Source: a virus (lineage: Duplodnaviria > Caudoviricetes). From it: DNA of 29,377 nt. This document shows positions 1-29,377 of the stretch, piece after piece (the stretch's first letter is position 1; every line of letters starts with the position of its first letter). Location: positions 1 through 29,377 of the IMG/VR virus record IMGVR_UViG_3300003972_000002; one strand, 5' to 3'. A program made the translations under genes and the position numbers. The notes under the pieces were generated by a model that worked only from the letters and a program-made list of their open reading frames with translations, was not told the DNA's origin and did not search any database.

Positions 1-128
1 ATGCCCGCGATATTCACCACCACGGTCGCCGCAATCCCAGCCCACGCTATCGGATCGCGCCGCTCAGATATCCTCATTTCTCCTTGGCCCTCGCGGTAAC
101 CGTCGATGTCCCGTTGCACGTCTGTCAC
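1..128 (-). CDS. Partial small membrane protein, possible holin (runs off window)
   Basis: Manual translation: AAGGAG RBS then GTG at 128, giving VTDVQRDIDGYREGQGEMRISERRDPIAWAGIAATVVVNIAG...; second in-frame ATG at 77; hydrophobic segment; follows tailspike. Confidence 0.5.
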   Translation of the reverse strand, partial: MTDVQRDIDGYREGQGEMRISERRDPIAWAGIAATVVVNIAG

Positions 129-137
129 AATGGCTCC

Positions 138-2330
138 TTATCGCAGGATCAGTCCGTCGGCGGCCGGCGTGTTGTTGGTTAGGTTCGACGTGCCAGTCGT
201 CCCCCCCGCTCTGACGATGCTCCCATTGGTAATATGGATGTCAGATACAGATCCCACGATGGTGGCCCCGCGCAAAAGCCCTTCAGCGCCGTTGTCGTAC
301 CATGCGCCGCGCCCATCGTTGCTGGTCAACGTCACGCCTACCACGGAACCTCTGGCGCCATCGCGTAGCGCGTACATGTGCCTGTTGGTGGTCGTTGAGC
401 CTGACGAGTCCATCTCGAAGCTCGCTGCAATAATCGGCATGATGCATGCTCGTCCGCCGAACACCGGTGTACCCATCCCCGTGAGTGTCCTAGTGACGGC
501 GCTGCGCTGTACGCTAATGGTCGCTCCGCCGCCAGCGGTAATGGTCACCCATCCCAGGTCAGGTCCATCAGTGATGAGCACTTGGCGAGTCAGCGTCGAT
601 CCGGACTGAAGCTCAATCGTCAGGCCAGACCCGCCATAACCCCACAGATGCCGGAATCTTGCCGCCCATAACAAAATTGCCTCAAGGGAGTCGTTGGTTG
701 CGGTCTGAGCCGATGCAGATGTTTGTATCGTTGACGGCGGCGTGAACGATCTACGCCTGTTGGTCATCACGTAATTCTGCGTGCTGCCGAGCTTCACGAC
801 GTGATCCATGAATGCCTGGATGGTCGCCGTGTCTCCCGTCATTTGAACCGGATCGATGAACGAGATGTTATTGACACCTTGGGACCGACCGCTGATCTCA
901 AAGTAGTTCGTGCCAGTGCCCGACAAGCTCGCGCCTTCGATATGCACGTTGCCGATGGTGTAATCGTAGGGCGGGCCATCCTCGTCAGAGGTTCTGAACA
1001 GGCAGATAAATGCGCCGTCCACTGACGTGAATCCGCCTTGATTCACATCCTCGATCACCGGCCGGATGAACCGGAACGGCCAGCTTCCACTGTGATGCTT
1101 GCGGATGTAGATGCCGGTGCTGGCGATGTTGGTCGCTTTGAAATCCTCCATGATCACGCCAGCCCCCGGCGCGTATCCCGCCTGATAAGCCCCGCGCGAC
1201 TGAAATCCCCACTTGCAATTATTCACGCTGACATTCTTGGCGAATACGTGGAATCCACCGGTCGCTGCCGTGCCGGGCTGAACCAGAAACCCAGCGCCGG
1301 CCGTGCACCCGGTGATCTTTGCGCCGTCGATGTATACGTCCCTGATCACATCAGCTGCAACGTTCGGCTCGATGTCAATGCCGGACTGCGGGTCTGTGCC
1401 GAGGATGTCCGTGATAACCGCGTCAGTGATCCACAAGCCATTCACGGACGTGATGGAAATGCCCTGGCGGCGGCAGGCCGAAATACGCGGTTTCCAGATG
1501 TGGACGTTCGTCGACGGTGTGCCGCCTGCGGATAGCGGGCCGATATAGATACCGTCGCCCCAGCAGTTGCTGATAACTGGACGCTCGACGCGGATGTTGT
1601 CCGCCGAGCGAATATCGATGCCCATCCCGTGCTCGCCGGAGACTGCGCTGTTTTCGTCCTTGTTGCCATTAATTACCGGATCAATGATGCGCACGTTCGA
1701 GACGGACCAGACATTGAGCACCTGGTACGTGCTGGCGTTGTGGGGCAGCAGGTTGAGGGACGCGCCGGTCTCGAATACCAGTTCAACGTTGCTGGGGATC
1801 TCGAGACCGATATTCCCAGTGCCCAGCGAGATCCACCATTCGCCGGCGGTGAGGGTGACCACACCGCGGTCGGTCGCTGTCGCCGCCTCGGCCGCGGCAT
1901 TTATTGCGCTCTGGATAGCAACGCGAGCATCAGTTCCGCCAGGCGCGCCGCCGAACCGCTGGGGGAAGCCGGGCGGATACGATAGATCCGTCGGCGTCAC
2001 GTACGCGGCGATCTCGGCGTCGGTCTGCTCGTACTGAATCATCGTCCCTGGCACGAAATCCAATTCACTGAGCAGACCAATCGGAACGTGACGCCACGTG
2101 CGCGAGAACGATCCACTCGTCGCGGTAATGCGGTATGAGTTGCCGGCCGCATAGAATCGAACGAAGCCATTCTCGTCCGCAGTGATTGGGTTATTTATCG
2201 GCGTCTCGCCATCGCGATCCGCGAACAACGCCGCCAGCGCGCCACTCGATTCGATCAGCACCTCTACGCTAGCGTTACTTACGACATCGCCATGACGATC
2301 AACGATCGTTGCCTGCCATACTGCAAGCAT
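138..2330 (-). CDS. Tailspike / receptor-binding protein with right-handed parallel beta-helix (pectate-lyase-like depolymerase)
   Basis: N-terminal virion anchor (NPITADENGFVRFYA), DARVAIQSAINAA, beta-helix motifs GEHGMGIDI, WGDGIYIG, RRQGISIT, GIDIEPN; last tail gene; TAATG overlap. Confidence 0.85.
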   Translation of the reverse strand: MLAVWQATIVDRHGDVVSNASVEVLIESSGALAALFADRDGETPINNPITADENGFVRFYAAGNSYRITATSGSFSRTWRHVPIGLLSELDFVPGTMIQYEQTDAEIAAYVTPTDLSYPPGFPQRFGGAPGGTDARVAIQSAINAAAEAATATDRGVVTLTAGEWWISLGTGNIGLEIPSNVELVFETGASLNLLPHNASTYQVLNVWSVSNVRIIDPVINGNKDENSAVSGEHGMGIDIRSADNIRVERPVISNCWGDGIYIGPLSAGGTPSTNVHIWKPRISACRRQGISITSVNGLWITDAVITDILGTDPQSGIDIEPNVAADVIRDVYIDGAKITGCTAGAGFLVQPGTAATGGFHVFAKNVSVNNCKWGFQSRGAYQAGYAPGAGVIMEDFKATNIASTGIYIRKHHSGSWPFRFIRPVIEDVNQGGFTSVDGAFICLFRTSDEDGPPYDYTIGNVHIEGASLSGTGTNYFEISGRSQGVNNISFIDPVQMTGDTATIQAFMDHVVKLGSTQNYVMTNRRRSFTPPSTIQTSASAQTATNDSLEAILLWAARFRHLWGYGGSGLTIELQSGSTLTRQVLITDGPDLGWVTITAGGGATISVQRSAVTRTLTGMGTPVFGGRACIMPIIAASFEMDSSGSTTTNRHMYALRDGARGSVVGVTLTSNDGRGAWYDNGAEGLLRGATIVGSVSDIHITNGSIVRAGGTTGTSNLTNNTPAADGLILR

Positions 2331-4564
2331 TAATTTACCCTCGCTCCGAGGATTTCGCCCTCGACTGTCCAGTTGATGTAACTATCGCCATCGACGGCCG
2401 CGCCAGCATTGCCGCCAGTGGCCCCGGTGGTGCTGTTACCAGCGTGCCCGGGCTGCCCGGGCGAACCTCCATCGCCACCAATCGATGTGGCGACCAAAAA
2501 CAAGCGTCCGCCTGCACCGCCGGATTCGGTTGTCCCGGGCTTTCCATCAAAGGATCCGCCGACTCCAGGCGGATAACCCGCGCCACCGCCGCCGCCAGCA
2601 GCAACGTAGCTTGGGGCATCAACGGTGCCCACATTGATCAATCGACCGAGACCGCCACCACCGCCGCCGCCCCAAATTTGACCGTTGTTCTCAACCGTGA
2701 TCGGGTACCGCGTGTAGAGAGCGGTCCCACCGTTGGTGGCGCTGGAACCACCGCTCAGACTTGCGCCGCGCCCACCAGGACCTTGGATTCGTCCGTTGTT
2801 GACGATGGTGATGTCGACAGAATCCGGCCAATCCCCGACCACGAAACCACCTGCTATCACGCCTTCACGGATGATGCAGCGGATGATGTCGTTCTCGGCC
2901 GGTGCGGAATAAATCTGGTCGTGCAGTGCCCGAAGATTTACATTCGGCGTGTCGTCATCGATAAAGATGACCTTCGCCGTTTCGAGGTCATCCTGTGGCA
3001 CGAAGATGGATTCCTGTGCGTCGATAACGTATCGGTCCGCTTGAGGCTCAATGGATATCACCTGAGCAGGCACGGCTATGGTATCGCCGGTGTCATCCTG
3101 CAATGACCACGTTCGAACCTGAAGTCCACCACCGAGCGATGGCATCACATCAATGGTTTCGTACAGCGAAAAGCTAAACTTCCTAGGCGCGTCGCGGTAT
3201 CTGGACAACAGCATCGAATTCAAGCGTGATGCAGCGGGACGGTTATTCGCCGCAATCCAGCGCGAAAATACCTTCTTGATGGCCGGCTGCGCATAGTCCT
3301 GATCGGAATTGGCATCGAACGATGCGACGGCGGCCTTGTAGTTCCTGACCTCGTCTATCGGCTCCAGCGGATTGCGGATCCCGTAGTACGTCCACACCTC
3401 GGAAATGCGCTTGTTCGGCTGCTCGGTGCTCCGAAACGACGTTGCCATGATCGAATCATCGTCATATATCTTCGCTTCTGCGCTCACCGGGCGCAGCGAT
3501 CTAAGCATGATCCGTTGAGAAACGGTGTCCCACCAGAACACTAGGCCGACTTGTTCGATCAGTTCATTCAGCAGCTCGACCACCGGAGTAGGTTCGGCAA
3601 TCTCGGCCGAGTAGAGTCGGCCGATATACTCATCCACTTCGGTCTGCCATTCCGCCAGGTTGATCCACGATGGATCGATGCCTGGCGTGTAATCGAGCAA
3701 AAGATTACTAACCAAGCTAGATGGCGACTGCGGCTCGTAGATGAGCACCAGTTGCACGATATCGTCTTCGTCGTGCTCGTCAGCCTCTGTTCCACTCTGA
3801 GCTCGCGTGAGCGTCAGAGTGTCCCCAGATCGCGTGAAGGAGCACACCTCCTTGCCGCCGATCGCGACCTTCCCGGATACGGGATATTCGGCATCGCCGA
3901 TGCCTGCCGGTTTCAGCGTCGCGGTCGTGTCGCTTTCGCTGATACCCGCAGCCAGCACACCATTGGAGATCCGTGGTGCCTGAGCTTTCTTCTTGTCTGC
4001 GAGGATCAGAATGTCTTTCGCGACAATCGTCGCTTGCCCGGGCTGAGACGTAAACGAGTCGATGACGTAGTGATACGTCGTCATCTCGGACAAGTCTTGG
4101 CCCGCATCGCCAATCAGCATCCGCAGCGGATAGCCCTCCAATGAGGGGTTGCGGGCGCGCATCTTTGCCCAGAACGTGCCGCGCTGGAACGGGTCGTAAT
4201 CTCGGTCGGCGATGTATTTATCGAGACCAGCGTCCGAATGCGGATGGTCCTCGAACACGACGCGAACAGTCTCGCGTGTGCCGATATCGACGCCGGGATT
4301 GATGATGGCGGGCGTGACGTTGACCGATTTAATCGACGGAATGACGACGACGGGCTGACCGTTCCGACGAAACTCCGTATCGCCGGCCGGCATAGCGAAC
4401 CGAAGTGTTAGCGACGATGGCGTGAAATTCGCGCGGTCTTGGCATGTACGGATAACGTTGAAGCATTTCTTATCCCCCGTCACGCCGATTGCAGCTGTAC
4501 ACGGCGCTACCCCGTAGCTCAGTGAGCAATACGGGATATCTATCTCGATGACTGTGATCGTCAT
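2330..4564 (-). CDS. Tail tip / baseplate hub protein with Gly-rich C-terminus
   Basis: 744 aa, second gene after tape measure; Cys-containing N-terminus (CSLSYGVAPC...KCFN...TC); C-terminal NNGRIQGPGG...GGGGGGG tract typical of siphovirus tail tip proteins. Confidence 0.7.
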   Translation of the reverse strand: MTITVIEIDIPYCSLSYGVAPCTAAIGVTGDKKCFNVIRTCQDRANFTPSSLTLRFAMPAGDTEFRRNGQPVVVIPSIKSVNVTPAIINPGVDIGTRETVRVVFEDHPHSDAGLDKYIADRDYDPFQRGTFWAKMRARNPSLEGYPLRMLIGDAGQDLSEMTTYHYVIDSFTSQPGQATIVAKDILILADKKKAQAPRISNGVLAAGISESDTTATLKPAGIGDAEYPVSGKVAIGGKEVCSFTRSGDTLTLTRAQSGTEADEHDEDDIVQLVLIYEPQSPSSLVSNLLLDYTPGIDPSWINLAEWQTEVDEYIGRLYSAEIAEPTPVVELLNELIEQVGLVFWWDTVSQRIMLRSLRPVSAEAKIYDDDSIMATSFRSTEQPNKRISEVWTYYGIRNPLEPIDEVRNYKAAVASFDANSDQDYAQPAIKKVFSRWIAANNRPAASRLNSMLLSRYRDAPRKFSFSLYETIDVMPSLGGGLQVRTWSLQDDTGDTIAVPAQVISIEPQADRYVIDAQESIFVPQDDLETAKVIFIDDDTPNVNLRALHDQIYSAPAENDIIRCIIREGVIAGGFVVGDWPDSVDITIVNNGRIQGPGGRGASLSGGSSATNGGTALYTRYPITVENNGQIWGGGGGGGLGRLINVGTVDAPSYVAAGGGGGAGYPPGVGGSFDGKPGTTESGGAGGRLFLVATSIGGDGGSPGQPGHAGNSTTGATGGNAGAAVDGDSYINWTVEGEILGARVN

Positions 4565-5370
4565 CGGATGCCCTGCATGCTAAAAGATACGCTGACCATG
4601 CCGTTGGCCCGTGCGTTCTGCATTTTTATGTCATCGGTGAGCCAAGCGTAACCGCACTCGTTCGGATACGAGGCCGGCCGCCAGCACCAGAAGAAAGGAC
4701 GCGTGATCGCCGCCTGAGCGAATGGCTCGAAGAACTGCCGATACCAAGTCGGCGTGATGTTCTGCAGGTCCACGGACGACTCGAGGAACGTTCGCCGATG
4801 CACTCGCCCCAGAAATTCACCGGATTCGGATTGCCCAGTCGATACCGTCGTTTTGCGGCCGAACGGCAGCGGCGTGTGACCTACGTAGATTCGGCGCTGC
4901 AGTACTAGGATTTGCCCGACGTACCAAACCGCGATGCTCGGCGGCGCGCTGCCGGGCGTGATCAACAGGCGAAAGTACCGCGCGAACACCGAGTCGAACT
5001 CATAAATCACGGCGTAGTCGGTGTTGAGCACGATGGCCGAAGTGACATCGCTCCACGCGCTTCCGTCCGTGCTGGATTGAAAACGCAGTGTCGCCGCGGT
5101 AGAGCCAAGATTGTGCTTCGCTATGGCGAAGTAGTTCACGTCCTGCGCAACCGGGAGCGTCAGTTGCACAGACTGTTCGTTCGTCGTCGTGCCGCGCCAC
5201 CGAAGGTAGGTCGCCGGATTTGCGATATTTACCGCCGGCTCATTGTCCGACTCCTCGTCTGCGGTCACAGCATCCGGCGTGACCAGGTTGTGCCAACCAA
5301 TCCGCGGATTGCGCGCATCGATTGCATCGCCGAGTGGGCCGAGAACGACGGATGAACTGATGTGGATCAT
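4561..5370 (-). CDS. Distal tail-like protein with galactose-binding/discoidin-like insert
   Basis: Directly after tape measure (TGATG overlap); motifs AIAKHNL, QSSTDGSAWSD, ARYFRLLI. Confidence 0.6.
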   Translation of the reverse strand: MIHISSSVVLGPLGDAIDARNPRIGWHNLVTPDAVTADEESDNEPAVNIANPATYLRWRGTTTNEQSVQLTLPVAQDVNYFAIAKHNLGSTAATLRFQSSTDGSAWSDVTSAIVLNTDYAVIYEFDSVFARYFRLLITPGSAPPSIAVWYVGQILVLQRRIYVGHTPLPFGRKTTVSTGQSESGEFLGRVHRRTFLESSVDLQNITPTWYRQFFEPFAQAAITRPFFWCWRPASYPNECGYAWLTDDIKMQNARANGMVSVSFSMQGIR

Positions 5371-7382
5371 CAGGCAAAGACCACTGTGCCGCCGTCGCGT
5401 TGATGCTCCGCCAGGCGCTCCGCGAGAGCCCGGACAGTGCGGCCGCTAAAGAGCGCATCCGGCGAAATGCCTTCGACCGTGAGCAGGCTTCCACCGCCAG
5501 CGGACTGCGGCGTTCCGCCATTGACAGGAGTCACGGGCGTCGCCGGAGTGCCGCCAGCAAGGGAAGGAGCCGCGCCGCCACCGCTGCTAAACGACTGGCT
5601 CTTGATCGCGGACACCTGAGCGAATGCCGCCGCCGCATGAGCCGCTGCGAGCGCGATGTTGATTGGATAAGGATAAGCGCCCAAGGTCTTCGAGATGCCC
5701 TCATAGGCCGAGACAATCGCGTTAGCGATGCCCGCCGCCTTGTTCAATTCGAACATGGCCTTGTTCTCGCGTGCCACGCCTGCGGTGATGTCCGCGAGAT
5801 ACCCGGCAATCATCCCCGCCTGCTTAGAATAGCTGGCGTTGGTGAACTTCTCCAGGTCCGACATGCCCTTTTTGCGAAGCTCGGCAATCTTCGCCAGGTG
5901 CTTTTCCTCAAGCTCTTGCTTGAGAATGTCGTATTCCTCTTGCAGGATCAGCTCTTCTTCGAGCGCGGCCCGCAGCGCCTCCATCTTTTCCTCGTGGCGC
6001 GCGACCTCCAACTCATCCTCAGCCGCCGCGAATTCGATAATCGCGTTCAGTCGGTCTGCCAGCGCCTGACGCTGCGCTTCCAGCAGTTTTGCGCGCTCCA
6101 GTTCGCGCTTCTTGGCGTTCTCGTCCTCGCCTCCACTGGCAAACGAGCCGCCACCTAATTGGCTATCGACCACCGCCTGAGCCGCTTCGTCGGCTCGCTT
6201 GCGCACGTCATCGAAGAATGCAGCGATCTTGTCGCTCGGCATCTCCTGCATGGCCAGGTCATGCAGTTCGCCACGGACACGAGCAACGCGCTCCCGCGAT
6301 CCTTCCGCGAACTGACGGAAGTCGTTCACCCATGCGCTGTTCGTCATCAACGGAAGTTCTTCAATGCTCGCGCCGAGGCTATTGAACCAACCGATAGTCT
6401 TGTTGATGTCGCGCGCAACAGCGTCGTTCAGCGCGACGACGGCTTCCATGATCCCCTGGATGACGGAATAGAACGTTGCGCCAAATCCCTCAGCGATCAG
6501 TTGCAGGCCCTTGATGACGACGTGCAGGCCGCGCAGTACGTCGCCGAGGAAGCCAAACCCCTTGGCGACTGACTCTGCCGTCTGCGCCGCCTGCTGGCCG
6601 AATCCGTTGTTCTCTCTTGCTAGATTGTTGAATCGCTCTGCCAACTCTTGAAGCATCGGTGCAAACGCAATCGCGAGATGATTGCGTACGGACTCGAGTA
6701 CTCGCCCGATTCGAGTGATGGCGTCATTCGTCATCTCGATCTTCGTCGCATCGACCTGCGATACCGATAGGCCGAAATCGCGCATCTCCTGCGCGGCCGC
6801 GCGAATCCCAGCGCTGCCCTCCTTGAGCATTGGCACCATCTTGATACCGGCGTCGCCGAAGATGCCAAATGCTACTGAGGCCATTTCCGCGCCAGTGCCC
6901 AGCTTCGATATTTCTTCCGAGATCACCGCGACGCGCTGGTCAAGCGGGAGCTTCAGCAGGTCCTGAGCACTCAGCCCCAAGGTCTTCAGCGCTGCCGCCG
7001 CCGGGCCGCTGCCGGTGCGCGCCATCTCGCCGAGACGGCGATTCATGCGCAGCAGGTTGCCTTCCATTTCCTGGGTGGACAGGCCGGCGTTTTCAGCCGC
7101 CAGCGTCAGCGTGCGCAGGCTGTCCACCGTCGCATCCATGGAGCGGGCAAGCTTGGCCTGAGCGTCGATCGATTCGAGGCCGCTTTTGACCAATCCCGCG
7201 ACCATCGCCGCGCCCGCCGCCGCAGCCGCCGCCCCAAGCGCGGCCATCCTCTTGCCCAAGTCGGCGGCGTGCTTGCCAAGGTCCTGCATGGACTTGGCGG
7301 CTTGCTTGCCTCCTTCTTGCAGGCCGCTGATGTCCGCGCCAATCGAGACCAGCAGACTAGCGACAGCTTTACCTTCAGCCAC
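5370..7382 (-). CDS. Tail tape measure protein
   Basis: 670 aa, Ala-rich and helical; N-terminal VASLLVSIGADISGL; follows tail chaperones. Confidence 0.92.
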   Translation of the reverse strand: MAEGKAVASLLVSIGADISGLQEGGKQAAKSMQDLGKHAADLGKRMAALGAAAAAAGAAMVAGLVKSGLESIDAQAKLARSMDATVDSLRTLTLAAENAGLSTQEMEGNLLRMNRRLGEMARTGSGPAAAALKTLGLSAQDLLKLPLDQRVAVISEEISKLGTGAEMASVAFGIFGDAGIKMVPMLKEGSAGIRAAAQEMRDFGLSVSQVDATKIEMTNDAITRIGRVLESVRNHLAIAFAPMLQELAERFNNLARENNGFGQQAAQTAESVAKGFGFLGDVLRGLHVVIKGLQLIAEGFGATFYSVIQGIMEAVVALNDAVARDINKTIGWFNSLGASIEELPLMTNSAWVNDFRQFAEGSRERVARVRGELHDLAMQEMPSDKIAAFFDDVRKRADEAAQAVVDSQLGGGSFASGGEDENAKKRELERAKLLEAQRQALADRLNAIIEFAAAEDELEVARHEEKMEALRAALEEELILQEEYDILKQELEEKHLAKIAELRKKGMSDLEKFTNASYSKQAGMIAGYLADITAGVARENKAMFELNKAAGIANAIVSAYEGISKTLGAYPYPINIALAAAHAAAAFAQVSAIKSQSFSSGGGAAPSLAGGTPATPVTPVNGGTPQSAGGGSLLTVEGISPDALFSGRTVRALAERLAEHQRDGGTVVFA

Positions 7383-7384
7383 GG

Positions 7385-7938
7385 CTAACCCTCAGAAAGG
7401 AGCGCATACAGTTCCTCGCAATCGGACTCGGTGAGCTTTCCGGCGTAGTCGGTCGCGGGATCGCGCTTGCGCTTGATCTCATACAGCCGCCACCATTCCT
7501 CGGGACACATCGCCCAGAACTCGCTCGGCTGTAATCCCCACGCCCCGACGGCAACGTCGTAGAAATCGCCCCACTCTATTTCGGGACACGATTTCGCCTG
7601 TCCGCTTTCGCGGATGTCGCCGGGGCCTCGGCTTTTCCCGTTTGCGGGAACACAGCCAGCATCACCGCTGCCGCCATGTCGCCGACGACTTTCTTGTCGC
7701 CGCCCATGATCTCAACGTACACATCCTCGGCGGTGACATCCTTGGCACCGCCTGCGTTGAGGAAATGAGCGATGACGGTCGCAAGCTGCGACAGCGGGGG
7801 CTGGCCGCTGGTGATCCTGTACGCCAGCACGGACAAGGAGATGTCCTGCTCGATGCGGTTGAGGATTGCCATCGTCGGCTTGACGCGGTACTCGGTGCCC
7901 TTCCAGTTGAGCACCAGTTCACGAAATACGGCAGCCAT
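7385..7938 (-). CDS. Tail assembly chaperone, frameshifted long form (gpGT-like) via -1 slip at GGGAAAA (7633-7639)
   Basis: The -1 frame is open from the slippery heptamer to TAG at 7385 and encodes ...EIEWGDFYDVAVGAWGLQPSEFWAMCPEEWWRLYEIKRKRDP...LLSEG. Confidence 0.8.
7576..7938 (-). CDS. Tail assembly chaperone (gpG-like short form)
   Basis: 120 aa between tail tube and tape measure; TAATG overlap with the tube gene. Confidence 0.85.
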   Translation of the reverse strand: MAAVFRELVLNWKGTEYRVKPTMAILNRIEQDISLSVLAYRITSGQPPLSQLATVIAHFLNAGGAKDVTAEDVYVEIMGGDKKVVGDMAAAVMLAVFPQTGKAEAPATSAKADRRNRVPK

Positions 7939-8342
7939 TAGCTAGCCGACGTCCACTCAATCGGACCGCTCGACGAGATCGTGCACGAGAACGTCACCGC
8001 CTCGTTGTAGGCCGCACCGAGCTCCAGCGAGCCGATGTGAAAATCGCCGGTAAACGTGCCCAAGCCCGTGAACGTCAGCTCGTATGAACTGATCAAGCCA
8101 GATCCACCGGTCGTGGCCAGTTCGATCAACTGCGCATCTTTGGTGATGCCCTCGACCGACATATCGATCGAACGCAACGCCGGGTCATCACCCAGCAGGG
8201 TGCGCCATCCGCCGTCGTCATCCGAGGTGATGTCGATGGCCTCGTTGTTGATCGTGATCGTCTTCGTCCGCATCCCCGTCACAGGCGTACCGCCCGAGGA
8301 GGTCGGCGTGAACGTAACCTTTCGTCCTACCAGTGCAGGCAT
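7938..8342 (-). CDS. Major tail (tube) protein, TP901-1/GTA-like
   Basis: Start re-called at ATG 8342 (MPALVGRK) with GGAG RBS; motifs INNEAIDITSDDDGGWRTLL and GAAYNEAVTFSCTISSSG. Confidence 0.9.
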   Translation of the reverse strand: MPALVGRKVTFTPTSSGGTPVTGMRTKTITINNEAIDITSDDDGGWRTLLGDDPALRSIDMSVEGITKDAQLIELATTGGSGLISSYELTFTGLGTFTGDFHIGSLELGAAYNEAVTFSCTISSSGPIEWTSAS

Positions 8343-8360
8343 TGCTTTTACTCCAGATAC

Positions 8361-8383
8361 AAAAACCCCGCTTTCGGCGGGGT
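8361..8383 (-). terminator. Intrinsic terminator between tail terminator gene and tube gene
   Basis: Minus strand ACCCCGC-CGAAA-GCGGGGT followed by TTTT. Confidence 0.7.
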
Positions 8384-8385
8384 GG

Positions 8386-8781
8386 TTAAGAAACGTTTTC
8401 GTGGATGATGGATCTGTATCTACAGACGCCGTGTCGCGTCTTTCCATCTGAGTCGAGAATCACGTCGGAATACTCGAACTCGATGGATACGAGGTGATAG
8501 CTCGGCAAGCTCAACTCGTAGCGATGCAGCGCCTGATAGATCAGCGCCTGAATTTCTTTGACTTCCTTCGACCCCCGGTATCGGCTCCAGACGTGAAGCG
8601 TCACGGTCGACTCAGCGCCAGAAGCTTCGTCGGTGTCGAACGGGATATGGGTATCCTCTCCGACCACCACATACGGGAACGCCGCATTGGCCTCGGGCAC
8701 CGCGTCGTAAACTGCAGGCATGCCGGGATAGCCAGTCAACCTTTCATAGATCGACTGGTGCAGTTCTAGTTCGAAGCTCAT
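8386..8781 (-). CDS. Tail completion/terminator protein (DUF3168-like)
   Basis: VYDAVP...FPYVVVGED...TLHVWSRYRG...RHGV motifs; position in neck module. Confidence 0.88.
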   Translation of the reverse strand: MSFELELHQSIYERLTGYPGMPAVYDAVPEANAAFPYVVVGEDTHIPFDTDEASGAESTVTLHVWSRYRGSKEVKEIQALIYQALHRYELSLPSYHLVSIEFEYSDVILDSDGKTRHGVCRYRSIIHENVS

Positions 8782-9224
8782 CAGACGCGCGCAGCCTTCT
8801 TCGCTCTCTTCACGAGCTCGCGCTCAAGTTCAACGCCAACTCGCTCGCGGTACAGTGTTCGCATCTTCGGTCGCCACTGCTCGACGGTCGGAACCACAAA
8901 CGGCTGTGCCGGCATATTTCCACCCCTCGCGCCGAACTCGACCAAGTGCCAGTGGTAGCCCCTGCCGCTCTTGCCGCCGCTGCGGTCGACATATACCGAT
9001 GCGGACACCTGCCCCTTTTTCCCTCGGTCTCGCTTCGACTTGATCGACTTCTTGAGGTTGCCCGTCCGCTTTGGGGCCTTGGTGCGGATGTCGTTGCGCA
9101 CCTCGGCCGCAATGCCAGTCGCCGCACGTCGGGAAATGTTCGTCGCCTCCCTTGGAAGTACGTTCGCCAGCATGTCCGTCGTTTCCGGGAGCCCGAACAC
9201 CTCAACCGGCTTGCCCTTGTTCAC
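8781..9224 (-). CDS. HK97 gp10-like neck/tail component
   Basis: Start re-called at GTG 9224 (GTGA overlap); APKRTGNLKKSI, WHLVEFG, MPAQPFVVP motifs. Confidence 0.88.
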   Translation of the reverse strand: MNKGKPVEVFGLPETTDMLANVLPREATNISRRAATGIAAEVRNDIRTKAPKRTGNLKKSIKSKRDRGKKGQVSASVYVDRSGGKSGRGYHWHLVEFGARGGNMPAQPFVVPTVEQWRPKMRTLYRERVGVELERELVKRAKKAARV

Positions 9225-9547
9225 GGCGCGACACCCAACTCGGTATCCATCTCCAGCCACGTTGACCGAGGTCGAAGCTTGACGGTGCGTATGTTCAACC
9301 GCTTACCCCGCCATAGAAGGGTGCAGGACTCATCAACATCGGATCGGTTATGGATAACGACCAGATACATCGTTTCCGCGCCGACCTTTTGCGCTCGCTC
9401 CAGCTCCCGCCCAGACATGGGGCGTACATGAGCCCATACCGTCGCGACCGTCTCCCAGGTGAGCGTCGATCCGCCCATGCCATCGTCCACGCGAAGTTCT
9501 CGCTGGATCGTCACGCGCTGATCTAGCTCACCGATCGAATACGTCAT
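9221..9547 (-). CDS. Head closure / head-tail joining protein (SPP1 gp16-like)
   Basis: IGELDQRVTIQ...DGMGG...W..VATVWAHVRPMSGRE motifs. Confidence 0.9.
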   Translation of the reverse strand: MTYSIGELDQRVTIQRELRVDDGMGGSTLTWETVATVWAHVRPMSGRELERAQKVGAETMYLVVIHNRSDVDESCTLLWRGKRLNIRTVKLRPRSTWLEMDTELGVAP

Positions 9548-10257
9548 CGGTAGTGCTCACGAATCCAGGGCGACTGTCGAAGCGCATCTCGGTCCCAAGG
9601 GTCCGGCTTGCCATGAAACACGACGATGCGCGCACCCGCCGGCAACTTCCCCCGATTCCGTCTAAGGCAGTCGCGGCGATAGGCAAAGATTCCGTCCTTA
9701 ATGGTGAATTTCGCCTCGTTCCGCCCAAGGCAGTATTGAATCCAACCTTGATCCGAGCCGAAGTTCCCGGCCGCATTCGCGAGGCGCGGTGATCTTTCCG
9801 GATCGAAGTCCGTCCACACCTGCGGACGACACCCCGCGTTCATCAGGATCATTGATCCGTTGTAGTGATAGTTCGAAGAATCGCTCGCGTAGATCACGAA
9901 GTCCTCGGGGCGATTCCACAACGGGCGCAGATCGCCCGTAATCACCACATCCAAGTCAATCGAGACGAACCGCTCCCCAGCAATCTTTCCGAACTCCGGC
10001 GCGAACATCTGCAGCCGTCGAAAGCAGCTCGGCCCAACGCCCGGCCATGTCGGGTTCTTCAGATCCGCGTACACATCACCGATCGGAAACGTCTGTACTC
10101 GCGGATCAATCCCGACCGGATCGTCCGTAATGCAAATGACTCGATGCGGGTCCGGATACCACCGCTCTACCATCGAGCGAAGGGCGTTGACGTGCTCCGC
10201 TGTGAATGTCGATCGATAACCCGGCTTCTTCCACTTCCAGGTGACGACCGTCAGCAC
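9544..10257 (-). CDS. GT-A fold glycosyltransferase
   Basis: Likely GTG start at 10257; CITDD, DxD motif in FVSIDLDVVITGDL, YNGSMI, SDQGWI, IVVFHGKPDPW. Confidence 0.85.
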   Translation of the reverse strand: MLTVVTWKWKKPGYRSTFTAEHVNALRSMVERWYPDPHRVICITDDPVGIDPRVQTFPIGDVYADLKNPTWPGVGPSCFRRLQMFAPEFGKIAGERFVSIDLDVVITGDLRPLWNRPEDFVIYASDSSNYHYNGSMILMNAGCRPQVWTDFDPERSPRLANAAGNFGSDQGWIQYCLGRNEAKFTIKDGIFAYRRDCLRRNRGKLPAGARIVVFHGKPDPWDRDALRQSPWIREHYR

Positions 10258-10508
10258 GGGTACAGAACCTCTCTCGCCTTGCACTCAAGGCGGTACGTGG
10301 ACACGCAATGATCTGGCTCCCAGAAATAGAGCCGGTCAACCACATACCCCAGCGCTAGCCCTACCCATCGCTTAACCCCGGATTCCGTCGATATCCATCG
10401 GCCCAACAATCCAGACACCGTTTCGCGCGGCAATGCCCAGGGTGCGAAAACAATGGAGCAGACGAGCATGTTGCAGGCGACGTAGATATTGAATGCGACA
10501 CGCTTCAC
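10251..10508 (-). CDS. Small conserved phage protein with hydrophobic segments
   Basis: GTG start at 10508 (GTGA overlap); ETVSG...DRLYFWEPDHC motif recurrent in phage hypotheticals. Confidence 0.65.
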   Translation of the reverse strand: MKRVAFNIYVACNMLVCSIVFAPWALPRETVSGLLGRWISTESGVKRWVGLALGYVVDRLYFWEPDHCVSTYRLECKAREVLYPC

Positions 10509-11383
10509 CACGCCCCCGATTCGATCTCGTCGAACATCACATCGAACAACTGAATCCATTTCTTATCCGTGCCAAATATCGGCGCATCGTTACACTTGCC
10601 CGGCGAGGGCCAGGGCCACGCAAGACTCGTCTCGAGCAATCGCCACTCGTCGCCGTCCTTGAGCACATCGATGGCGCACCAATTCGTTCCAGCGTGTTGG
10701 AAGAACCGGTCGGCGAACTCCAGTAACGATTCCGTCTCGGTATCCAACTGCATCGCCGGCTCGACATTGCCGGTCTGTGCGACGGGCCTGTCCGGGTAGC
10801 AGTAGCGCTTGAAGATCGCTCGCGCGTTGCCGATAGCGTTCACGCGCCATGTAATGCTGTGAGGAATGAACCGCTGCAACAGCACGTATCCCTTTTGCCA
10901 GCTCTTCTTCCCACCCGCGCAGTGATCGACTTCTATTCCCTTGTCGAACACTTCAACGCAGTGCCTCACACCTTCCGCGCGCGTCTTCAGTATCCGAACG
11001 TTCTTGGAGCTCGCGCCAACATCCGCCTTACTGACGAGCGGATAGTCGGCGGACTCGGCAAACCGAATGGCTTCATCCTTGCCGGAGAATCGCCACGTAT
11101 CTGGCATCCAGTCGCGCCAGCGCCAGAACTGAGCCGACTTGTCCTCGTACACGTCGATCTGCGTCTGGTCCTGCACCATCCGCAAGCGCTTGGACATCAG
11201 CGCGAAATCGTCGCGGTTCTCCTTGAGTCTCTTTGGATCTGCATGCGGGCGGATGAATCCGACTCCCGGCCCCTCGCATTCTTCGCCGCGGAAGATCCGG
11301 CGCGCGTCGTAGCCGCGATCACGGGCGACTTTCAGCATCGGTCCGTGCCAGACCTTCCTTTCGTCAAGGCAGAAGAACTTCAT
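10505..11383 (-). CDS. ATP-grasp fold ligase (RimK-like)
   Basis: YEDKSAQ, PDTW, YPLVSKADVGASSKNV, LLQRFIPH, WRVN, AIDVL...LLET motifs. Confidence 0.82.
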   Translation of the reverse strand: MKFFCLDERKVWHGPMLKVARDRGYDARRIFRGEECEGPGVGFIRPHADPKRLKENRDDFALMSKRLRMVQDQTQIDVYEDKSAQFWRWRDWMPDTWRFSGKDEAIRFAESADYPLVSKADVGASSKNVRILKTRAEGVRHCVEVFDKGIEVDHCAGGKKSWQKGYVLLQRFIPHSITWRVNAIGNARAIFKRYCYPDRPVAQTGNVEPAMQLDTETESLLEFADRFFQHAGTNWCAIDVLKDGDEWRLLETSLAWPWPSPGKCNDAPIFGTDKKWIQLFDVMFDEIESGAW

Positions 11384-11876
11384 CCAACCTCACCAGCGGA
11401 AAGCACTTCAGCGCCGTCCCTTCCGTCGCGTTCAGCACCTCGACCTTCGGGTTGCGCTTCTTCCACTGCGCGAACTGCAACATGTGCTCTTTGCGTCTCG
11501 ACGGCAGCGTATTGATGCAGCCGTTCGTGTATGGTCCGAAGAAATGCGTGCCGTGCATATCGAAGCCCAGCATCACAACCTTCGTGGCCCCCAGGTTCCG
11601 CAGCACATCCAACGCGAGTAGGCCGCTGTTGGCCATGCCGCCGAACGTCGTCGGCTTCGCTTGCTCGACGCCTTCGATTCGGTGCGACGTGAACTTGCGT
11701 CCCGCAAATTGTTTTGCCTGCGGATGTTTCTGCCACCACTTCACGTCGTTGGCGACGAGGATGTCGGCCCATGGCGCAAGTTCGTAGGCGTTGTTGACGA
11801 CGCAGACTTTGTGTCCGCGCACGCGCTCGGCCAGAGCCGCACTCATGGACGGCCCTGGACCCAACAGAAACCACAT
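11364..11876 (-). CDS. MptE/DUF115 (Maf / sialyltransferase-like) fold putative sugar transferase
   Basis: LLGPGPSM, VCVVNNAY, DILVAND, NSGLLAL, GATKVVMLGFDM, VLNAT motifs. Confidence 0.75.
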   Translation of the reverse strand: MWFLLGPGPSMSAALAERVRGHKVCVVNNAYELAPWADILVANDVKWWQKHPQAKQFAGRKFTSHRIEGVEQAKPTTFGGMANSGLLALDVLRNLGATKVVMLGFDMHGTHFFGPYTNGCINTLPSRRKEHMLQFAQWKKRNPKVEVLNATEGTALKCFPLVRLDEVLLP

Positions 11877-11877
11877 T

Positions 11878-12288
11878 TCACGCGATGGTCGTCTTTCTAA
11901 GACCGGTGAGCAGCGCTGTCGCTGTCTTGCTCAGAATGTAACCGTGACCTTCGGTCGGCTGAACACGGTCGTCGCTTTGGCCTTCGAAACGCGACGTCAG
12001 CTCAAGTAACACGGCAGCACGGACGATTGGATGCACTTTCGGCTCGCCGCTCTCGTCGTATTCCGGGATAGGATGTCCGTTGTCGTCAAGAATCGGCTTG
12101 CCGTCAGAGCCGCGTATAGGCTCGTATAGACGCCAATGGTCCTTTACCCACGAAGCCACTGATTCAGATACGGCGGGAATCCAAATAGCCAACCAGTTAT
12201 CCTGCGGCGTGTTGCCGTCCTCGTCGACATCCAGCCGAAGCTGCTGAATCGCGTCCTCGCGCGTGACGAGCTCAAGCATTCCCGTCAT
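11878..12288 (-). CDS. Head-tail connector (SPP1 gp15/HK97 gp6-like)
   Basis: LVTREDAIQQLRLD, VRAAVLL and C-terminal ALLTGLRKTTIA motifs. Confidence 0.8.
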   Translation of the reverse strand: MTGMLELVTREDAIQQLRLDVDEDGNTPQDNWLAIWIPAVSESVASWVKDHWRLYEPIRGSDGKPILDDNGHPIPEYDESGEPKVHPIVRAAVLLELTSRFEGQSDDRVQPTEGHGYILSKTATALLTGLRKTTIA

Positions 12289-13090
12289 CCTTTTTCTTTA
12301 TCGGCACCGGCGCAGTTTTGTCGATGCCGTTGCGGCCGTCCTTTCCATCGCGACCCTTGCGGGCGAGGATGCGCCAGTCCTTGCATCCCTGTGCCGGCTT
12401 CTCGTCCGTCTCGCGCAAGGCAATGTATGCAGTGCCAGATTCGGTTGTAACCATCCCCTTTTCATATCGCCCGGGGCGCCAATAGCCGCCGTCGATTGGC
12501 ACCGGAATCTTCTTTCGAATCTCTCCGCCTTTCCCGCGAATGACAAGCGTGCGCTGCTCGATGTCGTAATCGAACTCTGTCTCTGTGAAGTCAGCGCCGT
12601 CCTTGCCATCGCGGCCGGGCGCACCGTCACGCCCGATAACCACGCCCAGAGACTTTGTGCGACCATCAGTGAACGTCGCCACGAGCTGGCCGTCGCGGTC
12701 GATGAGTAGATCTTGGATGCCAGCGCCGTCTTTGCCGGGGTCGCCTTTCGGGCCAGGCTCGCCCTTTTCTCCCGGCGCGCCGTCCTTGCCATCTTTCGGC
12801 GGTGGGAGTTTCGATACTTCTTCTTTCACTCGGAGTTCGATAGCAGATGCGAGCTCTTCGGAATCGAGTAGAGCACGCGCAACGTCAAGCGGGTCGCAGT
12901 CTTTGCCGGCCGGGCCGGATTCGCCCTTCTCGCCCCGCTCGCCCTTCTCAGGCTGGCGCGCCTCCAGTTGATCGATGCGTTTCTGCATGGACGCGAGCGC
13001 CGCATGCGCTTCTTCAAGGGCTTTCCGCATGGGCAGAATCATCTTGCCCAGCGATTCGCCTAGCGCCTCTGCTGCTGCCTCAAAGTTCAT
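12272..13090 (-). CDS. Prophage collagen-like protein (coiled coil, Gly-X-Y tracts, conserved C-terminal domain)
   Basis: Start re-called at ATG 13090 (GGAG RBS); GERGEKGESGPAGKD, GKDGAPGEKGEPGPKGDPGKDG, GRDGAPGRDGKDG; C-terminal WRILARKGRDGKD. Confidence 0.85.
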   Translation of the reverse strand: MNFEAAAEALGESLGKMILPMRKALEEAHAALASMQKRIDQLEARQPEKGERGEKGESGPAGKDCDPLDVARALLDSEELASAIELRVKEEVSKLPPPKDGKDGAPGEKGEPGPKGDPGKDGAGIQDLLIDRDGQLVATFTDGRTKSLGVVIGRDGAPGRDGKDGADFTETEFDYDIEQRTLVIRGKGGEIRKKIPVPIDGGYWRPGRYEKGMVTTESGTAYIALRETDEKPAQGCKDWRILARKGRDGKDGRNGIDKTAPVPIKKKDDGNA

Positions 13091-13100
13091 CCGATGCTCC

Positions 13101-13133
13101 AAAAGAAAAGGGCTCAGCCTTTCGGATGAGCCC
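13101..13133 (-). terminator. Intrinsic terminator closing the pentamer array
   Basis: Minus strand GGGCTCA-TCCGAAAGGC-TGAGCCC then TTTTCTTTT. Confidence 0.85.
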
Positions 13134-13140
13134 CTCTTAA

Positions 13141-13515
13141 TTACCTTGCCTATTCCTTTCCAGAACGCTACATGCCCAGCCGCTGCGAATCCCACGCCGC
13201 CTCAACGTGCCGCGCCATTTCTCGGCTTACCTGCATTGCCTTTTCCCGCCGCGCCCGGTCTTACGACTCCCTACCAGGCCAGGCCGTGGCACGCCTGCGT
13301 TGCCTCGCCTGTCATAGCCTGACGATTCCTAGCGACGCCGTGTCTCGCCTGCCACTACTTGCCTTGACATGCCTCGACAATGCATGTCGTGCCGGCCTTG
13401 TCTATCCACGCCTGTCAGCGCCAATGCCCATCATGCCGCGCCGCGCCTTGCCTGCCTTGTACTTCCTAATCGCGCCGATCCTGGCCAATCCTTCCCTTGC
13501 CCAGCCTTGCCTGCC
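13141..13515 (-). repeat. Non-coding 5-nt-periodic GGN-NN array in six units; candidate guide-RNA array
   Basis: Hand-parsed: 68 in-phase pentamers, 61 starting with G and 41 with GG; 4-nt junctions GGCA/GGCA/GGCC/GGCA/CGCA/TGCA start (minus strand) at 13515, 13456, 13397, 13353, 13299, 13235. Confidence 0.88.
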
Positions 13516-14003
13516 TAGCCGTTCACAGCCACAGCATGCGTCACGTTCGCATCCTTGCGTGCGGCTGAGGCTGCCGCATTCTCAACTTCATCGACGGCAG
13601 ACCATACGGAAGCGAGTTCCTTTATGGCCTTGTACTTCTTCTGGATGTTGCGCATCTGTACAACAGCGTCATGCAGCATCTGCGCATACAACTCTTCGTC
13701 GCTCATCACGTCAGCGATGGCGCGGTATCCACCGCCCGGCTGCACGCGATCCGTCGTAAGAGAGACGAAGGCCCGGACAACCGGACCTTCCTCGCCCTTC
13801 GGCTCGACCACGTAAACACGGATCAGATTGCGCGCCTGAAGCAACCGATATTGATGTGCTGCTTCGCTGTTATCCCACATGAAGCAATCATGCAGCGGGG
13901 AATCTTCGTCCTTCGCCGCTTCGACTACATCAGCCGCGAGAATCTTTCCCTCGCGCTTGAGTCGCTCCAGTTCTGCCCGGATCGCATCGTGGTCACGCTT
14001 CAT
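13515..14003 (-). CDS. Accessory protein of the RAMP/array cassette, function unknown
   Basis: 162 aa; ATGA-coupled to upstream gene; motif VVEAAKDEDSPLHDCFMWDNSEAAHQYRLLQARNLIR; its stop codon overlaps the first array junction. Confidence 0.8.
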   Translation of the reverse strand: MKRDHDAIRAELERLKREGKILAADVVEAAKDEDSPLHDCFMWDNSEAAHQYRLLQARNLIRVYVVEPKGEEGPVVRAFVSLTTDRVQPGGGYRAIADVMSDEELYAQMLHDAVVQMRNIQKKYKAIKELASVWSAVDEVENAAASAARKDANVTHAVAVNG

Positions 14004-14647
14004 GCCGCTTCCCTCTTGGCCTCAGCTTCCGTCGCCAGCCGGAACGTTCCCCAGCCCATGCCGGCGCTGCTCTTGCTATCCGGACGGCCTTCGCACAACC
14101 CGACCTGCTCGCCGACTCTGGCGAGGAGATTCGACACGTCGCTGACACTGAACTGATCTGCGTCATAGCGAATGCGAACATCTGCCTGCCACTTGTCCCA
14201 CATAGGACGGCTGCGAATATCAATCACGCCCGTCGCGTTCCGGACGTGAAGATCAACGCGCCGATACTTATCGGCAATCAGCCGAACCAGCGGCGTGCCT
14301 TCGTCACGGTCGAACCCATCGGCAACGACGAAGAGCGAAAGCTTCGCCAGCGTCATCTTGAAACCGACCAGCCTACAGGCCGAGATCATCGCCGCCCGGA
14401 AGGCGCCAGCCGGAATACCGACCCAACCTTCTTGGCTGTAGTGGACAGACCCATCGCACACAGCATCGAAATCCTTCGCCGCGCGCTGCTTCTTGCTGCG
14501 CGCCTGACTCCCAGCCGCTTGCTGGGCCATCATCTGTTCCTTGGCCTTCTGGCTGAACTTCGCCTGGACCAGCGGCGCTGTGCCGATGATCCGGAATTGC
14601 ACCGTTTGAATATTCGGTGCCTTGATCTGAACAACACTGCTCGACAT
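14000..14647 (-). CDS. Stand-alone Cas7/RAMP-like protein
   Basis: N-terminal strand FRIIGTAPL, GIPAGAFRAAMISA helix, RSRPMWDKW, C-terminal Gly-rich loop VGEQVGLCEGRPDSKSSAGMGWGTF; strong GAGGTG RBS. Confidence 0.72.
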   Translation of the reverse strand: MSSSVVQIKAPNIQTVQFRIIGTAPLVQAKFSQKAKEQMMAQQAAGSQARSKKQRAAKDFDAVCDGSVHYSQEGWVGIPAGAFRAAMISACRLVGFKMTLAKLSLFVVADGFDRDEGTPLVRLIADKYRRVDLHVRNATGVIDIRSRPMWDKWQADVRIRYDADQFSVSDVSNLLARVGEQVGLCEGRPDSKSSAGMGWGTFRLATEAEAKREAA

Positions 14648-14718
14648 GGCTTCACCTCTATATGTGTGTGATCGGCTGATTGGGTAAACCCAGCGCCGAC
14701 TGCCTCAACGGCAAAGCC

Positions 14719-14762
14719 ACTCTACTACCGTTTTCGGTTATCTGCAACCTTGTAGCAGGTTG
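14719..14762 (-). promoter_or_regulatory. Sigma70-type promoter for the RAMP cassette with overlapping palindromic operator candidates
   Basis: Minus strand TTGCAG (14742-14747)-17 nt-TAGAGT (14719-14724); inverted repeats ACCG-TTTT-CGGT (14727-14738) and CAACCT-N6-AGGTTG (14745-14762). Confidence 0.55.
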
Positions 14763-14826
14763 TCTCAACCCGTCTCAGGGCGTAGCATGCCCTTTCACTG
14801 GTTTAACGCACCCGAGGTACGCGACA

Positions 14827-15048
14827 ATGTCGTCCATGCTGACTGGACAAAAACTCCGCGCCATCCGTGCCTTGCGCGGCATTACTCAAGCCGCGCTTGC
14901 GGAAAAGGCCGGCGTGAGCCCCACCGCTATTGCCGAGTACGAACAGGGCAAGCGCGACCTGCGCGCTGGCACTATCCGGAAGCTCTGCGAAGCGCTCGAC
15001 GTGAAAGTCAGCTACCACGTCGACGGCACCGAGATTACCGGGCCATAA
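14827..15048 (+). CDS. XRE/Cro-C1 helix-turn-helix transcriptional regulator
   Basis: LRAIRALRGITQAALAEKAGVSPTAIAEYEQGKRDL; start re-called at ATG 14827 (or 14836) after GAGGT; divergent from the RAMP gene. Confidence 0.9.
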   Translation: MSSMLTGQKLRAIRALRGITQAALAEKAGVSPTAIAEYEQGKRDLRAGTIRKLCEALDVKVSYHVDGTEITGP

Positions 15049-15050
15049 AG

Positions 15051-16466
15051 TCAGCGCGAAAGAACTTCGCGCGCGATATCTCCGTACAGCTTCCGCTCGA
15101 CAAGAGAGACGAACCGCCGCACCTGCTCCTCTTCTCCCTCCTCCTCGTCGGCATCCTCCTCGGTTTCCGCGTCGGAGTCTTCTTCATCATCGCCGTCATC
15201 AGGCGAAACAGGATTCCCCTCCGGATCAACAATCTTGTTCTTTCGAACTTGATCAATGGGGAAGTCTTGCTGCTGAAGATAGATTGTGTCGCCGCCCTCT
15301 ACCGGCGCGCGATTGAAACGCAGCCGGCCTTCGTTCGGCGTTTCGATACCGCCGCCGACCAGTTTGGTCGCCACCTCGGCACGCTTGCCCTCGTCCATAC
15401 GCAGCAGGGGCTCGAGATCCATTTCCACGCCCATCGGCCGAGAGATGCCGAGCCCTTCGTCCAAAAGGTTCTCCATCGCCTCTATGTGCCCCTGCAGAGC
15501 GTCGGCGTAATAGAGCTGGTTGATGGCATCCACGCCGAGCCCGGCAGGAATCGCACCGATCCCAATCTTGAACGGCGGGATGCCGAACGGCTGACAGATT
15601 TGCTCGTCGGAATATCGCATCTGTTCCACGAGCTGAGCGTCCGCGCCTTTCATCGCGAACGACGTGAACTTCATGTCCGCGCCAATCACAGCCACGCGAC
15701 CAGCGTTGCTTCCGGTGTAGTTCTCTTCCCAGAACTTCTTGACCAATGCGGCGTCGTCTTCGGACATGCCAGCCGGCGCAGTCAGAATTCCGCCTGGCTG
15801 AGCGTTGTTCGCGAAGAACTCCGCGGACGAGCGCAAGATGCGCAGGTTCTTTGCCGCCGGCCAATACGCGGCACATAGGGGCGGCACGCCAATGAGATGA
15901 TGATGCAGACAGTTCATCCTGTCGTGGATGATTTCCGACGCAGGAATAATGACCTGCCCTGCCGGATACGACGCCGGCAAAAGGTTCTCCGCCGTCGTGT
16001 AATTCAGCTGATAGAACACCGCGCCAGACTCAGACACCATCGGAATCACGCGGCACGGGTCCAGCACATACAGCGCAACGACAACGCCGCGGTTGTCCCG
16101 TTGTTTCAGGACGTAGGCATTGCCATTCGTCAGCTTGGACAGCGCCCAGACTTCCCGGAACTGCTGCGCGGTCTGATACGAATTCGGCTTGCGCAGGACG
16201 GGCGAATACGCCGGATTCTCGACCGTATTCCAGACACCGTTGTCATCCTCCTTTTTGAGGAGGAACGGAAGCTTGCCGATGTCCTGCGAGATGCGATTCA
16301 GGCAGGCGTAGAGCGTTGGGTACGCCGTCAGGTCGCCGACCTTCTCCTCTTGGTTCGACTGCCACGCGCCCGCGAACGGCTCGTGAATGATCCGCCATCC
16401 GTTACGCCAGCTATTGACTGGAGACAGCGCTTTGGCGCGTCGAATCTCCAAGCCGAAAATCTTCAC
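15051..16466 (-). CDS. HK97-family portal protein
   Basis: EPFAGAWQ, LTNGNAY, EIIHDR, FFANNAQPGGIL, QLVEQ, FGIPP, TPNEGR, PVEGGD; acidic C-terminal tail. Confidence 0.95.
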   Translation of the reverse strand: MKIFGLEIRRAKALSPVNSWRNGWRIIHEPFAGAWQSNQEEKVGDLTAYPTLYACLNRISQDIGKLPFLLKKEDDNGVWNTVENPAYSPVLRKPNSYQTAQQFREVWALSKLTNGNAYVLKQRDNRGVVVALYVLDPCRVIPMVSESGAVFYQLNYTTAENLLPASYPAGQVIIPASEIIHDRMNCLHHHLIGVPPLCAAYWPAAKNLRILRSSAEFFANNAQPGGILTAPAGMSEDDAALVKKFWEENYTGSNAGRVAVIGADMKFTSFAMKGADAQLVEQMRYSDEQICQPFGIPPFKIGIGAIPAGLGVDAINQLYYADALQGHIEAMENLLDEGLGISRPMGVEMDLEPLLRMDEGKRAEVATKLVGGGIETPNEGRLRFNRAPVEGGDTIYLQQQDFPIDQVRKNKIVDPEGNPVSPDDGDDEEDSDAETEEDADEEEGEEEQVRRFVSLVERKLYGDIAREVLSR

Positions 16467-16669
16467 TCTTCGATGCCCTCGGCCTGCATGTCACGCCGCT
16501 TGTATCGACGCTTCGGCTTGCCAGTGCGCGGCGAGATCTCGACTTCCGGCGCTTCGGCTTTCAATTCTCGCGTCTCAATGCGCCGCGCGATCTTGCGCGC
16601 GATTAATGCCTCGCCGATCGCGTCGGGCACAGTGCGCTTTGATTTCGTCGCGACGTATTCGATTTGCAT
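16463..16669 (-). CDS. Small basic head-associated protein
   Basis: ATG 16669 after GGAG; 68 aa ending PRTGKPKRRYKRRDMQAE; GTGA overlap with portal. Confidence 0.7.
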   Translation of the reverse strand: MQIEYVATKSKRTVPDAIGEALIARKIARRIETRELKAEAPEVEISPRTGKPKRRYKRRDMQAEGIEE

Positions 16670-16678
16670 ACTCACTCC

Positions 16679-16709
16679 AAAAGAAGGGAGGAGCCCGAAG
16701 GCCCCTCCC
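16679..16709 (-). terminator. Intrinsic terminator after major capsid gene
   Basis: Minus strand GGGAGGGGCC-TTCG-GGCTCCTCCC then TTCTTTT. Confidence 0.88.
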
Positions 16710-16717
16710 ACTCAGTC

Positions 16718-18139
16718 TTACGACTGACCGTTGCACGCACTCCAGTTGACGTGCGCCCAGACAACCGCCTGAGAACGACGCTTCGCGAAGTTGATGAACC
16801 GCTCGACCAGGAAGCCGACGCTGTTCGTCTGCCACAAGGAGACGAGCGCCTGCGATCCGGTGTTGACGCCAGTCGGCGTGGTGCTGTTCATCGCCGGGGC
16901 ATTGTCCATCACAAGCGAGGCTTGATCGGACATCGACACCTGGATTCCACCTTCGTCGCCGAGGAAGATCTCGTCACCCTTGACCAGCATGACGACCGGG
17001 CCTTCCGACTCGTCCGCCACGTACTGCGACGTGTAGACCGGCAGGCCCGCCAGCGTGCCACCCGTCGGGGTAATGCCGGGGAACGCCGGCTGCCCGACCT
17101 CGTTGACGATCAACGACAAGTCAATCGCCATCGCTTCCGACATGATCCAGAAGGCGCCCGCAACCGTCAGGTTGTCGCCCACCAGTTCCTTCAGGAAGGC
17201 CGCGATGTCGCAGCGGATGCCCGCGACGGTGCCATCGCCAACGAGCTGCAGCGGCGACACACCGTATCGGATACCATCGGGTGACTCGTCAGACGTGCCC
17301 TGGACATCGCTCACGAACGTGCCGTCGATCGCCGCATTCACCGCACGAGCCAACTCGTCGCGGAGAAGTGTGTCGGCAGCCACGGATGCACGAGACAGTT
17401 GCTCCTTCGTCGCCGCAGCAATCGCCGCTACCTTGAGCGGAGCAAGCTTCGTGCGCGTGTAGGTCCAGCTCGTCAGGGGCTTCGCAGCGCCTTCCTTCAC
17501 CCAGTCCGCAGTACCGCCAGTGCCCTGTACGAGCACTTGAGTATCGAACGGCAAGCGACGCAGACGATCGCTGATCTGACCGACCACCGAGCGGGCGCGC
17601 AGGTATTCGACGAAGTCGGCGAAGTACGCGCCTTGATCGAGAACAAGGTTGCCCGCCCACGTCGCCGCACCCGTGTTGGCCGCTGACACGGCGGCCTTCT
17701 GGATCGACTTCGCCAGCGTCTCGTCGCCAGGGTAGACCTGCTGCGCGACAGCCAGCGGATCGGCATGGTTCACGTGGGCAATTGCCTTCACGCGAGCAAT
17801 GCGCGCGAAGCCCATGCCCTTATCCAGCTTGGTCGTGTCCTTCGCGGTCACGTCAATGCGGCCGACCGTGGTGGACTTCGCCTTGGCGTTGCGCTTGTCG
17901 CTGTCATCGACAGCCTTCGCGGTCGCGGCCTCGGCATCTTCAATGGCCTTCAGCTTGCGAGTACGCGCCAGGTCGGCGTCGATCGCCTTGATCTCGCTTT
18001 CCAGGGTCTCGAACTCTTCGGCCTCGGCGGTATCCATCGTGCGGGACTCGTCGACCGCCTTCTGATGGATCTCCTTCATACGATCGGACTTGGCCTTCTT
18101 GGTCGCTTCCAAGTTGGCGATATGCTCTGCGTAGTTCAC
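16718..18139 (-). CDS. HK97-fold major capsid protein with N-terminal coiled-coil delta domain
   Basis: Start re-called at GTG 18139 (AGGA RBS); WVKEGAAKP, LAPLKVAAI, GTLAGLPV, SLWQTNSVGFLVERFINF. Confidence 0.93.
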   Translation of the reverse strand: MNYAEHIANLEATKKAKSDRMKEIHQKAVDESRTMDTAEAEEFETLESEIKAIDADLARTRKLKAIEDAEAATAKAVDDSDKRNAKAKSTTVGRIDVTAKDTTKLDKGMGFARIARVKAIAHVNHADPLAVAQQVYPGDETLAKSIQKAAVSAANTGAATWAGNLVLDQGAYFADFVEYLRARSVVGQISDRLRRLPFDTQVLVQGTGGTADWVKEGAAKPLTSWTYTRTKLAPLKVAAIAAATKEQLSRASVAADTLLRDELARAVNAAIDGTFVSDVQGTSDESPDGIRYGVSPLQLVGDGTVAGIRCDIAAFLKELVGDNLTVAGAFWIMSEAMAIDLSLIVNEVGQPAFPGITPTGGTLAGLPVYTSQYVADESEGPVVMLVKGDEIFLGDEGGIQVSMSDQASLVMDNAPAMNSTTPTGVNTGSQALVSLWQTNSVGFLVERFINFAKRRSQAVVWAHVNWSACNGQS

Positions 18140-18291
18140 TTTCGTTTCCTTCTGGCACGGCGACACCTCGCGGTGAAGCGATGCCTCATAGGTTCAAACA
18201 TGGGTGGAGCAGCTGCGAACCGCTCAGCCAAGAGCGGCGGCTACTTGCAACGCGCTACGATTGGCCGCGTAGCTCGGCTAAGAGAAAACTG

Positions 18292-18843
18292 TTAGCGGCG
18301 GACTAGCGCCACCGCGCCGCGCGACAAAGACGACTCGCGCGACTTGATCAGGGGAATCGGACGACCGCGACGGATCGCCGAATCAATGCTCTTGATGGTC
18401 TGGATAGTGGCCTCGGCGTTCGCGGGAATCGTCACCGCGGAAAGCTCATACCATTCCCACTTCGTGAAGCGACGACCCCACGAGCCTTCGATGTCCGCAG
18501 ACTCTATCGGCACGAAGCCAATCGAGAAACCGCGCACCAGGCCAAGCTTGATGGACTCCCATGCGGAATCCAGGAACTGCTTCAGCGCACCGTCAGACTT
18601 CGCGATCTTTGCTGTGACCTCGATGCCAGCGTTCGTCACCTTCGCTTGCGTCACGTGGCCAATTGGCTGATCGTGTCGATGCTGCCAGAGCAACGGCAAT
18701 GGCAGTTTGAACACTGCGCCCTTCGGCTCGACGATGTCATCCATCCTGTCGGTCGACGGCGTCGTCGCGATGCCGGTCACGACCCGCTTGTCGTCGTCCA
18801 GCTCCTTCACCTCGAGCACGGAATACGCGCGATTCATAGTCAC
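18292..18843 (-). CDS. HK97-family prohead protease
   Basis: GIATTPSTDRMDDIVEPKG, LLWQH, GFSIGF, ELSAVTIPAN. Confidence 0.95.
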   Translation of the reverse strand: MTMNRAYSVLEVKELDDDKRVVTGIATTPSTDRMDDIVEPKGAVFKLPLPLLWQHRHDQPIGHVTQAKVTNAGIEVTAKIAKSDGALKQFLDSAWESIKLGLVRGFSIGFVPIESADIEGSWGRRFTKWEWYELSAVTIPANAEATIQTIKSIDSAIRRGRPIPLIKSRESSLSRGAVALVRR

Positions 18844-20354
18844 CTACCAACAGCAAACATAACCAGGGGCTTCTTCGTCTCGATAATCGTCTGAGCGCCA
18901 GCGCCAATCGCCATCGCCAGAGCCACCATGCCGTCGATGCGTCCGGTCGCCTTCGACTTGTCCAGTTTCCTGTTACCGGCCGGATCTGATACGGCAACGG
19001 CATTCGCGGCGCACATCGTCAGAACCGGATGGCCGCCGTGCAGCAGATTGCCCTCGACCAGTTCCGCCTCAAGCGTGTCTAGCGCCGGCGTCATCGACTT
19101 ATAGCCTTGGCCAAACTCTTCCATCGGTAGTTCGACGCCAAGGCGCGCGATCTCAGCTTTCAGCACGTCCATGCGCCACCGGTCGAATCGGATCGACTTC
19201 ACATGGCGGTCTTCGCAGAACTCAACGAGCCACCGGGCGACGAATTCGTAATCGACGGTAGATCCTGGCGTGAGAATCAAATGTCCCTGCTTGGCCCACA
19301 CGTCATAGGGAACGCGGTCGCGTTGTGATCGCTCAAGCAATCCGGACTGCGGCGCAAAGAACGTCGGCCATACGTGCCACTTGCCTTCCTTCCTTCGAAC
19401 TGCAACTGCCGCCGTCAGGTCGTGCCTGGCTGACAGGTCCAGTCCAATGAACACATCCCTGTCGAACACATCGAAATCGACGGGTCCTGCGTTCGCCTCC
19501 CAGACCGCGCGCGATATGAACGGGTTACTCATGTTCACCCGCTGATTCAGGATCAGATTGCGATAGGCATTCTCAGCGCTCGGCATGCGCCGCGCCGTCT
19601 CTGCCTGTTTCCGAACTTCCTTGGGGTTCTGGAAATCGCCGAACGCCGGATTCGCGGCCTTGATCGCCGCATCGGAGAACGGGTCAATGTCCTCCGATGC
19701 GGTGTACAGCCAAAGCTTCGTTTCGGGGTCCGCCTTGGCCTTTGCGTCATCGATCAGAAGTGACAGCAGGTCCGCATCCGTAGGCGCCTGCGTGCTAATC
19801 ACGATCGACAGTGGCGACTCCTGAGCCGCGCAGGCGGTCTCCAGGGCCTCGTACAACTCGCTCCGCGGGCCCCTCACCTGGCCGAGCTCGTCGTGCACGA
19901 CGAACACCGGAGATAACCCGTAGGCCGTCGATGCTTCCGCAGATAGCGCGCGGTACTTGGTGCCAAGCTCAGGGCACAGAAGCTCCTTCGCCGAGTCCCT
20001 GACAACCACGGACGCTTTCATGTCCGGATTCATGCGGACCATCTTCGCCGCCAGGCCAAATAGGATCGACGCCTGTTCGCGAGATTGGGCAGCCGAGTAC
20101 AGCTGGCTATTCGCCTTCGCTTCTGGTCCGCACAGGTGCAGCAACAGTAAGCACGCGGACAGCGCCGTCTTACCGTTCTTTCGTCCGAAAGAAATAATCG
20201 CCTGTCGTGTCGGGCTGTCGTAGATGTCGCAGATGATCTGGCGCTGCCAATCCCGAAGCACCATCGGCTGGCCGACTAGTGCGCCCTCGGGTACGACGCA
20301 GTTATCTTCGATCCAGCGGCAGTTGTCCTGTCCGCGGGTTAGCTTCTCTGCCAC
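18840..20354 (-). CDS. terL: Terminase large subunit
   Basis: Walker A GRKNGKT, Walker B VVHDELG, nuclease motifs GLDLS and RIDG. Confidence 0.96.
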   Translation of the reverse strand: MAEKLTRGQDNCRWIEDNCVVPEGALVGQPMVLRDWQRQIICDIYDSPTRQAIISFGRKNGKTALSACLLLLHLCGPEAKANSQLYSAAQSREQASILFGLAAKMVRMNPDMKASVVVRDSAKELLCPELGTKYRALSAEASTAYGLSPVFVVHDELGQVRGPRSELYEALETACAAQESPLSIVISTQAPTDADLLSLLIDDAKAKADPETKLWLYTASEDIDPFSDAAIKAANPAFGDFQNPKEVRKQAETARRMPSAENAYRNLILNQRVNMSNPFISRAVWEANAGPVDFDVFDRDVFIGLDLSARHDLTAAVAVRRKEGKWHVWPTFFAPQSGLLERSQRDRVPYDVWAKQGHLILTPGSTVDYEFVARWLVEFCEDRHVKSIRFDRWRMDVLKAEIARLGVELPMEEFGQGYKSMTPALDTLEAELVEGNLLHGGHPVLTMCAANAVAVSDPAGNRKLDKSKATGRIDGMVALAMAIGAGAQTIIETKKPLVMFAVGR

Positions 20355-20740
20355 AACTTCTTCGCGCCCGAACCTCGGTCAGCCGTTGCTGCCGCCTTCG
20401 GGGTGTACCTGCTCTGCTGAGTCAACCTCAGCTTCGTCGCCAGCGACACCAGACGCCGAGACTCCATGTCTCGCAATCGCATCACCGATTGCAACTCGTC
20501 GTCGTCATGGTTATCCAACGCTTGCGTCACCCGCTTGTGAAGCTGGTCGCAACTGATCTTCGCGCGCACGTACTCAAGCAGGACCGGGGCGGAATCCTCC
20601 CCAAACCATTCGGCCGGCTTCGCTTCAACAATCTTGCGCCACAGTGCGGCCTCTTCTTCCGTCAGGTCATCCGGTGCACGCACCCGCTCCAGCGGTCTGA
20701 CTGGCACTACGGTCAGGCTGGCAGTCGATTTATCGGCCAT
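20339..20740 (-). CDS. terS: Terminase small subunit (P27-like)
   Basis: APDDLTEEEAALW...LATKLRLTQQSR; directly upstream of TerL. Confidence 0.85.
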   Translation of the reverse strand: MADKSTASLTVVPVRPLERVRAPDDLTEEEAALWRKIVEAKPAEWFGEDSAPVLLEYVRAKISCDQLHKRVTQALDNHDDDELQSVMRLRDMESRRLVSLATKLRLTQQSRYTPKAAATADRGSGAKKLWQRS

Positions 20741-20759
20741 AAGGCTCTAGCTCGAAATT

Positions 20760-20870
20760 GTTACGAGATCCAAAACATTGGCTACCCCCGGCGGTCCTAG
20801 GCCGGTCCATGGTCGCTGCGACCTATCCCCCCGCCAAGTATTTGAATTCCAAAGAATAAATTCTTTTTCA
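20760..20870. other. Candidate cos (packaging) region
   Basis: Non-coding gap between HNH and terS with G-runs on the minus strand and an AT-rich patch; this is the usual cos position in HNH-TerS-TerL phages. Confidence 0.4.
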
Positions 20871-20871
20871 G

Positions 20872-21171
20872 TCATCGACCCTTCAAGGCCGGCGCTGGCT
20901 CTAATGGCCAGCCACTGATATCGACACCTATGCGGTGCCCCAGCTTCTCTTCCCTCTTCTTCACGCTGTTGTGACAGTGAGCACAGAGCCCCTGTAGGTT
21001 GCTCCTGTTAAATGCCAGCTGGCGATGTGTCCTGACAGGCTTGATATGGTCCACGTGCTCAGAGGCTTGTATGAGCCCCATCTCCTTGCAGTACCTGCAG
21101 AGGGGTTCCTCTCGAAGTACCCGCTCTCTCAGGAGGCGCCATTGCTTGGTGCAGTAGGGCCATGCCGCCAC
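20872..21171 (-). CDS. HNH endonuclease (HK97 gp74-like terminase cofactor)
   Basis: CRYC...VDHIKP...NLQGLCAHCHN; upstream of terS. Confidence 0.92.
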   Translation of the reverse strand: MAAWPYCTKQWRLLRERVLREEPLCRYCKEMGLIQASEHVDHIKPVRTHRQLAFNRSNLQGLCAHCHNSVKKREEKLGHRIGVDISGWPLEPAPALKGR

Positions 21172-21303
21172 TTACGGGCTCTCTTTCTCGGGAGGCTTAG
21201 GGGCTTCAGGCGCCTTACCCAGCTTCTTGCGCATAGCCTGCATAGCCTGTTGCGCCTTCTGCTTGAGTTTCTCTCGACGTTTCGCGCAAGATGAGCAACC
21301 CAT
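21172..21303 (-). CDS. Small CxxC basic protein (43 aa), not in ORF track
   Basis: Manual translation MGCSSCAKRREKLKQKAQQAMQAMRKKLGKAPEAPKPPEKESP*; stop abuts the HNH start. Confidence 0.55.
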   Translation of the reverse strand: MGCSSCAKRREKLKQKAQQAMQAMRKKLGKAPEAPKPPEKESP

Positions 21304-21325
21304 TACTCGCTGCCATGGAGGATGA

Positions 21326-21859
21326 ATGAGATACCTAGCCCTTGTCCTGTGCGTTCTCTCTATGAGCGCTCATGCCTTCAAGATCGAACAGAAGCAGGAC
21401 GAATTCACCAAAGCCTCGTACATCCGGGCCTCAGACCTGAAGCTCTGCCAGATCAAGAGCGCCGGCTTTGCTGCCCAGTGCGCATCCTTGGATCTGGTCT
21501 GGGATCCCGAGATGCCCGAGGTGGTCGCTATCCGCCTGGAGCAAAATGGCATCAGCGGCATCACTCAGGTGGCCGTGAACATCGGTGGGGACATACAGCG
21601 CTTTGGCGCTGATACACCTACCTACTTCGACTACAGCCGCTCGATTGGCCGGGCGTCTAGAACCCTGGCCTGGAGCAGTGCAAATATGTTCTTGCTCCCG
21701 GTCAGCGTCCTTGAAGCCATTGCCGCCGACCAGGGTAATGGCCTGATTCGAGTCACCGGTCTGCACGCGTCGACCGATTACGACTTCTATCGCAAGGCCA
21801 AGGCTCGGGGGGTCCCGGCCGATGAGTTACGGAAGTTCCTCAGCGCCATCAAGCCTTGA
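21326..21859 (+). CDS. Secreted protein of unknown function (opposite-strand moron)
   Basis: GGAGG RBS; signal peptide MRYLALVLCVLSMSAHA|FK; two Cys in mature part. Confidence 0.8.
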   Translation: MRYLALVLCVLSMSAHAFKIEQKQDEFTKASYIRASDLKLCQIKSAGFAAQCASLDLVWDPEMPEVVAIRLEQNGISGITQVAVNIGGDIQRFGADTPTYFDYSRSIGRASRTLAWSSANMFLLPVSVLEAIAADQGNGLIRVTGLHASTDYDFYRKAKARGVPADELRKFLSAIKP

Positions 21860-22097
21860 CCTGCGCAAGAAAGCACTGCTGCGCCATATTCAACGCAAGT
21901 CGAGCGCCAAGGGCCTGACGATCTCGCTTAGGCGCCCGACGCAGAACAGCCTTGGCATGGGCGAGCATGTGATCCAGTCGCCTTTGCCGAACCTTGATAG
22001 ACAGGGTGACGGTCAGAGGCCTGTCGGGCGCGACCTGGATATCAACCGGGTCACCCGATGCAATGCCATCGAGATTCTGAAAAGGCTCTGAGTTCAT
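21849..22097 (-). CDS. Hypothetical protein
   Basis: TGATG-coupled start at 22097 (MNSEPF...). Confidence 0.45.
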   Translation of the reverse strand: MNSEPFQNLDGIASGDPVDIQVAPDRPLTVTLSIKVRQRRLDHMLAHAKAVLRRAPKRDRQALGARLALNMAQQCFLAQVKA

Positions 22098-22606
22098 CAG
22101 CAAATCTTCACCGGCAACCGCACCGGCAGAATAACAACCTGCGGCACGACCAGCCCATCTGACATTGTTGCAGTGACCGTGACGGTATAGTCCTCCCCGT
22201 CGGTTCCGCCGCCTTGTTTGGCGAGGGCCTTGAATCCCACAACCGATTCGTTGCTGACCGTCACATCAGAATCCACGTCCCAGTCGATGCTGTCGATCGT
22301 TCGCAGGACGCTTGCGCTGCTGAGCGCTCGGCAGGTCCAGACGATTGATCCATCCGGCGTTGTCTCACCGATGCCCGCCTTGAATGCCGGCATTCGCAGA
22401 CCGCTACGCCCTGGCGTGGTCGGCTCAAATTCGAAGCCCACCGCCTTGCCGCCCGTGAACACCCGAATACGCGCACCAGCGCCGAAATCGGTTATCGGCG
22501 CCCACGTGCGGACACACGCCTCCTCGAAATCCACCGCATAGTCCCAGGTCGCATCCGGATGCTTCGGGGGCCACTTCGCTGCCCTAACGATCACGCCGCA
22601 GGTCAT
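22097..22606 (-). CDS. Phage fibre adaptor-like protein with inserted small beta module
   Basis: WPPKHPDATWDYAVDF N-terminus and GGTDGEDYTVTVTATMSDG C-terminus; insert ending TPDGSIVWTC. Confidence 0.6.
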   Translation of the reverse strand: MTCGVIVRAAKWPPKHPDATWDYAVDFEEACVRTWAPITDFGAGARIRVFTGGKAVGFEFEPTTPGRSGLRMPAFKAGIGETTPDGSIVWTCRALSSASVLRTIDSIDWDVDSDVTVSNESVVGFKALAKQGGGTDGEDYTVTVTATMSDGLVVPQVVILPVRLPVKIC

Positions 22607-22800
22607 TGCATCCTCACGCGAACCGTCCGACTCGACGGCGGCACTGTGACGACTTCCGGACTGATCTGCTCAGACGCATACACGCCCACCAATTGAGCCC
22701 GGTCGATCTGGTCCACAGAGCCATCCGGCGTTGGCAACAGCACGCCCGGCGTCAGTCCTGCGCCGAGCGCTGCCGCCCGTTTGGCCGCGGTGTCTGTCAT
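22603..22800 (-). CDS. Small fibre-module-associated phage protein
   Basis: 65 aa; DTAAKR...LPTPDGSVDQIDR motif; ATGA overlap with the next gene. Confidence 0.6.
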   Translation of the reverse strand: MTDTAAKRAAALGAGLTPGVLLPTPDGSVDQIDRAQLVGVYASEQISPEVVTVPPSSRTVRVRMQ

Positions 22801-22803
22801 GGC

Positions 22804-24360
22804 TTACGGCGTGCATTCGTTCAGTGTGAACGTCGTTCCGTCATCGCTCACGCCGCACGTCACGATCGCCGCATTGTCCGCATCGTTACGGAGCGTTTTC
22901 GTCGTGCTCGTTTGCTGCACTTTGTTTCTGCTCCACGCGCCGATCCAGCACACCCATTCCTTCACTGTCGACGTGGACCAGGACGGTTTCCCGGTCGGTT
23001 CGTCGCAGGTCTGGCCATCCAGCGCAGATTCCACGGCGCTCTGTACGTCCTCCGAGCTCAGGTCATTGAGCCCAGTGATTCCATCGCGGATCGTATCGAG
23101 GATGCCGCTCGACGGATCGGCGGGCGTGCTGCCACTCACCGGGATGCCGAGGATGGAGCGAATTGCCGCCCGCTCGTCTGCATTCCAATCCGTGCCGCCA
23201 CCGCCCTCGCCGGCCGGGGCTTGCGCCAATGCCGCCTCGGTGAAGCGATACGTGCCCGAGTTGTCTTCCAGCGTATCGTCAAGCTTGTCTGTCGTGACCT
23301 TGATCGCATCGACCACGCCATCCACCGTCGAGAGGGCCGATGCAGAAGCCAAGGACGTGAGCGCGCCCGAATCAGGCAGGTTATCCGTCACTGCCTTGAT
23401 GCTATCGACGTTGCTGTCGATCGTCGCGAGCTGCGTATCGAGGTTTGCGCTTGAGAGTCCGATGGCAGAGCGAATGCCGGCCGCATCCAGTCCACCACCC
23501 CCAGAACTGGGGGCCGTGCCAAACAGGTAATACGTGATCGTGCCTGATGGCGTGACCGTCCATGCGTCCACCGTAGCCGTATCGGAGCTGCCCGTGTAAT
23601 CGGTCACTACACGTGATTGGCAGTAACCCTGCGTCGAGCCACACGCCACCAGCGTCATGCCGATCGGCACGTCATCCGCGAACGATGCTGCCGAATCGAG
23701 CACCAGCGTCGTGCTGGTTGCGCTTTGAGCCGTGCCTTGGCGAGCGATGCCCAGCGGAGACACAGCGCCAGCCGTGCCGTCGAAGGCAGCTTCCAGCGCA
23801 TCGGCCGCGCCAGAATCGCCGCTGAGTTGCACAGCATTAGCCGCAACAACGCCCGAGTTCAACAAGACCTGGCCCGTGCCTGTACCACTCGACAGTAGCA
23901 CGCTCGCGCCGATGTCACGGCCTGTCACCGCAGTACCGCCGAAGCTGACCACATTCACCGGCGGCGACAGTTGCACCGTTCCGCCGATCACGATCATGCC
24001 AGGGACCGTGCCCATCACCTCAACCGCCGTTGCGCCAGCAGCCACAGCAGCATCTGGCAGGTCCAGGCGATAGTAGCCGTTGCCCAGGTGAACAAAGCCT
24101 CCATCGGTATGCGCACCACTGACGGTCTGCGTGACTTCAGTGATATCCGCCACCGAGTTCGCGCCGTGGCGCCAATACTTAAGATCGAGGCCCGACGTGT
24201 TGAAGACAACGCCCGTCTCAGGCGTGCCGTCGGTCGCATCGATGATCTTGATGACGACGGTCTGATCCGTCGCGCCGGCCTGAATGGTCTTGATGACCCC
24301 GGCACAAGACAGCGCACTCCATAGCGCCAGAAATACGCCTAGGAAAATGCGTTGCTTCAT
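22804..24360 (-). CDS. Signal-peptide fibre-like protein with internal repeats
   Basis: MKQRIFLGVFLALWSALSCA|GV; GYYRLDLPDAA domain; VDSIKAVTDNL / VDAIKVTTDKL repeats. Confidence 0.8.
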   Translation of the reverse strand: MKQRIFLGVFLALWSALSCAGVIKTIQAGATDQTVVIKIIDATDGTPETGVVFNTSGLDLKYWRHGANSVADITEVTQTVSGAHTDGGFVHLGNGYYRLDLPDAAVAAGATAVEVMGTVPGMIVIGGTVQLSPPVNVVSFGGTAVTGRDIGASVLLSSGTGTGQVLLNSGVVAANAVQLSGDSGAADALEAAFDGTAGAVSPLGIARQGTAQSATSTTLVLDSAASFADDVPIGMTLVACGSTQGYCQSRVVTDYTGSSDTATVDAWTVTPSGTITYYLFGTAPSSGGGGLDAAGIRSAIGLSSANLDTQLATIDSNVDSIKAVTDNLPDSGALTSLASASALSTVDGVVDAIKVTTDKLDDTLEDNSGTYRFTEAALAQAPAGEGGGGTDWNADERAAIRSILGIPVSGSTPADPSSGILDTIRDGITGLNDLSSEDVQSAVESALDGQTCDEPTGKPSWSTSTVKEWVCWIGAWSRNKVQQTSTTKTLRNDADNAAIVTCGVSDDGTTFTLNECTP

Positions 24361-24362
24361 GG

Positions 24363-25148
24363 TCAGTGTTCCAGTTGCTGAATGATTTTCGGCAGTGCGC
24401 TCGATTCGCTGCCACCTCCGCCGTACTGCGTGAAACTGGTGATAGCGAAATTGTCCTGGATCGGCTCGTCGAAATCCTTGGCCGCGAAAACATTATCGAA
24501 GTATCCGGTGAATCCCAAGCCCGACGCATCGCCAAGCTTGAGCGCGCCTTCGCCCGCCAGACTGGAAGGCGCGGTATATCCGCTTGTGTAGCTGACGCCC
24601 TGAATGAGCGACGGCGTGCCGGTGGGGTCGCTATAGACTTCGATTCGCAGCGTGCCAGCGGCAGCGTCCCACCGGCAGATCACGCCATAAGTCACGCCCT
24701 GAGACAGACTGTTCACGGTCGTTACCGCGCGGGCGGGTGGACTGTCCGCGTCGCCAACGAAGCACGCCATGTTACCGGAGCCGTTCAAGCCCTCCAGCTT
24801 TACGCCGTACTGGTTCGACGAGCTCGGCCCTATGAGGGCGATGGTCTGGCCGCCGGCCCATTGCGTTACGTGCAGCAGGAACGCGAGCAACCCTTCGGCG
24901 GGATCGAACACCGTTGACGTGGCATCGGCACGCCCCTGATGCAGCAGGCCATTCGTCCAAAGGCCGTAGCTGCCAACGAGCGCCGCCGTCTCGGAAATCG
25001 ACGCCTCAGCGTTCAGCGTGATGCTACCCATGTCGTTGGGCAGGTCATCAGTCGAATCGAGCGTCGTCCCCTCGGCGCGCCAAAACCAAGTCGGGTCGGC
25101 CCACGCCGGGCCCGCCAGCAGGCACAACAGGATGGCGACGCGCATCAT
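24363..25148 (-). CDS. Signal-peptide LamG/ConA-like jelly-roll protein
   Basis: Start re-called at ATG 25148 (ATGA overlap); MMRVAILLCLLAGPAWA|DP; beta-rich with LKLG...FTGYFDNV ending. Confidence 0.72.
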   Translation of the reverse strand: MMRVAILLCLLAGPAWADPTWFWRAEGTTLDSTDDLPNDMGSITLNAEASISETAALVGSYGLWTNGLLHQGRADATSTVFDPAEGLLAFLLHVTQWAGGQTIALIGPSSSNQYGVKLEGLNGSGNMACFVGDADSPPARAVTTVNSLSQGVTYGVICRWDAAAGTLRIEVYSDPTGTPSLIQGVSYTSGYTAPSSLAGEGALKLGDASGLGFTGYFDNVFAAKDFDEPIQDNFAITSFTQYGGGGSESSALPKIIQQLEH

Positions 25149-26665
25149 TGCCGCCTGCCGATTTGGTCGCTCATGTCCGAGGTGATGTAGGCGCCGATGT
25201 TGATCGGGCCGTTTGTTCCGTTGCCGAGCAAGTCCAGGTAGTCGGTTGCCGCGTTCCGGTACGGCGACCCAGATTCCAGTCGGAAATCCCCATTCTCGGC
25301 ATCCGCAAACAGCGGGTCGGTGTCGCCGAACAGCCCATGCTCGTCGCGCGGCGGCGTGTCGCCCTGCCAAGCCGAGACGCTGATCGAACTGCCCTCCGGG
25401 TCGCCGGCAAACTGTGTGTAGCCGCTGCAACCGTTGTAATCCCAACGGAGGCGGTCGGTGTGCGATCCGTCGGTGTACGTCCAGTTGCACGCATACACAT
25501 TCACGTAGGCGTTGTTTCGAACAACGATGGTGCCATCGACGAAGCTCCCCTCCGGCCCTTGCGTGACGAAGCCACCGGGCTGCCATGTCCCGGACTCGTA
25601 TCGGTATCCGTTGCCGACGGTGTTATTGACGAACGCAATGCCTGCCGGCTCGTTGGAGCCGTAGGACTTCGCCGCCAGCGCGATCTGCGCCCTGGTTACC
25701 ACGTTCTGATACACCCGTACCCAATTCTCAGGATCGGTCTGGATCGGGTTCGAGACAACGATTCCGCCATTCGACTGATCCACGCGATTGTGGTGGATAT
25801 CGATGTTGGCCACCTGGATGCCTTCTCGTTGGCCCTTGCTCCAGATCGCTGTCGGTAGCACCTCAAGCGTGTTGTGATGAATGCTGCCGTTCGCCGAGTT
25901 GAAGAGCATGATGCCCGTCGTGTTGTGCGGGGCGCCGCCGGTAAGGGCCGATCCAGTGGACGTGATGTAGCTGTCCGCCAATTCGAACCCGTCGACGAAC
26001 TCAATGTGGACCACGCTACGGTTGCCGTCGGTGCCGAAATGGTCGCCCAGTATGTCGAGGTACATGCGCACCGCCGCCACGTTCTCGGATTCCCAGAATC
26101 CGACCAACGCCACCTCGCCGCTGCCGCCGCCGGCCTGAGTCTGCGGCGACCCCGAAAGCGACTCGATCACGAACCCGTCGAGCACGACGAACTCGCTCTG
26201 CCAGAACCCGATCAGTGTTCCGCCGCCCGTGCCGCGCGTCAGGCGAGTCGCGCGCGCGGGGTCGCCGGGATACTGCGCCTTGTGAACGACTCGTCGCGTC
26301 GCGCTGGCACCGCTGGCCGGGACGAGCGTCGGATACTTCTGTCCCGACGCGTTCGAGCCGTTGACGGTCAGCGTCCCCTGCAGCCACAGGACGACGCGGT
26401 CCTCGTCTTCCGACGACGCTGTGATCGCCAGCCCCTGAGTCGGGTTGTATGGATCCTCCAACGTGCCGGCGCCCTGTGATGTTTTCTCGGGATCGACGTA
26501 TGCGTACGGCTCCAGCGCGTCCCACTCATACAACTGGCTCGGACCCGGACCAGGATCTGCCGCCACATACAACCGCGGGCCGCTCTGAGTGATTAGACCG
26601 GCAGAGGACACGACCGCCTGCATCACAAGTAGAGTGACGCAGACCAGCCGGAACAATGATTTCAC
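25145..26665 (-). CDS. Signal-peptide right-handed beta-helix protein
   Basis: MKSLFRLVCVTLLVMQAVVSSA|GL; GTLEDPY, IHHN repeats, VNNTV, VRNN; C-terminal DPLFADAENGDFRLESGSPY...NIGAY. Confidence 0.82.
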   Translation of the reverse strand: MKSLFRLVCVTLLVMQAVVSSAGLITQSGPRLYVAADPGPGPSQLYEWDALEPYAYVDPEKTSQGAGTLEDPYNPTQGLAITASSEDEDRVVLWLQGTLTVNGSNASGQKYPTLVPASGASATRRVVHKAQYPGDPARATRLTRGTGGGTLIGFWQSEFVVLDGFVIESLSGSPQTQAGGGSGEVALVGFWESENVAAVRMYLDILGDHFGTDGNRSVVHIEFVDGFELADSYITSTGSALTGGAPHNTTGIMLFNSANGSIHHNTLEVLPTAIWSKGQREGIQVANIDIHHNRVDQSNGGIVVSNPIQTDPENWVRVYQNVVTRAQIALAAKSYGSNEPAGIAFVNNTVGNGYRYESGTWQPGGFVTQGPEGSFVDGTIVVRNNAYVNVYACNWTYTDGSHTDRLRWDYNGCSGYTQFAGDPEGSSISVSAWQGDTPPRDEHGLFGDTDPLFADAENGDFRLESGSPYRNAATDYLDLLGNGTNGPINIGAYITSDMSDQIGRRQ

Positions 26666-26692
26666 GGCGCGCCCACTAGTCCTGTTGGGGTG

Positions 26693-27136
26693 TCACCCAA
26701 TCGTCAGCTCGATCGTCACGTCGGTTGGTACGCCGGGTAGCACGTCGAGCACGATTTGCTTGCTCACCTGATTGCTCAGCGGGCTGTCGCCGGCGGCGTT
26801 GCGGGCCGACACGCGAGCGTAGAGCGTCTGACCGTTCTGGACCTGCATCGTGTGCTGCGTCGTGGTCTCGCCGGCAGCCAGCGTCAAGGTCGGTGCACCG
26901 GTCGGCTGATCCGGGATCGGGCTTGTGTCGATCCATACGTGTACCGCCTGCAGTTGGGCATTGCCTGTGAGCGGCAGGTCGCAGACCGGCGGCTCGACGC
27001 CAACCAAGCAGCCGGTCGTCGGCAGTGTCCAGCGCAAGGTCAGCTTGCCCGGGACGGTCTGCGCCAGCGCCACGCCTGCGCACAGCAGGCACAGCACGAC
27101 CAACGCGCCGTAGAAGGCGACAGGATTGCGGGTCAT
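26693..27136 (-). CDS. Signal-peptide fibronectin type III-like protein
   Basis: Start re-called at ATG 27136 after GGAG; signal ...LCAGVALA|QT; LTLRWTLP and YARVSARNAAGDSPLSN FN3 motifs. Confidence 0.82.
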   Translation of the reverse strand: MTRNPVAFYGALVVLCLLCAGVALAQTVPGKLTLRWTLPTTGCLVGVEPPVCDLPLTGNAQLQAVHVWIDTSPIPDQPTGAPTLTLAAGETTTQHTMQVQNGQTLYARVSARNAAGDSPLSNQVSKQIVLDVLPGVPTDVTIELTIG

Positions 27137-27210
27137 GCAAAGCTCCGAATAGGTGGCCGCGACACGCCCGGTGGTCAGGTGACTTCGTGGGGATGTTGGC
27201 GAGCGCGGCC

Positions 27211-27249
27211 AAAAACGAAAACCCCGCCGAGCTTTCGCCGGGCAGGGTT
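27211..27249 (-). terminator. tR'-like terminator downstream of the late promoter
   Basis: Minus strand AACCCTGCCCGGC-GAAA-GCTCGGCGGGGTT then TTCGTTTTT. Confidence 0.75.
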
Positions 27250-27258
27250 CGGAAGGAC

Positions 27259-27307
27259 AGTATGTGACTCTGAACCTGTATATATCCTTTCTGTGACGGA
27301 AAGGCAA
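27259..27307 (-). promoter_or_regulatory. pR'-like late promoter with downstream -10-like pause element
   Basis: TTGCCT (27302-27307)-17 nt-TATATA (27279-27284); CATACT (27259-27264); immediately after the Q-like gene. Confidence 0.6.
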
Positions 27308-27309
27308 TA

Positions 27310-27717
27310 TCAATCAACAGGCAGCCCGGCGAGCTTTCGGCGCGCTCGGCTCACCCGCTTTCGCAGCGCCTCTTCCGTGATCCCCGCCTTCCGGCACTTG
27401 TGCTCGATCGGCCAGAGCGTGCCGTCCGGCTTCACTCGGATCACGTACCAGATCCAGACCGCCTCGCGCTCGTACTCGGTCAACACCTGCAGCAGCCGAG
27501 CGTGCACCGCGTAGACCATGGGTGGCATGTCGAGGCACAGGATCTTGTGACCTGGCGAGCCGCCGCCTCGACCAGATCGCCATGCTTCCAGCGCGCTGAC
27601 GCCAGGGTACCCCTCGAAGTCCATATGCTTCTCGACCCACCGGCCCCAGACGTTGAGCTCGTAGTTGATGCCCTGGAGTTCGTAGCGCTCGGCGTGCCGA
27701 TCCAGTTTTGCGCTCAT
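27310..27717 (-). CDS. Antitermination protein Q-like
   Basis: INYELNVWGRWV N-terminal motif, C-terminal HTH-like GITEEALRKRVSRAR; followed by promoter plus terminator; TGATG-coupled start at 27717. Confidence 0.7.
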   Translation of the reverse strand: MSAKLDRHAERYELQGINYELNVWGRWVEKHMDFEGYPGVSALEAWRSGRGGGSPGHKILCLDMPPMVYAVHARLLQVLTEYEREAVWIWYVIRVKPDGTLWPIEHKCRKAGITEEALRKRVSRARRKLAGLPVD

Positions 27718-27845
27718 CACTTCCGCCATGTCACAGTCCCGCCGTACTGCCTCACCTGCTCCTCCAACTCGTGCCGCTTGCGCGCAACGGGATCGCGCCA
27801 GTACCAGTTAGCTAGGCGTTCCAGGAGAGCTTTGATTACCGCCAT
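27717..27845 (-). CDS. Small hypothetical protein (42 aa), not in ORF track
   Basis: Manual translation MAVIKALLERLANWYWRDPVARKRHELEEQVRQYGGTVTWRK*; fills the gap and couples to the Q start. Confidence 0.5.
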   Translation of the reverse strand: MAVIKALLERLANWYWRDPVARKRHELEEQVRQYGGTVTWRK

Positions 27846-28207
27846 GGTGATTTCCCAGTTACCTTGATCGATCTGCCGTACTGCGCGCGGAAGTGTTTCG
27901 CCTTCCAGCGAAACATCGGCGTCTTGAATCCCTTCACGTCCTCGACGATCTGCTCGCCGTCCTCGACGTACATGAAATCCGCGATGTAGTAGCCGATCAG
28001 TTCGCCGTCGACGAGAAGTGGAAACTTCACCTGCTCCCGCAAATCGCTGATCTTCCCGGCGCGCTGCAGGAGCTTCAGTTCCTCGGCACGCATCGCCTCG
28101 GCCTTCGAGGCGTAGCCGTTGGTATGCTTCGCCCCGAACTTATTTGCCGGCTTGGCCTTCGCATTGCGGCCAATCAGCGCGGCGTACTGCTCCTCGGTAA
28201 GCCTCAC
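27836..28207 (-). CDS. DUF1064-like PD-(D/E)XK nuclease
   Basis: GTG start at 28207 (GTGA overlap); NKFGAK, SKAEAMR, QVKFPL, YIADFMY, VEDVKG. Confidence 0.85.
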   Translation of the reverse strand: MRLTEEQYAALIGRNAKAKPANKFGAKHTNGYASKAEAMRAEELKLLQRAGKISDLREQVKFPLLVDGELIGYYIADFMYVEDGEQIVEDVKGFKTPMFRWKAKHFRAQYGRSIKVTGKSPWR

Positions 28208-28686
28208 CGCGCCACCCCATTGCACCGGCACTCGGCGTAAGACTTCGTACATGTGGGGCACCAGTCGGGATTGCGAGCAACTGGCGGAGGTTGGGCGGCT
28301 CGCTCCCTCAACGGCGACGGCTCAACACCGCCCTCGCGGCAGAATCGGATGATGTGCTTCCAGTCGGAATCTTTGCGCGCCTGTCGCATCGCCAGCAGCA
28401 GGCAGTTGCGCAGTGCTGATTCGCGATCTGCGGCAAGCTGCTTGTAGTGCGCGTTCTCGGCCATCACCACCGCATGGGCCGACTCGGTGCGGATCAGGTC
28501 GCGGCGTAGCTCCTCATTCTCAGCCACCCTCGCCTCTCGGGTGCCGACTTCGCGGGCGAGCTCGTCCCGGAGGTGCTGGATGTACGGGTCGATCTCTGAT
28601 GCGTAGTAGATATCGTCCTGCACAGCCTCGCACCACACAGGCCAAGGTGCATCATCCACATCCTTTGTCGGGAGTTGGTCGGTCAT
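28204..28686 (-). CDS. Hypothetical nin-region protein with coiled coil
   Basis: ATGA-coupled start at 28686 (MTDQLPTK); C-terminal CPTC...CRC. Confidence 0.65.
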   Translation of the reverse strand: MTDQLPTKDVDDAPWPVWCEAVQDDIYYASEIDPYIQHLRDELAREVGTREARVAENEELRRDLIRTESAHAVVMAENAHYKQLAADRESALRNCLLLAMRQARKDSDWKHIIRFCREGGVEPSPLRERAAQPPPVARNPDWCPTCTKSYAECRCNGVAR

Positions 28687-29150
28687 GCCGCGGATCCCCA
28701 GCGAATCTTCGGCTCTGTCGGATGCGCGTCGATCCGCGGGCGTGATCGGCGCGACCAACTCCCGCCGCCCGTTTCCGCTTCTGCCTCAAACCCAGCTGCC
28801 CGCAGGCTCGCGCCACCCTCAGAGGGCAGCGTGTAGCTGATCGTTCGCGTGTAGCCCATCTGTTGCGCTATGCGCCGGCATCGCGCGTACAGCATTGAGC
28901 AACCATTTCTCACGCCCGGTAGAACGCAGACACGGACAACCTCGCAATACCCCTTTCGCTGAAGGATTCTTGAGACGGGCCGGCCGGCAATGGCTACGCC
29001 TACGAGTTCACCGGAGCGCATGAGTGCAATCGCCCACAGTCCGCCTTGTGGCATATCGTGGTGCCGGTGATGCTCCTGAACGAATGCCCGCGCTTGGCGC
29101 AGCGTTACAGGCCGGATACTCAGATCCTTTGTCGTGCGCTGCTCGCTCAT
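28683..29150 (-). CDS. XF1762-family / Mom-like GNAT-fold protein
   Basis: ATGA-coupled start at 29150; AFVQEHHRHH, GVAIAGRPVSR, EVVRVC, NGCSMLY, YTL..E.GASLRAAGF. Confidence 0.75.
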   Translation of the reverse strand: MSEQRTTKDLSIRPVTLRQARAFVQEHHRHHDMPQGGLWAIALMRSGELVGVAIAGRPVSRILQRKGYCEVVRVCVLPGVRNGCSMLYARCRRIAQQMGYTRTISYTLPSEGGASLRAAGFEAEAETGGGSWSRRSRPRIDAHPTEPKIRWGSAA

Positions 29151-29377
29151 GTTGTTTGTTCCACGTGGCACTCTTTCGAATGTTTCTTGGCTTGATACAT
29201 AGCCCGTTGCTTCGCCAGCTTTTCCCGATGCATCTCGCACATCGCCTTCACGATCTCTTTGTCAAAGCCAGAGTCGATGTGCTTGCCTTGCGGTGAGTAC
29301 GCGTTGTAGTAGGCGCGGCCGTTGGGGCCGTAAGCCCAGGTGATCTTGTAGCCGTGCTCATTAGTGGCTTCGCGCTT
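29147..29377 (-). CDS. Partial hypothetical protein (5' end outside window)
   Basis: Manual translation ...KREATNEHGYKITWAYGPNGRAYYNAYSPQGKHIDSGFDKEIVKAMCEMHREKLAKQ...EQTT*; stop overlaps the next ATG. Confidence 0.6.
   Translation of the reverse strand, partial: KREATNEHGYKITWAYGPNGRAYYNAYSPQGKHIDSGFDKEIVKAMCEMHREKLAKQRAMYQAKKHSKECHVEQTT

Follow-up and report, generated by a model that had tools for sequence, protein, structure and literature searches.

A staggered VIPR array in an HK97-type phage whose guides appear to spell head and tail genes of related phages

Recent work has described VIPR, a CRISPR-related, RNA-guided system that combines a vipr gene, a vap gene and vrRNAs built of alternating GGY and NN elements, with seven types and 667 systems in the published survey (10.64898/2026.04.26.720920). 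Its code skips one nucleotide at the wobble base, no PAM is needed for DNA binding or for silencing, and substitutions in GGY abolish silencing in the system of Escherichia phage SUSP1 (10.64898/2026.04.26.720920). As far as the available text of the preprints goes, the SUSP1 filament places one Vipr on each pentamer, hiding GGY and presenting NN to double-stranded DNA with one base skipped per repeat (.720920,.720927); the same text, with a later preprint, gives the SUSP1 targets as a satellite and its recombinase and those of a P. fulva clade as mainly prophage regulators (.720920,.720927, 10.64898/2026.10.15.759431). A subset of loci carries “staggered arrays”, in which vrRNA boundaries fall at 1-nt guide overlaps and internal repeat degeneracy has been noted (10.64898/2026.04.26.720920, fig. 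S18 legend). Small-RNA sequencing has confirmed ribozyme-spaced and single-guide arrays and not staggered ones, and the published searches, which use an 80% match cut-off for targets, found no self-targets above 80% (10.64898/2026.04.26.720920).

The window, the whole 29,377-nucleotide stretch analysed here, is a tailed-phage fragment whose head module (terminase, prohead protease, capsid and portal) is of HK97 type; it also has a tape measure, and nearly all of its genes are on the minus strand. Inside the head module the genes for a RAMP protein and its partner share one orientation with an array of six units (Table 1): a phage-encoded locus of vipr plus one accessory gene without a CRISPR array, which is the minimal composition of a VIPR system. 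The array has the VIPR layout, GGY-related triplets alternating with hypervariable NN in 8-16 repeats per unit, and since a 4-nt step between pentamers is equivalent to the published 1-nt overlap, that layout is the staggered one. The explanation that fits best, and in which we have high confidence, is that this is the staggered array of a phage VIPR whose NN letters spell head and tail genes of relatives, every third base being skipped, and which likely silences rivals by binding their DNA. The original prediction had implied that grammar and code were new, a claim overtaken by the literature (10.64898/2026.04.26.720920); as the system, its code and the staggered layout are all published, the locus is not a discovery of a new kind.

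Table 1. Features of the cassette and its array, in window coordinates
Feature	Position	Strand	Description
vipr gene	14000..14647	minus	215 aa; RAMP/Cas7-like predicted guide-binding protein
accessory (vap-like) gene	13515..14003	minus	162 aa; stop codon overlaps first array base
XRE/Cro-type HTH gene	14680..15048	plus, divergent	HTH_3 E=4e-16; a later ATG may be the true start
guide array	13141-13515	minus	six GGY/NN pentamer units, 4-nt slips between units
unit 1	13457..13515	minus	11 pentamers; no target found
unit 2	13398..13456	minus	11 pentamers; probably aimed at the C-terminus of relatives' tape measures (AAMGFAQV codons)
unit 3	13354..13397	minus	8 pentamers; aimed at the tape-measure gene of relatives (TMFEINKV codons)
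unit 4	13300..13353	minus	10 pentamers; aimed at the portal gene of relatives (DTVYMQQQD codons)
unit 5	13236..13299	minus	12 pentamers; no target found
unit 6	13152..13235	minus	16 pentamers; aimed, at family level, at homologs of the collagen-repeat gene of the head region (12272-13090)
array end	13101..13151	minus	two further pentamers, GC-rich hairpin and U-run; possible terminator

The 215-aa protein matches phrog_4652 (E=4e-18), the same family that SUSP1 Vipr matches (E=1.4e-96), and hhalign aligns the two proteins over 53 columns (E=1.4e-5). Its structure model (pLDDT 89) has only CRISPR RAMPs as top structural matches (Csm3, Cmr and Cas7 chains, Foldseek E 6e-5), and a VIA structural comparison with RAMP chains gave Z 10.2 and rmsd 3.5 over 150 aligned residues. 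The protein has the RRM core, thumb and G-loop of a stand-alone RAMP, is homologous to Vipr and has at least 6875 homologs; a search by sequence found no solved structure that matches. The SUSP1 protein used for comparison agrees with the published Vipr numbering at H17, K33, E71, M72, R138, C173, D177, W178 and R179, and has V at position 175, where the published numbering has T. In a profile alignment the SUSP1 GGY-contact residues R138, D177 and R179 fall on R147, E186 and R188, invariant in 70 homologs. The SUSP1 residue W178, which stacks on G2, aligns to G187, the residue being glycine in this clade, and this replacement may account for the loose second G of the array. Homologs of the RAMP gene, annotated as hypothetical, also occur in Cyanophage Cy-LDV1 (L431, 61% identity) and Mycobacterium phage Donkeykong (L430, 31% identity), and mycobacteriophages would make an easy experimental system.

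The partner of this gene is less alike. The 162-aa protein matches phrog_15946 (E=1.4e-18), and a homolog adjoins vipr in 74 of 80 related loci; hhalign against SUSP1 vap1, a single-sequence template, detected no homology (E=0.27), and the two proteins belong to different PHROGs (phrog_15946 and phrog_5926). One fold search returned weak forkhead and winged-helix rows at E ~1 or higher, and a second was dominated by a long helix. The divergent HTH gene possibly regulates the cassette, judging from its position. The distance from the portal match to the head-tail connector is ~0.75-1.35 kb in related phages and ~2.8 kb in the window phage, and no Vipr homolog was found in 282 loci (L147-L428, target loci included), so the cassette is an insertion in the head module. 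The closest named genome match of the portal is a Luteimonas prophage, a match that does not assign a host.

Other parts of the window hold genes of separate interest. The stretch from the head-tail connector to the tail genes holds three minus-strand genes (9544-11876). A 292-aa gene without a family match has a glycosyltransferase (phrog_1962, E=4e-17) on one side and on the other a sialyltransferase-like gene (phrog_4603, E=7e-35); the three are possibly a virion glycosylation module. A Mom-family protein (28683-29240, minus; PF25680, E=1.9e-6) could serve DNA modification or anti-restriction. A 177-aa ORF with a signal-peptide-like start and no Pfam match sits moron-like on the opposite strand of the late region (21326-21859, plus), and several ORFs with signal-peptide-like N-termini occupy an unusual position upstream of the terminase genes (22804-27313, minus).

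An independent parse of positions 13100-13540 reproduced exactly the six units, junctions and NN strings of the original prediction, with 4-nt slips at 13515 (GGCA), 13456 (GGCA), 13397 (GGCC), 13353 (GGCA), 13299 (CGCA) and 13235 (TGCA); a 1-nt slip follows unit 6, and after it two extra pentamers run to 13141. Each junction is a slip at NGC(A/C)|GG, where successive units overlap by 1 nt at the sequence level, and the units abut directly, with no structured 3' tail and no fold common to them. The periodicity score of the array is 69, whereas 1000 dinucleotide shuffles averaged 6.6 and peaked at 17.8; nowhere else in the window, on either strand, does the score pass 12. Tandem Repeats Finder called just a 20-nt piece of the array. 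Rfam gave no match and the promoter scan no sigma-70 promoter. The hairpin at the array end is statistically weak (z -1.76, with equal folding in 11/200 shuffles) and is absent from the terminator scan output.

Related phages carry arrays of the same build. Among 80 IMG/VR loci encoding homologs of the 215-aa protein, a set with many redundant members and 88 distinct arrays, 78 have a same-strand pentamer array with 4-nt slips. NGCA stands at 380 of the 449 slips in these arrays, 248 of 317 units hold 7-13 pentamers, and the last NN begins with A in 187 of 279 units. That AA ends four of the five complete units of the window was likewise confirmed, and because terminal NN often mismatch their targets and last NN are mostly A-initial in relatives, the recurring AA is probably part of the junction and not of the code. 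No unit of the window is shared with the 80 loci (best, 4-5 NN). Very long staggered arrays lie beside Vipr homologs at L050:2146-2938 (149 pentamers, 12 slips) and L069:4641-6093 (263 pentamers, 30 4-nt slips); at a third locus (L068) a pair of Vipr and vap homologs has no pentamer array detected within 8.6 kb.

Arrays also differ between close strains. A contig from public run X2 shows 30 differences over 1559 nt (13508-15066, spanning the HTH, vipr and vap genes; ~98% identical) with the array replaced by 361 other letters, and run X5 has the same joint to the replaced array. Two further cases are single low-depth contigs: that of run X14 continues past the first slip with different pentamers, and a 165-nt contig of run X10 keeps units 5-6 (3 differences) with a different pentamer unit upstream.

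What do the NN letters encode? Read as codon positions 1-2 against the phage's own genes, unit 3 resembled the tape measure (p=0.02), unit 4 the portal (p=0.009) and unit 6 the collagen-repeat gene (p=0.085), in 12 tests. Target families were picked post hoc, after these resemblances, so the test that follows is one of gain at independent positions in relatives and not a blind screen. Units 3, 4 and 6 match relatives' genes beyond shuffles, as expected if NN is a gapped code, and these matches stop at or near the unit borders, in keeping with the proposal that each unit is an informational block. The original prediction was supported in part: its gapped code holds in relatives at a 1-nt skip for these three units, and contiguous strings (skip 0) were at chance. 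Within the window itself, DNA matches of the units at skips 0, 1 and 2 were no better than those of shuffles; one nominal self-match of unit 6 at skip 3 (2/60, among 24 tests) was set aside.

The portal match of unit 4 reaches 18/20 in 26 of 106 portal-neighbour loci, where the shuffle maximum was 17 and 0/1000 shuffles reached 18, and it exists solely at a 1-nt skip, skips 0, 2 and 3 being at chance. Its two mismatches are a U facing G and the final NN, and 53 of 72 portals of at least 60% identity match at 17-18/20. For unit 3, all 8 codons are matched in 2 of 120 tape-measure homologs (0/500 shuffles), and those two homologs carry all three substitutions that part the unit from the phage's own copy (TMFEINKV against AMFELNKA). 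A scan of the whole IMG/VR collection found 16/16 DNA matches to unit 3 at 120 loci, 5 of them tape-measure homologs matched at the same site and the other 115 not homologs.

Of 120 homologs of the downstream gene, 12 agree with unit 6 at 11 of 16 codons (0/200 and 0/500 shuffles); since the unit's best DNA match within this head-region family is 23/32, its target is assigned to the family and the exact target was not found there. Exact scanning of IMG/VR with 9 NN of unit 6 gave 0 matches and 301 genomes of the family of the Luteimonas prophage host gave none, and three candidates were rejected: 11 loci from an 8-NN scan (best 22/32 with 16 forced, the chance level), a near-match to a capsid motif (L082/L084) displaced by a one-codon shift, and a 26/32 match with 18 bases forced in an unrelated repeat protein (L194). 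The exact 8-NN core of unit 2 occurs at 54 IMG/VR loci, 10 of which are tape-measure homologs matched at a homologous site, where the full unit scores 17-18/22, 40 codons downstream of the unit 3 site. Unit 2 was not above shuffles in the closer tape-measure set; on these matches it probably targets tape measures of related phages. All remaining unit and family pairs in the tape-measure and head-region-family tests were at chance.

No targets emerged for the other two units, which counts against the preferred reading. Unit 5 found none in 150 terminase representatives or the same 301 genomes, and its candidates, one chance match in IMG/VR and a terminase site at RAGKK (18/24, equal to shuffles), were discarded. 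Unit 1 matches 19/22 antisense at one site in 11 of the 301 genomes, against 2 control matches. These matches (at efp in the one locus inspected) amount to a single orthologous event, close to chance, and no target is claimed from them. Vipr homologs were matched by none of the units. When 222 units from relatives' arrays were compared with the loci of the window phage's group, they were not above shuffles at any skip (2/222 at >=90%); these foreign units serve as a negative control, and because they are at chance the evidence for the skip rule does not extend clade-wide. No single phage among the hit loci has targets for several units, so the guides may record different competitors.

Could the array instead tune the phage's own late genes, its guides binding the portal, tape-measure and head-region genes of the window by partial matches? 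Units 3 and 4 do find their best single site within the window in the phage's own gene, in frame (13/16 and 15/20), and at 81% unit 3 lies above the published cut-off, a point against the silencing of relatives as well. However, such in-frame self-matches are weak, reached in 57-73 of 1000 shuffles; relatives' versions fit better exactly where the own copy differs, the own portal reading DTIYLQQQDF in place of the targeted codons; and the published self-searches cited above speak against the idea. Own-copy matches of the other two units are 17/32 (unit 6) and 15/22 (unit 2). Self-tuning is therefore considered very unlikely.

The degenerate scaffold invites another interpretation, in which a once-functional VIPR array has drifted in GGY and its guides are no longer loaded. 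Only 34 of the 69 pentamers start with an exact GGY, a further point against the preferred reading; G1 is the best kept position (62/69), followed by Y3 (52/69) and G2 (48/69), and the loss of silencing on GGY changes in SUSP1 and the two targetless units lend decay some weight. Against it, NN are near-perfect while the scaffold varies, unit 3 matching 16/16 with exact GGY in 2 of 8 pentamers, and the array of the closest relative (L001) is equally degenerate (42/109). In this clade glycine replaces the residue stacking on G2 in SUSP1, neither gene is disrupted, and near-identical strains have swapped arrays. Decay is also very improbable, if anything slightly more so. That the array is a non-functional satellite or coding repeat born of slippage, as its recurring common pentamers and an overlapping antisense ORF (13172-13759, plus) might suggest, can practically be dismissed, as the original prediction had argued, given its tie to the RAMP gene in related loci, its fixed junction motif and the fit of units 3, 4 and 6, each to one site of one gene family, in the NNx register alone.

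Silencing of relatives through their DNA remains the preferred reading, and it suggests the following course of events. The array would be transcribed as a single RNA. Cleavage or trimming would take place at the GCAG|G overlaps, the points at which a 4-nt step throws the Vipr filament out of register, and would yield a guide without a tail from every unit; neither a dedicated nuclease nor a ribozyme is apparent, and processing would occur at the phase slips themselves. As in SUSP1, one Vipr per pentamer would then hide GGY and present NN to double-stranded DNA, skipping one base. In codon register, units 3, 4 and 6, with unit 2 as a probable addition, spell out portal, tape-measure and head-region genes. 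All unit-target matches lie on the sense strand and skip the wobble base, and the composition of the NN agrees with codon positions 1-2 in sense and with no other phase (log-ratio +7.3 for the window, +121 for relatives). Because the matches have mRNA sense, these guides could pair only with DNA, on the template strand. Binding would block transcription of a rival's virion genes, own copies escaping through at least three mismatches.

A bolder model, which we think unlikely and put forward as speculation, treats the array as an adaptive memory of kin that grows in a polar fashion. On the vap-proximal side, a relative's coding strand would be recoded codon by codon into GGY-NN to give new units, and only guides that spare the phage's own diverged copy would be kept, resulting in kin discrimination among sibling phages; the tryptophan-to-glycine change would let the clade read loosened scaffolds. 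The X10 contig, one low-depth contig in which units 5-6 are kept beside a different upstream unit, and the sense codon-phase bias lend it slight support. The available text of the VIPR preprints gives no explanation of guide acquisition (.720920,.720927, 10.64898/2026.10.15.759431, 10.64898/2026.10.21.760802). Strain pairs with swapped arrays could make acquisition testable, and if the kin-memory model is true, the strains of X2/X5, X10 and X14 are a natural handle on it.

What the locus adds is, first, decodable natural targets for a staggered array, a layout without published RNA-seq confirmation, and these support one guide per unit. Second, it adds a class of target, conserved genes for virion assembly in relatives of the phage itself, whose own copies would be spared by mismatches, as against satellites, integrases and regulators, although the data tables of the preprints may already list such targets or this clade. 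If it works as proposed, a tailless multi-guide cassette would also be a compact tool for multiplex silencing.

Among known systems, the published staggered VIPR arrays come closest: they share vipr, vap, a GGY/NN array, the 1-nt guide overlap and degenerate repeats, and nothing categorical separates them from the window, whose targets are virion-assembly genes of its own relatives. The type II VIPR of SUSP1, as described in the available text, has in common the RAMP PHROG, the wobble-aligned 1-nt skip and targets in competing viral elements. Each SUSP1 guide, in contrast, is an RNA of its own, ~100 nt long with a structured tail of ~40 nt; the window units abut and are tailless. The SUSP1 system also differs in the PHROG of its accessory protein and in W178. 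By the missing 3' tails, a distinction drawn from sequence, the window system is not type II. The class 1 CRISPR-Cas backbone (Csm3, Cmr4/6, Cas7) shares the RAMP fold with its G-rich loop and a guide array, but the window has neither a repeat-spacer array nor contiguous spacers, and no other cas gene was found among its listed ORFs or in 16 other proteins scanned. Together, these comparisons place the locus with the staggered VIPR arrays.
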